DNA from: a virus
DNA length: 64,000 bases
Reading direction: 5' to 3' (one strand)
Virus genome (UHGV): UHGV-1373362
Shown piece after piece: positions 1-64,000 of the stretch. The notes beneath the pieces were generated by a model, which was given only the letters and a program-made list of their open reading frames with translations, had not been told where the DNA came from and searched no databases. Numbering within the stretch: position 1 is the stretch's first letter; each line of letters opens with the position of its first letter. Made by a program: the position numbers and the translations under genes.

Positions 1-657
1 GGAGGAATCTATATTAGTTAATAAGAATGAAGCTGATTTATAACTATTTTCATCTCTAATCCCACCTTGAATAGACAAAGGATCATTTAAATTTCCAACA
101 TGACAGGTAACTATCCCAGATTCAGCTATAAAATCTGTCTCGTTTCCATCTGAGTCAGATAATTTAAAGTAAAACACATAATTACCAACCTTTAGATTTC
201 CACTGGTATTTAATCCCATAAAATTGAGGTTAGCAATAGTGTTTGTCTTCTTATATAGTGATATATCAGACTCAAATGAATTTATGTCATAAATATTAGT
301 ATCATTATCTCCTTCCCTATCTACAATTTGATATGTATCCATACCTGTAGATGAAAATCTAGTATTTATAAGTTTAGGGTATGTACTTCCATCATTAAGT
401 ATCAAGTTCACTGAACCGTCATATGATTGTTGAGGAACAATATCTATAGGATGGTTCAGGTCGAACTTAAGTAGTTCTGTATCTAGGTTGATTAAACTCC
501 CCTTTGGATACACAACTACTCCGTTCTCCCTTATATCCTCATTTGTTCTTAGTACTCTTAATGGATTGTACTCGTAAACCAGTGCCCCTTTTTGTTGAAG
601 CTGATTTAACCCTAAATCTAAACTTAGTGACTTCCCACTTAATGATTTAAAGTTCAT
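1..657 (-). CDS. Partial CDS: the C-terminus lies off the left edge and the N-terminal 219 codons are present. Hypothetical virion protein.
   Basis: The minus-strand frame reads open from an ATG at 657-655 down to position 1, with no tta/cta/tca triplets on the plus strand in that frame. The plus strand is full of stops in the same frame. It continues the same-strand gene tiling. Confidence 0.5.
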   Translation of the reverse strand, partial: MNFKSLSGKSLSLDLGLNQLQQKGALVYEYNPLRVLRTNEDIRENGVVVYPKGSLINLDTELLKFDLNHPIDIVPQQSYDGSVNLILNDGSTYPKLINTRFSSTGMDTYQIVDREGDNDTNIYDINSFESDISLYKKTNTIANLNFMGLNTSGNLKVGNYVFYFKLSDSDGNETDFIAESGIVTCHVGNLNDPLSIQGGIRDENSYKSASFLLTNIDSS

Positions 658-660
658 ACA

Positions 661-3600
661 TTAGTATTTAAAAATTGATTTGGAACCGAATCCTATGCTA
701 GTAACCATATCTGGTGCATCTCCATCTTTCTTTTTAACCCATGTACCAATTTTGCTTACTACATTATTAGCATTGACCAGGACTTCGTTATAAAAACCAC
801 TTGGAATTTCTCCTTGCATATTCATAAGCTTATATGCTGTGGTAAATCTTGAATTAACATTATATCCGAGATTTACACTCCTTTTAACCCAATCTACAAG
901 GACACTACTTGTGGTAGTAGATGTATCCTTAACCTGATAGGTATCATCAGTGTTCTTTTTAAGATTCATGCTTCCATCAGGATTAGCAGTTGTGCCATCA
1001 TGAACCCCAATGTAAATCTGTCCTCTATTTATACTACCTAAATCTGCTTTAGACGAAGTGTAATAGGAATATGCACTAGTATAACAATTTAGTAATGTAG
1101 AGTCATTATCAAATGTAATTGTATCACCAAAGTAAACTGTAACAGGTAGGTCAGAAGGTTTATGTATATAGAACAATGGAAGATAATTCTTAAAATTAGA
1201 TGTAGGACTTATACTATTAATAGCAGAAACCCATCTACTCATGTGTGTTTCTAAGGAATCATTGCTACCATCCATATAGATATTAACATCTACATTAGTT
1301 CCAGCTTTGTCTACACTTAGTGTTAGTTCACTTACGGTATCATATGAATTATGGTATACAAAATTAGAGCTATCTGGTCCAACATAATTTGTGTTCTTGG
1401 AACCCCTCTTTACAACTAACATCTGACTCAAGAAGCAGTTTAACATCCTATCTACTCTAATCAGTGTTGTAGTACTAGATGGGTTTAATTTCTCATTCTT
1501 CCTAGATCCTAAATTAACTGGGCGATGCCATCCATTAGAATCCTTCCATGTAGCTAGAAGAAAATTATCTTCATTATCAATTTCGGATTTATCTCTAAAC
1601 CAGGCACCTGTACTATATTCAGCCCCTTCGATTCTATAACTAGCGTGATCCTCGTCACATCCTCCAAATATCCCAATAGTACCATTACCCATATTAGCCA
1701 AACATACATTTAATCCATCATCATCGTGACCTGCCCCACCGTTTACTCCCTTATATTCGTCTCCAGTGGTATGTTCTACGTTAGGTGGTATTTTAGCATT
1801 ATAGCATATGTAATCTTCATCTCCAACTACACAAGTTAAGGTATCATTAGTGTTTCTAAATGAATATAATTTGTCTCTCTCAGTAACAGACATATTAGAT
1901 TCGTATACAGGCATTAGTTTTTCTACATCCTTTGTTTCGTTCTTAACTGGGCCTGCAACAGCTAAGATATTTCTAGTAGTACTAACCTGACCCTTCAATT
2001 CCTCTTTATCGTAGGTGAAAGCTTTAGACACTCTAGAAGATACTGTACTTATTTCGGATTTGATGGTAGTTTCATTACTAAACGCCATACCACTATCATC
2101 AAATTTGCTACTCTTAATAGTAGGTGTAATCCCAAAGAAGTTCTTCATTAGGCTAGGATCTGGAGTTCCTGCATATAGTTTCTCATCAAAATCATATTCA
2201 GCAGCAGGTCTGATAGTTACATCATATACTCCTGTTTTCTGGCTATTGTATCTATAAGATGCAACATTAGTATTAAGGCTAGGTACTTCTTTTATATAAT
2301 CAGAAGGAGTAACATAGTTCTTGTTAGTAAAACTAGTTGCATCATGAACTTTAATAGCCAACGTCTCATTGTTTTTCTTTACATTAGCATTAATTTCATG
2401 TTTAACTGTCAATTGGATCTTCTCTCTGTTAGAACCACTTGGCAATGCGCTAAAGTCAGGAGTTTCTCCAAATACGTCGTTGAAATACCCCCCAGTATAC
2501 ACTAATTTATACCCTATATCCTTTTTAGTAGAGCCTACATATCTGTCAATCCTAACTATGTAGACCCAATTCTTTCTAATGGTTTTACTATCAAACGGAA
2601 TTATCTCCTCGAAACTTCCATTATAATACTCCTTAGAGACAGTGTATTTGTACTCACCTCCTAAAGTTTGTACCCTTGAAGCATCAGCTGAATTAGTTAC
2701 ACTTATAAATGTAAACTCTATCTTAGTGATATCTGAGTTTTCATTCATATTATAGTAGTCATACCCCCATCCAATTTTGAGATATGTGTCTGTAACATAG
2801 AATCTCCATTCACTTAGTGATTCAGCATTGGCCCTAATAGCATCAAAATCAATTGTTCCAATTTTGGCCATTCTCTCAAGAACCCCATAAGGGCAAGCTG
2901 GCATAATTTTGTATGTCTGTTTGCCAGTTCTACCACTTTTAGTAATGGATGACCTAACAACAGAATCAGTAGATTCTAAGAGTCCTATTTCACTGGAATT
3001 CTTTTCAGTAGTACCGGTATAAACCCCAGTAGTTTCTCCAATAAATTTAACACTAATAAGGTTAGAATCATCACATGAATACTTCCTTATAAGATTAAAT
3101 GTATCAAAAGTCTTTAGTTCAATAACTAGTATTAAAGCCCCAGAAGATTTAGCGCTGAATACTTGAACTATTTCTTTTGATCTAATTATATCAGCCATCT
3201 CCTCATTACTGCCTTCATAAATCCATAAGCCATTTGAATATAACTTTAGATTATTCTCATCTATATAATCAATATTACCACTGCTGTTTATAACCCCGAG
3301 TCTAAGTTTTACAACCCCTTTATTAATAGCCTCTCTTATCTCTGAAGCTATAAAGTCTGTAACTATTACAAACCTATCCCCTGGATGAAATATTTTAACC
3401 TCTTCTGAGTTATTAACTTGAAATAGTTTCTGTTTAAAATATTCTAACTTTATAAATGGAATTGACCCTCTCATTTCAACAAAATTAGAAAAGTCAAAAT
3501 GAATAGGGGCTACATTTAAGTCTTCACCTTCATATAATTGTTGGGGAGATGGAAACGAACCTATTTGTCCTTTACCAGTAATAGGATTGTGAGCTACTAC

Positions 3601-3828
3601 GTAAATAATACCCCCATGTTCCTTCATACCTACTGGTACATACCCCTTATCTAAATATGCAGTATGAACCTCTCCATTACCCATATCATTTTGCAGCACA
3701 AACTCATTACCATTATAGGTGATAATTGTTCCGTTTAGACAATTTGTTAATACATTATTAGGAGTTGTAAGTGGGTGTAGATCCATAACTAGACCTTCTC
3801 CAAAGGTATTAACTGCTTCCTTTCTCAT
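661..3828 (-). CDS. Large hypothetical virion (tail/structural) protein, 1055 aa.
   Basis: A 3.2-kb uninterrupted minus-strand ORF, tightly packed against its neighbours. Its Ser/Thr/Asn/Gly-rich composition is typical of tail proteins. Confidence 0.7.
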   Translation of the reverse strand: MRKEAVNTFGEGLVMDLHPLTTPNNVLTNCLNGTIITYNGNEFVLQNDMGNGEVHTAYLDKGYVPVGMKEHGGIIYVVAHNPITGKGQIGSFPSPQQLYEGEDLNVAPIHFDFSNFVEMRGSIPFIKLEYFKQKLFQVNNSEEVKIFHPGDRFVIVTDFIASEIREAINKGVVKLRLGVINSSGNIDYIDENNLKLYSNGLWIYEGSNEEMADIIRSKEIVQVFSAKSSGALILVIELKTFDTFNLIRKYSCDDSNLISVKFIGETTGVYTGTTEKNSSEIGLLESTDSVVRSSITKSGRTGKQTYKIMPACPYGVLERMAKIGTIDFDAIRANAESLSEWRFYVTDTYLKIGWGYDYYNMNENSDITKIEFTFISVTNSADASRVQTLGGEYKYTVSKEYYNGSFEEIIPFDSKTIRKNWVYIVRIDRYVGSTKKDIGYKLVYTGGYFNDVFGETPDFSALPSGSNREKIQLTVKHEINANVKKNNETLAIKVHDATSFTNKNYVTPSDYIKEVPSLNTNVASYRYNSQKTGVYDVTIRPAAEYDFDEKLYAGTPDPSLMKNFFGITPTIKSSKFDDSGMAFSNETTIKSEISTVSSRVSKAFTYDKEELKGQVSTTRNILAVAGPVKNETKDVEKLMPVYESNMSVTERDKLYSFRNTNDTLTCVVGDEDYICYNAKIPPNVEHTTGDEYKGVNGGAGHDDDGLNVCLANMGNGTIGIFGGCDEDHASYRIEGAEYSTGAWFRDKSEIDNEDNFLLATWKDSNGWHRPVNLGSRKNEKLNPSSTTTLIRVDRMLNCFLSQMLVVKRGSKNTNYVGPDSSNFVYHNSYDTVSELTLSVDKAGTNVDVNIYMDGSNDSLETHMSRWVSAINSISPTSNFKNYLPLFYIHKPSDLPVTVYFGDTITFDNDSTLLNCYTSAYSYYTSSKADLGSINRGQIYIGVHDGTTANPDGSMNLKKNTDDTYQVKDTSTTTSSVLVDWVKRSVNLGYNVNSRFTTAYKLMNMQGEIPSGFYNEVLVNANNVVSKIGTWVKKKDGDAPDMVTSIGFGSKSIFKY

Positions 3829-4414
3829 ATTTTATAAGTTCATAATTGTTACTACTAATAAGTATGTCTTTAAACGTACTTGGTTTATCTCTTGTAAACG
3901 CAATTTCTGGACACTCACACTTAAACTCACTTTTAAATATGGAATACCCAAGATCAGTAGTAGGGCGGTATTTTATAATACACCTAGACCAGCTATAATA
4001 AATCTTAGCTTCGTCAAACACCTTTAAACATACCTTGTTAAAGAATGTATAATGTTTACGTTTTCTCCCTCTTTTATTTAGTGATTCTAAAAACTCAGAG
4101 TATTCTGACTCAGTTAATCCAAAGTAATAATACCCATCCCATTCCTTAACCTTCTTAGAATAAATAACTCTTAACTTTCTCCTGAGCATTCTTCTATAAT
4201 AATTAAAATGCTTCAGTGAATTTTTAGTGAGTTCTCCAATGTAAAACCAATATTTGTGTTTAGTACTACTTATTACGGTGTCGCATCCTCTAAGGTTATA
4301 GTAATAAATCATTCTCCAACCATACTCTACAGCTCTTTTTATATCAGCCAATGGTACATTTGGAAATTGTTCTTGGAGTATTGGTAAATAATCGTTGACA
4401 CGTTTTAACATCAA
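3809..4414 (-). CDS. Hypothetical protein, 201 aa, basic.
   Basis: An ORF in the minus-strand tiling whose stop overlaps the downstream gene start. Confidence 0.5.
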   Translation of the reverse strand: MMLKRVNDYLPILQEQFPNVPLADIKRAVEYGWRMIYYYNLRGCDTVISSTKHKYWFYIGELTKNSLKHFNYYRRMLRRKLRVIYSKKVKEWDGYYYFGLTESEYSEFLESLNKRGRKRKHYTFFNKVCLKVFDEAKIYYSWSRCIIKYRPTTDLGYSIFKSEFKCECPEIAFTRDKPSTFKDILISSNNYELIKYEKGSS

Positions 4415-4851
4415 TAATACTGTTTACCTTGATTAGTAAGTTCTGTTATTCTATCTCTATGAACAGGGTCAAGATATACCAATTTTTGCCTCATAACTCC
4501 CTTAGATTGTAAGTCTAGTACCATTTGATATGCAGTAAACTCTGATGCTAAGAAATCCACGTCTCTCCATTTACCATTACGTCTAGCAGCAGAGAACACA
4601 TCTCTATTAAATCTATTCATACGAAGCTCAGACTTCCTACTCTTGGTTGGGAGTACAAACGTAGCATTATTTTCTATTATATCTTCTATAACCATATTAA
4701 GAGCACTCTTGAAGATTTTCTTAGCAATTACCTCCTTGTGCCTATTACCTATCATTTCCTCACATGCCTTAGCTGTTAGTTTCATTTTCTTAGTAGGAAA
4801 TGAAATAAAAATCTCATCTATATTCATGGCATGTCCTAAAGCATAATTCAT
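4411..4851 (-). CDS. Hypothetical protein, 146 aa.
   Basis: An ORF in the minus-strand tiling with a 4-nt overlap onto the next gene. Confidence 0.5.
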   Translation of the reverse strand: MNYALGHAMNIDEIFISFPTKKMKLTAKACEEMIGNRHKEVIAKKIFKSALNMVIEDIIENNATFVLPTKSRKSELRMNRFNRDVFSAARRNGKWRDVDFLASEFTAYQMVLDLQSKGVMRQKLVYLDPVHRDRITELTNQGKQYY

Positions 4852-5541
4852 TTACTTACCAAATTTCCAGGATTTATTAAATAATTTCCTATTCCAGCTA
4901 GTTTTAGCGTCCAGGATTTCATTCATCTCATTTTGATTAATATACTTTGGAACTCTAGCTGCATCACATAGTCTATACCATCTTTGTTCCATTAATTGGG
5001 CTTCTTGTAGCATCTGTTGGTTATGTTTACTCCAGCCTTCCTCAAACCTTTTGGTATAAGCGCAATAGCATGCTATAGCATCCTTCTCCTTTTCATTAAG
5101 ATAGGGTAAACCATCTTCATCAACCATGATTCCTTTATACAAGATATTTATATGCCCATAGTCTTTATCAAAATAAAGAGTATCATTCACTTGTTCGAAC
5201 TTGGCAATCTTACCACTCATATATAAAGGATTAGAAAACAGTTTCCTACCCTCGATGTAATTCTCTATAAATTGTGATTGGTAATCCCCATTAACTGTAT
5301 CATTTGATGTATATTTCCAATCCTCCCAATCATAGGTCACTAACTCAACTAGATCACAGTTACATGGAAGTTCTACAGATAATGTAGCACAATCAATTTT
5401 ACATCTAAATCTATAAAGTTTAGTTTGCCTATTACCTATTTTATTCCAGGCAATTAAGCCAATCTCTTCAAACTCTTCTGGAGTCATTTCTGTTTTATAT
5501 AACAAGTGCATTTGTGCATATGCAGATTCAAAGTTCTCCAT
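4852..5541 (-). CDS. Hypothetical Cys-containing protein, 229 aa.
   Basis: An ORF in the tiling with adjacent start and stop coupling. Confidence 0.55.
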   Translation of the reverse strand: MENFESAYAQMHLLYKTEMTPEEFEEIGLIAWNKIGNRQTKLYRFRCKIDCATLSVELPCNCDLVELVTYDWEDWKYTSNDTVNGDYQSQFIENYIEGRKLFSNPLYMSGKIAKFEQVNDTLYFDKDYGHINILYKGIMVDEDGLPYLNEKEKDAIACYCAYTKRFEEGWSKHNQQMLQEAQLMEQRWYRLCDAARVPKYINQNEMNEILDAKTSWNRKLFNKSWKFGK

Positions 5542-6215
5542 TATTTAGGTGTTTGATCATTAGGTAATAGAGGAGCCGCAAATTGTCTATAATACCTTAG
5601 CTTCTTCTCTGTTAATCTCTTTTTTATTTCTGTATCTATAAAGGTCATATTATTAATATCCATAGCAGAGCAACACCCATAAGTCATAAGCTGTCTTGGA
5701 TCTTTAAAGACCCCTATTACAGAGACTTGCTTAATTACTGGTAAATTGAATATCCAGCAATCATACATGTTATTGGAATTCGGGGTAACATCTATATATA
5801 CATACGGTTTAGTTTTAGCTCTAGTCCTGTACCTATGATATTTCATTACTGTAGGATTAGTATAGTATATAAATGGCTGACCTTTATCCACTGATCCAAT
5901 ATATTCAATACCTCCATCAAACTCAGTTAGAAGCTGAGGTATCTCGAAATGAAATGTTGGAGTACCATCTGTCTTATTCCCACATGTACACGATTCTATA
6001 TCTTTACAATCTACATTGATACAATTTATTGACATTAGTAAGTCCCTCTTAGGTAATAAACCTTTCATAGAGTACTCCTTAATGATTTGTAACCTCTCAT
6101 CGATTATATCATCCTCTAACTGTTCCATAGACAAGCTAGGGGTAGTTGTATAGCCTCTAAGTCCAGATACTATATCATTATAAATTGCAGATGCTAATTT
6201 AAAATAATAACTCAT
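5541..6215 (-). CDS. Hypothetical Cys-rich protein, 224 aa.
   Basis: An ORF that begins just downstream of a terminator hairpin. Confidence 0.55.
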   Translation of the reverse strand: MSYYFKLASAIYNDIVSGLRGYTTTPSLSMEQLEDDIIDERLQIIKEYSMKGLLPKRDLLMSINCINVDCKDIESCTCGNKTDGTPTFHFEIPQLLTEFDGGIEYIGSVDKGQPFIYYTNPTVMKYHRYRTRAKTKPYVYIDVTPNSNNMYDCWIFNLPVIKQVSVIGVFKDPRQLMTYGCCSAMDINNMTFIDTEIKKRLTEKKLRYYRQFAAPLLPNDQTPK

Positions 6216-6226
6216 AATTACAAAAT

Positions 6227-6266
6227 AAAAAAGGCGAAGGCTTAATTGCCCTCGCCTTCGTGTTAT
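6227..6266 (-). terminator. Rho-independent terminator read on the minus strand.
   Basis: A hairpin aaggcgaagggcaattaagccctcgcctt with a roughly 10-bp GC-containing stem is followed on the minus strand by TTTTTTATTTTG. It lies between the stop of gene 6277-7149 and the start of gene 5541-6215. Confidence 0.65.
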
Positions 6267-6276
6267 TGGTCTATAG

Positions 6277-7149
6277 TTATGCTACTGGAGCATCTTCTTC
6301 ACTTGGTTTCTTGATTTCCGTAATAGTACCAAGAACCTTTAAAGCAGTTTCAAACTCGGTTGCTAATGAATCTAACACATAGAATACATGTGTAGTCTTA
6401 GAAGTAACTTGCTGTCCTAAAGCAGCTCCACCAAATGTACCTCTATTAACTGTATACTCAATAATGTATTGATTGTATTTAGCTCCTGGTATAGGAAGCT
6501 CCTCTTGATTAACTGCCTCAAATCTTCTAGCCTCTGTAGTAGGTAATCTAAGATCTTTAAGGATATGAGTATAAGTACCAAACCCTTCTACACTCTTAGT
6601 AATTGTGCCCTCAATAACATCCTCAAATACCTCATTAGTAAGAGGATCATTGGCAGCAGTGTTTAGCTTTTGGATTTTAGCCTCTGTAAACAGTTGATAC
6701 TCATCAACTCCACTAATAGTTAGTTTAGTATCGGCAGCAGCTACAGTAATATACTTATCCCCGTAGAAAGCAGCGATCTTGTCAATAACTCTCTTAATTT
6801 CTTTAGCTACATCTGCAGCAGTAGTATCATCACTAGCAATCTTAAACTCATAAACAAAAGGTTTACCTTTGAATACGAAATCATTAGAGTAGTATGAATT
6901 TTGGCTTCCAGATAGTCTGATGTACAATTTTAATCTGTAGATACCTGCACCTGGATTAGTAACTGTAAATTCAGCTTTACCAATTACTGGATCAGAAGCA
7001 GCTCTTTTATACATAGCAGAAACATTGTCCTTTAAGAACTTGTTCACACGTCTAATCTCTACGTCATTAGAGCCTTTAACGATTTTATCCAAACCAGTTG
7101 TGGCATCTTTAAGTGTGTTTAATACAACTGTACCTGTGTACTGAAACAT
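6277..7149 (-). CDS. Hypothetical virion protein, 290 aa, possibly an abundant structural component.
   Basis: The ORF is followed by a strong terminator. Its composition resembles capsid or tail proteins. Confidence 0.6.
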   Translation of the reverse strand: MFQYTGTVVLNTLKDATTGLDKIVKGSNDVEIRRVNKFLKDNVSAMYKRAASDPVIGKAEFTVTNPGAGIYRLKLYIRLSGSQNSYYSNDFVFKGKPFVYEFKIASDDTTAADVAKEIKRVIDKIAAFYGDKYITVAAADTKLTISGVDEYQLFTEAKIQKLNTAANDPLTNEVFEDVIEGTITKSVEGFGTYTHILKDLRLPTTEARRFEAVNQEELPIPGAKYNQYIIEYTVNRGTFGGAALGQQVTSKTTHVFYVLDSLATEFETALKVLGTITEIKKPSEEDAPVA

Positions 7150-7156
7150 AATTTAA

Positions 7157-8110
7157 TTATTTTTTAGGTTGTGACTGTTGCTGTACTGGATTGGCAATAG
7201 TCTGATTAACTGCAACATTATTAGCTAGTCTTGGATCACTTGAGTTCTCCAATAACAATTTTACCAGTACATTAATTATCTCTTGGCACACATAATCTGG
7301 AAACTCCATTACCTGAGAGGTATCTTCAACCATATCAATTTGATCCTGAGTGAGTCTAATCCTCTGAGGTACTTTTATATAATCAACAAAGATGTCAGTC
7401 AGTTGAAATACTGAATTATCTTTACCGTATCTAATTTCTAGTCTTACTTGACTTGGATTTCCATATCTATTTACCCCAGGTCTTTCAATTAAATCTACCG
7501 TTTTACCTCCTATAAGAATCTTAGTAGGCAAAGCCCCATCTGTACCAGTCGTTTGCTGTATTGTGGTGTTAGGAGAGATTTGTCCCTCTCCTTCTGTAAT
7601 TCTAACAGGATTACTAGGTAGATTGTTTGAATCACTGTTTACATTATGTATATAATAGTAAGGATTTCTATAAGATGGCATCATGTAGAAATTCCTTATA
7701 ATTTGAGACCATAAATCGGCTGTTAGTCTTCTAGCCCCTATCTGAACATAAGAGTCTTTGTCATAGCACTCATAGGTCTTTAATAGTTTAAAGTTACATA
7801 CACAATTTAAAATATGCAAATAGTCTAATGGTAGGTTTACCTCATATACAGCTCCATACAATGAATTAGTAGAGGAGCTGATTGAGGAGTATGTATTGGT
7901 AGCCAAAGAAGGCTGGAGAATAGCAGTAGATTTCAACACTCTAATGTCATCTGTAGACTGTTGATTTATATCGTATATATTATACTTACTGTTAATATAT
8001 TGATATATGGCCTTGTTGAACATATAGTTGAAGTCTTCAAGCAATAAACTTGGAGAATTGGTCTTGTTCATCTCAACAAGCACTCCAAGATAAACTTGTT
8101 TAGCTGTCAT
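7157..8110 (-). CDS. Hypothetical virion protein, 317 aa.
   Basis: An ORF in the tiling. Confidence 0.6.
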   Translation of the reverse strand: MTAKQVYLGVLVEMNKTNSPSLLLEDFNYMFNKAIYQYINSKYNIYDINQQSTDDIRVLKSTAILQPSLATNTYSSISSSTNSLYGAVYEVNLPLDYLHILNCVCNFKLLKTYECYDKDSYVQIGARRLTADLWSQIIRNFYMMPSYRNPYYYIHNVNSDSNNLPSNPVRITEGEGQISPNTTIQQTTGTDGALPTKILIGGKTVDLIERPGVNRYGNPSQVRLEIRYGKDNSVFQLTDIFVDYIKVPQRIRLTQDQIDMVEDTSQVMEFPDYVCQEIINVLVKLLLENSSDPRLANNVAVNQTIANPVQQQSQPKK

Positions 8111-8123
8111 TCACTTATAAGTT

Positions 8124-8960
8124 TTATTTCTTAGCTGCACCCTCTGCAAGGTACATATCTGGATATGTATCTCTCTTTATAAGTTCAAGGACTTTAGCAT
8201 TTGTAGGACTCTTCATCCATGTAATCACAGCATCGTCTGTGGCACCCAATGCAACACTATCACCATATAGGTAAACCTTGTCCTTAATATATATGACGTG
8301 TTTGTCCTTAGCATCCATGAATAATAATCTGATAGCAATATCACCCCCAGTGTATAGATTTATGATCTTTTCTGGATCTTTGTGGGAAACCTCAAGTAAG
8401 AAGTCTGTAACATCTGCATCTGGTGCATTCTTCATATGTTTACCAAGCAATCTAGCTTTCAATGCTCTACCTTCAGCTCCTTTTGGATCTCCATAGATAT
8501 ATGAATCAGCATCGTGGATAAGTTTCCTCTTAGTTACCTTTCTAGCAGTTTCATATCCTGGTCTCTCAACATACAATTCAGCTACACCATAACGTGCACG
8601 GAATTTACCTTCTGCAATTTCTCCGTCAATGAGCAAATTACCATTTGCATCTCTTGCATCCCTTGATAAAGCAATGAGGGGGCAATGTTGAATTGATTCC
8701 CATTCAGCCTTCTGCCAAGGATCGGCTAAGTTAAATGTAGTTCCATCTTCTATGATGAATACTCTATTCTCAGCAATAAGTGGTTCTCCACTATTTCTGT
8801 CCTTATCAGACATGATTAAATCTCCCTTACTATCTACTGGTCTTACACAGTTTGGGAAACGATTGGTTTTTGGGTCCTTCACAGGATTCATAAAGTACTT
8901 CTGTCCAACTTTACCAAATACACTTCTCAAGATTATTATATCGTCTAAAACATCCGCCAT
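8124..8960 (-). CDS. Hypothetical virion protein, 278 aa.
   Basis: An ORF with an ATG at 8960-8958. Confidence 0.6.
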   Translation of the reverse strand: MADVLDDIIILRSVFGKVGQKYFMNPVKDPKTNRFPNCVRPVDSKGDLIMSDKDRNSGEPLIAENRVFIIEDGTTFNLADPWQKAEWESIQHCPLIALSRDARDANGNLLIDGEIAEGKFRARYGVAELYVERPGYETARKVTKRKLIHDADSYIYGDPKGAEGRALKARLLGKHMKNAPDADVTDFLLEVSHKDPEKIINLYTGGDIAIRLLFMDAKDKHVIYIKDKVYLYGDSVALGATDDAVITWMKSPTNAKVLELIKRDTYPDMYLAEGAAKK

Positions 8961-9011
8961 ATTAGTTCTTATTTTCGTTTTGTATATTATACGACATCTT
9001 TATAATAGTAT

Positions 9012-9036
9012 GAGAGGGGCATTCATTACCCCTCTC
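9012..9036 (-). terminator. GC-rich hairpin, a possible terminator or attenuator, just downstream of the capsid-candidate gene.
   Basis: gagagggg-cattcatta-cccctctc forms a perfect 8-bp stem of G/C pairs and lies 23 nt after the stop at 9059. The U-tract on the minus strand is weak (AUACUAUUAU). It sits in the only intergenic gap of 98 nt in this block. Confidence 0.45.
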
Positions 9037-9058
9037 AATATATCTATTATTAATTTTA

Positions 9059-10480
9059 TTATGCTTCTTTCATGATGAAGCTTCTGTATGGAGAGAACAC
9101 TCCAACACCAGAATAACCCCAGTTAATAACCTTAGATGCAGCTACAGTACTGGAAACAATACCAGAGCTTAAACCATCCATACCACCAACACCTGGGTAT
9201 TTATTTGTAATGAAGTCACCACCCTTCAATGTAAACATTTGAATGGCAGGTTCACCACTAGTCTTATCAGCTGTAAGGTCTAGCATTAGACCAAATCCTT
9301 TATCAGAACCCCATTCACGAGAGAACGTTCTGTCTACTCTGAATGAAATAGTATTACCTCCAATTTCATAGCTATTGAATGTAGCACCAACGTCTACATA
9401 TCCATTAGCTTTCTTGGACCATAGATAAGTTCCACAAGTCTTGAATCTGGCTAACCAAGCAGATAGACAGTTTTGAATGTCTCCCCACATCTTCTCGTTA
9501 CAGATAAATACATACTTATTACCAGTTGGCTCCTCTGCTTTCTCGTTCATCATGGACATAGCAGTTGTAAATGCCTCTGGAGTAAGTTTATTGTAAACAT
9601 ATTTAGATGCAAACCTCTCTACTTGTGGAATAATACCATCTCCAATATAAATTGGACGACCAGTATCAGGATCAGAGATTGTTGGTTTACCATTCTTATC
9701 TACATTAGTCTTATTAAATAATAGACCGTTGTTACGAACCTCCAAGAAGTTTCTTAATAGATTCTTCTCAAGAGTGTCCATCTTATACATTACTTCTTTA
9801 GAAGCACCGTTGCCGTCACCTTGACCAATTTTGATGAATGTTTGCTCAAGAGGTTTAAATAATGCAGTATAGCTATCATCAACACGGTGTGTTGTAATGT
9901 AACCCCTATGTCTCTCAATATTGGATTGATATTTTACATATCCCTCTTCATGAGCCTCAGGCATAGCATTAGATTGGAATCTAGTAGTATCACCGATCTG
10001 GCAACCACTAAGGTCTAAAACTGTACTGTAGTCGTTATCAATCAATCTAACTTCTACTCTCCAATAATTATCTGCAACTCTAGTTGGTCTAGAAACAACT
10101 TGGCATTGTTGCATCGTTTTGTCAATCTTAAAGATGTCATACTTCTGGTAGTAATTCTCTTTAAATGCCATTACAATTGTGGAACCACCCTCTCCAGTAG
10201 TTGCCGGAACATCTGCGAACTCAACCCTCTTGATATAGTTAGTTTCAACTTCCCACTCGAAGTACATACTATCAATACTTCTATACTTATTATTTGACTT
10301 AGAATCCATATAGAAGATATTTCTCAAAGATTCTGTCAAGTAAGAAGCAGTTAAATTAGGGTAAAGTCTTGAAACAATACCAAGTCTTGTAGGTTTTGTA
10401 CCTAAGAACTTATAGAAGTCTTCATAAGTTCTAGTTTCCCCCATAGTGGGGCGATTAGTTACGAAATTTGCTACTATCAT
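9059..10480 (-). CDS. Probable major capsid protein, 473 aa. The assignment rests on position and context only.
   Basis: It lies directly downstream of an acidic coiled-coil scaffold-like gene and is followed by a GC hairpin. Its size fits HK97-fold and crAss-like major capsid proteins, and its composition is balanced. No database confirmation was possible. Confidence 0.4.
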   Translation of the reverse strand: MIVANFVTNRPTMGETRTYEDFYKFLGTKPTRLGIVSRLYPNLTASYLTESLRNIFYMDSKSNNKYRSIDSMYFEWEVETNYIKRVEFADVPATTGEGGSTIVMAFKENYYQKYDIFKIDKTMQQCQVVSRPTRVADNYWRVEVRLIDNDYSTVLDLSGCQIGDTTRFQSNAMPEAHEEGYVKYQSNIERHRGYITTHRVDDSYTALFKPLEQTFIKIGQGDGNGASKEVMYKMDTLEKNLLRNFLEVRNNGLLFNKTNVDKNGKPTISDPDTGRPIYIGDGIIPQVERFASKYVYNKLTPEAFTTAMSMMNEKAEEPTGNKYVFICNEKMWGDIQNCLSAWLARFKTCGTYLWSKKANGYVDVGATFNSYEIGGNTISFRVDRTFSREWGSDKGFGLMLDLTADKTSGEPAIQMFTLKGGDFITNKYPGVGGMDGLSSGIVSSTVAASKVINWGYSGVGVFSPYRSFIMKEA

Positions 10481-10496
10481 ACTTTATAATTTAAAA

Positions 10497-11627
10497 TTAA
10501 TCTACGTCTAAATCGTTGATTGTTATTACTTTATTGTTTATTGGAGGTTTAGCTCCCCCTGACGGTTTTTTTACAACCGATTTAGCAGCATTAGGTTTCA
10601 GTCCGGATTTAGCATCCTCGTAACCCTTGTTATAGTTAGTCTTAGCTGCCTCTGTAATCTTCTGCTTATAATAACCTGAAATTTGGCTAAATGCCTCTTG
10701 TCCCTTTAATGCATACCAAACCATACCAACTAAAGTCTTAGGATCATTCAAGGCTTTGGCAATATGCCTAACTCCAGTAACATCTGAGTCTAAGATAAAG
10801 CTAGCAATTTCATTCATATCGTCCTCAGACAAGGTTAGTCGGGACTCACCCAGATCAATAGTGTCACTCTCTTGAATTGCAGCTACAATAGTATCTTCGA
10901 ACTCTTGAGCAGCTTTTTCTGCTTCTAATCTTCGTTCTTCCTCCTCTTGTTGAGCTGCTAACTCTTCCCTCTTCTTATACTCACTACGAATACTCTGAAC
11001 TTTCTTCTGATAAAGAGACTCATTCTGTTTAGCTAATTCAAGTTCTGAAGCAGCATCCTCATCAGTGAGTTCTGGGATCTTTGCTTTTAAATCTGCTACA
11101 TATAATTCATCATCTGGTATAGAATCGACCTCGAATGTAGGAGTTTCTTCCGTATGACTGGCCAGATACTCTTGAATGGCCTGTCTTCCAATGTATTCTT
11201 TATATTCATCAACACTCAGACCATTAGTTCTAAGCTCGTTAATGATAGAAATTTCATCATCTGCAAGACCATAATCATCGTCAGATTCATTATACTTTAG
11301 AATCTGCAATTGTTCTTCTCTAGTAAGATCATTAAAATCTTTCTCCTCAATATCTCCAGTTTCAGTTTGAAACTTTATAGAACCTGGATTGATTCCTCTA
11401 TCTTTTAGTAGGGCAGCAACCAGATCATCCTCTGTTTCTTCTTCTTGAATGGCATCTGGATCATCTGCGGGAGGTGGTGTTGTGTCATCATCACCCATCC
11501 AAGGCTTTGTAAACGTATCCTCATTGAATACATCAACATCTTCACCTGGTTCACCTAAACCTACATCATCAATGTCTAAATCCTCTAATTTCATTTCCAT
11601 ATTAATCCCTCTTAAAGTTATTTGCAA
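10497..11627 (-). CDS. Acidic, coiled-coil protein of 376 aa, a scaffolding-protein candidate.
   Basis: The protein is very rich in D and E, with a central EEEERRLEAEKAAQEFE coiled coil. The ORF track start at 11627 is actually a TTG. The first ATG is at 11600 (residues MEMK) and sits 24 nt downstream of a TAACTTTG -7 motif, so the true start is probably 11600. Confidence 0.55.
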   Translation of the reverse strand: MQITLRGINMEMKLEDLDIDDVGLGEPGEDVDVFNEDTFTKPWMGDDDTTPPPADDPDAIQEEETEDDLVAALLKDRGINPGSIKFQTETGDIEEKDFNDLTREEQLQILKYNESDDDYGLADDEISIINELRTNGLSVDEYKEYIGRQAIQEYLASHTEETPTFEVDSIPDDELYVADLKAKIPELTDEDAASELELAKQNESLYQKKVQSIRSEYKKREELAAQQEEEERRLEAEKAAQEFEDTIVAAIQESDTIDLGESRLTLSEDDMNEIASFILDSDVTGVRHIAKALNDPKTLVGMVWYALKGQEAFSQISGYYKQKITEAAKTNYNKGYEDAKSGLKPNAAKSVVKKPSGGAKPPINNKVITINDLDVD

Positions 11628-11632
11628 AGTTA
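11625..11632 (-). promoter_or_regulatory. Bacteroidetes-type -7 promoter element, TAACTTTG read on the minus strand.
   Basis: The minus-strand sequence TTATTTAACTTTGC matches the TAnnTTTG consensus. The same 14-mer recurs upstream of gene 30367-30654. Confidence 0.4.
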
Positions 11633-11699
11633 AATAAATTTTATCGTATGTTAAAACGATTCATAGAATTTCGTTAAAGATTCTAAATTACAGCATTTA

Positions 11700-12293
11700 T
11701 TAACCTTGAATTGCCTTTACATAATTCAATATACCATTTACATGAGTATTAATAATAGATCTTCTCCCTTCCTCTGATAGAAGGAATTCTACATCCTCTT
11801 TATTATCCTGAAATAAGTTCTCAGTGAGAACTGCTGGACAGCTAGTTTCCCTACATATAGCTAGGTTTTGCTTCCAATATACTTGTGTTTGTGAATATTT
11901 TCTTAGTGTTAGTCCCTCTGCTTGGGCTGCTTTAAATAAGCACTCTGCTAGTTTTTTACTTTTGCTTGAGCTATTATTCGATATAAATACACTCCATCCT
12001 TTTGCATTTAGCCAACTTGACCCATCACCAGCAGCATTACAGTGAATCGACACCAATACAGTATTAGCTCTACCATGTTTATCACAGTATTGGTTTACTA
12101 TTTTACATCTCTGCATCAGTGGTATATCTTCGTTGTCTTCTACTACTCTATGAACTTCAAACCCCTTGGAGGCAAGCTGTTTCATAATTTCATCTGCAAT
12201 CTCTCTTGTATACTTATATTCCCTGAGTCTGCCATCCGGGCTTCTTTTACCCGGAGTAGACTCACCATGTCCTGTATCTAATAAAATTATCAT
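11700..12293 (-). CDS. N-acetylmuramoyl-L-alanine amidase of the Amidase_3 family (a peptidoglycan hydrolase).
   Basis: The N-terminus ILLDTGHGESTPGKR matches the Amidase_3 hDaGHGG-dpG motif. A conserved Glu occurs in YKYTREIADE, and SIHCNAAG matches the SIHaNA zinc-ligand motif. Confidence 0.75.
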   Translation of the reverse strand: MIILLDTGHGESTPGKRSPDGRLREYKYTREIADEIMKQLASKGFEVHRVVEDNEDIPLMQRCKIVNQYCDKHGRANTVLVSIHCNAAGDGSSWLNAKGWSVFISNNSSSKSKKLAECLFKAAQAEGLTLRKYSQTQVYWKQNLAICRETSCPAVLTENLFQDNKEDVEFLLSEEGRRSIINTHVNGILNYVKAIQG

Positions 12294-12616
12294 AGTTTAT
12301 TAAACTTTAAACATGTATCAAGGAGGTTTAAATCAATCTTACCCTCATCGTCTAATTTCTTTATACTATTTTGGATGATTTTGATTTGGTCTATATTAAG
12401 ATCGAAGTCTTTACCTAGATCTTTGGACATATCCCATTGAATTTTGCCTTCTGCCTCGTTGTAATTAATTTCATTACGCTCTTCTTCAGAGAACTTGATC
12501 TTTTTAACCAAATCCATTACTTCAACCATTTCGGTCAATTTACCGTTAGCTGGTAAAATTGATATAACTACCAGTCTGTCTCTCACGTTCAAATTTACTA
12601 TCATACTATTCTTCAA
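12290..12616 (-). CDS. Hypothetical protein, 108 aa.
   Basis: An ORF in the tiling with 4-nt and 11-nt overlaps. Confidence 0.45.
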   Translation of the reverse strand: MKNSMIVNLNVRDRLVVISILPANGKLTEMVEVMDLVKKIKFSEEERNEINYNEAEGKIQWDMSKDLGKDFDLNIDQIKIIQNSIKKLDDEGKIDLNLLDTCLKFNKL

Positions 12617-15600
12617 TTACGTTTACAATCAATCCATTTACTACTACAATCCTAACCTTATCTAAGTCTATACCTTTACCAAATGTTACTCCCATATACC
12701 TCCTTCCTTTTTCAGGATAATTAGGTTTAGTTATAGACACACCATCATAGTCTACTGCATCATCAGAAGGAGTTATAACTGTTTTACCTGTCACAGTATG
12801 ATTACTCTCTGTAGTAATTTCATGTCCCAAGTGTGCCCCAGTATTTAAAAATACTGGACCATCTGCATATAAAGCAAACCTATATTTCTCTAAATTTGGG
12901 TATGTTATATTTTCTTTAAGGTCTGTACTATAACAAGTTGTATAAATTCCAGTGCCCCAACCTTGAACCCTTAAACCCATGAACGCATTTGAGGTTACAA
13001 AGTTATTTTGAATGTCTACAAGTGCATTTCTAGCCCAACTTGACCAGTCATTAGCTCTTCCTATCTTCACAGAATTAGTATATGTAGACCCAAGATAGGA
13101 AGTTATTTTACTATATTCAAGTCTATCTTGTACTATTTTAAACTGACCTATGAATGCACCATTTCTAACTACAAGATTAGTGGTATCTATCTTATCAGCC
13201 GATATACTACCTGTGGCAATCATGTTTCCATTAATTGTAGTTTGTCCTATAACCCCTTGAACTTTGCTTGTAAATATAGCAGACCCCTCAAAGTTGATCT
13301 TATCAGCACTAATGGTAACTTCAGACACATCATTGTTAATTGCAGTCATAATAGAAGCTGCATTAGCTACAGTTCCATCTTCATTAAGAATTGCGCTAAA
13401 CATTACACTTAAGTTGGATTTGGTAACAAACCCACTAGTTTCAGTAGGAACCCAATTACCATCTGGATCTATATATCCTAATTTAGACACTGTCATTTCG
13501 AACTGGTCTGCCCTCATAGATAGGTGGGCAATATTTCCTTTATTGTCATCTACTGTAGCACTGATACCATCTATATCTATAACAAGCTGTGTATACTTAT
13601 CGTTTAAATCTCCAAATAGGAACTCAGCATAATCTTTATTAAAATCAACTACTGACTGCCCTGTACTTAAATAAAATTCTCCAGTTAGGAAAACATTCTC
13701 ACCATATAAACCAAATCCATAGGGTTGTTTAGTTCCGAAAACCTCATTGTTAATTCCTTCAAGATTGCCAAGTCTTACCTTAGTACTTTTCGTGTATGCA
13801 TGTCTATACTTACCATTTGTACCTTTAGCTACAGCTGAGTGTATAGTTGGCCTGTCAGTAATAAAGAAACCATATTTAGATGGATTTGCTAATATAGTAG
13901 AAGTGATCTCAGTGGTAGTGCCATCATTAATGAGTACCTCATAAAGATCCTCCTGCTTTTCATCCTCAGCTTTGGTCACCTTAACAAATACTAATGGATA
14001 TTCCTTAGTATTACTAGTAATATGCGAAGGTTTCTCATGGCTGTTTATATACTTGGGATTAACTGTTTGATAATAGTAATCAGCTGCATCTCCCTTAGAA
14101 TATATGGTGCCTTTCTTTTTAATAAATGCCTTCTTCATATCATAGACTGGAATATCATACAATACTGAATAGTCAGGTTTGTCCAATCCAGATACTATAT
14201 CAATGTAAGGCCCTTGATCATCACAAGAAGTAAGATAGATAGCGTTCTGTCTACTTACGTCTTGAATGTTTCCCATTTGAATCATATCATCCTTTGCGGC
14301 AATATCATCTAGCCTACTTTCTGGGGTGCTGGACTTACTAGATGATTCTATAGTACCAGTAGCAGAACTATAACTCTGCTCTGTCTTATTATATTGGGTA
14401 TTGTTGTATTCCTCCTTAGATGATATTAAAGTACCATCATCTCCGTAATGCAACTCAGTATATATGTCAAACACTGAAGTTGCCTTCATCATTATATACC
14501 TTCTGCTTTCGATTTGATTAACAACCAAAGCATCATAATACTTAATATTACCATCAGTATACTTTTGACACCTTATTATGTCGCCAGCCTTTAAAGTAGG
14601 GTACTCATCTGGGTCAGTATCTACAACCCATAAATTTGGAACAGGGATCACAGGCTTATTACCTGAATTTATCTGCTCATTAGCCTGCCCAATTGCTGTA
14701 TTCATTAATGAGTTGTCAAGTGCAAAGTACTTATAGAAAGTTTTGATTTCCACCAGACTTTTACTATTTAATCCATTAGCTTCATAATCATCCATTGCAG
14801 ATGCATTCTTTGGAATCATCACAAATGAAATATCCTTATTGATGGAATCAGAATAAGTATATTCTAATGGATCATTATCGGGAGACCATTTACTAACTAC
14901 CCTTTCCTTACTAATATAATACAAGCTTATAGCCCCCTTATATTTTTTATATTCATCTTCTGATACTGAACCAGTATATTGACTATATTCTTTAGCTAGT
15001 ATAGACTCATCGTATAAGCTTTGTGGCCCTTTAAATAAAGGACTATTTACAACAGCTTCAGCATTCTTTATATGTATAATAAATTTATAATTAATAAATG
15101 TTTTGGCTGTGGTATTAATAGTACTTGGTTTAGATAACTCCTTAGTGAGAGTAACCTGGCTTTCTATATTGGATGACACTTGTGGAAGATAATAACTCCC
15201 AGAGTTTAAAATCCTCAACATAGCATCCTTATTTTCTTGGGAGCCTGTCCAAACCCCAAAGCTACCTAGTTGTGATGAGGTTAAGATTATAGGTTGTACC
15301 GCAGCTTCACACTTACATGAATTACTAACCCATAAAGAGCCATTAGTTGCACTGATTTTATTGATTACCATTTCATATACCCTCATAGCTTTTCTAACTA
15401 CCAAGTAGTCTACTGTAAGGGTATTGGTATCAGCATCAAGCCTCCAGCCATAACCACTGAATCCAGATGCAAATTCAGGAGAGGTTAAACTATTACTAGC
15501 TACCAAATCTCCATACATTCTTACGTTTTGTTTAAATACCCAGTTGTTCTCTGAGGTACCTTTACCCTTAAATGTCCAATTACCAGTAATTACTTCATCG

Positions 15601-16085
15601 ACTTTCTTTTTAGCAAGATCCTCATATGAATAACCACCTAAATATTCGGCATTTAAGTTTCTAACCAACTTAGACGAAGCTACAACTAATGGTGCTGCAA
15701 CTGTATTAATTTCAAGTTGGCCTGTCATTGTATCTCCCTTACGTCTTACATAACCATCATCAGCACCTTCTGCTGCTTCTATTAACGCTACGTAATGATT
15801 ATCGTATGAAAGATATAATGTTGTATTTAGAGTGTTGTAAACGAAGAATCCATCTCCAGGATACTCCATTTCTTCCATCTCTAATGTACTATGAACTATT
15901 ATAGTGCGGCTCCCAATATCTGACTCCGACGATTTGTCTAATAGCTTTAAGACATCACTAAGGACTCTAGAACTATTTCCAGTTTTAATGTAAACCTTAC
16001 CTAGAGTTTCTAGTACCAGGTCAGTATATTTATTACCTACTATGACTTTGTCGTTTCCTAAAAAGGATTCAGTTCTGACTTCCAT
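12606..16085 (-). CDS. Large tail or structural protein, 1159 aa.
   Basis: A 3.5-kb ORF whose Ser/Thr/Asn-rich, beta-rich composition is typical of tail fibres or spikes. Confidence 0.7.
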   Translation of the reverse strand: MEVRTESFLGNDKVIVGNKYTDLVLETLGKVYIKTGNSSRVLSDVLKLLDKSSESDIGSRTIIVHSTLEMEEMEYPGDGFFVYNTLNTTLYLSYDNHYVALIEAAEGADDGYVRRKGDTMTGQLEINTVAAPLVVASSKLVRNLNAEYLGGYSYEDLAKKKVDEVITGNWTFKGKGTSENNWVFKQNVRMYGDLVASNSLTSPEFASGFSGYGWRLDADTNTLTVDYLVVRKAMRVYEMVINKISATNGSLWVSNSCKCEAAVQPIILTSSQLGSFGVWTGSQENKDAMLRILNSGSYYLPQVSSNIESQVTLTKELSKPSTINTTAKTFINYKFIIHIKNAEAVVNSPLFKGPQSLYDESILAKEYSQYTGSVSEDEYKKYKGAISLYYISKERVVSKWSPDNDPLEYTYSDSINKDISFVMIPKNASAMDDYEANGLNSKSLVEIKTFYKYFALDNSLMNTAIGQANEQINSGNKPVIPVPNLWVVDTDPDEYPTLKAGDIIRCQKYTDGNIKYYDALVVNQIESRRYIMMKATSVFDIYTELHYGDDGTLISSKEEYNNTQYNKTEQSYSSATGTIESSSKSSTPESRLDDIAAKDDMIQMGNIQDVSRQNAIYLTSCDDQGPYIDIVSGLDKPDYSVLYDIPVYDMKKAFIKKKGTIYSKGDAADYYYQTVNPKYINSHEKPSHITSNTKEYPLVFVKVTKAEDEKQEDLYEVLINDGTTTEITSTILANPSKYGFFITDRPTIHSAVAKGTNGKYRHAYTKSTKVRLGNLEGINNEVFGTKQPYGFGLYGENVFLTGEFYLSTGQSVVDFNKDYAEFLFGDLNDKYTQLVIDIDGISATVDDNKGNIAHLSMRADQFEMTVSKLGYIDPDGNWVPTETSGFVTKSNLSVMFSAILNEDGTVANAASIMTAINNDVSEVTISADKINFEGSAIFTSKVQGVIGQTTINGNMIATGSISADKIDTTNLVVRNGAFIGQFKIVQDRLEYSKITSYLGSTYTNSVKIGRANDWSSWARNALVDIQNNFVTSNAFMGLRVQGWGTGIYTTCYSTDLKENITYPNLEKYRFALYADGPVFLNTGAHLGHEITTESNHTVTGKTVITPSDDAVDYDGVSITKPNYPEKGRRYMGVTFGKGIDLDKVRIVVVNGLIVNVIEE

Positions 16086-16416
16086 TATTAGCTTTTAATG
16101 TTTTGAATATCTTTTCGAACTCATCAATGTCAGCCTCTCCAAACTTAATTGATTTACCAAATAGTTTTACAACATATCCGTTCTTAGCATGAATCTTCAT
16201 AACATCACGTAAAGCATTCCCGAATAGGTTAATATTTATATTTCCACCTTTATCTAAAAATGGCTCCAAATACATTCCATACTTATCATAAGCATTATTA
16301 ACTACGTATGTTATAAGAGTATCAGTTCCTATAGTGTTAATACCAAATAGGTTACTTACTAAGTTCTTTGTGAATGTGTTTGCTGCCTGAAATAGTAATT
16401 CTTTATCACTCATCAT
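16069..16416 (-). CDS. Hypothetical protein, 115 aa.
   Basis: An ORF in the tiling. Confidence 0.45.
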   Translation of the reverse strand: MMSDKELLFQAANTFTKNLVSNLFGINTIGTDTLITYVVNNAYDKYGMYLEPFLDKGGNININLFGNALRDVMKIHAKNGYVVKLFGKSIKFGEADIDEFEKIFKTLKANNGSQN

Positions 16417-16865
16417 TTGCTGGCTGATTTATTCATCATAAGTTCATCAAATCTCTTTTTCATTTCTGGGTCACTTTCCATTAATTCTAATAAAGTGTTT
16501 ACTTTCTCTTCTTTAGCTTTTATTTGAGATTGAATAAATTCTTTACTCTTTTTAATGGTTGCAAGTAAATTCTCTGCTGCTACCTTACCATCAGGTGAAC
16601 TTACATACTCTTGACTAAATTTATTACCCAAAAATGTCATGAAGCCTGCTTCATAAGTTTGCTTGGCCATTTGATATTCCTGAGTTTTAGCAAGAACATT
16701 CTGTTCATCTATAGACAGAGACCCAACCTCTCTGTTTATTTCGTCCAAGATAGGTTGGGTCTTCTGCTGTGCTGCTTGTGCTTGTTGCATCACTTGTAGT
16801 TGTTGTAAGTATTGATTTTGTAAATCGGTAAGGTTACTTCCGAATGGTTGTCCAAACATTGACAT
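16413..16865 (-). CDS. Gln-rich hypothetical protein, 150 aa.
   Basis: An ORF with a Q-rich N-terminal half. Confidence 0.45.
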   Translation of the reverse strand: MSMFGQPFGSNLTDLQNQYLQQLQVMQQAQAAQQKTQPILDEINREVGSLSIDEQNVLAKTQEYQMAKQTYEAGFMTFLGNKFSQEYVSSPDGKVAAENLLATIKKSKEFIQSQIKAKEEKVNTLLELMESDPEMKKRFDELMMNKSASK

Positions 16866-16868
16866 AGA

Positions 16869-17414
16869 TTATGCATTAGGGACTGGTGTTGTAACTGGTT
16901 GAATCTCAAATACTGAGTAAGCACAATTACCTTTAACTGGCAACGATGTAGGCAACTCATTTAAAATAGCTTGGTTAACTATACTGACTCCGTTAGGAAT
17001 TATAACATCTACTACTTTATTAGATTCAACATTAATATCTGTAACAGTCTCACTAGTAGCTGAAGTTGCTATAATAGTTGATGTGGTATCTGTAACTACT
17101 CTAACATGTCCTTTACAGTCGGTATATTGTAAGTTATGAATTATATCTAACTTAGTTACCTGTAAATAGCTAGCTGCACCAGTTTGCGCTGTATTAATAA
17201 CCTTAGCCCACCTTTGACTGATTGATAATGTAGACACAGGAGCTACTGATGCATTTGCTCCACATGGTAACGATACATTAAATTCAATCACCTGACCATT
17301 ATTCTCCGATATAGGAGTAATTTTAACTTTCATTTTAGTTTGTGTTTTAGATAAAAATAATAAAGGGAGACTATGTAACATAATCTCCCTCTGGTATCTT
17401 ACTGAGCAGTACAA
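16869..17414 (-). CDS. Hypothetical protein, 181 aa.
   Basis: An ORF in the tiling. Confidence 0.45.
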   Translation of the reverse strand: MYCSVRYQREIMLHSLPLLFLSKTQTKMKVKITPISENNGQVIEFNVSLPCGANASVAPVSTLSISQRWAKVINTAQTGAASYLQVTKLDIIHNLQYTDCKGHVRVVTDTTSTIIATSATSETVTDINVESNKVVDVIIPNGVSIVNQAILNELPTSLPVKGNCAYSVFEIQPVTTPVPNA

Positions 17415-18274
17415 CTAGGACAAGTACTGTTAATAGCTGTATTTACTGCATTCCAGTTAGAAGCAGCTTGACCAGCATACATACCTGTTCCATATTGCGT
17501 AAACGGACTACAGTATAGTGGAGAAATACTAGGAACTGGAGCACATAAGTCACTGTAAGCATATTTCAACTGTCCAGTAATCTTATGGTCTAATTGTCTC
17601 TGTAAATCACCAGCAGCAACTAATAGTTGTTTCTCAGATTTGCAGCAGCAATTGTCTGAATATCTCTCAGCGTTTACTTTGTTAAGTTCAAACATTAGAG
17701 GTAAAGCAGCAGCAGTAGCAGCCTCTTTCTTCTCTAACTCATTGATTCTAGTGCTTAATCTCTCGAAGAGATCAGTCTTCTCCTGTACGTCTTGTTCTCT
17801 CCTCTTATAAAGCTCATCACATAATCTCATGTTCTGAGCGTTATCACGAGTGATTATATCAACGTACATTCCACTCTTCTCTTGTAGGTCTTCTACTCTG
17901 CCTTTCCAGATTTGGTTTGTTAGAATTTGAGTTTCGTTTCCAATTCTTTCGTTAGTAGCTAGATTTCTACTATTGATGTAAGTGTACAAGTCTACATCAT
18001 CTTGCAAAGATTGAACTCTATTGTTCCAAGCTAAGTTTTGTGACATTTCCCCTTGTACCATAGCAGTTTGCATAGCTTTCTCAGCTAGACAGTTGCCATT
18101 GTTTCCACCAAATAGACCTCCAAGGATTCCTCCGTTGTTTCCACAGCCGCAGCCACCGTTGTTACCGAATGCTGATAAAGCTGTTCCAATAATACCTAGA
18201 GTGAGAGCAGCATTGGTGCGACCCTTGCTACCAAATTTGTCCTCTGCCTCATGCATTGTCAAAAATTCTGCCAT
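17399..18274 (-). CDS. Gly/Asn/Cys-rich protein, 291 aa.
   Basis: An ORF with a GNNGGCGCGNNGGILGGLFGGNNGNC segment followed by a coiled-coil region. Confidence 0.5.
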   Translation of the reverse strand: MAEFLTMHEAEDKFGSKGRTNAALTLGIIGTALSAFGNNGGCGCGNNGGILGGLFGGNNGNCLAEKAMQTAMVQGEMSQNLAWNNRVQSLQDDVDLYTYINSRNLATNERIGNETQILTNQIWKGRVEDLQEKSGMYVDIITRDNAQNMRLCDELYKRREQDVQEKTDLFERLSTRINELEKKEAATAAALPLMFELNKVNAERYSDNCCCKSEKQLLVAAGDLQRQLDHKITGQLKYAYSDLCAPVPSISPLYCSPFTQYGTGMYAGQAASNWNAVNTAINSTCPSCTAQ

Positions 18275-18382
18275 AAATGTTGTGTTTGTGTGTGTTATTT
18301 TATCCCAATCTGTTAAGTGCGCTCCTTAACTTTTAATAATGCAAATTTACCCATTCTTAAAGGTCTTACCAAAGAATAATTG

Positions 18383-18434
18383 TTAACATATGTTAAAGAT
18401 ACCAAAATGATTTTGGGAATATCCTGGTATCTTT
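18383..18434. promoter_or_regulatory. Cluster of palindromes in a 170-nt intergenic region.
   Basis: A perfect 14-bp palindrome TTAACATATGTTAA lies at 18383-18396. It is followed by the nested inverted repeats AAAGATACCA...TGGTATCTTT (18395-18404 and 18425-18434) and CCAAAATgATTTTGG (18402-18416). Confidence 0.4.
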
Positions 18435-18444
18435 AACTAATATA

Positions 18445-21400
18445 TTACAGCCACTCAGCAGGAAGTAATCTTGTTTCAAGATTATCCACGTTGGTGATAT
18501 TACTTTTAGTACATCCCGATAAATATCCAGAGACTACATTCAGTATCTGGTATGAGGATGATGGAAACTCCGGAACTTCTCCCATCATGTCCTTGCAGTA
18601 ATAAAACATATTACTAATATCATTAATATTGTAGCATGTTAACAATAGTGATTTCTCTACTAACAGCAATCCTGTAGGTATATACCAGTTATATGATGCC
18701 CCAACTGAGAACATTCCAGACGCCTTAGTAATCTTAGTATTATTTTTAAATATTTCACTAAAGTTTATCTGAGGGTAACTAGTTTCAACACCATCGGCTT
18801 TATATTCTCTGTTATCAAATGTACAATTAGACCATAGCTCTGATACCAACTTCAGATTAGCATTGTTTTTAAATAGATCAGAGTTTATATCTACTCCTAC
18901 TTCTATTATAGTTTCCGAGAACATCTGTGATATATCCTCCAATGCTTTGTTATATTTAAACAGATCTGGTGGGTACTTAATTCCCCTAGTACGAGTTTGT
19001 CCATTTAAATTTACAAATGCACAGAATCTAGTTCCCTTAAATACTCCGTTAAGTGCGGTATTATCTACTAATGATTCAAATAACTTACAAGGTATTCTTC
19101 CAACTAACCCTTGTACATTTTCAGTAGTTACAATGCTGTATTGTCCTGTAGCTGGATCGAATTCCTTAATATTCTCATAATAGAATAAATCAGTAAGTGC
19201 ATTTTCAAGGGTACACCTTGGTGAACAATATCTAAAGTAATCAGTAGGGATTGCATAATTCTGATGCCCAGGTTCAGACAAGTCCAGTCCCTGTGCTCCT
19301 ATAGAAGCTTTTTGTTGGGCATCATATTTGAAATATTTTTCAGTAAGTCTGGCCTTAACTTCATCTAACCCTGACTCACTACTAGTAGCACCTTCCCATC
19401 CATAACCGTCAAGATACCAAACATCAAATGCTTGCTCTCCGGGGTTATAGTCCTCACTACTAGAATCTTCATTTCTATCATAGTTATATGACTTCTTCAT
19501 ATTACTTACATCCAACTTATAAGTGACTTGACCTCCTGGAGCACTTACTATATGATCATCCCATGTTGTCCAGGTCATGTCGGGAACTAGAGTTTCCCCT
19601 ACACTAATTGTTCTGATTTCATCATATCCTAAACACCAACATCCTTTGAATACCTCACTAATATTGGTAATTGTTCTAGATATTGTTTTGACACCATCAT
19701 TTTCCCTATGCATAAAGAACAATCTATAAGGTATTCCTCCAAATACCCCACTGTTCTCAAACATATTAGAAACATCAGCTAGGGCACAATTCTTAAACCC
19801 TTCTCCCACTAGTTTTAGCTTTAGATTGTTACATCCACCAAACATACGTTTAGTGGTTGCCAAACTAACGCAATCATCGAACATACCTTTAGTAATACCA
19901 TCATCTTGATATGTAGGTGGGAACTGATATGCTTGGTTATCATTGTTGATAGGCATATTAGCAAAGAAGGATTCTATACTGTTAAGGAGTCTGCAGTTTC
20001 TAAATATATTAGCAGGTATTTTATGCGCCCCGATCTCGTCAGCTGGTTTTACTCCAACAAAGATACCTATTGCCTGTCTTAAAGTAGAAGCAATACCCTG
20101 AAATACATCCCCCATTTCTGACAAGTTCACAGTAAGTTCTCCAGAACTTTCCTCAAAAGGATATTGTATAGATGTAAACGTTGGTATATAATATGTAGTC
20201 CCATTACTACTAATCGTTTGTGATATGCCCCCAAACACGTTAGGACCCAGCTTTCCAACTAACTTTACTCCACTGTATAAGGTATTAGACAATACCATAG
20301 CTTGAGCAGGCTTGTTTATTGTGTGGAATAAGAAAGTGTTGGTTCCTTCGTTTGTAACTTGCATTCTAATCTTACTACATCCAGTAAATACCCCTTTAGG
20401 GTATATACTTATTAGATTCCTTAAATTAATAAAGAATGTTTTAGAATCTAACATCCCAGGGAAGATAGTCTCGGCTCTAGTATCTTCACAGCTTTCTAGT
20501 AAAGAGCAATTTCTGAATATATAGTCAACCTTGGCGATGGGACTATAAATTGTTTGTCCGTTATATACTATTGGGGCAAATACGTTATTATCAATCCATT
20601 CTATAGCTGCACTTTCAAATGCTGCCTCAGCATCACTTAGTTTAGGTAAGAAATCTAAAATGCCCCATGTAGAATCATCATCTGGACTGTAATTTGACTT
20701 TCTAGAGAAAAATATTCCAGTAAGAGTTGTACTAGAAAATGCCTCTTTAATTATACTAACATTAGGACATGGTCTAAACATATCATACCACAAATCACCA
20801 GTAATAAGAGAACACCCTTTAAACATTCCTTCAATTGAGGTTAGGCTGTTTGTTAACCGTGTCATTACATATTTAAAATCATTATATTGTAATGAACTGC
20901 AACCTTCAAACATGAAGTAAGTATCTATAAGATTGTCGTCAAACTTAATATTAGTAACGTTATCGCCCTCTAAGAAGGTATCTGTACCATGTTTCAAATA
21001 GGTATCGTTATCATTTAATACAAACATGGCGTTTCCTCTAAATACTTCTCCTCCTTGGATGTTGAAATATCCCTTTACCCTAGTTAAAGAAGCACAATTT
21101 TTAAATGCACCCGTTGGTAATTCAATAGGATTATTCTTATCATTTTTGCATCTAACCTCCACTAGAGCTGGACAAGAATTGGCATCTATATATTCCAAAT
21201 CTGGAAATGCAGTTAGATTGAGATAATCATCGGATCTATCATTGTATTTTAAGGATGTGATATTAGTTCTACTTATAATTAAAGATTTTAAGCTGTAGAA
21301 GTTGGGTTGTCCATTTACATATAGGGCTGGTAGTACTATGTCAGTAGTTGCTATACCTCCTATATCTAGAGACTCTAAGTTCCAAGCCCCTGTTAGCTCC

Positions 21401-24400
21401 ACTTTTAAAGTTGGATTATTTTGTCCAGCTAAAGATAATATCTTCAGTCCAGGACAGTTATCTATAGTTATCTGAGTTAGGTTACTAATGGAATTATTAA
21501 CAGAAGTATATGGAAGTGTTATGCTTTCCATTCCCTCACAGTTCTTAATAATTACAGTCTTAACACTACTTGGAATGTCTAATGTCTTTAAAGCAGGACA
21601 ATTGTTTATCTCAATATAAGTAAGCTTATTACAATCAGTTATATCTACTGTTGATAAGAATGACTGGTTAGATAACCTTAATTCAGTTACCTGAGTTCCA
21701 GCTAGCCTATAAACTTTTAATACTGCAGAATCTGGCAGAGTTACCTTAGTTATAGATGACTTAGATATATCAAGCTCTTGAATTTTTTTACACCCACTTA
21801 GATCTAATGTATAGGCAGAAGCTGTGGATCCAATTAACGTAACATTGCTAAGATCCAGCACCCTAATATTTTTTAATCCTATATTAGTAGAAGTGTTATA
21901 AACCCCACTTTGGAAGAAGTATGAAGCATCAATATTCTTTAAACCACTAAGATCTAAGTTTTGAATTAATGGTAGATTTATATTATCTAAACCTGTCCAA
22001 GGGTAACTCTTAAACTTAGTAAAGTCTGTAATATATTTGTTTGCATATACATACACAATAGTTTCACCCGTGGGCATTGGTAATATTACTGATGAAGGTG
22101 TTTCATCAATCCAAAATGCACCAGATGTCTTATCGTGGGAATATCTATATAATACTCTACTATCCCCTGTTATATCTGTGCCAAATCTTACAGCTGTTGT
22201 TGAACCAGTAGCCTTATTAGAGGCCCATAGTCCTGTAATAGGGGATTCTATAGTAGTTGGTAATAGACTTTGTCCATCTTTGTATCCGTACACACCATCT
22301 AAGAATAATACTCTTTTCTTGAACCAATCCTTAACATGCATCACACGATTACCATGTAAGAACTTTAGTTGGCTGAAGTCAGTACTATCTTGATATTCCC
22401 CTGTATTAGGATCATATGTTTTAGATATAGCAAGATATTTAATCTTGTAGTCATAATTAAACATAATAGATCCTGTTTTCTCAGTATATGACTGATAGTA
22501 ATCTTTAATAAACTTCTCTGGATCTGGGAATAGGTTAGTTCTTAGATTTACATATAATGACTCTAAGCTAGTTCTACTCTCAGTACTACCACTATCCATT
22601 CCGGCTAAATTCTCCAATACCTCCCAAATCCTATTCCACCAAGAAGCAAAATATTGTTTGTACATATCACTAGATACATAGTTCTTCTCTTGAGTGTATT
22701 GAGTTATACCTGTATCCTGTGCAGAGATATTATACCATCTATGCAAGTGTGCCCAATATTCTACAATATCCTGTCCAGCATTATTTAGGCCAAATGCGGT
22801 ATCCATATCATAGAAACAGCAATACCATACATCAGTACCCCAGCTTCTAATAGTTAAGTTCTTACACATGGAGTCTACACAACCAAATAGCAATGCTATT
22901 ATGAAGTATGCACAGGCATTATCCCAGTTAAGATGTTGGTCACATGCATTGAAATTATAATAAGCATTCTTATCCAAATCATAAAACTCCCCTTCAATAG
23001 GTTTCGTGGGGGTTTGGCCAGCATCATCCATTGTGTACTTTTGGATTCTGGTAAGAGCCATATTAGCCATTTGGGTATAGAATTTCTGCACCTGGTTATA
23101 GGCTGTAGCTTCATCCCTAGATGTATACATCACATCTCCCATAAACTGCACAATCTTCATATCATCTTGCTGGAATGCTCCTTGTGCAGATGAGTTCTGG
23201 TTTATTTCAACAGAATATGTTCCATTAGATAATCCCGTATTCCATTGCTCTACTTTCTCTGTATATTCAGTAACAATGGTAGGGCCATCTTGATTTACTT
23301 TTACATAATCAATAAGTAACTTTAATCCTAGGTTAAAGTATGCGTACCTACCTAAATTGAAATTATAAATACCACAGAATTTAGGCTGTTTAATAGTTCC
23401 ATCAGCATCAGGTGCATATCTAATAAACAGAAGAACTGGAAAACCTTCAGAGGTATGTTTGATTTTACCTCTAATTGCATTAGCTTTATCAGCATCTCCT
23501 CCCCAAACATCATTACCCAGTGACATAGGTGGGGTTGCACTAAATGGAGTAATAGACTGCCCACTACTATTAGTAGCTAACCCATTCACTATTTGACCAA
23601 TAACAACATTATTAACATGGGCGCTGTCAACCACATCGGCTTTTAATGTAAACTCATTTTCTGGCAGCCAATCGTCTTTAGGTTGGAATAACATGTTTTT
23701 ACCAGTTTGGTCAACATGTCCCATATAAATTTCATAGTTCTTAGCGTTATATGACAAAGAAGATGTACCTTGTAGACCAATACTCACTCCGTTATTCTCA
23801 GACACACCACTAGGAGTTGTAATAACTACCTTACCTTTACTGTCCTGATAAGTAATCTTTACGGGAAATTTCTTACCCATTACTTCTATTTTATCAGAAG
23901 CAGAGAATATAGCGGTTGAATAGGGTTCAAATAGTGTTGGACTATTAGATGTTTCTTCAACTAGTACAATAGGATATGGAGTATTAACCTCCATCTGTTC
24001 TACTAATTTGGAATATAGTTGTTCTCCAGAAAGAAATCCTCCCTTACCGCCATCTATTGTTTTATCCCATATAAGGCAATTGCCTGCATTATCAAATAAG
24101 TTCTTGGTTCTTAGCTCTGCATCTAAGGATGCATCTATACTTCCCCTAATAAGTCTGGCTTGTTCAGTTGCAGATATGTAATTTTGCACAATAGCATATT
24201 CACTCTGTGATGAAGTATATATCTTAAAATCATAGATATATACGTCCGAGAAGTTGCTTCTTTCTCCATTGTTATTCCTGCATCCTAAGTAGAAGTCAGT
24301 GCCAAACATCCAATCAATATCTGACTGAAGTACTCTACTTACAGCTGATAATACACCATTTACATAGATTTTGAAATACCATCCTGTTTTGTCCAACAAT

Positions 24401-26199
24401 GATACATCTAGGTCTACAGTTAATAATTCATTTTGAGGTAATTTTACCGTCAATGTATCGGCTGAGCCTATTTTACATACAGCCTTCTCCAATGTAACTT
24501 CATATCCAGTTCTAAGTTCACCATTTTCATATGCGCCTATACCCATTACTACCTCATTAGGATCAGAGGAAGTATCAGCTTTATACGTACAAGATATGTG
24601 AAATCCTAATGGTTGGAAAAATGAAACACCTGCACCAATATCAACAGCGGGGAACATTTGCTCTGCTACTTCGAGATAACCATATGATTCTCCACTTAAC
24701 CTTATGGCTGGAATACTATTTATACCATCACTATCTACCAAGAAACCACTAGTTTTACCATTAACACCCTGTAATGTAAGGTTAACCCCATTAGGGAATT
24801 TAGATGCAAATGCACCCTCATAAATGAACTCTCCACTAGTTTTTAATGGGTAATTCCAAGTTCCAGTTGCAGTATTAGGAAATCCAGAGATTTTGCTAAA
24901 ATATGCAAGTAAGGTATGCATGTCATTATTGGCATACATATTTTTACTAACACTTTCTACTATCCTACAGGTAACAGTCTTCGTGTATTGGGCAGATGTA
25001 TCTCCTGGGTCATTAACAGCATATCCAAATAATGTAATTTTTAGATACTCCCCAGGATTATTAACTCCCAAATTTACAGTACTATAGACAAACCTATTAG
25101 TTTCTGCTTTAGTTATATTCTTGATAGATCCAGTGTCTAATAATGATATTTCACTACTCCCATTCATCAAATGGATCTTATAATCCATATTAAATGTAGA
25201 GTACTTAGTTAATCCATAACTAAAGTAATAATTAAATCCTAATTGGGATCCTTGCCCATATTGCGTAAGATCATCAATGGTTTCCCCGGGAGTTTCCGAT
25301 GGAATAAACTCAGTAATATCTTCAGTTACGATAACTAAATTATTACTATCCGCTACAGTAATATCAAACTTTATTTGACCAGAGGATAATATTTCTCCGT
25401 TAAGTGTAGTACTCGCCTGGGCAACAAAATAAAATCTTTGCCCAGCTTTTGGGTTAAAATGTTCACTTTCAAACAATAGTTTACGAGCATCTAAATTGAT
25501 AGCACGTATAGCTGTGGTAATATTTTCCACTCTGGATACTTCTATACCATTGATTGTCATCCAGAATGTAGCAGGACTTTGCAGGATATTATTAGTAACT
25601 GTAAAGTTCAAAGGAACTTCTGAGATACCTCCCATATAAATAGTCTTATTTGGGATAGTCTGTATATCCAAGGATATAGCTCCAGCCACTATCTTTACAT
25701 ATACCGGAACAGTATATGTGTTATCTGCATCATATGCAGTTAATTCAATATCGGTAGTTCCAGTTAATCCTGATAGTGTAATATCAGTTCTGCTCATGGA
25801 ATACTTCTTCCATGTACCAATTGTTTTATTTGTAGATAAATCTTTAGCAACTACAGTAAATGACTTTTTAATACCACCACTTTTAATAGTAATATTAAGT
25901 GTTACTGAACTAGTGGCAGTATATACTGTTGTTCCTTCTGCAACTTCAATAGTGTACTCTCCAGTACCTCCACCTTCTCCTCCACCACCTCCACCTTTGG
26001 CTCCATTTATATAAATCCAGGCAAGGTTCTGTTCTAGTTTAGTCATTCTATTATCTAGTTTAGTAAATCCATTATTAATAGATATTGACTCCCCAGCTTC
26101 ATTTAAGAAGCCAGGGTTAGTCAATTCCAATTCAGAAGCATTAGAAGCACCATGTATCACCCACCTACCAGAGGCTTGGTCATAATGTTTAGTTTTCAT
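18445..26199 (-). CDS. Giant virion protein, 2584 aa, with leucine-rich repeats: classical LRRs in the middle and BspA-type (LRR_5-like) FxxCxxL repeats in the C-terminal half.
   Basis: An uninterrupted 7.75-kb ORF. LDLSNVTL/LDLSGCKKIQELDISKSSITKVTLP-type repeats are encoded at about 21250-21900. Repeated FKNCxxL, MFxGCxxL and FRNCxLL motifs are encoded at about 18600-21050. A G(5-6)EGGG linker lies near the N-terminus. Confidence 0.75.
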   Translation of the reverse strand: MKTKHYDQASGRWVIHGASNASELELTNPGFLNEAGESISINNGFTKLDNRMTKLEQNLAWIYINGAKGGGGGGEGGGTGEYTIEVAEGTTVYTATSSVTLNITIKSGGIKKSFTVVAKDLSTNKTIGTWKKYSMSRTDITLSGLTGTTDIELTAYDADNTYTVPVYVKIVAGAISLDIQTIPNKTIYMGGISEVPLNFTVTNNILQSPATFWMTINGIEVSRVENITTAIRAINLDARKLLFESEHFNPKAGQRFYFVAQASTTLNGEILSSGQIKFDITVADSNNLVIVTEDITEFIPSETPGETIDDLTQYGQGSQLGFNYYFSYGLTKYSTFNMDYKIHLMNGSSEISLLDTGSIKNITKAETNRFVYSTVNLGVNNPGEYLKITLFGYAVNDPGDTSAQYTKTVTCRIVESVSKNMYANNDMHTLLAYFSKISGFPNTATGTWNYPLKTSGEFIYEGAFASKFPNGVNLTLQGVNGKTSGFLVDSDGINSIPAIRLSGESYGYLEVAEQMFPAVDIGAGVSFFQPLGFHISCTYKADTSSDPNEVVMGIGAYENGELRTGYEVTLEKAVCKIGSADTLTVKLPQNELLTVDLDVSLLDKTGWYFKIYVNGVLSAVSRVLQSDIDWMFGTDFYLGCRNNNGERSNFSDVYIYDFKIYTSSQSEYAIVQNYISATEQARLIRGSIDASLDAELRTKNLFDNAGNCLIWDKTIDGGKGGFLSGEQLYSKLVEQMEVNTPYPIVLVEETSNSPTLFEPYSTAIFSASDKIEVMGKKFPVKITYQDSKGKVVITTPSGVSENNGVSIGLQGTSSLSYNAKNYEIYMGHVDQTGKNMLFQPKDDWLPENEFTLKADVVDSAHVNNVVIGQIVNGLATNSSGQSITPFSATPPMSLGNDVWGGDADKANAIRGKIKHTSEGFPVLLFIRYAPDADGTIKQPKFCGIYNFNLGRYAYFNLGLKLLIDYVKVNQDGPTIVTEYTEKVEQWNTGLSNGTYSVEINQNSSAQGAFQQDDMKIVQFMGDVMYTSRDEATAYNQVQKFYTQMANMALTRIQKYTMDDAGQTPTKPIEGEFYDLDKNAYYNFNACDQHLNWDNACAYFIIALLFGCVDSMCKNLTIRSWGTDVWYCCFYDMDTAFGLNNAGQDIVEYWAHLHRWYNISAQDTGITQYTQEKNYVSSDMYKQYFASWWNRIWEVLENLAGMDSGSTESRTSLESLYVNLRTNLFPDPEKFIKDYYQSYTEKTGSIMFNYDYKIKYLAISKTYDPNTGEYQDSTDFSQLKFLHGNRVMHVKDWFKKRVLFLDGVYGYKDGQSLLPTTIESPITGLWASNKATGSTTAVRFGTDITGDSRVLYRYSHDKTSGAFWIDETPSSVILPMPTGETIVYVYANKYITDFTKFKSYPWTGLDNINLPLIQNLDLSGLKNIDASYFFQSGVYNTSTNIGLKNIRVLDLSNVTLIGSTASAYTLDLSGCKKIQELDISKSSITKVTLPDSAVLKVYRLAGTQVTELRLSNQSFLSTVDITDCNKLTYIEINNCPALKTLDIPSSVKTVIIKNCEGMESITLPYTSVNNSISNLTQITIDNCPGLKILSLAGQNNPTLKVELTGAWNLESLDIGGIATTDIVLPALYVNGQPNFYSLKSLIISRTNITSLKYNDRSDDYLNLTAFPDLEYIDANSCPALVEVRCKNDKNNPIELPTGAFKNCASLTRVKGYFNIQGGEVFRGNAMFVLNDNDTYLKHGTDTFLEGDNVTNIKFDDNLIDTYFMFEGCSSLQYNDFKYVMTRLTNSLTSIEGMFKGCSLITGDLWYDMFRPCPNVSIIKEAFSSTTLTGIFFSRKSNYSPDDDSTWGILDFLPKLSDAEAAFESAAIEWIDNNVFAPIVYNGQTIYSPIAKVDYIFRNCSLLESCEDTRAETIFPGMLDSKTFFINLRNLISIYPKGVFTGCSKIRMQVTNEGTNTFLFHTINKPAQAMVLSNTLYSGVKLVGKLGPNVFGGISQTISSNGTTYYIPTFTSIQYPFEESSGELTVNLSEMGDVFQGIASTLRQAIGIFVGVKPADEIGAHKIPANIFRNCRLLNSIESFFANMPINNDNQAYQFPPTYQDDGITKGMFDDCVSLATTKRMFGGCNNLKLKLVGEGFKNCALADVSNMFENSGVFGGIPYRLFFMHRENDGVKTISRTITNISEVFKGCWCLGYDEIRTISVGETLVPDMTWTTWDDHIVSAPGGQVTYKLDVSNMKKSYNYDRNEDSSSEDYNPGEQAFDVWYLDGYGWEGATSSESGLDEVKARLTEKYFKYDAQQKASIGAQGLDLSEPGHQNYAIPTDYFRYCSPRCTLENALTDLFYYENIKEFDPATGQYSIVTTENVQGLVGRIPCKLFESLVDNTALNGVFKGTRFCAFVNLNGQTRTRGIKYPPDLFKYNKALEDISQMFSETIIEVGVDINSDLFKNNANLKLVSELWSNCTFDNREYKADGVETSYPQINFSEIFKNNTKITKASGMFSVGASYNWYIPTGLLLVEKSLLLTCYNINDISNMFYYCKDMMGEVPEFPSSSYQILNVVSGYLSGCTKSNITNVDNLETRLLPAEWL

Positions 26200-29100
26200 T
26201 GCAACGTCTTCTCAATTACTATGTTATTATTAGGGTTGGTTGATCCATTACCCCCAACCTTCTTTAAATCTGTATATGCTATAGGTACATTATATTTATA
26301 AGCCCAAACTTTAGAATCTGATTTTAGCTGTAACTTATAAGATTTACCTAATATTCTTTCTCTGGTACCACTACTAGTCATTTCTGGATTCTCAACTTCA
26401 TTTCCTTTACCTACATTCCATATAATATAATTAGGGTATTGCTGAGCACTATTAACCTTTACTGTAGCAGTATTAGTAGTATTATTTTCTATCTGACTAG
26501 ATACAGGGTAATATTCTAGTAACCATGGGATATTCTTAGCTGGTAACTCTTTGTTAGAAGTTAATTTATATCCAGTAGCTTGACACATTACATACCTGAT
26601 ATAATTCTGAGAAGCATCAGCAGATATTTGAACACACTGTCTTTCTCTATCGGGTAAACTAGTGTACCATGTTGGAGATAGAGATGGATCATATACTATA
26701 GGTTCCATAGTTCTATCTGGATTGTCTCTGATATATCTAGAATTAGCATATGTGTGTTTGTGCCCACATAAGCATAATTTAAAGTTATTATCCTGCATCC
26801 ATTGGCTAAACCAGTAGTTACCTACTGTATTTAAATGACTACCACCCCTCTTTACGTTTAGGTCTTTATCATAAGACCCAGCTTCGTTCTTTTTTAGATA
26901 GCTCATTATTAAATCAGCAGTAATAATTGTAAATGGGGCTTCATGACAAAATGCTACCTTCCAACTAATTTTACTATCACCAGCATGTTTTGCTAAATCA
27001 TTAGTACACCAGTCTTTTATATCATTATAAACATTGATTCCAGTAACATCACCAAAGATCTCAGTCCTTGCTAATTCAGTAATTTCTGAGTTTACAGACA
27101 AGAAATAGGTATTACCATATACAAAACTATAACAGCAAGGTATGTACACTCCAGCAGACGAAATGGGTACTGTATAAGGATGTTCAAAGGTAAAGAAAAA
27201 TTCTACATTCACTGGATTAGTTTTACTAATATCCTCCCCATCTCCTAGCACATACACATCTACAGGACATAGATCGTTATTTCCAACAGTAAACATCTGT
27301 TCAGTGTCTTTGTAAATAGCCTCTCCCCCTTTATAATAGTCAATCCACTCATTAAACCTATTACCATTTTGAGTCTGATCTCCAGTATTCATACAGAAAT
27401 GATATGGGTTTTCTGTCTTATCAGAATTTATATATTCAGCACAAATTCTCCACATCTCATATTCCTCTCCATTGAATCCCTGCTGATCACTAACTTGTAA
27501 GAAATTAAACCCACTCTCAATTACCTTATCTCTATTTCTAAGGGTGAATTTCTTAATATCAGTCCAATTTCCCTCTCTACCAACCTGATATTCCCATACT
27601 TCTGTATCAGATGGCTCGGTGAAATCTTTGATGAACTTGTGTACAGTAAATGGAGTTCCATCCGTAGTAATGGATCTTATCCTATCATATATAGGATTGT
27701 TCCAGTTTTTATCTGAGGTTCTTCCATCACCTTTCTTAAATGATTCATATGTGGTCCAATCACTAGTTCCCTGTTTTCTCATTCGGATAAATTCATCATA
27801 ATATCCAGCTGAAATCCAATTAAAGCACCTGGTCTTATGGGCGTCATGTCCAAATGTACAAGTAACTATATTAGGAACTCCTTCAGTTAATAAATCCTTG
27901 TTGAAGAATATAGTTTTATTTTGTGAAGAGTTCTTTGGTGTGTAATCTTCTATTCTAATAGCTGAATTAATTCTATCTAGATTTATATAAGTCCAGTCTT
28001 TATTATTATTTCTAGCACTAAGAGCTTTGGTGGCCTGTTTAACAGGATCCATGTTGTAATACCTCATTAACAGTACATTAGCTCCTCTGTTAGCTATAGG
28101 ACTTGACTCACAAGGCATTGATTTATCATTATAGTTACCTATTCCAACTAAATCTACATACCACTTAATAACTCCATTAGATGTCCAGGGGGCAGTTGTA
28201 GTTAATATGTTACTCTCAAAGTATCCTGTGGTTTCCTCACTACTAATATAAAAAGCACAGTCGTAACTAAACTTAATCAATTCGTCAGAAGACCATATGC
28301 TATGAGGCTGGATTCCAGCACCTTCATCCCCAGCTATTTCAAGCCTTGTATTATTAAGAGTTGCGTTCTTAGTCCAATACATATCAGGCTCACCAACCTT
28401 GATTAGTGTAGTATTAATATTCTCTACTGAACATTGAGCACCCTTAATCAGAAATGTTCCTTGAGATTTAAGGATACCAGTTAGGGGTAGGGTAACCCAA
28501 TCTCCACTGTTTCTTTCAGTGTAGTGTAAGAATAATCCCTTCAAGTTTAGATCCTTCTTACCTAAATTACACAGTTCTACGAAGTTGTGTGATACTGGAT
28601 TGTAATCTTTGCTCCCGGCTTCCCCCCCACAATAAACCATATTTACATAAATCTTAGGGGAATCCTTAGATCCAACTTCTTCTGGAATGATTGGGAAATA
28701 TGGTGTTGTATAATAAATTCCAGTTCCTGTAGTTTGTGCATTGCCAGCTAATGTATTCTTATCTAATCTATAGTCGTGTATATCTAATTTACCGTCCTTA
28801 ACTTGAATTAGGAAGGTATTTTCTTTGTTAGCCATATCAGCAAATTCAATACCAATAATTTTAGTTTTTGCTGAGCTACCACTTCCAATGACTTCAGTTA
28901 ATATTCCTTCCACTATTTCTGGGTCTGGTCCAGGTCCTGGATCTTCTCCACCACCCGTGCTACCTATTTTAATGAGTTTACTTGTCTTGGGATCTTTAAT
29001 GTATAGAGCTTGTATATCATAACACCACAATAATTCTTTTGGCATGAAGTCTGCCTTATTTTTCTGCATTTCTTCATATGTACCACTTTTAATACATATA

Positions 29101-29855
29101 TGCTTAGCATTAGGCAAGTAATCCCCATACTCTGTTGGTTCTGGTGAATCTGATAATACTATATCTTTGTTAGCTGCTTGTTGTTCATTATCCTCCTCTT
29201 CAGATGTTCCGTAATCGGGTTCTAATTGTTCATGTCCATCGTAGGCATAGAATTGGTTATTAGTGAAATCACCTGAATCAATTTGATTGTTAAATGCAAA
29301 TTCTAAGCGATTTACCTTTTCTTGCAGTACATGAATTATTTGTAATAGTTCCTGTATTACGGTACTACTAGTTAGATGCTCTTTGTTTTCTGATGTGTCA
29401 ATCCAAATACCTCCTTTGTCTTCTGGGGGAGTGTCCTGTATGTAAATTTTGGAGAATGAATCCCAGGTAAATCCGTTGTAGAATCTTAACTCATTAAGTT
29501 CGTTTACAAACACTATTTGTCCCTTAATTCTTAAAGACTCATTATCCAGCAATTCTTGTAGAGTTTCAACAACTACTAAGGACATTCCTCCGCCACCTTC
29601 TCCCCCTCCACCACCTTGAACCTTCCATACATTCCAAACTCCGTTATAGAATTGATACATATGATTTTCATCAGGAGAGTTCTTTACATAACATAGCATT
29701 CCTTCCTTTAATTTATTAGTGCTAAGGAATGCTTCCATTTCACTCACATTGGTAACTTGAATGTAGCCACCTCTAAGATCATTAACATCAGCTAACGCAA
29801 AATTTGAATTATTCTTAGGTCTTAGTTGGCCAATTACTTCTATATATTCGTTCAT
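26196..29855 (-). CDS. Large virion protein, 1219 aa, with a Gly-rich linker near the N-terminus.
   Basis: A 3.66-kb ORF containing a GGGGGEGGGG stretch like the downstream giant protein, and a second GGGEDPGPGPDPE linker. Confidence 0.7.
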   Translation of the reverse strand: MNEYIEVIGQLRPKNNSNFALADVNDLRGGYIQVTNVSEMEAFLSTNKLKEGMLCYVKNSPDENHMYQFYNGVWNVWKVQGGGGGEGGGGMSLVVVETLQELLDNESLRIKGQIVFVNELNELRFYNGFTWDSFSKIYIQDTPPEDKGGIWIDTSENKEHLTSSTVIQELLQIIHVLQEKVNRLEFAFNNQIDSGDFTNNQFYAYDGHEQLEPDYGTSEEEDNEQQAANKDIVLSDSPEPTEYGDYLPNAKHICIKSGTYEEMQKNKADFMPKELLWCYDIQALYIKDPKTSKLIKIGSTGGGEDPGPGPDPEIVEGILTEVIGSGSSAKTKIIGIEFADMANKENTFLIQVKDGKLDIHDYRLDKNTLAGNAQTTGTGIYYTTPYFPIIPEEVGSKDSPKIYVNMVYCGGEAGSKDYNPVSHNFVELCNLGKKDLNLKGLFLHYTERNSGDWVTLPLTGILKSQGTFLIKGAQCSVENINTTLIKVGEPDMYWTKNATLNNTRLEIAGDEGAGIQPHSIWSSDELIKFSYDCAFYISSEETTGYFESNILTTTAPWTSNGVIKWYVDLVGIGNYNDKSMPCESSPIANRGANVLLMRYYNMDPVKQATKALSARNNNKDWTYINLDRINSAIRIEDYTPKNSSQNKTIFFNKDLLTEGVPNIVTCTFGHDAHKTRCFNWISAGYYDEFIRMRKQGTSDWTTYESFKKGDGRTSDKNWNNPIYDRIRSITTDGTPFTVHKFIKDFTEPSDTEVWEYQVGREGNWTDIKKFTLRNRDKVIESGFNFLQVSDQQGFNGEEYEMWRICAEYINSDKTENPYHFCMNTGDQTQNGNRFNEWIDYYKGGEAIYKDTEQMFTVGNNDLCPVDVYVLGDGEDISKTNPVNVEFFFTFEHPYTVPISSAGVYIPCCYSFVYGNTYFLSVNSEITELARTEIFGDVTGINVYNDIKDWCTNDLAKHAGDSKISWKVAFCHEAPFTIITADLIMSYLKKNEAGSYDKDLNVKRGGSHLNTVGNYWFSQWMQDNNFKLCLCGHKHTYANSRYIRDNPDRTMEPIVYDPSLSPTWYTSLPDRERQCVQISADASQNYIRYVMCQATGYKLTSNKELPAKNIPWLLEYYPVSSQIENNTTNTATVKVNSAQQYPNYIIWNVGKGNEVENPEMTSSGTRERILGKSYKLQLKSDSKVWAYKYNVPIAYTDLKKVGGNGSTNPNNNIVIEKTLQ

Positions 29856-29861
29856 GCTGAT

Positions 29862-29894
29862 AAAAATAAAGGGCTATGTTATTCACACAGCCCT
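29862..29894 (-). terminator. Rho-independent terminator read on the minus strand.
   Basis: The hairpin gggctatgt-tattc-acacagccc (29871-29893, 8 of 9 bp paired) is followed on the minus strand by TTTATTTTTATC. It lies between the stop of 29906-30358 and the start of 26196-29855. Confidence 0.6.
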
Positions 29895-29905
29895 CGTTTA
29901 CTATA

Positions 29906-30358
29906 TTATGCTACGAATAAGCTATATAGAACCTCTAAGAAGTCAGGAGCACTAAGCTTTACTCCGTTGATCTCCACGTCATTACCTGCATTGACTTCTA
30001 CGATTTCGTTGAATTCATCCTCAGTAAACGTTGCTTCAACTGATACTTCCTCTTTACCCCTCTTATCCACGTAAGCATTGTACTCACTATTGATTTTATC
30101 GTTCCAAGTGCTAATTTGATCCTCATCTTCTTTAGTCTTGGATTCCTTCTGTAATAGATCAGAGTAACCTTCAGGAGTAAGTCCTTTTAAAAGTTCTTGT
30201 AAATCAGTCTCAAATTGCTTACGGATCTTACCCATTTCAATACGAATACTCATAATCTTAACCTTTAAGTCTTTACTTAGTTCACTATTACCATTGCTAA
30301 GTAAAATCTTAACAATAAAATTGTGCTTAGCCATTAATTCATTAAGTGTCATTGTCAT
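29906..30358 (-). CDS. Hypothetical protein, 150 aa.
   Basis: An ORF followed by a terminator. Confidence 0.5.
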   Translation of the reverse strand: MTMTLNELMAKHNFIVKILLSNGNSELSKDLKVKIMSIRIEMGKIRKQFETDLQELLKGLTPEGYSDLLQKESKTKEDEDQISTWNDKINSEYNAYVDKRGKEEVSVEATFTEDEFNEIVEVNAGNDVEINGVKLSAPDFLEVLYSLFVA

Positions 30359-30366
30359 TTATCAAT

Positions 30367-30654
30367 TTAAATTTCTGTTGTTTCAATCTCACCTAAAGTA
30401 GCATCAAACAGGTTACTAGCTGTTTCAAATAAATCTGATGGTATCTCTCCAATTGATTTACTTACTCTTCCGTCAGATGTTTCTGAGTAATTAAAATTAC
30501 CAATATACTCAACTGGATCTACCCTGTAAAATGATCCACTAAATCCAGAAATCTTTTTCAATTGTGATGATACTAATTCACCCTCTAGCTTAATTGTAGA
30601 TGTACTATTACTTACAGTACATAAACTTCTTTTGTTAGTAATTTCTATTGCCAT
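30367..30654 (-). CDS. Hypothetical protein, 95 aa.
   Basis: An ORF with an ATG at 30654-30652, 16 nt downstream of the conserved TTATTTAACTTTGC promoter motif. Confidence 0.5.
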   Translation of the reverse strand: MAIEITNKRSLCTVSNSTSTIKLEGELVSSQLKKISGFSGSFYRVDPVEYIGNFNYSETSDGRVSKSIGEIPSDLFETASNLFDATLGEIETTEI

Positions 30655-30670
30655 AAATATTTATTTTGAA

Positions 30671-30678
30671 GCAAAGTT
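30671..30678 (-). promoter_or_regulatory. Bacteroidetes-type -7 promoter element, TAACTTTG on the minus strand.
   Basis: The 14-mer TTATTTAACTTTGC is the same one found at 11619-11632. Confidence 0.4.
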
Positions 30679-30729
30679 AAATAATAATATCTTGTAATCC
30701 AAGTCAATTATATTAAAATTTCTTATCCC

Positions 30730-33700
30730 CTATTGAGAATGATAAGAATTCACTATCCTAGACAGATCTCTGACTTTTCTAGTGAGTTTAGCTATCCTAA
30801 GTTCTAATTTGTTTAGTTTTTTAGTTCTAGCCTCAATCAGGTTACGAAGTTCTTTGTATCCATTTATTGCCACCACAGCTCCCAACGCACCGTAGTCTAC
30901 AGTATAGTAGTGCTGGCAATATTTGTTCTCTAGGCATTGATTTAATTCTGTTAACTCTGGAAATGCATAACGAACTTCGTTGGCACTAACCCCTAGCCTT
31001 ACACCATTTTCTTCTTCACCTTTTTTAGTGTAATAGAAGGGAGTTATATGTTTTAGTTTTTCCCACATATTACATGATAAAGAAGAGATCCTATTTTTCA
31101 ATCTAATATCAGATGTAACCTGAGATCCCCCAGCATATAGAGATGCAGCATAGAATCTATTATTAGTCTCTACACAAGCAACACTCCTACTAGTACTATA
31201 TCCTAACCATAGTCTACCAGTACCTCTTTTAATGTCTCCAGCTATTTGAATAGCCCCATTAGCGGCCTGCCAGTTAGTATTAATTGCAAAGCCCCCGTTA
31301 TTACTTGTGGTTGTAGAAAACGTCATTTTAGTATAGTTACTGCCTCCAAACCTTCTAGCTATTTCAAAACTTGCAGAAGAGACCCTATCATCCTTTACTC
31401 CTGTACAGTTAGAGATCCCACCATCCATACTAATAGTAGTAACTCCAGTCAAGGCCCCAGAAACATTACCAGTCCCATTAAAACTTTGGCCCCATATGGA
31501 TCTAGAAGTGGTTAAACCTGCTGCCCTATATGCATATAGGCTACCAATTGTTCTATTCTGTCCAGCAACAGTAATACTAAGGTTGGTAGATGAATTAGAG
31601 GATAATGCAGAAAATACTGAGCTGGCTGTGCATTGTGTGATAGTTCCACCATTCATGTATACAGGAACGGTTGAAGAGCCTACAGTAGATGAACATGCAG
31701 TTGGGGTTCCGCTATTTAAATAGATAGGTTTACTAGTTCCACCTATAGTGGATGTTCCTATTTTAGAAGCAGATGCTACAGTAACATCTAGTTTCTGGCG
31801 ACTTTGTAAAGATGTATTTACACCATTAACCACAGTTGGTGCTGATTTTAGTGAGAATGTTCTATTAGCTGAGTCAGTAAATGCAGATGTATGTACAGTA
31901 GCAGATAGGTTAAGTCCTCCGTTAGAAAATATTCGATAAACAGCACTACCACCTCTTAGCCAAACTACTAAACCTTGTGTAGATGTATCTAAGCCATTAA
32001 CCATTTGACAGTATGTTTCTTTAAACATGATTACATTGGCATAACCATCACCACCTCCACCATTACCATCCCAATATCTTGACTCATTCCATAATATACA
32101 TAGAGTTAATCCACCCTTATGTGTAGAAGTATTCCATGAATCTGGAGCTGTATCGTTATACCCTCTAGTAATATTAAGTAGTGTTGCAGGATAATGTTCA
32201 GTTGCACCCGTAATAACTACAGGGTACCAAGTAGTTGCATTACCTCCAACAGTTATACTAATATAATTGTGCTTACCCTGACATCTTCTATAATAATCTC
32301 CCTGTTGTCCATCTAATAGGTCAGCATTTAGATTATTACATAATGTAGTTGATGTTACTTCAATTGGTTTTGTTCCTGTGGCAACAGTTGATATAAACCT
32401 ATTATTAGTTTTTATAGCTTTGTCAGCATACCAGTATCCATCATTATGAGCATACCACCTAGCGTCTTTAGCAGAGTTATATAAACCTGTCCCAACAGTG
32501 TTATTCTGGAACCATCCCTTTTCTGAGTATATATAACCAGTATGCGCTACTATTTTACTTTGTACATATAGACTACCTTCTTTTAAGTATAAGTAACAAT
32601 CAGCAGTACCAGTATTATCAGCTCCTTTTTCTATTATTAAACCGTACCCAGCTTTAACCCCGTCAAACCACTCATGTCTAATTCTCACATTTTGTTTGTC
32701 AGTTGAGTCAAATTGGAGATATGACCCTGAACCTTGTACATTATTGGTAGGAGTCATTCTTATGTATGGGGTTGCCATATTAAATTTGAGTGCACCTGTC
32801 ATAGTATCTCCGGCAGTATTAACATATCTACTATCAAGTAACGTGGTATAGTTACCAGTAGTAACAACCTGTACCCATCCATAGTATTGTGAAACTCCAG
32901 ACCACCCTGTTCTAATATACATTGAGCCTGATGCATTATGTGGTAAATACATTTGGGATAGAGTACCCCCAGCGTTGAATGTTAAAAGTTGACCATAATT
33001 ATATGCACCACTAGGCCCATTACTTATTGTGGCCTTGCTGATCCTTAAGTTTCCAGTAGATGTAACAGAATTCCAATCGGAAGCATTACTGTTATGTTCT
33101 CCTGCATACCTGAAATAATTAGATAGAGCTGAATGTCCTCCTCCACCTAGTAACATATAACTATCAGAAGAACCACTCTTCACATATCCATCTGAGGTCC
33201 AGAACCCATTGCTAGCATTCCAATATGTTTGCTTATTAAGACTGTTAGTTCCAGCTGTTATTTGAGCTGTAGTAGCGTATCCTAAGTACACGTTATTATT
33301 ACTACTGGGATATGTAGACATAACTACCCTTCCATCCTTGACAGCAGCACACCATATACCACCATAACCCGTATTATTTACAGTCAATGCAGAATTAGTA
33401 ACTGAATTAATCCAACTACTTGAGTTAAATGAGGACGTAAATTTACCAGCTGTATTAAAATTAGCAGCTGACGCATTTCCTGATATAGATACATTCCCAG
33501 GGAAGGAGGAATGACCACTAGCATCTAATAATGTTAGAGTCCTCTTTATAGTAGTAAAGGTTCCTGTATATTGTCTAACATATACTGGTTCATTACCATC
33601 ATCAGCAGATGCAAGTTCAATCCATCCAGCATTGGTAGCAGTAGCCCCCACAGCTATTCTACCATAATCATTGGAACCACATTGCATTCTTACTTGTCTT

Positions 33701-36342
33701 GTTCCTGTATCACTAGACTGAGTAAGAAACAAATCTCCTCCAAATAAACCATTACCAATCACTTGAAGTTTATCAGTAGGAGATCCAGTACCTATACCAA
33801 CTCTACCAGTACTGTCGATAGTCATTCTTTCAGTAGCTCCCGTACTAGTTCTAAATACAAGACTATTACCAGAGATATATGTAGCACCCCCCTTAAGAGC
33901 ATTACCTGAACCAATGACTAAACTATTACTAGTATTAGTATAGAATAATTCCATATTAGTACCATCAGTGTGCTTACCTGTTATTTTCTGAGAGTTGTTC
34001 ATGACAATACTACCACTCATAGTAATGGATCCTACACCTGTCATATTACCACTGACATTAGCAGTTCCATCAAATGGTCTTCCCCAAAGGTTTCTGGAGG
34101 TTTGGAGTTTGGTAGCAGAATTTACGTTACCATCAGTAAATACCACCTCATGCCATTTACCCCACGTGTTTACATTATTGACATTACCATTAGAACGGAA
34201 ATAGAGTTTTCTTGTGACATCTGTAGTGCTATTATGGTTTATATCCCACGCAAACATACCATTTAACAAGCTTTTTTCGTTTGGCCTAAAACGAATGATT
34301 GAACCATATGTAAAACCAGAAGGCATATTAAGCCATTCATTATAGCTTGAATAGTTATACATCATGCCACCATCTGTGATATTATCTGGATTGTATTTCC
34401 CTTCTGAATTTGGGCTGTAATTTTCAAATCCAAGGGTTCTTAATCTGATTGAATCCCTTTGCCATCCGTCTAGCAAATCAGCATCAAGCCCAGAACCACT
34501 ACCATCATTCCCAGCGTGCCATATTTTATTACTATTTATAGTTACACTGTCTTTATCACATCTAATATCTAATGACGTTAATGTATCACCATTAAAAGAG
34601 GATATAACACCCTTTTTTACTTCTTTACCTAGCTGTAAATAACCTACCTTGCTATTGTTTATAACAAGTCTTACTCCATCCTGAACTATTAGAGGACCTG
34701 TCATTGTATCCCCAGACTTCTTTACGTATGCACCTCCAAGATATGTACCGAAATTATCCTTATCAAGTACTGGAACCCATTCACTTACTTTTCCTGCTAC
34801 ATTTCTTCTATGCCATAATCCAGCTGTACCGGTAAATGACTGTGCTAACTCTGTATAATAACCAGTTGAGTTATCATGTAATATTTTGACCCTATTAAAC
34901 CAAGAACCTGATATTGGTACATCCGTAGTACCTTGAAGTATTCCTCCATAGGTTCCATATGTAGCATTTGACAATCCAGATGGGTTTAGAGCTATCTGTA
35001 ATGCAGGGCCTCCTGGAGTTGTAGCTCCTGCATAGTTATGAGTATGATCCCCAGTAGAAACTACTTTACCATCGCTATATAATTTATTATCTGTACCTAC
35101 ATATACTTTAGAATTAGTATAGGTCTGTGGATTATCAGTTTGAGCCAGTGATCCAGTTAAGAATAGTTTAGTAGCTAACTTTTCAGTAGCACCTGTAGTT
35201 GTTTTTGTATCTTGGGAAGTTATAGTTATCTCATTCTCATTCTTAGAGAACGTAACGTTAGTTCCAGCTTTAAGAGATTTATTAGGAGAAGTAGTTGGCT
35301 TATAAGTATCAACTACAGTCGTTCCCTGTTTAAAGATTAGGTCATAGAAATTATAGGTCGTGTCCTTACTACTAATTGTTACCTTTTTATTAGTAATATC
35401 AGGAGTTAGAGTTACATTAGTTCCTTGGACTAGAGTAAATGAATTATTAGCTGAGTTAGGATCAAATGTAATAACTTTAGTTACTGTTCCATCTATTTGA
35501 GTCTGCAAGTCTAGGTTATAGATTGGTTGGTGATCAGTTAAAACTTCTTTGCCTCCACTATATAGCCTATTATTGGAGCCTATATACACATACTGGTTAC
35601 TGTAAGTTTGAGGTGCAGCAGTCTGAGTTTGAGCGCCAATCAGGAACATTTTGGTGTCTACCTTATTAAGAGCACCAGCTGTATTTACTGTATCCTCTCC
35701 CTTCTCAGCAGATATTGTAACATTTCCTGCATCGGTAGTAAAATAAACATTGTCTCCCTCTACCAGATTTACCTCTTGTCTTGATGACCCATCAAATTCT
35801 GATATCGGATTAGACTTAACAGAGAATACAAAAGGATTTACTACTTTCTCAGCAGCAACGGCGGTTGCATCAGCTGGTAAGTAATCTACATTACTAAATG
35901 CATTCTTACCTAATGTTTTAAGCATCCATCCATTAGCTGTTCCGGATGATAATATAGCTTGATTGGCTACTTCAGTACTACCTGTTAGAGTAGTATAAGG
36001 TTGAGTATGTCCATGTAAAGATAGAATCTTAGTCACTCCTCCAATAGATAAACTAACTTTGTTTTCATCAGCATTGGAGAACAATCCTCCAAATAGTTTA
36101 CCATGACTCCATATTTCAGCAGTATTTTCTATATATACTGTTGAAGACCATAATATATCTGCATTAGTATCTGATGGACCACTTGGAAGCTTAAGTGTAT
36201 TAAATATTTCCCTAGTCTCACAGACAATATTTTTAGTTTTAATCAACATATTATATAATAACAAAGTTAATAAATAGGAGGAACCACTCCTCCCAATTAT
36301 CTCGAATATGTAATGTTTCCTAAAGCATCCACATATGCCCAA
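30730..36342 (-). CDS. Tail fibre or spike protein, 1870 aa, with a C-terminal Peptidase_S74 intramolecular-chaperone domain that is predicted to self-cleave.
   Basis: The C-terminal 126 aa read TS|DIRLKNRISSL...GVSANEVRYAFPELTE...VDYGALGAVVAINGYKELRN...LELRIAKL. This matches the SDxRLKxNI start and the downstream motifs of the endosialidase or L-shaped tail-fibre chaperone domain. The upstream body is Ser/Thr/Gly/Asn-rich and beta-rich. The ORF track start at 36342 overlaps the upstream gene by 46 nt. The ATG at 36249 (residues MLIKTK) removes that overlap and is the more likely start. Confidence 0.8.
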   Translation of the reverse strand: MGICGCFRKHYIFEIIGRSGSSYLLTLLLYNMLIKTKNIVCETREIFNTLKLPSGPSDTNADILWSSTVYIENTAEIWSHGKLFGGLFSNADENKVSLSIGGVTKILSLHGHTQPYTTLTGSTEVANQAILSSGTANGWMLKTLGKNAFSNVDYLPADATAVAAEKVVNPFVFSVKSNPISEFDGSSRQEVNLVEGDNVYFTTDAGNVTISAEKGEDTVNTAGALNKVDTKMFLIGAQTQTAAPQTYSNQYVYIGSNNRLYSGGKEVLTDHQPIYNLDLQTQIDGTVTKVITFDPNSANNSFTLVQGTNVTLTPDITNKKVTISSKDTTYNFYDLIFKQGTTVVDTYKPTTSPNKSLKAGTNVTFSKNENEITITSQDTKTTTGATEKLATKLFLTGSLAQTDNPQTYTNSKVYVGTDNKLYSDGKVVSTGDHTHNYAGATTPGGPALQIALNPSGLSNATYGTYGGILQGTTDVPISGSWFNRVKILHDNSTGYYTELAQSFTGTAGLWHRRNVAGKVSEWVPVLDKDNFGTYLGGAYVKKSGDTMTGPLIVQDGVRLVINNSKVGYLQLGKEVKKGVISSFNGDTLTSLDIRCDKDSVTINSNKIWHAGNDGSGSGLDADLLDGWQRDSIRLRTLGFENYSPNSEGKYNPDNITDGGMMYNYSSYNEWLNMPSGFTYGSIIRFRPNEKSLLNGMFAWDINHNSTTDVTRKLYFRSNGNVNNVNTWGKWHEVVFTDGNVNSATKLQTSRNLWGRPFDGTANVSGNMTGVGSITMSGSIVMNNSQKITGKHTDGTNMELFYTNTSNSLVIGSGNALKGGATYISGNSLVFRTSTGATERMTIDSTGRVGIGTGSPTDKLQVIGNGLFGGDLFLTQSSDTGTRQVRMQCGSNDYGRIAVGATATNAGWIELASADDGNEPVYVRQYTGTFTTIKRTLTLLDASGHSSFPGNVSISGNASAANFNTAGKFTSSFNSSSWINSVTNSALTVNNTGYGGIWCAAVKDGRVVMSTYPSSNNNVYLGYATTAQITAGTNSLNKQTYWNASNGFWTSDGYVKSGSSDSYMLLGGGGHSALSNYFRYAGEHNSNASDWNSVTSTGNLRISKATISNGPSGAYNYGQLLTFNAGGTLSQMYLPHNASGSMYIRTGWSGVSQYYGWVQVVTTGNYTTLLDSRYVNTAGDTMTGALKFNMATPYIRMTPTNNVQGSGSYLQFDSTDKQNVRIRHEWFDGVKAGYGLIIEKGADNTGTADCYLYLKEGSLYVQSKIVAHTGYIYSEKGWFQNNTVGTGLYNSAKDARWYAHNDGYWYADKAIKTNNRFISTVATGTKPIEVTSTTLCNNLNADLLDGQQGDYYRRCQGKHNYISITVGGNATTWYPVVITGATEHYPATLLNITRGYNDTAPDSWNTSTHKGGLTLCILWNESRYWDGNGGGGDGYANVIMFKETYCQMVNGLDTSTQGLVVWLRGGSAVYRIFSNGGLNLSATVHTSAFTDSANRTFSLKSAPTVVNGVNTSLQSRQKLDVTVASASKIGTSTIGGTSKPIYLNSGTPTACSSTVGSSTVPVYMNGGTITQCTASSVFSALSSNSSTNLSITVAGQNRTIGSLYAYRAAGLTTSRSIWGQSFNGTGNVSGALTGVTTISMDGGISNCTGVKDDRVSSASFEIARRFGGSNYTKMTFSTTTSNNGGFAINTNWQAANGAIQIAGDIKRGTGRLWLGYSTSRSVACVETNNRFYAASLYAGGSQVTSDIRLKNRISSLSCNMWEKLKHITPFYYTKKGEEENGVRLGVSANEVRYAFPELTELNQCLENKYCQHYYTVDYGALGAVVAINGYKELRNLIEARTKKLNKLELRIAKLTRKVRDLSRIVNSYHSQ

Positions 36343-38012
36343 CCTTCAACTAGTTCTCCATCTATCCATAAGAAGTCACTTGAAAACTTTAAATCTGTAA
36401 GTTCTCCGATGTTTTGGGCAGAGGTAGATTCAGTAGTGTAAGCTAATACAGGTCTCCAGGTATTATCAGAAATGGGGGTGAATGTCATTATCTTATCAGT
36501 TGAATCCCAAGTAATCCTTAGATTACCAGCTGCTTTAAATGTTAAAGCCCCAGAATCAGTTGACTCAGATAATGCATCCTTAATACTATCACCACTATCA
36601 ATATATTTAATAGGACGCCATGTTTGAGTTCCGGGAGTAATCCACGATGGTATTCCACCGCTATTAATAGTAAGTACCTGACCTGGATTACCATTAGCCA
36701 ATCCAGTTATAAGTTTACCTGTGGTATTACTAAATATGGCCAATTGCCCCACAACTGATGAAGATGGCCCACTTACGACTCCAGTAGTATTAGTTTGAAC
36801 ATATGTCCAATTCTTCTTAACTTCTTGCCAATTAGTTGATGTACTACCTACTGTAGCTGTCTTACATATTAGTAGGTCTCCTACTTCTACAGGCTCTCCA
36901 TTAATATACCCAACACTATCTTTGTAAGTACCTGCACCAAATGTAACTACATATGTATTACCTACCTCAGCAATAGGAGTTGTTGCTCCAGGACTAGTAG
37001 TACCAGCTACAATAGCCCCCCTAAACAACATGGCATTATTAGCTCCTAGCAATCCATCAGCATAGGATTTGGCTGTTTCTATAGCATTCCATACCATTAG
37101 TGGAGAAGCAGCTGTTGCAACAACATTTACATTGTTAACATTCTCATTAGTACTAGATGGATCAGGTTTGATATTTAAAACATCTTGTAGTTTTACATGT
37201 CCATATAACATAGTAGACGCACCACCATATTCAGGTTTTGCTGATAAGTGAATCTTAGGGGTTGCCTCACCTTCTACATCACCTTTTAGTTTACCTACCA
37301 GATAACCATCAGTAACGGTCAAGTCTGCATGATTAACATTAACTGGGCCATTAGATACCATACCTCCAGTAACAGTAAGTCTTTTCAGAGCATCATTAAA
37401 TGTTAGTCCATTAGCTTTCCTAACCTGAGATGTATCAACTGTATTACTAGCTTCGTTATATGATAGTAAAACATTTCTCTCACCCAATGATGAGGATGGA
37501 GCTAGCTGCTCTACATAATCCCTAATTTCTACATTCTTATTCTCTACTGACGTTATATGACCTGTAGAATTAACAGTAATATAGGGAACTATGAATACAC
37601 TAGCATTACCTAAAGTAGTAGATTGTCCATATGATCCAGTATTAACCCCACTAGTCATATGGTAAAGTTTTCTTTCAGAGACGTTCCACTCTAGGGGATC
37701 CTCTGTATCTACTCTATTTAAGGCATTACTATTGAATATAATTCTATTGCCATCCCCCTTTCTAACACTAATACTGTCCCCAGTAGTAGACATCAGAAAA
37801 TATGAATTACCTATCTCTACTTTTACTGAACCTCCTACTTCTGAAACTTGGATGCCGGGGTATCCTATGCTAAAGTATGTACCACATATCCACATTTCTC
37901 TAGTATCTTCAAAGAATACTAAAGGATCCAATCCTTTAGGAATAGTTGGAATAAGTGGTTCAAATGCTTCCTTTCTTTTAAAATATACTATCTTACTAGT
38001 TATCTCCATCAT
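36297..38012 (-). CDS. Tail-associated protein, 571 aa.
   Basis: An ORF in the fibre gene cluster. Confidence 0.6.
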   Translation of the reverse strand: MMEITSKIVYFKRKEAFEPLIPTIPKGLDPLVFFEDTREMWICGTYFSIGYPGIQVSEVGGSVKVEIGNSYFLMSTTGDSISVRKGDGNRIIFNSNALNRVDTEDPLEWNVSERKLYHMTSGVNTGSYGQSTTLGNASVFIVPYITVNSTGHITSVENKNVEIRDYVEQLAPSSSLGERNVLLSYNEASNTVDTSQVRKANGLTFNDALKRLTVTGGMVSNGPVNVNHADLTVTDGYLVGKLKGDVEGEATPKIHLSAKPEYGGASTMLYGHVKLQDVLNIKPDPSSTNENVNNVNVVATAASPLMVWNAIETAKSYADGLLGANNAMLFRGAIVAGTTSPGATTPIAEVGNTYVVTFGAGTYKDSVGYINGEPVEVGDLLICKTATVGSTSTNWQEVKKNWTYVQTNTTGVVSGPSSSVVGQLAIFSNTTGKLITGLANGNPGQVLTINSGGIPSWITPGTQTWRPIKYIDSGDSIKDALSESTDSGALTFKAAGNLRITWDSTDKIMTFTPISDNTWRPVLAYTTESTSAQNIGELTDLKFSSDFLWIDGELVEGWAYVDALGNITYSR

Positions 38013-38389
38013 TCAAATATTTGAGTAGTTAGTAACTTATCCAACTTCAGAGCTGTATTAGCTACAGTATCGCTATTGTTAACAAAATTACCATTAGTAG
38101 CTATTAGTAAATCAGTTCCATCCAGTACTGGATTATCTTTAATGGGTTTTTTATTAACGGTTTTATTACCAAACTCGTTAATTTGTCTTTGCATGTCATC
38201 TAAAGCTTCTTGAAATTTATCAATAGCTTCAATGATTTCTTTATTATCCAAAAACACTACCCATTTACTGCCGTCATACAACAACATCTTACTGTTGTCC
38301 TTAATCCATATATGATAAATAGTTGGAGGAGTCATATCACCCCTCCAAAAATTTACCTGTTTATTGTTTACCATTATTGCGTTTGCCAT
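38009..38389 (-). CDS. Hypothetical protein, 126 aa.
   Basis: An ORF with a 4-nt overlap. Confidence 0.5.
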   Translation of the reverse strand: MANAIMVNNKQVNFWRGDMTPPTIYHIWIKDNSKMLLYDGSKWVVFLDNKEIIEAIDKFQEALDDMQRQINEFGNKTVNKKPIKDNPVLDGTDLLIATNGNFVNNSDTVANTALKLDKLLTTQIFE

Positions 38390-38390
38390 A

Positions 38391-41231
38391 TTACACTTCT
38401 AATAATATTGGACTTTGTGCAGATAGTTGATTAACTAGAGTCTCTAGTGCCTCAATCCTTTCCATCAATATTTTACCTTGGGTTGCTGATAAACTATATG
38501 AAGGATTTGTTGAGTTGGTATCGTTAACTACATGAGTTATTATAGCTGTATCCATCATACATACTGCTTCTTCTACATTGTAGTTTATGTTTATAATTAA
38601 CTCTCTATCTATAGAATATCTAAACTGTATAGTCAAAGCATTAACGCCTATTACTTTATTATAAGATACTAAAGATATATCATCCGTTTCTAATATTATA
38701 ATGTGTGCATCGAGAATTTTATTTACATATTCGAGAGCTAATTCAAATGATCCAAAGTAGGTAACTAAATTAGATGTAATATATAAACTATTGGGAATTA
38801 ATACACTTCTAGTTTCTAATAGTTCAATCCTTGATTTTATGTCTGCATCATTGTAATTAGTAAGTCCTTTTAATTTATCCCTATCTTCATTAGTAAAGTC
38901 ATTAGTACTTAGACCCTTACCGTTCTCTTTATCAACTTTACCACTAATATCAGGAATTTCAGTCTTTAGAGCGTAACCACTTAAATCAACTACGGGTAGT
39001 TCTTCAATTTTCTGATTAACATATTCTTCAGTAGCCAATCCACTAATATCTGGTATCGTCGGAAGGTTAGTTAAATCATTATAGTCACCAGAAAACAATT
39101 CAGATTTATTTGCTTTACTAGCTAGTTCTGTATTTACTTGTTCTACAGTACTGTCTAAGTTATTAATGTCTTGGTCAAGTTCATTTAGCTTATCACCAAC
39201 TCCTTTGAATGTATTATAGTTAGGATCTGATCCCTGAGTTAATGCTCCAAGCTGGGAATCAGTATATGAATAAGCATTGGACAATGCTTCAGCTGCACTA
39301 CCCTTTGATTCAGCCCCCAACTCATCTAATGTATATGTAGGTTTATTGGGTTCTTTAGCCCATGCAGGCACAGTTGGGTCTGTCTCGGTGAATGATGTTA
39401 AATATCCCTTACTTTCTAATTGTTCCTCCGTTACTAGACCCCCAGGGAGTGTAGTAAGAAATCCAGAGTCATTCTCTAGTTGTGATGTTCTAACTGGAAT
39501 TTCAGACTTGTCAGCTTTACCACTGATATCAGGAATTTCAGACTTATTGGCTTTTTTATCCACCTCAGTCTCTAAATCAGATATTAGCTGTCTAACTTGA
39601 GTATCACTATAATTAAATAATCCACTTAATTTAGCCTTTTCCTCTACAGTAAAGCTCTGTTCAGAGAGTCCCATTCCAGATACTTTATCAACCTTATTGT
39701 TCCACCTAGTTATGTCACTTTGATTTATAGTTTTAGCCGCGCTAGCTGTAAACTGAGGTTCAACCTCTTCAGTTAAGTACCCCTTAGCATCTAATTCCTT
39801 CTCTGTAATGTATTCAGCTGGGATACTAGTCAAATACCCTATATCATCATGTAGTTGTGATATTTCAGTAGGTATTTCAGACTTATCGGCTTTTCCACTA
39901 ATGTCTGGAATCATTTTATTTACCTCGGCCTTGGTATAATAGTTAGATAAATTGATTTCTCCAGCTTGAATAGCTTCTAACTTCCTATCAATCGTAGCTT
40001 TATCATACGTATCATACTTATCTGCCTTAGTAGTTAGTAACTCCTTAATAGTAGTTGTATCAAGTATATTGGAGTCAAAGTTTCCTAAATTTACTACTTC
40101 TATTGTAGTCTCTCCTAATCCTGGGTTTGCACTTTTAAATATATAGTAGACATCACCAAACAATTCCTGAGTACCTAGTAATCGGAATCCTCCTATAATG
40201 CTATTTACAGATAATACAGCGTTATACCCATTAGGAATTAATACATATATATAATCCTTGGCTCCGGCATCAACAGTAAATGCATTATCGGTGGTCTTAC
40301 TTAACTGAGTATAATCGGGAGAAATTCCATAGAATGTGGGATACTTAATATCAAACGTAAGTACTTTTGATCCTGTATTTTCTCCATATTTACATTTAAG
40401 AGTAATTATCATTGAAGTAGTCATTCCGTGGTAGGTATATTGCCTAATCTTTGGATCTAATGATACTCCATTGATAGATTGCTCTTCTACATCTTTATAA
40501 TACTCCCACATTACCTTTACATCAGTTGGATCATCACCATAGCACATATACTCAGGATCGAGTAGCATGGATTTGATATTATCATCAACAGACGCAGCTT
40601 CTATCCTGGCATTTACCCATTCAGTAGATGCAATTCTATTAGAATTGTCTGATATAAGTGGCAAAGTTGTGGTTGGAAGACCAGTGAAGTTGGGAGAAAA
40701 TATATCAGCTTTATTTTTAAATCTAACTTCTATCTCACATGCCCATTGAGCAAGTTTAAGGTTAATTTCATCAATAACCTTATTAATATCAAAGGCTATC
40801 GAATCAATTACAAAGGTATATAAATCTTTCTGATTAGACAAGTTACCCTTGATGTTTCCCCACTTTAAGGCATATTCATCTGCTATACCAAGATTAATTC
40901 TGGCTATGGCCCTCTGATACTCATCTGTTAGTTCAGAAAATAAGTTATCCTTTTGGAATCCATGATCACCAGACGCACACCCATAGTACCTGGAAACATC
41001 GCAGTCATCCTTAATACAGATGTGTTCTACTTCCTCACTTTCCACTAATGCACCACCTACCTTATCAATTTCTACAACACCATAGGTAGCACAAATACCA
41101 TCCACCTCAGTATCCTCTATAACTCCATCAATAATCTTAGTATCAGGAGTTATATTAGAAATTGAGTGTGGGTGGTTAGGCATAATAGGAAGATCTTGTT
41201 CTCTTTCATCAAGACTTACAAACTCCGTCAT
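38391..41231 (-). CDS. Tail fibre-like protein, 946 aa, with internal repeats.
   Basis: It contains three or more copies of an IPDISGK(A/V)DKSEIP repeat and two copies of a roughly 30-aa KVDKxxGxGLSxxxFTxEx(K/R)xKLxGL motif. The same motif occurs in the DGR target protein. Confidence 0.7.
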   Translation of the reverse strand: MTEFVSLDEREQDLPIMPNHPHSISNITPDTKIIDGVIEDTEVDGICATYGVVEIDKVGGALVESEEVEHICIKDDCDVSRYYGCASGDHGFQKDNLFSELTDEYQRAIARINLGIADEYALKWGNIKGNLSNQKDLYTFVIDSIAFDINKVIDEINLKLAQWACEIEVRFKNKADIFSPNFTGLPTTTLPLISDNSNRIASTEWVNARIEAASVDDNIKSMLLDPEYMCYGDDPTDVKVMWEYYKDVEEQSINGVSLDPKIRQYTYHGMTTSMIITLKCKYGENTGSKVLTFDIKYPTFYGISPDYTQLSKTTDNAFTVDAGAKDYIYVLIPNGYNAVLSVNSIIGGFRLLGTQELFGDVYYIFKSANPGLGETTIEVVNLGNFDSNILDTTTIKELLTTKADKYDTYDKATIDRKLEAIQAGEINLSNYYTKAEVNKMIPDISGKADKSEIPTEISQLHDDIGYLTSIPAEYITEKELDAKGYLTEEVEPQFTASAAKTINQSDITRWNNKVDKVSGMGLSEQSFTVEEKAKLSGLFNYSDTQVRQLISDLETEVDKKANKSEIPDISGKADKSEIPVRTSQLENDSGFLTTLPGGLVTEEQLESKGYLTSFTETDPTVPAWAKEPNKPTYTLDELGAESKGSAAEALSNAYSYTDSQLGALTQGSDPNYNTFKGVGDKLNELDQDINNLDSTVEQVNTELASKANKSELFSGDYNDLTNLPTIPDISGLATEEYVNQKIEELPVVDLSGYALKTEIPDISGKVDKENGKGLSTNDFTNEDRDKLKGLTNYNDADIKSRIELLETRSVLIPNSLYITSNLVTYFGSFELALEYVNKILDAHIIILETDDISLVSYNKVIGVNALTIQFRYSIDRELIININYNVEEAVCMMDTAIITHVVNDTNSTNPSYSLSATQGKILMERIEALETLVNQLSAQSPILLEV
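39496..39561 (-). repeat. Intragenic tandem direct repeat of two 33-bp units, with a third diverged copy at about 39868-39905.
   Basis: ggaatttcagacttgtcagctttaccactgatatca is followed directly by ggaatttcagacttattggcttttttatccacctca. Each unit encodes the DISGKADKSEIP repeat. Confidence 0.6.
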
Positions 41232-41234
41232 GTT

Positions 41235-42215
41235 TTAAATTTGTATAATTTGGTATGCATATGTCATAGGGTCTAAGAATGAAATAATAGTTGCTTCATT
41301 AACCTTATGAATAGTTTTGGTAATAGTCATAGACATACTAGTATCACCGATAGGAAATATTTTATTATATAGTGATCCCTCCATATAACATACATTCTCG
41401 TTGAACATGTTTCCTACAGAGTTCCACCTTAGGGTAGTATCATGGCAACCTCTGAGAAATGTATTACCCTTACAATCAGCTTCTAGTACATTGTTATAAG
41501 TATCTCCCAGAAAGATATTATTAGTACATCCTTGCTTTAATTCATTGTGCTTAGTATTGTGTAATTCCGAACTGTCAGTAATCACACCACTAGTTAGATC
41601 AGAAAATGTAAAGAAATCACCGTACGCAGCACCCAAACTAAGATTAGAGTCCTCTAGTTCTTCAGCTGTCCTTCTAAATCTAATGTTTTTAAAGTCATAG
41701 TAGGCTGAATTATCATTGTGATCTCTCATATAGGTAATTCTACCTTTATCAGTAATACCATCTTCTAATACAGTTTGAGTAGGATCATACTCTATTACCC
41801 AATCTTTCATTTTAGGATCATCTATAACTATTCTAGGATCAGTTCTTTCCTTGGTGATAGCAGTTACTATCAATTTCCAAATTGGAGAGGGATTAGTAGA
41901 GTTTGTAGTACCCCATGTAACCTTTTGTCCTGAACTATTAGTAACATTAGAAGAGTAAATAGTTTGATAATCAGTAATTACATACCTAGCACTAGTTACT
42001 AGGCCCTTCTTTTTTATCGTATCATTAAATACAGCATATGTAAGTTCAAGTGGTGCAGATTGCCCTCCCTCTCCGGTATAATCCACTATGCCTATATTCT
42101 TTCTTAATTGTTGTTGTTCTAGTTCAGTTAATCCCCCAAGTAGTTCCTTTTTCTTGAAATAGTTATTCAGGTCATGTATACACGCATAACGTCTTGAATC
42201 TCTCTCTATAGCCAT
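41235..42215 (-). CDS. Hypothetical virion protein, 326 aa.
   Basis: An ORF in the tiling. Confidence 0.55.
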   Translation of the reverse strand: MAIERDSRRYACIHDLNNYFKKKELLGGLTELEQQQLRKNIGIVDYTGEGGQSAPLELTYAVFNDTIKKKGLVTSARYVITDYQTIYSSNVTNSSGQKVTWGTTNSTNPSPIWKLIVTAITKERTDPRIVIDDPKMKDWVIEYDPTQTVLEDGITDKGRITYMRDHNDNSAYYDFKNIRFRRTAEELEDSNLSLGAAYGDFFTFSDLTSGVITDSSELHNTKHNELKQGCTNNIFLGDTYNNVLEADCKGNTFLRGCHDTTLRWNSVGNMFNENVCYMEGSLYNKIFPIGDTSMSMTITKTIHKVNEATIISFLDPMTYAYQIIQI

Positions 42216-42216
42216 A

Positions 42217-42402
42217 TTAATTATTAATTAGGAACTCATATATACCATCTATCTTATCAAAGTATTGACAGGTCTGAATAAAGGATATTTGGTGTAATAT
42301 CATACTGTAATCATCTATATATCCTTTATTCAGTCTTTTGAGAAATTTATTAAAATTCTCAATTACCTTTAGCTTTAGATTACCTATTGCATCCACAGCC
42401 AC
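42217..42402 (-). CDS. Small hypothetical protein, 61 aa.
   Basis: A short ORF filling a gap. It overlaps the upstream gene by 23 nt. Confidence 0.3.
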   Translation of the reverse strand: MAVDAIGNLKLKVIENFNKFLKRLNKGYIDDYSMILHQISFIQTCQYFDKIDGIYEFLINN

Positions 42403-43171
42403 CTCCTATAGTATCCTTATCAATCATAACATCCTTACAAATACCCCCACATTGAGTAATATCTTCTAATACTCTCTGGGCTTCATAATATTGTTTTAAC
42501 TCGATAAGGTACTTAATAACATTAATTGCCATCCAAATAATATCTCTATTGTATATCAGATTCTTGACATCATCAACCCTGTTTCTACATCTTCCAGGTA
42601 GATCAGTTAGTAGATTTTTACACAACCTATAGAAGCATTCATTAATGTGACATACACAGAATGTGTTCTTATCTCCCCTAATAATTGTAGTTGTCTTATC
42701 AGTGATAGACGCAGGAGGTAATGCATTTACAGCTAGAACCTCTTCTATTGTAACATCAACAGACTCACTATTCAAATATTTCTTAAACGTTTGGGTGACT
42801 GCATCATAATAGTACACAGAATTATATGCAGTCAATGCAGTTGGATCTCTATCCAATACGTAAGTTAACCATTCCTGAGTTGGGATTATAATATGAGAAA
42901 CTTCATATAATCCGTCAATTGGCAACTCAATGTCAGACTCATCTATACAGTCTATAGAGTGTTCTACAATCTCATAATCTTGAAGTGTTTCATCACCTGA
43001 AGATTTTATACTTGTTATAACATTAAGAGTAATAGTTTGGGAATATGCATAGTTACGAGTACTAACAATAATTTCACCGTCCTCACTTAGATACTCATCA
43101 TTATCCTTCTCTAACCCTGTTACTGTAATACCACAAGTACCCTTTTTACAGATTTTAAATATAGAATCCAT
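42380..43171 (-). CDS. Hypothetical protein, 263 aa, with a Cys-rich C-terminus.
   Basis: An ORF whose C-terminus reads CGGICKDVMIDKDTIGGGCGCNR. Confidence 0.5.
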   Translation of the reverse strand: MDSIFKICKKGTCGITVTGLEKDNDEYLSEDGEIIVSTRNYAYSQTITLNVITSIKSSGDETLQDYEIVEHSIDCIDESDIELPIDGLYEVSHIIIPTQEWLTYVLDRDPTALTAYNSVYYYDAVTQTFKKYLNSESVDVTIEEVLAVNALPPASITDKTTTIIRGDKNTFCVCHINECFYRLCKNLLTDLPGRCRNRVDDVKNLIYNRDIIWMAINVIKYLIELKQYYEAQRVLEDITQCGGICKDVMIDKDTIGGGCGCNR

Positions 43172-43998
43172 TACTCAATTACAGTTACATATATTCCTAC
43201 CAAATCTTTTAGTGGGCTATAAACAGCTTGCCCCGAGTCTCTAGAGCACATGTATAACACCCCTTCCTGAGTATAATACTTACCAAGCTCTAGTTCCATA
43301 TTATTATTATATGGGATTGGATCTTCTCTAGTTCCAGCATGGGATTCACTAATTTCTTCATATAAAGCTGCTGTAGAAATACCTGGAGCTTGGTTTTCTA
43401 ATACCAAACTAATGTCCTGCTTTACCTTGTATAAGCATCCTTTATATGTTACTTTGTCTCCACTAGTTAGAGATCCTCCTATACAGCTCACCCATGTTGG
43501 ATACAAGGACTTACATGCCAAGGATTGTTCATCCGTAAGTGTAGCTGTTGTAACTAAAACTTTTAATAGATTAGCTATATCGTTTTGGGTTGGAAGTAAT
43601 TCTCCATTCATTTCAGGATCTACAATTCCAAAATCTTTTTTAACCTCAGATTTTATTATAGATACTAATCCCACGTACTCACGGTATTCAGAGCATATAT
43701 TAGAATCTTCTATAACCCCCATCTGATATGAATTATATTTATTCATTAATGCTAACTCTTCCTCAGCAGTTATATATTCTCGTATAATAGCTTGGATACA
43801 GGTATTACATTCAGGAACACCTCTTAGATGCACTTGTATATAGTTCCACCTAGTCTCCTCAGTTGATTCCCCAGATTCTATATCACTTGTTGTAACTACT
43901 CTGGATTTTATGTCATAATTATAGTAATATGTACCATTACCTAGCTTCTCTATTGTATTAGGCTGTACATTCATTTCTATTCTTCTTGGTTCTAACAT
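43171..43998 (-). CDS. Hypothetical protein, 275 aa.
   Basis: An ORF whose start overlaps the RT 3' end by 41 nt. An internal ATG at 43974 (residues MNVQPN) is an alternative start. Confidence 0.5.
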   Translation of the reverse strand: MLEPRRIEMNVQPNTIEKLGNGTYYYNYDIKSRVVTTSDIESGESTEETRWNYIQVHLRGVPECNTCIQAIIREYITAEEELALMNKYNSYQMGVIEDSNICSEYREYVGLVSIIKSEVKKDFGIVDPEMNGELLPTQNDIANLLKVLVTTATLTDEQSLACKSLYPTWVSCIGGSLTSGDKVTYKGCLYKVKQDISLVLENQAPGISTAALYEEISESHAGTREDPIPYNNNMELELGKYYTQEGVLYMCSRDSGQAVYSPLKDLVGIYVTVIE

Positions 43999-45193
43999 AC
44001 GGTTGTATTTTAAAATTCACAGGTAAAGAGTATCTACTAAGAGAGTATAGTAACTCTGAATTACGACTCTCGAAATAGTATGACTTCTTATTGTAAACAA
44101 AGTTAATTCTAAAACACTTACTATAATTAACCACATCCACAACGTGTACATACTTGTTGTAAAATCTAGAAATTGTAGTCTTCTTTCCATCCCAATTAGA
44201 GAAGTGCAATCCTGTCTCCTTTTGGATTTTACATAGTAAATTCTTAGAGTTACAGAACTTTAACCATCCAAAGTAAGACTGCATTCTCTTACGTAATTCG
44301 TCTTTACTTATTAATTTCCTTTTATATTTGTTTATTAATTTAAACAATCTAATTTTGATTGATTTTCTTAATAACACGTGGGTATGGTAGAATCTATATC
44401 CTACAAAGTCTATTCCCCTGCTTTCTACAGGGAATATTTGATAGTTTTGTTTCAACTTTAAATTTAAGACCTCTCTTAGATATATCTTTATCGCTATTAA
44501 GACATTTCTTAAGAAATTCTTATCACTGCTGAGAATTACAATATCATCAGCACACCTGAAATAGAATTTACATTTCAGTTCTTCCTTGACCCAATGATCA
44601 AAGTAGGCAAGGTATAGATTGGCAAAGAACTGAGATAAATAGTTACCAATAGGAACCCCATCCGCAGAATAAATAATCCCAATCAGTAAAACTAATAAAC
44701 TATTATCCTTAACCTTACGCTTAATTATTTCACATAATATATCGTGGTCAATAGAGGGATAAAACTTTTTTACATCTATTTTCAGACAATAAAACGTTTC
44801 ATCCGGATATTTTCTCAAGGCAGCCCTCAAATCATGGGCTACATTATGAATACCTCTGTCCTTAATGCAGGAATAGGTCTGCTTAATAAATATTTTAGTC
44901 CAGATGGATTCCATTATATTCATGATAGCATGATGTGTTATTCGGTCTGGATAATATGGTAGCCTAAATATTAGTCTTTCTTTAGGTTCATATATTGTGA
45001 ACGTACTATATTCCGAAGTTTCATAAACCAAGTCCCTTAGTTGTTCAGAAAGTTTTTGGTTCTCCCTCTCTTTATTTCTATCATGCTTTAAAATTCCCCA
45101 TCTAACTGATTTGTGCTTTCTAGCCTTATTATCTGCTTTCTCAATGTTCTCTATATCATACACCTGTTCATGTAAATATCCTATCCTTTTCAA
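43958..45193 (-). CDS. DGR-type reverse transcriptase.
   Basis: The RT motifs are present: YCLKIDVKKFYPSIDH for motif 2, GVPIGNYLSQFFANLYL for motif 4 (carrying the DGR-specific SQ in place of the group-II intron QG), FRCADDIVIL for the xADD catalytic box, and GIDFVGYRF in the thumb. The gene lies 142 nt downstream of a template repeat whose paired variable repeat shows adenine-specific mismatches. The start codon is a TTG at 45193. Confidence 0.9.
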   Translation of the reverse strand: MKRIGYLHEQVYDIENIEKADNKARKHKSVRWGILKHDRNKERENQKLSEQLRDLVYETSEYSTFTIYEPKERLIFRLPYYPDRITHHAIMNIMESIWTKIFIKQTYSCIKDRGIHNVAHDLRAALRKYPDETFYCLKIDVKKFYPSIDHDILCEIIKRKVKDNSLLVLLIGIIYSADGVPIGNYLSQFFANLYLAYFDHWVKEELKCKFYFRCADDIVILSSDKNFLRNVLIAIKIYLREVLNLKLKQNYQIFPVESRGIDFVGYRFYHTHVLLRKSIKIRLFKLINKYKRKLISKDELRKRMQSYFGWLKFCNSKNLLCKIQKETGLHFSNWDGKKTTISRFYNKYVHVVDVVNYSKCFRINFVYNKKSYYFESRNSELLYSLSRYSLPVNFKIQPYVRTKKNRNECTA

Positions 45194-45284
45194 AGTCTTA
45201 TATATTTAATTTGGAAGCTTTCGAGATTTAACCTACTAACACCCGTTTATCCTAAATACTACTATATTTTTTGCCAAGAGGCAG

Positions 45285-45296
45285 GGATACTGTTTA
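45285..45296. repeat. Left arm of a 12-bp perfect inverted repeat that brackets the DGR template repeat.
   Basis: GGATACTGTTTA at 45285-45296 is the reverse complement of TAAACAGTATCC at 45476-45487. Wobble pairs extend the stem to about 14 bp. Confidence 0.6.
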
Positions 45297-45335
45297 GACT
45301 GAATAAGTAAAAACTATCAAAATGAAATATATAAC

Positions 45336-45439
45336 AAACCTACATTAGCATTAGAATTGCTAACTCCATTATTAGAATTGAAGTAGCTAAGACTGGCATT
45401 ACTACCATTATTAGCGTTGCTACTAACGATGAGTGTTTT
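45336..45439 (-). repeat. DGR template repeat (TR), 104 bp, lying between the target gene and the RT.
   Basis: It aligns with 45543-45646 at an offset of 207. Of 104 positions, 74 are identical, and all 30 mismatches fall where the TR has T on the plus strand, which is A on the minus coding strand. The TR is rich in AAT/AAC (Asn) codons in the VR frame. Confidence 0.9.
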
Positions 45440-45475
45440 GTAGTAATCATCCTTGTCCTACAACTAATGTAAAAG

Positions 45476-45487
45476 TAAACAGTATCC
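45476..45487. repeat. Right arm of the 12-bp inverted repeat that brackets the TR.
   Basis: It is the reverse complement of 45285-45296. Confidence 0.6.
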
Positions 45488-45520
45488 TTAATCTTTATAC
45501 CTATAAATCTAGTATTGATT

Positions 45521-47581
45521 TTATATTTTATTTATCGTTCTGAAACCCACATGAGCAGTAGAAAGGCCAACCCCAGTACTAGAATAGAAGCAGCCAAGAC
45601 CGGCAAGACCACCATCATAAGCGCCGCCACCAACGATGAGCGTCCTCAATGCTGTGCTTGATGCATTACAGTAGTGGTAGTCACACATATATGTCGTAGT
45701 AGAGCCGCCCACCTTAGATGGAATGATCTCCCCTGTTTCACCCAGGTCAAAATCAGTAGTATAACCATCTGAAGCAATCTCGATCCCAGTTACAGACATT
45801 TTACCTTTAGCTACATTATCATCGCCAAACGCTGATGTGTCAATCGTAGTGTATACATTACTAGGCTGATTTGCAGTTGTTCTTTCTATAATTATTCCAT
45901 CTAAATTAGTCCAGATGTCTCCAAATGGATTATCAAATCCTCTCCATCTTGGAACTTTAAATGTCTTAGTAGCTACTGTTGTGGATTCGTTTACCACAGT
46001 TTCAGGAATTACTAAATCCTTAACACCAGTAAAGTTACCAAACTCATTGCAATATCCACATGGAGTTATTGGGTAATTCCCATTATAACTTGTCCAGATA
46101 TCCCAATTCCATGTAGTAACACCATCTCCTAAACCACCTTGATGATAACCTTCAGCAGTTAATTCAGCGTTATATGCAGCTTGAGAGTTAAGTGTTGCAT
46201 ATTCAATAACCCAAGCCCAGTAGAATATCCATTTGTAATACTCATAGCATAATAGTTCTGAGCCTGCATTAGCAGCATAAGTTCTCATGTTAGCTCTTGT
46301 AGTGTTGGTTCTAGGTTTTCCCAGATCACTTCTAAAGGCATCTGTACTCAGGTACGTATCGTTAGCAGTTCTATTACCTCCGCCTCTGAATTGAGCAGTA
46401 GTATTAACTACAGAAACAGCCTTATTGCCAGTCTGATTTACTGTACATCTATAGGCGTCCACTAACATCTCTGGAATTTCAATCCACGTATTATCTATTT
46501 TGACGGTAGACATTCGTACCCATTTCTTTACTCCACTAATTCCAGACTTACCATAAAACTTAGGTATGTGTACTCTTATTGAACCATCAGTTCCGTCAAG
46601 TACTGAATCCTCACCTGTAATCTTCTTACTCCAATCATTAGGATTTAAGTAGTAATTAATCATTGAACCATTAGCCACGCAACCCCTATATTGAGACTGC
46701 ACTGGTAGGGATTTATGTAATAGTGTGTTTCCAATTCTAGTTAATGTGGGGTCTGCCACAGTAGTATCCCATTCTACACCATAAGAATAAATATCTTCAT
46801 ATCCAGTATAGCTAGGAGTATCCTCCCACTTAGCAGTTCCATCACCGTTATTTACTAATATCTGACCTAAAGTACCTCCTGCTGGAATGTGCTTATTACC
46901 AGCTGTAGTGGGATGTATATAGTTGTTAGCTGACTCCTCAATAGAATCCAATTTAACTTTATCTAGCATTGATAACACACCTGCGGCTTCAGTAGTAGCA
47001 GCAGGTAATGAAGTAGTTAAGTTAGGAAATTGACTACTATAATTCCTTTCCAATGTTATAGTAACTGTACCTTGTAATGGATTGTTTCTAATAGCATTTA
47101 CACCAGTTATGCCCTCTAATTTGGTTTTATGCTCTGAAGTAAAGTCATTAGTACTCAGCTCCTTTCCTTCAATTTTATCAACTTTACCTGCTAAAGAGGA
47201 TTTAATATCTGTGTCATCGTAATTCTCTAAAGAATCTAATTTAATCTTTTCCTCACTAGTTACAAATTTATGAGTATCATCTTCTACTATGATAGAGGCA
47301 GGGTGAGTATCTGGATGGGTGTAATTGTTAGCCCCCTCAGCTATGCCATCCAATTTAGATTTAAGTTCAGTAGTAAAATTCTCATCACTAAGTACTTTAC
47401 TACCTTCTTTATCAACTTTACCTGCTAGGGCATTTGTTAATTCCTCTTGAGTAATTACATCACCCTTTATGTCTGATACAGTAGTAGTTTTATTTGTCCC
47501 ATTCTGAACTATGGGAATCAGCTCGTCACCATTAAGTGATTCTGCCAGTGGCATTTGGGAAATTTTTACATCCGTAACCAT
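45521..47581 (-). CDS. DGR target protein: a fibre-like receptor-binding protein of 686 aa with a C-terminal variable region.
   Basis: The ORF has an ATG start. Its N-terminal roughly 40 aa are paralogous to the 125-aa protein at 48278-48655. It carries two copies of the LAGKVDKxxGKxLSxxxFTxExKxKLxGI repeat shared with the 946-aa fibre. The VR sits in its last 35 codons. Confidence 0.85.
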   Translation of the reverse strand: MVTDVKISQMPLAESLNGDELIPIVQNGTNKTTTVSDIKGDVITQEELTNALAGKVDKEGSKVLSDENFTTELKSKLDGIAEGANNYTHPDTHPASIIVEDDTHKFVTSEEKIKLDSLENYDDTDIKSSLAGKVDKIEGKELSTNDFTSEHKTKLEGITGVNAIRNNPLQGTVTITLERNYSSQFPNLTTSLPAATTEAAGVLSMLDKVKLDSIEESANNYIHPTTAGNKHIPAGGTLGQILVNNGDGTAKWEDTPSYTGYEDIYSYGVEWDTTVADPTLTRIGNTLLHKSLPVQSQYRGCVANGSMINYYLNPNDWSKKITGEDSVLDGTDGSIRVHIPKFYGKSGISGVKKWVRMSTVKIDNTWIEIPEMLVDAYRCTVNQTGNKAVSVVNTTAQFRGGGNRTANDTYLSTDAFRSDLGKPRTNTTRANMRTYAANAGSELLCYEYYKWIFYWAWVIEYATLNSQAAYNAELTAEGYHQGGLGDGVTTWNWDIWTSYNGNYPITPCGYCNEFGNFTGVKDLVIPETVVNESTTVATKTFKVPRWRGFDNPFGDIWTNLDGIIIERTTANQPSNVYTTIDTSAFGDDNVAKGKMSVTGIEIASDGYTTDFDLGETGEIIPSKVGGSTTTYMCDYHYCNASSTALRTLIVGGGAYDGGLAGLGCFYSSTGVGLSTAHVGFRTINKI
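45543..45646 (-). repeat. DGR variable repeat (VR), covering the last 35 or so codons of the target gene.
   Basis: It is the counterpart of the TR. All differences map to TR adenines. It encodes the C-terminal residues TLIVGGGAYDGGLAGLGCFYSSTGVGLSTAHVGF and ends about 20 nt before the stop codon. Confidence 0.9.
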
Positions 47582-47584
47582 TAC

Positions 47585-48016
47585 TCAAATAAAATTAAAT
47601 TTCCTGTTTCTGTAATCATAATCTTTAATCATAATCTTTTCACTCTCAGTTAACAGAGTGCCTAAATCTCTTATTATTAAGTTACCATCTTCAGTAAGTA
47701 TGTTTACACCAACTTCAGCAAGGATATTTCTAGTAGCATCAGTAAGATATATATCTCCATCTTCTAGTTTCCAATGGTCTATAAAGACTGAGTTATGCCC
47801 CTTCCGAATAACCTCTAAAGTGTAACTACTGCCGTCAAATCCCTTCAGTGTCACCTGACCGTTGGCATCAGTGACATACTCTTTACCTCCAAAAACTACT
47901 ATTGCCCCTATTAATGGTTCTCCAGAGTCTTTGTCTAGTATTCTAACTACAACTGATACAATTCTTTTTAAATTAGCTCTACCAATGTAGTTACCAATGC
48001 CAATATAAATTCCCAT
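47585..48016 (-). CDS. Small protein of 143 aa with a carboxypeptidase-regulatory-like or transthyretin-like beta-sandwich motif.
   Basis: The segment RILDKDSGEPLIGAIVVFGGKEYVTDANGQVTL matches the CarboxypepD_reg signature V.D..g.Pl.gA.V......tTdanG.f. Confidence 0.5.
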   Translation of the reverse strand: MGIYIGIGNYIGRANLKRIVSVVVRILDKDSGEPLIGAIVVFGGKEYVTDANGQVTLKGFDGSSYTLEVIRKGHNSVFIDHWKLEDGDIYLTDATRNILAEVGVNILTEDGNLIIRDLGTLLTESEKIMIKDYDYRNRKFNFI

Positions 48017-48017
48017 T

Positions 48018-48281
48018 TTAATTACCTACTTGCAATGAGTTAGCAGGAACACCCTTAATACCAACTATCAATTCAGGATTCCATCCTGGATATATTACTG
48101 TAGAAATATATTGCCCCTCTGAATCTTTCAAAGTAACTTCAGCAGTTATATTTTCCTCAGTAATATTCTTTACCAGAACAGGTTTACTTCCAGTAGGTAA
48201 TTCAAAGTTACCAGCAGGTAAGAGTTTTAATTTACTTACTTGTAGGGAAGTTGGCCTCTCATTTTGATTTAAATTTATCAT
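48018..48281 (-). CDS. Hypothetical protein, 87 aa.
   Basis: An ORF in the tiling with 4-nt overlaps. Confidence 0.4.
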   Translation of the reverse strand: MINLNQNERPTSLQVSKLKLLPAGNFELPTGSKPVLVKNITEENITAEVTLKDSEGQYISTVIYPGWNPELIVGIKGVPANSLQVGN

Positions 48282-48655
48282 GTCGTCGGGTTTAACTGTG
48301 TTTCTAAGGCTGTAACTCTATCGGCTAATGCATTGTATGTTTCAAGAGTCACATAATTAGTTAAATCTACGGTAATCTGTTTATTCCCCAAGAACTCCCA
48401 GCCTTGACCTGTTAACCATATATATTCATCATATACATCATTAGCCCTAGAACTCTCGTTAGCAACTAAATATATCTTATTAACTATACCCTGTGCTGGT
48501 AAAGTTTGTACTATTTCAGTTCCTCCATTAGATAAATTACTAAGTAAATCCGAGATAGTAATAACCTTATTAACTCCATCCTGAATAATAGGTATCAACT
48601 CTGTGCCAGCAAAGGTAGTTACTACATCCATTTCAGATATTCGTTTACCAGCCAT
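48278..48655 (-). CDS. Small fibre-associated protein, 125 aa, that shares its N-terminal module with the DGR target.
   Basis: Its N-terminus MAGKRISEMDVVTTFAGTELIPIIQDGVNKVITISDLLS aligns with MVTDVKISQMPLAESLNGDELIPIVQNGTNKTTTVSDIKG of 45521-47581. Confidence 0.55.
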   Translation of the reverse strand: MAGKRISEMDVVTTFAGTELIPIIQDGVNKVITISDLLSNLSNGGTEIVQTLPAQGIVNKIYLVANESSRANDVYDEYIWLTGQGWEFLGNKQITVDLTNYVTLETYNALADRVTALETQLNPTT

Positions 48656-50880
48656 TACATATTTTTAACTTCATCATTCATATTATTACCATCGAACAAT
48701 TGAGCATATTCAATATCCGTTCTCTTAGTATCGTTATCTGATTGAGTAGATTTAAAATCACGTTCTGTTTTAGCATTATACCAATTAATTTCAGCTTCGT
48801 TCTGTGCCTTCTCTCTTTCAATCTCAATCTTAGCTTCATTGAGGCTTTCAATTTTACTTTGAGCCTGTTGAAGCTGCTGCTGTAGTTGTTGGTTCTGCTG
48901 CTGTAGTTGCTCAAGTTGCTGTTGCATCTGTCCCATTTCATTAGTCTCCTTCTTCCTTTTAGCAAACGCTTTATGGACTTTGGATTTAAGTTCAGTAAGA
49001 CTTCTAGCAGCTAAAGCATCCACGATAGTGTCAGGTTCAAGTTGTCCACTCTTGATGAATTCTACAATAATCTGTTGAACATTTTGCATTTCCTTCATAA
49101 TCTTAGTACTAGGAACAATATGAATATCATAATCAGTATGTGTAAAATGTTCTGGTAATGCTGTGAACACTCTTTGCAATTTGTCTCCAAGTATAAGAGT
49201 TCCGGTTTTGCCTTTCTTCCATACTATCTTGGCAATATTTAAACAGTCACTCAATATATCAATAGATAGGGTATCCATCTGTTGATAGAATGGCTTAGTA
49301 ATAGTATAGGAGTTTCTAGCCCCAGCTTCTACATTACTAACAGCATCTTTCTGCTGAATACCATTAAGTCTTTCTCTAAATACCCCTGTTACAGAAGATG
49401 TTTGATCTTCTATTCTTTGTAATGCTAAGTCAAATGCTTGTATAGTTTGTACCTTGATAGTATCATCAAATCCGGCAAAGGAGGTATTGTTGTTAAAAGC
49501 TCTTCCCTCCTGGCTAGTATCAACTAAGGCCATACCCGTCTTTTTGAATGCCAGGAATTTTTGTAATCTTTCAGTTAAATCATCTCCTAATATAGTTGGA
49601 AGCATTGATATGTCTACCCAGTCCCCAGTAGATCCACTGTTAGCTAATATATTATCCCTAAAGTAGGTTACTAAATCATACTTATCCTGCAAGTGGGCAC
49701 ATTGTAAAACTAATGATTGTGGCACATTGTCTCTATTAGTGAGATACACTCCATTAACTGATAATCCACACTTAGTGGGTGCATCCTTGGTTCTAATTAC
49801 ATTCTTTGACTTACCTGTAAGAACATATATAGATTGACCTATCCTAACTCCCTCATACCTATTCTCTACATAATCCTCACCCTCTTTGTCAATATCTATC
49901 CACTCTACTTCAAACACTGGAAGAAGTTTGAAATTGAAGGATTCATAAGTATCAGCTGGAAATCCAGGTGTGATACCTTTACCTGCATCCAGTCCAGCAC
50001 CCTCTCCTGTATCAATGGGCCTACATCCCACTTGATTCTCCATAGCCCTAATATACATGTAGGAGCTATCATTGTAGTGCTCATACATATCCTCTAATTC
50101 GGTTTTGCCCTCATCACTAAGATTCTTACCGTACTCGTTAAGAATTTGATGTTTAGTCATCCATCTCCTATATACTACTCTGTAGCTATCTTTTACGTAT
50201 TGTGATTCAGGATTTCTATCAACAAATGTATTTAAGGGACTGAGTACATCAATGGTTATATTAGTCCCTTCAGGTGAGGGTTTAACCCTGTAATATGAAC
50301 TTCCTGTAACTAGTAGGTCTAATAAAAGAACCCTCAACTTATTAGCCAGATCAGTATTCCTAGATTGAATAACATATTCTAGAACATCCTGGGCTGCTCT
50401 CTCATAGTCACTAATAAAGTTCTCATTTATATCTTCAATTAACCGATCTATTTCTATTTCTATAGCGGCATCACTGACATTACCATTACCTATAAATGCT
50501 AGTATTTGATTATTGAGGTGCTTTTGTAAAAAAGAAAATACCTGTTGATTTATTTCTAATTCTTTTTGTCTAGTGATCTTACTAACAGTTTCCTTATCTT
50601 TGCAAGATACTTTTGGAATGATGGGAATGTCTAGGTATTCACCAATCAAGGCATCAATATGTTTCTTTATAAGAGGTGTAAACTCCATAGAAGTGGGATT
50701 TCCAATACCAAAGTTCTCTTCTAAGTAGCGGTACTGTTCAGCATCTCTCTTACAATTATAATAGTTGTATGCCTTCTGAAGTTTCCATTTATTAAAGACT
50801 AATTCATTTATAGCCTTATCTATCTTCTCTATCAAATACTCATCACTTCTCTTCTTTACATCCATCTTTAAAGTCTTCAT
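48655..50880 (-). CDS. Portal protein, putative.
   Basis: A 741-aa ORF immediately downstream of TerL, with a size typical of crAss-like portals. The C-terminus is a Q-rich coiled coil, and the ATG start was verified. Confidence 0.6.
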   Translation of the reverse strand: MKTLKMDVKKRSDEYLIEKIDKAINELVFNKWKLQKAYNYYNCKRDAEQYRYLEENFGIGNPTSMEFTPLIKKHIDALIGEYLDIPIIPKVSCKDKETVSKITRQKELEINQQVFSFLQKHLNNQILAFIGNGNVSDAAIEIEIDRLIEDINENFISDYERAAQDVLEYVIQSRNTDLANKLRVLLLDLLVTGSSYYRVKPSPEGTNITIDVLSPLNTFVDRNPESQYVKDSYRVVYRRWMTKHQILNEYGKNLSDEGKTELEDMYEHYNDSSYMYIRAMENQVGCRPIDTGEGAGLDAGKGITPGFPADTYESFNFKLLPVFEVEWIDIDKEGEDYVENRYEGVRIGQSIYVLTGKSKNVIRTKDAPTKCGLSVNGVYLTNRDNVPQSLVLQCAHLQDKYDLVTYFRDNILANSGSTGDWVDISMLPTILGDDLTERLQKFLAFKKTGMALVDTSQEGRAFNNNTSFAGFDDTIKVQTIQAFDLALQRIEDQTSSVTGVFRERLNGIQQKDAVSNVEAGARNSYTITKPFYQQMDTLSIDILSDCLNIAKIVWKKGKTGTLILGDKLQRVFTALPEHFTHTDYDIHIVPSTKIMKEMQNVQQIIVEFIKSGQLEPDTIVDALAARSLTELKSKVHKAFAKRKKETNEMGQMQQQLEQLQQQNQQLQQQLQQAQSKIESLNEAKIEIEREKAQNEAEINWYNAKTERDFKSTQSDNDTKRTDIEYAQLFDGNNMNDEVKNM

Positions 50881-51160
50881 ATAATTGTATGGCAGTGAAG
50901 TACTTAGTTCTAATAAGACTTCTTTCCATCAATTCCCTTTTAATAAACTGTATAAACTCTTCAGCTGAACCTTGGCAAGCTATTGATAGGGGTTTTTCAT
51001 CTTTATTCAAACCAATGTCTACCCTATATCCAATATGCTCAGGCTCCTCACCTGGGAACTCATAGGTAGTCTCTCGAACCTTTAAAACTCCTTGATATTC
51101 TGCACAGTAAAGCTCCTTAATTAAATCTCGGATTACTTGTTCTATATCCTGTGTCGTCAT
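50843..51160 (-). CDS. Small hypothetical protein, 105 aa, between TerL and portal.
   Basis: The ORF covers the 236-nt TerL-portal gap and overlaps both neighbours by about 40 nt. Confidence 0.4.
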   Translation of the reverse strand: MTTQDIEQVIRDLIKELYCAEYQGVLKVRETTYEFPGEEPEHIGYRVDIGLNKDEKPLSIACQGSAEEFIQFIKRELMERSLIRTKYFTAIQLYEDFKDGCKEEK

Positions 51161-53396
51161 AGTGTTGTGTAGGCCATAAGTTAAATTTAGGTACTATAGA
51201 TTGCTTCTCTGGGATAACACCTTTATGTCGTATTCCCCTTTCATCTACCCAGTATCCAAATAACTTCAATTTATTACCACCATTATCTACTTCCCTAGGC
51301 GGGATTCCACTTAGTTCCTCATCTCCCAACTCACACATACCCATTGCAGCTACAATATCAAATTTACCTTTATTTTCAAATGAGTAAGTAATTAATTCAC
51401 TTATCATAGGTTCATACCATATGTTTCTGCAATAGTCATTAATATAGGCATCAATAAGATCTAACTGGTGTTGAATTACGGCTTCAGTTGCAGGAGCACC
51501 AAATTGTTTACTTCGACCTGCTTGTATATCAGATTGTACGGCTCTGGGTCTCCTCATCAAAAATTGTTCCTCTTTCTTCTTAGTTCTAAACCAAGTAAGA
51601 ATACTAATACGAGTAGATTCCAAACAAGCCTTACAATTATAATATTCAAGTATTTTTAATGTAGTTCTATATGCCTCTTCTAAGTTATTAGGTCTATCCT
51701 TATAGATACAGACATACATTGGTTCACTCATACCAAAGCATCTTTTCTTTACTACTACACAGAAGTCAGATGGGTCTTTAGTATTACTAGAGGTATCATT
51801 CATACCCATATCAATGCCATCAATGCCTGCAACATATAGATTTCTAAAATCAACCCCATTTTCACTTTTAATAGGATGTTCTATAATAACAACCTTGCCT
51901 TTGGGATTAGGAATAAATCTTACCCCCCTTTTAGTCGATTCAGAATGTATGTTATCCTGAAATTCATATTCCAATTGCCCTACTTTAGGTATTAACTCCA
52001 CTGGTGTGGCTTTGTGTAATTTAATTGCAGCTAATTGCTCTGATAGTAATACTGTATTAAACTGATTATCTCCCTCTAGGGCTAATGCCTCTTCAGCTGT
52101 AAAACAATACTCAGCAGAATATAACATAAGACCTTTGGGATCTCCAGATTTCTTATCCCGCTCAGCTTGATAATATTCCCTACCTTTAACTGGATCAGTC
52201 CATCCTCTTTTATCAACATATCCTGCCTTAGTTACAATTGTGTATGATGGAATAAAGTATCCAGTAATAACTGGTAACCCATCTGCGGTATAATTGTGCC
52301 TATATGGTAAAGCATCGTATGTATTAGGATTATAATATGCATCAGACAGTCCCTCCAAGGCAGGCCCACTATCACCACCTGTACCCCAAGCACACTTAAT
52401 TCCAAATCGTTGTCCTTGAATATCGATAAGTGCATCACCCTGAATGAAAGCTTTCTTCCAATTGGGCCAAGATCCACTCTCTTCATATACTAAATAGTCA
52501 GTACGGTCACCTCTAATTTTATTAGGTTTATCGGCAACAATGCCTTCTATTTCAGACATCCAACCCCTCTCAATACCATCCGAACCTACACTGGATGCCT
52601 TCTTCCACATTGCGGTATTATGTTTCTGCCTTAGTTTCCTGAATCCATCCTCAGTTTCTTCATCTAGGTAGTTAAGTTGAGTCCAACATTTATCAAGTGT
52701 GGCTTCTACATATATCTGCTGCTGAGCTGCAATTACAGATCTAGTATTTGGCCTACTATTATATGTATTAACTGCTATAGCTGCACCAATTTCTGAGAAC
52801 CCCACACCTCTGGCTTTTAGCCCAATAGCATTTCTTCTAAGTACTTTGCACAGCTCTATGTAATGAAAATATTCATACTGCTTTACATAGAAGTTGGGGA
52901 AATCAATACCACGACCTCCACCAGCTTTACTAGCTGACGATAAGTTAGGTAATCTGTAATAGTTTAAAAAATAATAGTTATCACCTGTAATAGTGTAACC
53001 ATTAACAGTTAAACCGTTAGCACATCTATCATATTCTCTATCCCAAAACTCACAATAATCCTTACCCCCTGCATATGATGTACAGTATTTACCAGTAGAT
53101 TCTTTAGACCTTCTAACTTCTAAGAACCATTCTGGATCAAAGTCTAAACCATTAATTCCATCTATAGGTCTATAGCCAGTAAGCTCATATGATAGGGTAG
53201 AATCAAAGAAGTCAATAGGATCTCCTATCTTAACATCCCACTGTATATCAGAGATTCTACTTTTTATATCCTCTTTAACAGTAACTATATTATCAGTAAC
53301 GTACTCAGTAAGTTCATCATTGACAACTTTCTTAATTATTTTTTCTACAGTAGGAGATTCTTGTATTTGACTCTTGGGTTTGCGTCCTCTAGCCAT
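51117..53396 (-). CDS. terL: Terminase large subunit.
   Basis: The P-loop variant GLKARGVGFSE resembles the lambda gpA-like KSARVGYS motif. A Walker B-like YLVYEE follows. The C-terminal RNaseH-like nuclease shows VAGIDGIDMG and CVVVKK. The protein is 759 aa, adjacent to the portal, and its ATG start was verified. Confidence 0.8.
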   Translation of the reverse strand: MARGRKPKSQIQESPTVEKIIKKVVNDELTEYVTDNIVTVKEDIKSRISDIQWDVKIGDPIDFFDSTLSYELTGYRPIDGINGLDFDPEWFLEVRRSKESTGKYCTSYAGGKDYCEFWDREYDRCANGLTVNGYTITGDNYYFLNYYRLPNLSSASKAGGGRGIDFPNFYVKQYEYFHYIELCKVLRRNAIGLKARGVGFSEIGAAIAVNTYNSRPNTRSVIAAQQQIYVEATLDKCWTQLNYLDEETEDGFRKLRQKHNTAMWKKASSVGSDGIERGWMSEIEGIVADKPNKIRGDRTDYLVYEESGSWPNWKKAFIQGDALIDIQGQRFGIKCAWGTGGDSGPALEGLSDAYYNPNTYDALPYRHNYTADGLPVITGYFIPSYTIVTKAGYVDKRGWTDPVKGREYYQAERDKKSGDPKGLMLYSAEYCFTAEEALALEGDNQFNTVLLSEQLAAIKLHKATPVELIPKVGQLEYEFQDNIHSESTKRGVRFIPNPKGKVVIIEHPIKSENGVDFRNLYVAGIDGIDMGMNDTSSNTKDPSDFCVVVKKRCFGMSEPMYVCIYKDRPNNLEEAYRTTLKILEYYNCKACLESTRISILTWFRTKKKEEQFLMRRPRAVQSDIQAGRSKQFGAPATEAVIQHQLDLIDAYINDYCRNIWYEPMISELITYSFENKGKFDIVAAMGMCELGDEELSGIPPREVDNGGNKLKLFGYWVDERGIRHKGVIPEKQSIVPKFNLWPTQHYDDTGYRTSNPRFN

Positions 53397-53397
53397 A

Positions 53398-53988
53398 TCA
53401 TTTCTTTATCTTTGGTGTATAACCTTCTGTAGCACCTGCACGTAAACCAGAGGCAGCTTTTTGCTTCTTCTTAATACGGGCTTCTAAGGCATCTAACTCG
53501 TCTAATACTTTAGATATAGATGCCATTTCACCAATAACGTCTTTGGCTTTAAATATAGGTTTACCGGTAATTGGGTCACGCTCTTGTAGATCTGAACCCT
53601 CATTGAAATAATCAATAAGCTCATCAACCTTATTCTGAGCTGCTCTTACCAATTTAATATCACGTGCAGACTCCTGAATTTCTCTATACTTTCTACATGC
53701 CGCTCTAAAAGTAGGATCATTAAATTCCTCCTCAGTAATTCCACTATCCTGCTTAGCTGCCTCATTTCTTTCTGCCTCACTAAACTGGGAGTAATGAGAC
53801 TGCCAATCAATCATTAGATACATGTATGTAAACTCTTTGAATGCCCTTAACTTTTTGATACCCTTGGGGTCTTCTTTACAAATATTTCTCTTATTATCCA
53901 TTAATGCCGAGAACTCAGTAATTAGTAAGATCTCTGGCTCATTTAAAGTTAGAACATGAGAAACCTGATCATATAGAAATATTGTCAT
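53398..53988 (-). CDS. Hypothetical protein of 196 aa. A small terminase subunit is possible from position only.
   Basis: It sits immediately upstream of TerL, 1 nt from the TerL start, and has a helical, charged composition. Confidence 0.5.
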   Translation of the reverse strand: MTIFLYDQVSHVLTLNEPEILLITEFSALMDNKRNICKEDPKGIKKLRAFKEFTYMYLMIDWQSHYSQFSEAERNEAAKQDSGITEEEFNDPTFRAACRKYREIQESARDIKLVRAAQNKVDELIDYFNEGSDLQERDPITGKPIFKAKDVIGEMASISKVLDELDALEARIKKKQKAASGLRAGATEGYTPKIKK

Positions 53989-54006
53989 TATATTATGAAT
54001 TAATTA

Positions 54007-54612
54007 TTAACCCTTCTTCTGTGGTTTCTTTTGAAGTCTTTTAGGTACTGCCTTAGTTGGAGTTTTAGGTTTAGATTTAGGAGCTTCTTTTGGTTCCCAA
54101 CCATCATCGTGATGTCCAGAAGTTCTATTAAGTTCTGCTAATCGGTTATGTTGAGGGCTGTTTTGTTTAATCTTGCCAGCCTGATAATCCTTTATCAATC
54201 TAGCATGTTCTGCCTCATTATATGCTTTACCCCCATTTTGCTTCTTAGTAATTCTCTTCTTGGCTTTACCACCACACTTATCTTTAAACACTTCAGTAAC
54301 TCCACCTTGGGCTTTCTTTTTGCATTTAACACAGCCTCCAGCCATAAATTTCTCTACCTCGTAACCTTCAGGGCATTCTCCCCTTAAAGTTTGCAAGTAA
54401 TTTATCTTGGCTCCCAATGCTGCCATAGTAATCGTACCGTTCTCCATAGTTTTAAACTGTTTATAATATTGCTTTAAATCATTCTCTGATAACTTCGCCA
54501 CCTTATCTTCAAAGTCTTTTTGGCTGGTAGGCTGTAGTATATTAATAAGATAGGCAGTGAACGCTTTCTGTTCGTCGCTCATCTGCCCACCTTGTTGATA
54601 TATATTTACCAT
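54007..54612 (-). CDS. Hypothetical protein, 201 aa, with a Lys-rich C-terminus.
   Basis: An ORF with a C-terminal K/P-rich tail and a CxxC pair. Confidence 0.5.
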   Translation of the reverse strand: MVNIYQQGGQMSDEQKAFTAYLINILQPTSQKDFEDKVAKLSENDLKQYYKQFKTMENGTITMAALGAKINYLQTLRGECPEGYEVEKFMAGGCVKCKKKAQGGVTEVFKDKCGGKAKKRITKKQNGGKAYNEAEHARLIKDYQAGKIKQNSPQHNRLAELNRTSGHHDDGWEPKEAPKSKPKTPTKAVPKRLQKKPQKKG

Positions 54613-54854
54613 TTCTCTATTTTTATAAGATCCTTAGTATTGTAAATAGCTTCTTGAAGCACTCCCTCTGTAGAAAACCATCTACATCTTATACCTTTAA
54701 AGTAATCTTCAGACATATTAGGAACTCCCTCTGTCCTGTGAGTTCTAATAGTCATAGTTTCCTTCTTGACTACAATCATTACAGGTTTATGTGGTATGTC
54801 TTGTTTAAGAGTTACCACATCACCTGGCATAAAATAAATTTTCTCCTCCATCAT
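54606..54854 (-). CDS. Hypothetical protein, 82 aa.
   Basis: An ORF in the tiling. Confidence 0.4.
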   Translation of the reverse strand: MMEEKIYFMPGDVVTLKQDIPHKPVMIVVKKETMTIRTHRTEGVPNMSEDYFKGIRCRWFSTEGVLQEAIYNTKDLIKIEKW

Positions 54855-55402
54855 TCAATATTCTTAAAACGCTCTGTTAATCCTTCATTGATTACAGCTT
54901 GTATTTGTTGTTCTGCTACTACTTCAAATCCTTGTCTGAAGAATGGAACTGGAACCCCACTAACACGTCTGTAATAAATATCATCTCCCTCTTTAATGAA
55001 TTTACATAATGGACTTACTGCTATTACATTGGCAACTACAGATAAATTCTCCTCCTTATCATCCTCTCCAGAATCTGGATTTTTAAAATCACCAGTATAT
55101 TCTGGGATTATCAATCCACTATCAGTAACTTCAACTTTTTGGTAAGGATTCTTGGCATATGGTTTAACTAACACATAGTAATTAATCGGCATTATTTCCA
55201 TAGTGCTCATTTTGGTAGTTATCTCCTTAGCTCTCTCTAATTCTCCCTTGACCTTAGAATTAATTGCCTTAGTATAATTATCTATAGCTTGATTGTGTGC
55301 ATTAATTGCTTCTTTTCTTAAGGCCTCATCGATAGTATCTATGTTACCAAATGCTACAGCTTCTCCTCCATTAAACAAATCCATTCTTCCGTTATTTCTC
55401 AT
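54851..55402 (-). CDS. Hypothetical protein, 183 aa.
   Basis: An ORF in the tiling. Confidence 0.5.
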   Translation of the reverse strand: MRNNGRMDLFNGGEAVAFGNIDTIDEALRKEAINAHNQAIDNYTKAINSKVKGELERAKEITTKMSTMEIMPINYYVLVKPYAKNPYQKVEVTDSGLIIPEYTGDFKNPDSGEDDKEENLSVVANVIAVSPLCKFIKEGDDIYYRRVSGVPVPFFRQGFEVVAEQQIQAVINEGLTERFKNIE

Positions 55403-55422
55403 AATTCATTTATAATTTAAAA

Positions 55423-55695
55423 TTACCATTTTCCTATAGGACAGAACGCACCGGGCAATGTAGTTTTAGCCCTTAATCTACATCCACATCCATTTATATA
55501 ACCATCTTTTTTGGAATTACTAATATCTCCTGTTTCTGGGTTATACCATACCTTACTATTACATATTTCTCCCAGAACAACACTTCGTTTATATAATGGG
55601 CATGATCTACATACTTTGATGCGAGCTTCTGATATGTTTTTATTTAAGCCCAACATTTCATTAGTATGCCCATTTAGAATAGCCCCTAGACCCAT
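55423..55695 (-). CDS. Small Cys-rich, putatively zinc-binding protein, 90 aa.
   Basis: Cysteines occur in the pattern CRSCP...C...GCGC...CP. Confidence 0.45.
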   Translation of the reverse strand: MGLGAILNGHTNEMLGLNKNISEARIKVCRSCPLYKRSVVLGEICNSKVWYNPETGDISNSKKDGYINGCGCRLRAKTTLPGAFCPIGKW

Positions 55696-55762
55696 GAGTT
55701 CTCTAATTTAATTGATGCTAATATCTCAAATTTGAATTTGAAAGATACTCTAATAGGTACTG

Positions 55763-56680
55763 TTAGAACTTCACAGGTCTACGGCTTTCTTTTAATGCTT
55801 CAAGTCTAGACTGTTTCTTATAAAACTTACACATTCTTTCTACATCATCCTTTAGATAGTCAAGTTCATGTTCCGAAACTCTACCTTCATGATCGTAATG
55901 TATAAGCATTAGCTTTTTAATCACAAACTCTGGATTAAGTTTCTGAAGCATCCAAGCATACGTTGATAGCTGTAAGGCATAATGTACTTTATTACAATCC
56001 ATCAAGTTATTCATGGGATACTTCATCATTTGACACTTCTTTGTACGTGTATCAAAGTAAGATTTATCATCTAACTTCTTGTTAGTTTTATAATCTACAA
56101 TATAAATATCGTTACCATCCTTAATTAGTAAGTCAATCTGTCCCGCAAGTCTAAACTTACCATCATTAGATTTTCTATAAATCATATATTCAGGGAAAAT
56201 CCCCTTATCAATATCTAATAATTCTCTATTACTCTCAGTAAGAGATGCATTCGTATTTACTTCAAACTTACCTCCCAGTCCGAATTTTTTAGCATCACAA
56301 TATTTCTTGGAGGTATACTTACCTTCCAACTCTGCATGGATTTTTGATCCACGTTCACATGATTGAGCATTTGTCTTAGCCCACTCATCTAATATGTCTT
56401 GTTGAGCTTTATTAAACTGGTTTTCAGTTATATCATACATATCTAATATGTAAGGCAGATCAATCTTGTGTGTTTTCAGTAGTTGAGATTTCTCCATTTT
56501 AAATTCTTCTGGAGTTAATAATCTCTCTAAAGCTTTATATGCTGACCAAAACTCACTATCAAAATCTTGACAAAACTTACCTATTAGGGTAGTTACTGAT
56601 ACATATACTCCATTTTCATCCCAGTACGTATGTTTTTCATCATTGTAACAAACGTTCTGGTTCTGCTTGTCCACTTTCAT
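55763..56680 (-). CDS. PD-(D/E)xK nuclease of the RecB or Cas4-like family.
   Basis: GQIDLLIKDGNDIYIVDYKTNKK supplies the D...(D)xK core, followed by a QLSTYAWML QxxxY motif. Confidence 0.6.
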   Translation of the reverse strand: MKVDKQNQNVCYNDEKHTYWDENGVYVSVTTLIGKFCQDFDSEFWSAYKALERLLTPEEFKMEKSQLLKTHKIDLPYILDMYDITENQFNKAQQDILDEWAKTNAQSCERGSKIHAELEGKYTSKKYCDAKKFGLGGKFEVNTNASLTESNRELLDIDKGIFPEYMIYRKSNDGKFRLAGQIDLLIKDGNDIYIVDYKTNKKLDDKSYFDTRTKKCQMMKYPMNNLMDCNKVHYALQLSTYAWMLQKLNPEFVIKKLMLIHYDHEGRVSEHELDYLKDDVERMCKFYKKQSRLEALKESRRPVKF

Positions 56681-57374
56681 ATAACTTCTTAAATTTATTC
56701 TTTACTGAGTTGTAATCTAACCATGTAGATAAAGGTTGAATAGAAGGAGCAATTGTAGATTGATAGTACCCTAAGTGATATTCCTTCTTAGTGTGATAAA
56801 TAACAATTATCATACCAATAGGATCATTTATTCCAGTAATAGGATAAAATGCAGCAGAAACTGCATTGCTACGTTGTAATAAATCAACCAAATTAGGAAG
56901 AGTGCGAGCATATGCCCCAATACTATCCATTCTTAATGATTTGTTTCCGTTTATTCTTTCAATTTCTTCTCCATAGTTTATATATTCTAGCTCCTTCCAA
57001 ATTCTCAAACACTTCTTAGTATCCATTCCTCTTGTCTTCTCTGTTAATGCTGTAAGATACCTATAGGATAATCCATGAGTACTTGTAAGAGTATTATGAT
57101 AATTTAGTAGAATGATATTTGAAGCTTCCTTGTCTCGTGCCAATATAAGTTCGACTTGTTCATTTAGTGCAGGAGCTATAATCTTTGTATATTCTTCGGC
57201 AAGCTGCTTATCGTGCTGTGTTTGTTCAGTATAATCTCGTAGGATAAATTTTGTATGACCTTTAAAACTTGTGTCTATAACTATCACGGCTAAAATTATA
57301 ATTATGATAGTCTTTATATTTGGACCCAAGTTGTTGATCCAACCATAGATGGCTTCTAGTCTACTTAGTGACAT
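56640..57374 (-). CDS. Hypothetical membrane-anchored protein, 244 aa, the first gene of the minus-strand block.
   Basis: ATG at 57374-57372. An N-terminal hydrophobic helix reads IKTIIIIILAVIVI. Confidence 0.5.
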   Translation of the reverse strand: MSLSRLEAIYGWINNLGPNIKTIIIIILAVIVIDTSFKGHTKFILRDYTEQTQHDKQLAEEYTKIIAPALNEQVELILARDKEASNIILLNYHNTLTSTHGLSYRYLTALTEKTRGMDTKKCLRIWKELEYINYGEEIERINGNKSLRMDSIGAYARTLPNLVDLLQRSNAVSAAFYPITGINDPIGMIIVIYHTKKEYHLGYYQSTIAPSIQPLSTWLDYNSVKNKFKKLYESGQAEPERLLQ

Positions 57375-57535
57375 TAATCTTTCTTGTTTTAATTACTTAT
57401 TATTATATAACTTGGAAATTAACTTGTACTCATACTCATTACTTCATTACTATAATTTACCCTTATTTGTTTGATAATGTGCAAATTTAACCCTAATTTT
57501 GTAAATAAAAAAATGAAATACTAATTTATTTAATT
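57375..57535. promoter_or_regulatory. Divergent intergenic region carrying Bacteroidetes-type promoters for both strands.
   Basis: On the plus strand, TTTG (57470-57473) is followed after 20 nt by TAATTTTG (57494-57501), and the first ATG is 34 nt further on. On the minus strand a TAAATTTG reads from 57489 to 57482. The region is AT-rich. Confidence 0.45.
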
Positions 57536-57835
57536 ATGAAACTAAATCAGGAGGAATTAAGAACAATGTACACCTCTTTAGACGAAATGTTTAGAAAGGC
57601 AAATTTAGATAACATTCCCATGTTCAAACGAGGAAGTAAGCTAATGCCAAGATGCAAGAATGGAAGTGGAATTCATATTAAGAAAGAAAATAGAGGTAAG
57701 TTTACAGCATCAGCTAAAAAAGCCGGACAGAGTGTACAAGAACATGCTAAGTCTGTACTTAATAATCCCAATGCTACTCCTTTGCAAAAGAAGAGGGCTA
57801 ACTTCGCACGAAATGCTGCTAAATGGCATCATTAA
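57536..57835 (+). CDS. Hypothetical basic protein, 99 aa.
   Basis: The first plus-strand ORF after the divergent region. An internal AGGAGG lies 11 nt before Met11 (57566), so 57566 is an alternative start. Confidence 0.45.
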   Translation: MKLNQEELRTMYTSLDEMFRKANLDNIPMFKRGSKLMPRCKNGSGIHIKKENRGKFTASAKKAGQSVQEHAKSVLNNPNATPLQKKRANFARNAAKWHH

Positions 57836-57845
57836 TCAGTAAAAT

Positions 57846-58100
57846 ATGTCTACAGAGGGGAAAAGCATTAATAAGCAATTACTAAGAGAATATAAAACTA
57901 AATGTTGCATATGTGGAGAAACTACGTATTGTTGCTTAGAGTTACATCATATCAAAGACAAACTTTATAATATATCTCAAGCAGTTAAAACACTCCCAAC
58001 ACCTCTATTTATTAAGGAGATACATAAATGTATTGTAGTATGTTCTAATTGTCATAAAAAGCTACATAATAATATAATTAGATATGAAAATAATACCTAA
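57846..58100 (+). CDS. HNH endonuclease-like small protein.
   Basis: CCICGETTYCCLELHHIKD...N...VCSNCHKKLH matches the HNH ββα-metal motif of CxxC, HH, N and CxxCH. Confidence 0.55.
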   Translation: MSTEGKSINKQLLREYKTKCCICGETTYCCLELHHIKDKLYNISQAVKTLPTPLFIKEIHKCIVVCSNCHKKLHNNIIRYENNT

Positions 58101-61100
58101 GCTACAAGAAGGAAATGTAATACGCCAGGATAATACCAGAGTAGCTACCAAACCTATTATAAAGCCAACTGAATATAGGCCAGCTGAATATTATATACGT
58201 GATTTAGGAGGACAGCCTTCTACTGATACCAGAACTTCATCAGAGAGAAATAGAGATTATTGGCATCCCATTAAAGGTGCCAAAGAAAGGTTTAAATCTT
58301 CGATGTCCAATAAAACCAACCCACTAGTGGGATTAGAAAATACTGTAATGCCTGCTATGGCAGGTGCTGCATTAGTAACAACTCCTGCTACATTAATAGG
58401 AGGAACTATAGGTAGTGAAGCAGTTAATAATGCTACTGGAGGTTTTGGAAAATGGCTTGAAGGTAAAACTGGAATACCATCAGAAATTGGGGAATATTTA
58501 AATCCTGGTGCTATATATGGAGGAGCCAAAGGCTACAATATTACTAAGAATAAATTAGCATCTAAATTTATAAAAGGAGATGCAGATTTAGGTTGGAGTC
58601 CTCTTATTAATACAAAAAGATTTAAATATTATAAAGATATACCTATAAGAAAGGGAAGTCATTACAGAGTAGTAACAGGACAGGAACCTATTAATGATGC
58701 GATAACTTCTGGGGTAATTAGAACTAAAGCGGGGAATAAAGCACATAGTTCTGGTAAAGTTAATACATCTAAAATTAAACTTAAACCAAAAACTGTTACA
58801 TATGATGCTCCTTACTTTCAAAAAGAAAAATTATATTATTCCCCTAATAGTAGAGATAAAGTAATTGTAGGGAATGATATTAATACCCCATTTAGAAAAA
58901 TAGGTTTAAAAAATAACATAGAACAATATCCAATAGGGACTCCGATTATCGAGGGGGATATAACTTCTCCATATATAAATGGAAAATTTGGTGTCGCCCC
59001 ATCTAAAGACTTTACCTACTTTGATAGAGGATTGTTTGGATGGCGGGAGAAAACGTTTGATAATAACAATGGACTTATAAACAAAAATCACTGGATATTT
59101 AATAAGGAAGCAAGGACTCCTACTAACATAACTATGGCAGCTGCTAATAGAGTAATGCCATTCTTATCAAATATGGAGAAAACTCCAGCTAGAATTGCAG
59201 CTTATAAAGTAGGTAGAAGAACCAAAGGTAATGCTTCTGTATCTTTAAAGGATATAAAGAATAATGAGTCTACATACACAGGTTCAGCAACACCAGAAGG
59301 TAATAATGGTGATAGGGACTTGTTAGGAATGTATCTATTTCAGAATGACCCATTAATAAGTAAGAGTCCTTGGTTTCAGAAGGTAGCCCAGTCATTTAAG
59401 CCAGCTAAAGGAAAAGGATTCAGCTATAGTGATAGATATAGTAAATTATATCCAGGTATTGAGCAGAGAAGGTATCAAATGCAGTCTGTAGTTAAGGATT
59501 CAAGACCTTTAAGATTTAGAGATATAGAAGAGTTCAACGAGTACTCTAGTGGTATAGGTAAGCTACAAGGCAAGGAAGGTGACATGGTCATAGAAATGCC
59601 AGATGGATTCCAAACATTTAGACAGCCTGGAACTAATTACGCTGGACCTATAGATGATGTAGGAGGACATATTATAAAGATTGATTATAATAACAAGGGT
59701 AAATTAACTCAGATATCTCAAGATATGTGGAAGTTTAACCCTAGGGATTATGCTAAAAGATGGTCAGGCAGCAGTGCATCTGAAGGAGTTAGGGCCACTA
59801 AACAAGCTGCATTAATGGATAAAGTTGGAACACCATTCATACTACAACAGGAAAATCCAATTGTTATAGGAGGAAGGAGAGTATGGGAATCCTTAGAACA
59901 AGTTCCAAGAATACTTAGAGAAAGAAGACAGCCGAGGATGCAAGGTGCATTACTAACTATGAAGAAGGGTGGATTAATTCCTAGATGTCAAGCTGGGGCT
60001 ACCATAAAAGACACAGCTATAGGAATGATTCCTATTGTTGGAACCTATCAAGATTACAAGAAGTTTAGAGATAATCCAACATGGGGGAATTTCGGATGGC
60101 TAGCTGCTTCTGCCCTCGGAGATGCATTATTCTTTACTGGTGCAGGTGCGGCTCTAAAGGGCGTAAAAGCAGCAAGGGTAGCAGCTAAGAGTAGAGCATT
60201 ACTTACAGCTAATAGATACGGCAGAAGTCGGGTAGGGTTTCAAAGAGGACTAGAATATGGCGCATCGAAAGGGGATGTTAAAAGTATGTTCCAGAACTTA
60301 AGAAATTATAAGGTTGCAGAACAGAAACAACTAGCTGCTGAGGCAGCTGCAAGACAGCAAACTATAAATGGTGCTAAGAATATAGGTAAAGACTTGGGTC
60401 AGGATGCAATAGTTAACACTACACAAGAGATAGTATCTAAGCGTAAAGGTGGTAGCTTAGTATCAGATGGTAGAAGATTTAAGTTTAAGGACTCTCCTTT
60501 AGCAAGGAACTCAAAAACTCTTAATAATAAAAGAGATATGAGGAAGAAGTTTATGAAGTCTGATAGGCCTACATATACTAACAATAGAATAAGAAAAGGA
60601 CAAGAAGGTTTAAGGTTTGTAAACTATGATGAGGTAAAGAACCCAGAGTTAAACTTCAATGATTATAAACTACCTGTAGATACTTTTAGTCCCTATAATA
60701 TTCCTGTTAAATCTAATGGAACAGAACCAATTAGGGAAAGAATAGTGGAAAAAATAGTTGAGGTTCCAGTTGAAGTAACTAAACAAGAAGAAAAGGAGGA
60801 AGTAAAAGTGCCGTGGACAAATCAATATAAAAACAACAAGCAACAATGGATTACAGACCTTACTAATGCTTATAGAAATGCTGGTATAACTAATGAAGAT
60901 ACATTAAATATGTTAATATCCCAGGATGCATTAGAGAGTGGATGGGGTAGATCAGCTCAGGGAGATTATAATTTTGGTAATATAACTGCAGGTAAATATT
61001 GGAAGGGAAGAACTGTTACAGGTGGTGATCATAATGCTAAAGGTCAAAAGATTAGCCAAGTATTTAGAGCTTACGATAGTATAAATGACTACGCTAAAGA

Positions 61101-61260
61101 TAAAGTTGATTTTCTAAAGAGACTATATGACTTTACAGAGGGTGATACCATAGATGTATTTGCTAATAAGTTACAAGGGGGTAACAGAGGTAAGAGAAAA
61201 TATGCAGAGGCTCCTAACTATGTTGAAATGCTAAAGAAGGTCTATAGAGGAGGAAAATAA
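58084..61260 (+). CDS. Large protein of 1058 aa with a C-terminal glucosaminidase or muramidase domain (FlgJ or GH73-like peptidoglycan hydrolase).
   Basis: The C-terminus ISQDALESGWGRSAQGDYNFGNITAG...FRAYDSINDYAKDKVDFLKRL matches the Glucosaminidase family motifs aQAalESgwG.S, NnlFGIka, and FraY.S. Confidence 0.7.
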   Translation: MKIIPKLQEGNVIRQDNTRVATKPIIKPTEYRPAEYYIRDLGGQPSTDTRTSSERNRDYWHPIKGAKERFKSSMSNKTNPLVGLENTVMPAMAGAALVTTPATLIGGTIGSEAVNNATGGFGKWLEGKTGIPSEIGEYLNPGAIYGGAKGYNITKNKLASKFIKGDADLGWSPLINTKRFKYYKDIPIRKGSHYRVVTGQEPINDAITSGVIRTKAGNKAHSSGKVNTSKIKLKPKTVTYDAPYFQKEKLYYSPNSRDKVIVGNDINTPFRKIGLKNNIEQYPIGTPIIEGDITSPYINGKFGVAPSKDFTYFDRGLFGWREKTFDNNNGLINKNHWIFNKEARTPTNITMAAANRVMPFLSNMEKTPARIAAYKVGRRTKGNASVSLKDIKNNESTYTGSATPEGNNGDRDLLGMYLFQNDPLISKSPWFQKVAQSFKPAKGKGFSYSDRYSKLYPGIEQRRYQMQSVVKDSRPLRFRDIEEFNEYSSGIGKLQGKEGDMVIEMPDGFQTFRQPGTNYAGPIDDVGGHIIKIDYNNKGKLTQISQDMWKFNPRDYAKRWSGSSASEGVRATKQAALMDKVGTPFILQQENPIVIGGRRVWESLEQVPRILRERRQPRMQGALLTMKKGGLIPRCQAGATIKDTAIGMIPIVGTYQDYKKFRDNPTWGNFGWLAASALGDALFFTGAGAALKGVKAARVAAKSRALLTANRYGRSRVGFQRGLEYGASKGDVKSMFQNLRNYKVAEQKQLAAEAAARQQTINGAKNIGKDLGQDAIVNTTQEIVSKRKGGSLVSDGRRFKFKDSPLARNSKTLNNKRDMRKKFMKSDRPTYTNNRIRKGQEGLRFVNYDEVKNPELNFNDYKLPVDTFSPYNIPVKSNGTEPIRERIVEKIVEVPVEVTKQEEKEEVKVPWTNQYKNNKQQWITDLTNAYRNAGITNEDTLNMLISQDALESGWGRSAQGDYNFGNITAGKYWKGRTVTGGDHNAKGQKISQVFRAYDSINDYAKDKVDFLKRLYDFTEGDTIDVFANKLQGGNRGKRKYAEAPNYVEMLKKVYRGGK

Positions 61261-62339
61261 TGAAGTTAATTCCTAAATACCAGAAAGCAGGCTTAATAGC
61301 TAGGAGAGATAATACCAATGTAGATACTCCTAATCCTTATGATAAACTGACTTATAAATTCCAATATACTCCAAGACAAGAAACATTATCATCGGATACT
61401 AGACCTGAATCTCAAAGAGAGCAAGGTAAGAAAAGGGCAGAGTTGGAATACAAGGCATATGATAGAGCAAGGAGAGAGGAAGAAGGGCTGCAACATTTAA
61501 ATGCATTTCTGGAATTTACTGATTATGCGGGATTAGCTTCTGGTGCTGGAAGTATAGCGACTAAAGGAGCTAAATCTATTGGGAAGAGACTGATTAGTAA
61601 AAGAGCAGCTCAGAATGTTGACAATGATTTACTTAATTTCTTACCGGGATTCAGTCCTGAACCTATATCTACACCTTTAACAGCTGAGGCTACTAAGGAG
61701 TTTTTTGATTATGATGTTCTTCCCAGGTTTAGAAAATTGGGAAATGAAATTCCAACTTCTCCAGATAAGAGTTGGTATACATACACTAGAGAAGTACTTC
61801 CTAAAGGAGTAACTGGACAGCATTGGGTATATACAGGTAAGATAGACATATCACATAGACTTCCAAGGGATAAAGCCGAAGCTGTCAAAGCACATGAGTT
61901 TAGACATAAATTAGATAAGCTAAATCCACTAAATGACTCTCAGAAGGATTACTTAAACAAAACTTATAGGGTGTTTAATAATACATCCATTGAACACCCA
62001 GGGTCTAATACCTTATCAGAAAGGATGGCTACTAATACTGAGTTGAGATTCAAATACTTTAATGAGCTTAAAGGAAATTTAGGAAGGATTCCATCTGTTA
62101 GGGAGCTAGACGAATATATTGATAGTATTCCAGAAAGTACTATCTTAGATGATATAAGTAAGGTAAATGGATATGGATTTGATTATACTAATTCCTTATT
62201 ACAAACCATGAACAATAATAAGGGTAGATTAAGTAGTGAAGAAATATTTAAGGGAGGTAAGTCATGGCTTAAGAATATTAAAACTACTATGAAAGCGGTC
62301 CCAGTATTATCTCCATTCTTAATTAATAACAAGCAATGA
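61260..62339 (+). CDS. Hypothetical protein, 359 aa, sharing its N-terminal module with the upstream 1058-aa protein.
   Basis: Its N-terminus MKLIPKYQKAGLIARRDNTNVDTP aligns with MKIIPKLQEGNVIRQDNTRVATKP of the upstream protein. A TAATG stop-start overlap joins the two genes. Confidence 0.6.
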   Translation: MKLIPKYQKAGLIARRDNTNVDTPNPYDKLTYKFQYTPRQETLSSDTRPESQREQGKKRAELEYKAYDRARREEEGLQHLNAFLEFTDYAGLASGAGSIATKGAKSIGKRLISKRAAQNVDNDLLNFLPGFSPEPISTPLTAEATKEFFDYDVLPRFRKLGNEIPTSPDKSWYTYTREVLPKGVTGQHWVYTGKIDISHRLPRDKAEAVKAHEFRHKLDKLNPLNDSQKDYLNKTYRVFNNTSIEHPGSNTLSERMATNTELRFKYFNELKGNLGRIPSVRELDEYIDSIPESTILDDISKVNGYGFDYTNSLLQTMNNNKGRLSSEEIFKGGKSWLKNIKTTMKAVPVLSPFLINNKQ

Positions 62340-62584
62340 GGTTTATATCATTTGTAAGTGGGATATTTACTTCCCATTCTGGAATTAGTAGTAAAAGGGT
62401 ATGTGGAGTATTAGGATGGTTTATAGCTATTGCCGTATTACTATACTGTACTGTACACGTTGTTCAAGCCCCATTAATGATAGATACATTCCTAGTCTGT
62501 TGTATGGCATTACTTGGTATTGATTCTATAACAGGAATCTGGAAGAAGTTTGATAATAAATCTAAGGATAAGAATGAATTATAA
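62336..62584 (+). CDS. Small two-transmembrane protein, 82 aa, a holin-like candidate.
   Basis: It has two hydrophobic helices (GVLGWFIAIAVLLYCTV and FLVCCMALLGIDSI) followed by a charged C-terminus. It lies downstream of a peptidoglycan hydrolase. Confidence 0.4.
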   Translation: MRFISFVSGIFTSHSGISSKRVCGVLGWFIAIAVLLYCTVHVVQAPLMIDTFLVCCMALLGIDSITGIWKKFDNKSKDKNEL

Positions 62585-62765
62585 TCAAGCTACTTTATAT
62601 GCCACTACTGGTAAGATATTATTGCTTCCAGGATGGCATGGATATTTCTATTGGAATTATGGTACTAAAGAGCTAAACTTTAGAGATGGTGATTATCATT
62701 TAGATAGTAAGCAGCTAGAAGATAAGAATATAAGAGATAGAAGTGATTGGTATTATATTACATAA
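62550..62765 (+). CDS. Hypothetical protein, 71 aa.
   Basis: An ORF followed by a terminator. Confidence 0.35.
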   Translation: MIINLRIRMNYNQATLYATTGKILLLPGWHGYFYWNYGTKELNFRDGDYHLDSKQLEDKNIRDRSDWYYIT

Positions 62766-62770
62766 CAAAT

Positions 62771-62812
62771 AAGGCGAGCCTAGCATTTAGCTAAGTTCGC
62801 CTTTGTTATTTA
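62771..62812. terminator. Bidirectional rho-independent terminator between convergent genes.
   Basis: The hairpin aaggcgagcctagc-attt-gctaagttcgcctt has about 12 of 14 bp paired and is followed on the plus strand by TTGTTATTTAT. Confidence 0.55.
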
Positions 62813-63018
62813 TAGTATAATATTTGACCCCAGTAAATCCCACTAATAGAAATACAACATAGAGCCTGCTTCATAAAATCCTCATTATCTTTAGCTGACA
62901 ATGGTACAATTATATAATCTACGTGATTACCTCTCAGCTTACTTGCAATCTTATCATCTAAATCGGATTCCTCAATTAGTAACAGAGTTTCTTGTTTATG
63001 ACCTTTAAATGTTTTCAT
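62806..63018 (-). CDS. Hypothetical protein, 70 aa.
   Basis: An ORF convergent with the plus-strand cluster. Confidence 0.4.
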   Translation of the reverse strand: MKTFKGHKQETLLLIEESDLDDKIASKLRGNHVDYIIVPLSAKDNEDFMKQALCCISISGIYWGQILYYK

Positions 63019-63020
63019 AT

Positions 63021-63299
63021 CTACTCTACTTCCTTAAAGTTTATTTTAAAACTCTTAGATGTATATCCAAGTGTACTATTATCCACATGGGAAGGAATGT
63101 CTACATCCCTAGTCTTTATATAGAGTTGACAATGACAAGTACCTTCTTCCATTTCCCTAAACTCTTTACACATACATACTGTATCATCTGTCCTTACTAA
63201 GGAACAAGGACAGTATCTTTTACCATACTTCTCCTTATTCCTTTGTAAGCCAGCTAATACTACTTTCTTTACATCCTCATTAGTAGTAACTTTAATCAT
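63021..63299 (-). CDS. Small Cys-cluster protein resembling the catalytic subunit of ferredoxin-thioredoxin reductase (CPC...CxC...CHC).
   Basis: CPCSLVRTDDTVCMCKEFREMEEGTCHCQLY echoes the FtrC CPC-x16-CPC-x8-CHC-xLF arrangement, including the CHCxL(F/Y) element. Confidence 0.4.
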   Translation of the reverse strand: MIKVTTNEDVKKVVLAGLQRNKEKYGKRYCPCSLVRTDDTVCMCKEFREMEEGTCHCQLYIKTRDVDIPSHVDNSTLGYTSKSFKINFKEVE

Positions 63300-63499
63300 A
63301 CTTCTAATGCATTTTCCAATTCCCTCTTAGCAGTACGTATCCTATATATAAGGGCATTTAAATATTGATCTTTAGATGTTATCTTTCCACATAAATCACT
63401 TATAACCTTTCTAATAATCTCTTCATCTTTAGTACATAGATGTGATAATACATCATCTACTAAATCTTCGTCATATAATTCTATTTCATTTATTGTCAT
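63296..63499 (-). CDS. Hypothetical protein, 67 aa.
   Basis: An ORF with a 4-nt overlap. Confidence 0.4.
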   Translation of the reverse strand: MTINEIELYDEDLVDDVLSHLCTKDEEIIRKVISDLCGKITSKDQYLNALIYRIRTAKRELENALEV

Positions 63500-63683
63500 T
63501 AGTTCCTTTATTAAGAATAGATAATTGGGCCTCTAGCTCACTAATACGTTTCTTTAGTTGCTCATTCTCCTCATGTAATTGCATATTAGCAGTTTTAACC
63601 TCTTCAGCTTTAGATATAAATTTTTCCACTTCTGATTCGAAGAGGGTTAGTTGCATTTTAATATTTTTTATTTCTGGGATCAT
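63486..63683 (-). CDS. Coiled-coil protein, 65 aa.
   Basis: The sequence shows a heptad pattern, QLHEENEQLKKRISELEAQL. Confidence 0.4.
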   Translation of the reverse strand: MIPEIKNIKMQLTLFESEVEKFISKAEEVKTANMQLHEENEQLKKRISELEAQLSILNKGTNDNK

Positions 63684-64000
63684 TTTCTATTTCATTAATA
63701 ATCCTAAGTAGCATTGGCGACTTAGAGATAATAATGCTATTAATATAATCTTTAACGTCATCTAAAGTCATAGCTTCAAACTCATCATTACTAAGATTAC
63801 GTGATTCTAATGTCTCAATAAAGACTTCTATAGCTTCTTTGATGGTTTCCCTATCTTTCATTAGATCTTCTGGAATTATTCCAACATTAGTAATCTTTGC
63901 AAATAGGGCTGTATGTTCAGCAAAGATTCTCTCTAATTCTTCATCAGTAATCAATTTTAAAATCTCTACTGCCTTATTATATAATAATTGTGCTTCTAAG
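63658..64000 (-). CDS. Hypothetical protein. It is probably truncated at the 5' end by the window edge.
   Basis: The ORF track start at 63954 is a TTG. The frame stays open upstream to position 64000, so the real start is likely beyond the window. Confidence 0.4.
   Translation of the reverse strand, partial: LEAQLLYNKAVEILKLITDEELERIFAEHTALFAKITNVGIIPEDLMKDRETIKEAIEVFIETLESRNLSNDEFEAMTLDDVKDYINSIIISKSPMLLRIINEIENDPRNKKY

Follow-up and report, generated by a model that had tools for sequence, protein, structure and literature searches.

A large, probably crAss-like phage with an apparently active, Avd-less diversity-generating retroelement

Described retroelements and the layout of the present cassette

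The prototype diversity-generating retroelement (DGR) is that of Bordetella phage BPP-1, in which mtd with its variable repeat (VR) is followed by avd, the template repeat (TR), a spacer and brt. Cryo-EM of the BPP-1 DGR RNA has defined a 'cPRT Stop' made up of a duplex, then a short stem-loop and then adenosines, and the Bordetella reverse transcriptase (RT) is inactive without Avd. Avd is found in most DGRs and is absent from about a quarter of them (PMC7290462). The DGR of crAssphage LMMB, which belongs with those of other alpha crAss-like phages to RT lineage 3 of Wu et al., has the order TG-VR-TR-RT without avd, a 35-codon VR ending the tail fibre gene (PMC7290462). Zeta crAss-like phages are the subject of PMC12386605, which gives a genome size of 155–190 kb and a GC content of 29–37%. 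Their DGRs have an RT of up to 414 aa with a GxxxSQ motif and a variable C-terminus, mostly lack AVD, and act on a tail fibre protein whose variable domain is C-terminal; for related Zeta crAss fibres, models made with AF3 are reported as C-lectin. The paper does not appear to describe RNA elements, a TR-enclosing duplex or population-level VR turnover.

The window, the whole 64-kb stretch of DNA analysed here, holds at positions 43958–47581 a cassette that we take with high confidence to be a genuine, currently active and Avd-less DGR of a large (~185 kb), probably crAss-like phage. All the DGR-defining elements that could be tested are present: the RT is of the DGR clade, the TR is non-coding, the VR is C-terminal and differs at TR adenines only, and the order is target-VR-TR-RT, with both genes on the minus strand, and the same VR-TR-spacer-RT layout is found at at least 58 related loci. 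The initial annotation had called the cassette complete and canonical, which stands for the RT, TR, VR and their order but not beyond these: none of the 28 ORFs scanned within these 64 kb of the ~185-kb genome (8 at or around the cassette and 20 others) gave an Avd-like Pfam match, no avd turned up among the 22 small window ORFs scanned or beside the cassette, and neither a recognisable GC-rich block of the IMH type nor a hairpin was seen 3′ of the VR. Both features set the locus apart from BPP-1, where avd lies between target and TR and the IMH is GC-rich.

Avd-less DGRs of the order target-VR-TR-RT are already known from crAss-like phages, having been published in 2020 and 2025, so the present cassette belongs to a known kind, and it leaves knowledge of DGRs or crAss-like phages unchanged. 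With the alpha crAss-like DGRs it shares this order, a VR of 35 codons at the end of the tail-fibre gene and 64–69% DNA similarity across the RT gene, whereas it differs from the crAssphage LMMB type in the size of the related contigs (~185 kb vs ~97 kb) and in its target (686 aa vs 486 aa), the N-terminal part of which is also different. The GC content of the window (35%) and the presence of the exact target protein on a 185,332-nt contig are like the Zeta phages, and the window probably comes from this 'Zeta' group. The portal protein matched PHROG 6547 and was ~25% identical to named Crassvirales portals, its best matches (50–67%) being to unannotated faecal phage contigs; a CrAss_Ring_2 match in the window was weak.

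DGRs allow a phage to re-randomise its presumed receptor-binding tip and are thought to drive host tracking in abundant gut phages. This cassette is a clean, evidently active example, and its RT family is very abundant, with as many as 2,690 sequences in single 90% clusters. Its practical value is that, with only two components, the RT and ~300 nt of RNA, it is a compact candidate for asking if DGR reverse transcription works without Avd, and its covarying RNA duplex offers concrete mutations to try.

Reverse transcriptase and target protein

The RT is a 411-aa protein encoded at 43958–45193 on the minus strand, with a TTG start codon that is kept in relatives. Its start lies 142 nt from the TR, and it carries both of the motifs named in the initial annotation, the DGR-type IGxxxSQ (IGNYLSQ at aa 182–188) and an xADD box (CADD at aa 214–217). 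Profile searches agreed with its identification as an RT (Pfam RVT_1, 5.9e-15; PHROG 1423 RT, 3.3e-110). The best PDB sequence match was the Bordetella phage bRT (8ub7_A, E 1.7e-45), BLASTP against BPP-1 Brt gave 34% identity over aa 2–329 (1e-50), and an AF2 model (pLDDT 86.3) had the same 8ub7_A as its top Foldseek match with a TM score of 0.91 normalised to target. On these sequence and model comparisons the 411-aa ORF is a DGR-clade RT. Its core (aa 1–329) is homologous to bRT, but the protein is ~80 residues longer than the BPP-1 enzyme at the C-terminus, where the AF2 model predicts an extra basic, beta-rich domain (aa ~330–400, 43958–44206, minus strand; pI 9.8). The reading frame is unbroken and shares 99% identity with a 57-sequence cluster, and a 414-aa RT at 78% identity is labelled 'MAG TPA Caudoviricetes sp.'

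Were the RT instead derived from a group II intron, a retron or a defence system, with the repeats representing a diverged duplication or a gene-conversion tract, the detection by Pfam of generic RVT_1 alone would be accounted for, as would the NCBIfam matches to group II intron RT, Drt3a and retron RT, all of which are sub-threshold. The nearest solved structure by both sequence and fold is however a DGR RT, the IGxxxSQ motif is of the DGR type, and no intron or retron RNA family was detected with Rfam. The pattern of differences between the repeats, described below, also speaks against this reading.

The target gene (45521–47581, minus strand) encodes a 686-aa tail-fibre-like protein with a repetitive N-terminal part and a widely shared C-terminal module of ~220 aa that ends in the VR. 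The fibre-like character proposed in the initial annotation is borne out by a match to PHROG 5302 'tail protein' (1.4e-87 over aa 247–682), while Pfam, NCBIfam and PDB sequences and profiles gave no match. Matches to these 220 aa were found in 1204 representative clusters, in which the module is always C-terminal, in proteins of 161–1708 aa. As regards a possible C-type-lectin fold displaying the variable residues, an AF2 model of the target was unusable (pLDDT 26), and hhalign placed its VR onto that of Mtd at a probability of 0.6%, which is not significant. As in BPP-1, the VR closes the gene of a presumed receptor-binding tail protein and the TR is located upstream of the RT.

Template and variable repeats

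The TR (45336–45439) and VR (45543–45646), both on the minus strand, form a gapless pair of 104 nt at an offset of 207, and exact re-alignment reproduced this pair together with the identity of all 69 non-T plus-strand positions. The count of changed template adenines did not survive: 30 of 35 had been claimed, a miscount, and re-alignment gave 25 of 35. The plus strand of the TR comprises 35 T, 34 A, 18 C and 17 G, and the 25 TR-to-VR mismatches on this strand are T>C (16), T>G (5) and T>A (4), with 10 T unchanged. Given the minus-strand orientation of the two genes, all 25 differences fall at TR adenines, as had been proposed; with 35 T in 104 positions, the chance that 25 mismatches would all land on a T is P = 2.5e-16. 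Identity between the repeats collapses directly beyond the 104-nt bounds. This adenine-only pattern recurs independently in dozens of genomes and is unexplained outside DGR mutagenic retrohoming, which leaves an intron, retron or defence origin with next to no probability; a non-DGR retroelement is refuted as far as sequence analysis allows.

Consistent with its description as intergenic, the TR is non-coding, being covered by no ORF of at least 40 aa, and the richness in AAT and AAC noted earlier corresponds to 10 AAY codons when the TR is read in frame with the VR, AAT outnumbering AAC here, unlike BPP-1. The VR does form the final ~35 codons of the 686-aa protein: it is in frame, spans codons 646–680 and ends 19 nt before the stop codon. 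No second VR was found anywhere in the 64-kb window. The identical tail after the last differing adenine is only 5 nt long (GGTTT). TR position 99 is A where the VR has G in 33/33 relatives, which on this alignment could be a fixed IMH/IMH* difference.

Activity was assessed from differences between assemblies. One related contig (L082), 99.2% identical over 5.1 kb, matched the TR exactly and differed at 15 positions of the 104-nt VR and at 28 elsewhere; a second (L083) likewise had an identical TR, with 16 differences in its VR. Each of these 31 VR differences was at a TR adenine. Among the same-length proteins of the 90% cluster, which represent the same species, all 13 VR peptides were distinct, indicating that the VR turns over much faster than the background diverges. 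Across these 13 proteins 17 residues varied within the 35 VR codons compared with 13 in the other 651, and every variable VR codon includes a TR adenine. In related lineages as many as 8 genomes had one unchanged TR in common while each carried a different VR, and 50 distinct VRs contained a single mismatch in total at non-adenine positions within 5–104. With the TR constant and the VR hypervariable among close relatives, these comparisons of assembled sequences show that diversification is ongoing.

A relic DGR, now silent in this phage and with VR differences inherited from older events or from strain recombination, would be in keeping with the failure to find Avd among the scanned window ORFs, with the fragmentary, silent cassettes that are common in alpha crAss-like phages (PMC7290462), and with the non-adenine mismatches or shortened adenine-only runs seen in some relatives. 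We consider it very improbable. The RT ORF has stayed intact at near-identity within its cluster, genomes with 15–16 VR differences and only ~0.5% divergence elsewhere have the identical TR, each of the 13 same-species proteins has its own VR, and zero non-adenine differences have accumulated between TR and VR here. The evidence thus favours an active DGR.

Predicted RNA structure and a possible Avd-free mechanism

The minimum-free-energy fold of the RNA around the TR contains a long-range 12-bp duplex, P1, which encloses the TR and was independently predicted by RNAalifold. Its 5′ arm is GGAUACUGUUUA (45476–45487, minus strand) and its 3′ arm UAAACAGUAUCC (45285–45296, minus strand). P1 is kept in 12/12 distinct arm combinations, a result that none of ~188 control segments per locus equalled, and it also shows covariation, with compensatory double changes at 7 of its 12 pairs and 98% pairing. 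For the four-helix structure as a whole, 0/500 shuffles reached the observed values.

Directly after P1 follow a hairpin, UGCC-UCUU-GGCA (45272–45283), and an unpaired A-run (45266–45271), again on the minus strand; the four stem pairs of the hairpin are invariant in 17/17 lineages. Further towards the RT gene the RNAalifold consensus contains an interrupted stem-loop (45198–45259, minus strand), a candidate RT-binding element composed of an outer stem (GUAUUU/AAAUAU), an inner stem (GGG-UG/CG-CUUCC within 45213–45244) and the conserved internal loops UAGUAG and CGAA. Covariation within it is partial, pair 221–249 occurring as GU, GC and AU and pair 224–246 as UG and UA. A covariance model of this spacer family, R2, had its sole match in the window at the spacer (45188–45308, 127 bits) and also matched ahead of the RT gene in distantly related DGRs, among them that of the crAss-like phage cr7_1 (70.9 bits).

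A further block just 3′ of the TR, UUAUAUAUUU (45325–45334, minus strand), is complementary to the invariant AAAUAUAUAA at 45198–45207 and is itself invariant across 17 aligned lineages. Nine of the 10 pairs of this helix 2, also listed as inverted repeat I16, never vary, so covariation is uninformative for it. The UUAUAUAUUU block may be a cDNA initiation region or may serve in RT regulation.

This layout resembles BPP-1 in several respects: an upstream flank/spacer duplex is followed by a short hairpin and adenosines, and these by a single-stranded stretch that leads to an interrupted stem-loop, and the spacer measures ~140 nt there and 142 nt here. By analogy, the elements mirror the 'cPRT Stop' and RT-binding elements of the Bordetella DGR and are candidates for the same functions. 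The ~40 nt that directly follow the TR on its 3′ side, the site of the Avd-binding stem-loop in BPP-1, are predicted to form no stem-loop here. The two RNAs also differ at the level of models, since the Rfam family RF03022 (Phage_DGR) scores 104.7 bits on BPP-1 and gives no match here, while R2 gives no match to BPP-1.

The spacer RNA reached the gathering score of no Rfam family. Sub-threshold matches were to the RT-17 (RF03020) and RT-18 (RF03021) motifs, for which Weinberg et al. in 2017 speculated on a role in DGRs (PMC5737381). Scores were 27.3 bits each against gathering thresholds of 40.4 and 41.3, with 31 in the best relative, and the element is therefore not an RT-17/RT-18 member by the Rfam criterion. 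It resembles these motifs in lying just upstream of an RT gene, in having a GCC-loop-GGC hairpin then AAAA, and in the signature UAGUAG...CGAAAG, and the UGCC-UCUU-GGCA hairpin is the 5′ hairpin of both matches. At best, the spacer element would be a divergent relative of RT-17/RT-18.

In the mechanism we propose, a minus-strand RNA of roughly 45190–45490 would carry the TR, which would be looped out by the 12-bp duplex between the segment upstream of it and the downstream spacer. The 4-bp hairpin, A-run, single-stranded stretch and interrupted stem-loop that come after the duplex, the last beside the RT start codon, would presumably form the RT dock. The RT would copy the TR to cDNA, misincorporating opposite adenines, and the mutagenised cDNA would replace the VR, with which the tail-fibre gene ends (35 codons), while the TR would stay intact, allowing up to ~3e18 peptide variants at the presumed receptor-binding tip. 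The priming site and the template:primer duplex were not located. Because the RNA keeps the Bordetella termination and positioning module yet appears to be without the Avd-binding stem-loop, and because the RT has an extra C-terminal domain, this RT family might run mutagenic reverse transcription without Avd, its basic C-terminal domain replacing the bracing of the RNA and template:primer that Avd provides, although we regard this proposal as speculative and on balance doubtful.

The outcome of mutagenesis may differ with the context of the adenine. TR adenines that precede G appear as G in ~95% of VRs, two synonymous sites included, which hints at a near-deterministic, context-dependent A-to-G outcome at these positions rather than random A-to-N.

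Adenine-specific repeats at the tip of a tail fibre

The window carries a real, intact diversity-generating retroelement (DGR) aimed at the C-terminus of a tail fibre. The initial annotation had proposed such an element, and it is supported by repeats that differ only at adenines, a DGR-type reverse transcriptase (RT) and turnover of the variable repeat in relatives. Re-alignment gave an ungapped pair of 104-nt segments 207 nt apart, the template repeat (TR, 45336-45439) and the variable repeat (VR, 45543-45646), with identity collapsing on either side. The intergenic copy has T on the plus strand at 35 positions and the remaining 69 positions are the same in both copies, which reproduces the pair exactly as first described. 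The 30 altered T positions originally reported were a miscount, the true figure on exact re-alignment being 25 (T>C 16, T>G 5, T>A 4), with 10 T unchanged. The probability of all 25 mismatches landing by chance on 35 of 104 positions is 2.5e-16. Since the genes lie on the minus strand, every TR/VR difference sits at an adenine of the intergenic copy, and the search for mismatches away from TR adenines found none (25/25 at adenines). VR occupies codons 646-680, in frame, of the 686-aa ORF at 45521-47581 (minus strand), agreeing with its placement in the last 35 or so codons. TR lies outside any ORF of 40 aa or more and holds 10 AAY codons when read in the VR frame, bearing out the description of an invariant intergenic copy rich in AAT and AAC; in that frame it could yield ∼1e21 DNA variants and 3e18 peptide variants. 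A search of the whole 64-kb window found no further VR.

The target matched the phage protein family PHROG 5302 ‘tail protein’ over aa 247-682. Its last 220 aa (45521-46183) form a module that is C-terminal in 1204 representative protein clusters, the host proteins ranging from 161 to 1708 aa with very different N-terminal parts, and that ends in the conserved LLVGGxAxxGxxAGLGxFxSxxxVxxxxAxVGFR. Sequence and profile searches found no relatives of the target in Pfam, NCBIfam or the PDB, and a diverse 30-member alignment of the module gave no profile match. An AlphaFold2 model of aa 247-686, built with 46 homologues at ≥81% identity, had a pLDDT of 26. Comparison by hhalign with Mtd, the target of the prototype DGR of Bordetella phage BPP-1, placed VR on VR without significance. 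C-lectin folds have been modelled with AF3 for tail fibres of related, Zeta crAss-like phages (2025; PMC12386605).

The N-terminal third of the target contains internal repeats, diverged KVDKxEGKxLSxNDxT-like units of the shaft at aa ∼50-225 (∼46900-47430). In P0002, a 96%-identical homologue, a whole block is replaced at ∼aa 165-225, which suggests, from sequence comparison, modular exchange in the fibre shaft besides DGR variation at the tip. A 143-aa ORF (47585-48016) immediately upstream of the target has a sub-threshold carboxypeptidase-regulatory-like domain.

Reverse transcriptase and phage background

The RT gene (43958-45193, minus strand) encodes 411 aa and starts with TTG, as it does in relatives. 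Its product matched Pfam RVT_1 and PHROG 1423 ‘reverse transcriptase’ (3e-110), while a search of NCBIfam gave only sub-threshold matches, to other RT classes. By sequence, the nearest solved structure is 8ub7_A, which is bRT, the enzyme of the Bordetella phage DGR (E 1.7e-45), with which BLASTP found 34% identity over aa 2-329 (1e-50). An AlphaFold2 model (pLDDT 86.3) superposed on 8ub7_A with a TM-score of 0.91 and an rmsd of 2.4 Å, and this structure outranked group II intron, retron and defence RTs in the fold comparison. Both the IGxxxSQ motif 4 and the xADD box announced earlier were located, the former as the DGR signature IGNYLSQ (aa 182-188), the latter as the catalytic CADD (aa 214-217). 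Past the end of bRT, the model continues for ∼80 residues as a confidently predicted, beta-rich domain of pI 9.8; this additional C-terminal domain may go beyond published accounts and is put forward as a lead. The RT gene shares its last 41 nt (43958-43998) with the next gene (43171-43998), which encodes 275 aa with PHROG matches only of unknown function. L082, a related contig, likewise has a 275-aa gene called there, overlapping the RT 3′ end.

Elsewhere in the window lie genes for a portal and a tail ring-like protein, along with giant ORFs of 1,055-2,584 aa. The portal is ∼25% identical to named Crassvirales portals and 50-67% identical to those of unannotated faecal phage contigs; a 20-kb megablast query found no match in the phage collection. 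The lengths of related contigs cluster at 180-190 kb. That these are two-fold concatemers of a ∼93 kb genome was rejected in view of the size of Zeta crAss-like genomes, which are 155-190 kb long with a GC content of 29-37%, carry DGRs in 18 of 43 cases, encode RTs of up to 414 aa with GxxxSQ, and lack AVD save in two genomes (PMC12386605). We infer that the window phage fits this ‘Zeta’ group. Zeta crAss-like phages are reported to have 4-34 tRNAs, and their stop codons to be often recoded. The window contains no tRNA genes and the standard code suffices to read through its structural-gene block, so such features, if present, lie outside it.

No gene for Avd, the BPP-1 accessory protein, was found: target and TR have nothing between them, and a scan of 28 window ORFs (20 besides those in and near the cassette, from about one-third of the genome) gave no Avd-like Pfam match. 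Avd-less TG-VR-TR-RT cassettes were first described in 2020, in crAssphage LMMB (PMC7290462); the cassette type, the absence of Avd and the presence of DGRs in crAss-like phages are all already published.

Predicted RNA structure enclosing the template repeat

Folding of the minus-strand RNA placed TR within a 12-bp duplex, P1, whose 5′ arm GGAUACUGUUUA (45487-45476, minus strand) lies 36 nt upstream of TR and whose 3′ arm UAAACAGUAUCC (45296-45285, minus strand) lies in the TR-RT spacer. Each of the 12 distinct arm combinations seen in relatives forms the duplex, and none of ∼188 control segments per locus paired as well. In an alignment of 17 lineages with the TR interior removed, 7 of the 12 pairs showed compensatory double changes and 98% of P1 cells were paired. 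For the whole four-helix structure 0/500 shuffles matched the observed values, and pairing fell to 37-59% in slid controls. RNAalifold independently predicted P1. A hairpin unchanged across the 17 lineages, UGCC-UCUU-GGCA (45283-45272, minus strand), abuts P1. Next come an A-run and a conserved stretch of single strand, and then an interrupted stem-loop (∼45259-45198, minus strand) predicted by RNAalifold with partial covariation.

In the BPP-1 DGR RNA as described by cryo-EM, an 11-bp avd:Sp duplex, a short stem-loop and A-minor adenosines make up the ‘cPRT Stop’; beyond it lie the ‘Thumb Ring’, which is single-stranded, and an interrupted stem-loop that binds bRT. The predicted elements of the window cassette appear in the same order (duplex, hairpin, adenosines, single strand, stem-loop). 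BPP-1 also has an Avd-binding stem-loop just 3′ of TR, whereas none is predicted in the ∼40 AU-rich nt there in the window. Of the 278 DGRs surveyed in the cryo-EM study, all of them Avd-bearing, 207 had such a duplex. A covariation-backed duplex enclosing TR, together with a cPRT-Stop-like module, in an Avd-less DGR may go beyond published accounts, a lead drawn from comparative sequence data.

Two further segments, UUAUAUAUUU right after TR (45325-45334, minus strand) and AAAUAUAUAA 4 nt upstream of the RT TTG start (45198-45207, minus strand), are invariant in the 17 lineages of this alignment (A3) and perfectly complementary; RNAalifold favours another partner. Their putative pairing would make a pseudoknot with P1, and could tie translation of the RT to folding of the RNA or indicate where cDNA begins. 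The AU-rich region immediately 5′ of the P1 3′ arm, inspected by eye for a priming nucleotide and a template:primer duplex, showed no conserved pairing. A second helix, between the P1-adjacent 5′ flank and the TR 3′ end, has 10 bp in the window's MFE fold and ∼8 bp in the L003 clade of relatives; by eye it is lost in other lineages and is therefore not claimed. Sigma-70 promoter and intrinsic-terminator scans gave counts at chance level.

The spacer scored 27.3 bits against each of Rfam RT-17 and RT-18 (thresholds 40.4 and 41.3) and the best relative's spacer 31 bits, so that by Rfam's criterion it belongs to no family; the BPP-1 spacer scored 104.7 bits on RF03022. A covariance model of the spacer (R2), built with an explicitly stated structure, matched the window once (45188-45308, 127 bits) and also gave hits upstream of RT in loci further removed, crAss-like phage cr7_1 (70.9 bits) among them; it did not match BPP-1.

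Repeat turnover and adenine context in relatives

Among 80 related viral contigs, with RTs 70-85% identical to that of the window, at least 58 have this cassette, with mismatches at adenines only, and one identical TR is common to up to eight genomes whose VRs all differ. A 185,332-nt contig also encodes the window's exact target protein, which belongs to a 90% cluster of 20 members. In the 13 of the same length every VR peptide is unique (13/13); the 35 VR codons contain 17 variable residues, each in a codon that includes a TR adenine, whereas the other 651 contain 13, most of them singletons. Over 5.1 kb, L082 and the window share 99.2% identity, with 0 differences in TR, 15 in VR and 28 elsewhere; L083, another related contig, has 0 in TR and 16 in VR, and all 31 of these VR differences fall at TR adenines. 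Across 50 distinct VRs there was one mismatch at non-adenine positions 5-104 in ∼3300 comparisons. The DGR is evidently active, as far as assemblies can show.

In the same 50 VRs (window and related loci L003-L081) the TR adenines fall into two classes. At the 10 AAY codons all four bases are seen. At adenines before G (TR positions 16, 19, 37, 46, 52, 75, 79 and 99), G accounted for 326 of 342 observations, with 14 A, 2 T and no C. Selection for glycine does not explain this, since positions 75 (GGA>GGG), 99 (GTA>GTG) and 6 (ACA>ACG; next base C) are synonymous. Context-dependent misincorporation and nucleotide-level selection are both possible, and the context effects reported for bRT fit the excess at AG adenines only partly. 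Position 99, A in TR and G in 33/33 VRs, may instead be a fixed IMH/IMH* difference and not a product of mutagenesis; no GC-rich IMH or hairpin was found 3′ of VR. The G excess, synonymous sites included, may likewise extend published accounts and is put forward as a lead.

The TRs of two relatives, L034 (∼4753-4855) and L058 (∼4761-4860), have A>T or A>G at several adenines that stay A in sister genomes, for example AGCGGCAACGCTTATTATGGCAGTTATT. In appearance, TR seems to have received a copy of mutagenised cDNA or of VR sequence.

Follow-up and report, generated by a model that had tools for sequence, protein, structure and literature searches.

A long-range RNA stem kept by compensatory mutations encloses the DGR template repeat of a gut phage without detected Avd

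The closest described counterpart of the element reported here comes from the DGR of a Bordetella phage, for which the bRT-Avd-RNA complex has been solved by cryo-EM (Handa et al., bioRxiv 10.1101/2023.10.23.563531; published in Nature 638:1122, 2025). In that complex, avd 369-379, which lies upstream of the template repeat (TR), pairs with spacer positions 59-70 to form a duplex named cPRT Stop. The spacer strand then runs on into a short stem-loop (Sp71-78) followed by three unpaired bases, of which A80 and A81 contact the terminal G:C pairs of the duplex through A-minor interactions (Handa et al., 10.1101/2023.10.23.563531). Bordetella cDNAs end just before this duplex, and no synthesis occurs once the avd strand is deleted. 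Activity was not rescued by compensatory swaps of the duplex, indicating that base pairing alone is not its whole function. Sp47-56 serves as the primer strand; its partner is TR117-129, and it is located upstream of the stop strand at a distance of 2 nt (all in Handa et al., 10.1101/2023.10.23.563531). The same study predicted cPRT Stop in 207 of 278 Avd-containing DGRs, using single-sequence folds and excluding Avd-less DGRs, and a paper from 2026 already mentions in its background that reverse transcription is terminated by a motif located at the 3' end of avd.

Two further reports are relevant to DGRs of the kind analysed here. The DGRs of crAss phages have been reported to lack avd (PMC7290462). 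In addition, among the RNA motifs presented in 2017, RT-17 was given no specific function, only RT-10 being tied to a DGR (Weinberg et al. 2017, PMC5737381).

The DGR cassette of UHGV-1373362 and its 12-bp stem

We analysed a stretch of 64,000 nucleotides of the virus genome UHGV-1373362, referred to here as the window. It carries on its minus strand a DGR in the order target gene with VR, TR and reverse transcriptase (RT), with no avd detected. The target gene is an ORF of 686 aa (45521..47581) with the VR at its 3' end (45543-45646), and the VR forms a repeat pair with the 104-nt TR (45336..45439). The RT gene (43958..45193; 411 aa, TTG start at 45193) matches Pfam RVT_1 with E = 5.9e-15, and the N-terminus of its product is conserved in all relatives. 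The locus shows the features by which a DGR is recognised, namely TR/VR mismatches that fall only on adenines of the TR (25 of 25), a VR in the 3' end of the target gene and an adjoining RT gene. The VR and the TR are separated by 103 nt, a gap in which the ORF list of the window has no entry, and the TR and the RT by a spacer of 142 nt. None of the seven neighbouring ORFs had a Pfam match to Avd, and no Avd-binding stem-loop was found at the 5' end of the spacer, whose positions 1-39 are U-rich and variable.

The RT region shares 64-70% DNA identity with crAss-like phages and, judged by its sequence, the phage of UHGV-1373362 is a member of a poorly described crAss-related lineage. A portal-like protein encoded at 48655-50880 is 24-26% identical to the portals of classified Crassvirales and 67% identical to that of MT835470, a human-gut phage contig of 117 kb without annotation. 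Within the 10-kb neighbourhood, the longest local inverted repeat pairs 42251-42288 with 42319-42356 (38 nt, 74% complementary, 30-nt loop) and is found at the junction of two minus-strand ORFs.

An earlier note on this DNA had described a perfect 12-bp inverted repeat on both sides of the TR, and its description of the repeat proved exact. One arm, GGATACTGTTTA, occupies 45285-45296, at a distance of 39 nt from the TR, and the other, TAAACAGTATCC, which is its exact reverse complement, occupies 45476-45487 on the other side of the TR, at a distance of 36 nt. Between them is a loop of 179 nt, in line with the roughly 180 nt that had been proposed. In the minus-strand RNA, the 5' strand of the stem, GGAUACUGUUUA (45476..45487), is intergenic, past the stop codon of the target gene and 36 nt upstream of the TR, and the 3' strand, UAAACAGUAUCC (45285..45296), occupies spacer positions 40-51. 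Folding of the minus-strand transcript 45520-45190 with RNAfold, the check that had been suggested, gave an MFE and a centroid structure that each contain the stem with precisely its 12 pairs, at pair probabilities of 0.72-0.97, so that the arms do pair around the entire TR in the DGR-sense RNA. Pairing of the arms elsewhere would have spoken against the stem; in the fold, other partners are not preferred. The note also expected wobble pairs to extend the stem to about 14 bp. This extension does not exist, as the stem is bounded by an A.C mismatch outside and a C.C mismatch inside and is therefore 12 bp long.

As a bare inverted repeat, the 12-mer is not above chance: the window contains 3 perfect 12-mer inverted repeats with loops of 50-400 nt, compared with 3.85 +/- 2.6 in dinucleotide shuffles. 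What is unusual about it is its placement around the TR, since a perfect 12-mer inverted repeat brackets a 104-nt element within 80 nt at only 0.19% of window positions. The folding energy of the whole transcript is unremarkable against shuffles (z = -0.64), and energy alone is thus no evidence for the stem; in a nested-only model, forcing the 5' arm to be single-stranded costs only 2.8 kcal/mol. Given the chance-level repeat count and this z-score, the single sequence could not decide the matter, and the comparative evidence was decisive.

Covariation of the stem in close and distant relatives

Close relatives were collected by an RT scan of viral contigs, which gave 80 loci with RTs 70-85% identical, and 52 non-redundant TR regions were aligned with MAFFT without structural guidance (alignment A1). 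The stem is retained across these 52 relatives, the weakest cases being L078 and L020. In the 41 correctly aligned rows every stem pair is intact. Four stem positions are altered on both sides (for example UA:21/CG:19), and the alignment contains 30 doubly changed cells, a number that none of 500 shuffles equalled. Overall, 91.7% of the stem cells of A1 are paired; sliding the partner lowers this to 30-53%. Eleven rows seem to lack the stem, and all belong to the L069 subgroup, in which MAFFT misplaced the 5' arm; the true arms of this subgroup, GGAUAUUACUU/AAGUAAUAUCC, pair without a mismatch. A search that used no alignment found 13 different arm pairs, none with fewer than 10 of the 12 pairs; shuffled arms reach at least 11 pairs in 0.5% of trials. 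The co-variation that the earlier note had proposed to look for in related phages is thus found, in the form of compensatory changes. The stem was absent from the output of RNAalifold for the alignment of the whole family. We attribute this to the misplaced 5' arm of the 11 L069-group members and to another, invariant pairing (X:Y, described below), which excludes the stem in a model free of pseudoknots.

The two weakest cases have their own peculiarities. L078 is an apparent recombinant, with a 5' arm of the L005 type and a spacer of the L076 type, which leaves 10 of the 12 stem pairs. The contig of L020 begins (positions 1-700) with GC-rich DNA unlike the phage, which stands in place of the sequence upstream of the TR together with the 5' arm. 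This is probably a chimera produced in assembly; a genuine replacement would amount to a natural deletion of the 5' arm. Other members of the family vary in parts of the cassette outside the stem. The TR of L009 has an internal deletion of about 42 nt that are present in all other family members, and in L042, a single IMG/VR contig, the 3' half of the spacer (hairpin, A-run and second stem-loop) is tandemly duplicated upstream of the RT, at about 2900-3000. A separate observation concerns the RT frames of L082, L084-L088, L091 and the L069 group, which carry 3-10 in-frame TAG codons and no other stops, as would be expected if these crAss-like phages recode TAG stop codons; several of these RTs are annotated in truncated form in GenBank.

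The same architecture extends to much more distant phages. Twelve crAss-like phages in GenBank, which represent 12 further genera in Intestiviridae and in six subfamilies of Suoliviridae, were examined. All 12 carry a TG-VR-TR-RT cassette with A-only mismatches, and in all 12 the region upstream of the TR forms a duplex with the spacer. The stem sequences are unrelated, as in GGUUAAAUAUC/GAUAUUUAACC of cr130_1 and GGUUAUAUUUCUU/GGGAAGUAUAACC of LMMB, and the 3' strand always adjoins a hairpin that is followed by A's. Across the 12 genera, the arms pair with their own partners at a mean of -13.5 kcal/mol versus -7.6 kcal/mol with cross partners (0 of 5000 permutations).

Cellular relatives were found by scanning an RT alignment against one genome per prokaryotic species, which yielded 80 loci, mostly from Bacteroidota, with RTs 48-62% identical. 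A TR/VR pair is located upstream of the RT in 77 of these 80, and the module of stem, hairpin and A-run is present in the great majority, so that about 60 DGRs of Bacteroidota carry it. In a set of 61 non-redundant loci that includes the cellular Bacteroidota, own partners pair at -16.5 kcal/mol versus -9.9 kcal/mol for cross partners, again with 0 of 5000 permutations. When 44 compact cellular loci were aligned with MAFFT, the 12 stem pairs were 94.2% paired (37-53% in slid registers), and 104 cells carried double changes. The two pairs nearest the hairpin were G:C in 44/44 and 42/44 loci. G.U pairs are frequent in the stem, both in family A1 and in the 44 cellular loci. On the other strand these would be C.A mismatches, and the structure therefore belongs to the DGR-sense RNA. 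Taken together, the inverted repeat is a real long-range RNA stem kept by compensatory mutations.

In eight of the cellular loci (L100, L101, L125, L161 and L111, L118, L137, L147), VR and TR are offset by 545-700 nt with an ORF of 111-131 aa between them; the other cellular relatives have no room for a gene between the two repeats. These ORFs fall into two unrelated families, and searches for Avd or Pfam matches found none. They may encode uncharacterised DGR accessory proteins.

The conserved module continues downstream of the stem. One base (C) after the 3' strand, the window has a short hairpin, UGCC-UCUU-GGCA (45272..45283, minus strand), as the counterpart of Bordetella Sp71-78. It is invariant within the family of the window, and across genera its stem covaries (GCC/GGC, ACC/GGU, GGC/GCC, GUC/GAC). 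The hairpin is followed by an unpaired A-run, AAAAA (45267..45271, minus strand), which provides candidate A-minor adenosines corresponding to Bordetella Sp A80/A81 and is present in 56-61 of the 61 loci. Over these 61 loci the consensus of the junction reads ACC-UU-GCC-NNNN-GGC-AAAAA. Five loci (L096, L107, L112, L130 and L150) have in place of the hairpin an insertion of 40-60 nt that is closed by a UUGCC...GGCAA stem and followed by the A-run, so the hairpin tolerates large expansion. Further towards the RT, RNAalifold pairs a second spacer stem-loop with the conserved sequence UAGUAG...CGAAA (45213..45244, minus strand), within the region resembling RT-17/RT-18, and a possible role for it would be that of an RT-binding element.

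Function of the stem and priming of cDNA synthesis

We consider it probable, by analogy with the Bordetella phage, that the helix is the counterpart of cPRT Stop, docking on the RT, aiding self-primed synthesis and ending the cDNA upstream of the TR. In the minus-strand DGR transcript, the sequence upstream of the TR pairs with spacer positions 40-51, and the spacer strand leads straight into the 4-bp hairpin and the A-run, with the two hairpin-adjoining pairs conserved as G:C. This module of stem, hairpin and A-run would dock on the reverse transcriptase and could help to place the template for self-primed cDNA synthesis, and the helix would act as the physical barrier at which synthesis ends, upstream of the TR. 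The earlier note was right to link the flanking arms to the structured RNA that self-primed cDNA synthesis needs in Bordetella. We infer the RT binding, the A-minor contacts, the requirement for cDNA synthesis and the termination from that system, whose RT is only distantly related to the one studied here, and the function suggested for the stem rests on this comparison. The analogy does not support the idea that both arms could mark the boundaries of the mutagenised RNA. Only the 5' strand would mark the end of the cDNA; the 3' strand lies inside the spacer, 39 nt past the TR, and would not bound the copied segment.

The distance between the 5' strand and the TR bears on how strictly the barrier would operate. 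It amounts to 36 nt in the window and to 59 nt in L089 and L092, and in most relatives it is 0-10 nt, with a median of about 6 nt in the cellular ones. A strict stop at the TR boundary thus fits less well in this phage. The wider distances favour a different reading, in which the helix is a scaffold and not a terminator: it would join the ends of the template region, organise the spacer for RT binding or priming, or protect the RNA, and the cDNA would end elsewhere, for example by run-off or at a structure nearer the TR. The Bordetella experiments lend it some weight as well, since deletion of the avd strand abolishes synthesis and does not lengthen the cDNA, and since the swaps fail, which shows a role beyond that of a simple roadblock. 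However, the short distances of most relatives are those expected of a boundary element, and Bordetella cDNAs stop just before the duplex. We regard a scaffold without termination as unlikely.

Much less probable still is that the stem is a regulatory RNA switch, controlling RT translation or read-through from the target gene outside the reverse-transcription machinery. One feature speaks for it: the end of the spacer, which overlaps the RT start codon, can pair with the 3' end of the TR (the X:Y pairing) in competition with the stem. Yet the minus strand has no terminator-like site between the target gene and the RT, the module of stem, hairpin and A-run matches a structurally solved RT-bound element, and the module and the RT are conserved together in hosts and gene contexts that differ widely.

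There remains the idea that the repeat acts as DNA, in a cruciform, in recombination or as a target-recognition site, or that it is a chance inverted repeat. Guo and colleagues are said to have described, in 2011, that DGRs use a DNA hairpin or cruciform adjoining the VR. Despite that precedent and the chance frequency of perfect 12-mers in this AT-rich window (3 against 3.85 expected), we give a DNA-level or chance origin almost no weight, as it is effectively refuted by compensatory changes in more than 100 loci and by the G.U pairs that make the helix strand-specific. The arms, moreover, are separated by 179 nt and surround the TR instead of the VR.

If the helix is the cPRT Stop counterpart that we favour, the question arises of where cDNA synthesis would be primed. 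The gap between the TR and the 3' stop strand is 39 nt in the window. In the cellular relatives its median is 13-14 nt and it is often below 10 nt, which leaves little room for a primer strand of the Bordetella type or for an Avd-binding stem-loop. A nested candidate of that type can be drawn tentatively in the window, where AGUCUA (45295..45300, minus strand), straddling the start of the 3' strand, can pair with UAGGUU (45337-45342) at the 3' end of the TR. On A1 this pairing is 78% paired, broken in two subgroups and has a z-score of about 0, and in the cellular loci nested pairings of the Bordetella type have a mean of -2.3 kcal/mol. Such a candidate is no better than chance, except in L086; in the family of the window it does not outdo shuffles, and it is convincing only in cr115_1.

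A second tentative pairing, seen as inverted repeat I21 and by RNAalifold, has a different geometry. Its candidate template strand, X, is AGGUU..UUAUAUAUUU (45325..45341, minus strand), at and just past the 3' end of the TR. Its candidate primer strand, Y, is AAAUAUAUAA-GACUU (45193..45207, minus strand), which pairs with X and ends on the first base of the RT start codon. The pairing recurs at the same two positions in other genera with other sequences, such as CUGAAAUAC/GUAUUUCAG and UGAAUAUUCUU/AAGAAUAUUUA. In the 44 cellular loci it is 78.6% paired, compared with 27-45% when slid, with 16 doubly changed cells. Permutation tests of own versus cross partners are positive on mixed sets and not significant on the cellular-only set (p about 0.13), and the per-locus z-scores are weak (mean -1.15; window -1.2). 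Within the family of the window X:Y is invariant, so that covariation cannot be assessed there. The geometry fits extension from the 3' end of Y, and in nested folds X:Y competes topologically with the stem. The order in the RNA is 5' stop strand, X, 3' stop strand, Y, and the two helices therefore cross, unlike the nested layout of Bordetella. It is tempting to speculate that in Avd-less DGRs of the RT-17 type, those of this phage, of other crAss-like phages and of many Bacteroidota, the primer is Y, at the 3' end of the spacer, pairing with X and interlocking with the stop duplex as a pseudoknot, and that priming is coupled to occlusion of RT translation. We put this forward as a possibility that is still rather doubtful.

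Another short complementarity was seen near the stem. GGAC at 45455-45458, which precedes the TR by 15 nt, and GUCU at 45296-45299, just 5' of the 3' arm, could pair in a second helix, A2, which RNAduplex suggested in five subgroups. Longer analogous pairings occur in subgroups, for example UCAGACAA/UUGUCUGA in L077 and UUGGCAAA/UUUGCUAA in L069. In the MAFFT register, helix A2 is 55% paired compared with 23-53% when slid, and it remains tentative and unsupported.

Comparison with known systems

The clamp around the TR was thought by the earlier note not to be a described hallmark. In fact, Handa et al. had solved this very element as cPRT Stop; the mechanism is not new, and the clamp is the version of it that this gut phage carries. 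The likeness is evident in the order of the parts. At the published coordinates, BPP-1 has AGGGCAGGCUG / CGGUUCUGUCCU, then GC-UUCG-GC, then GAA, with the spacer strand ending in ...GUCCU, and the window correspondingly has UAAACAGUAUCC, C, UGCC-UCUU-GGCA and AAAAA. The BPP-1 pairs between avd and the spacer were read from those coordinates; the generic RNAduplex pipeline missed them in this GC-rich sequence. In both systems a duplex of about 11-13 bp joins sequence upstream of the TR with the downstream spacer and loops out the TR, and the spacer strand leads directly into a short stem-loop and unpaired adenosines, with G:C pairs next to the hairpin. The two nevertheless differ in several respects. 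The upstream strand is intergenic in the window, whereas in Bordetella it is the 3' end of avd, and neither an avd gene nor an Avd-binding stem-loop in the spacer was detected in the DGR studied here. Its hairpin has 4 bp and a UCUU loop, compared with 2 bp and UUCG in Bordetella. The 5' strand is 36 nt away from the TR, a distance that amounts to a few nt in Bordetella. Nor is there a clear primer strand 2 nt upstream of the stop strand.

The second comparison is with Rfam. Over the window no family reached its gathering score, with sub-threshold matches over 45193-45288. RT-17 (RF03020) matched this segment with 27.3 bits (E = 0.003), compared with a gathering score of 40.4. Other crAss loci score 30-39 bits, and 6 of 20 cellular relatives pass, at 41.8-51.1 bits. 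The window spacer aligns with the model over a segment that begins in the last bases of the 3' strand, takes in the CC-UU-GCC hairpin, the AAAA and the UAGUAG...CGAA stem-loop, and reaches the RT start. On this alignment the window spacer is a divergent RT-17 motif, which lies below the threshold and is not a curated member. The model differs in that it begins with 'gaCC-UU-GCC', which is the end of the stop strand, and omits the 5' partner beyond the TR. Phage_DGR (RF03022, formerly RT-10), the spacer RNA of BPP-1, did not match the window at E up to 10; the BPP-1 control scored 104.7 bits with this model. The two RNAs are alike in lying between TR and RT, and overall in a cis-acting role as a DGR spacer.

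Our results add to the described mechanism in several ways. They extend cPRT Stop, the one DGR RNA element whose structure has been solved, to a lineage without detected Avd that is outside the published survey, the crAss-like phages and the Bacteroidota, both very abundant in the human gut. They also provide support by covariation in more than 100 loci, where the published survey consisted of fold predictions from single sequences. Moreover, the orphan motif RT-17 gains a probable function, and its model can now be seen to lack a long-range partner across the TR. In annotation, the combination of stem, hairpin and A-run can serve as a hallmark by which the limits of the functional DGR RNA are recognised, and efforts to reconstitute or engineer a DGR free of Avd can start from this module.

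Finally, retrons offer a more distant comparison. The a1/a2 inverted repeats of the retron msr-msd form a long-range stem that flanks the templated region of the RT's own non-coding RNA, next to the site of 2'-OH priming. The retron stem serves to place the priming guanosine, and copying of the msd by the RT proceeds toward it. By contrast, we propose that the stem described here terminates synthesis. Moreover, what is copied here is a repeat that codes for protein, and the enzyme is an RT of the DGR clade.
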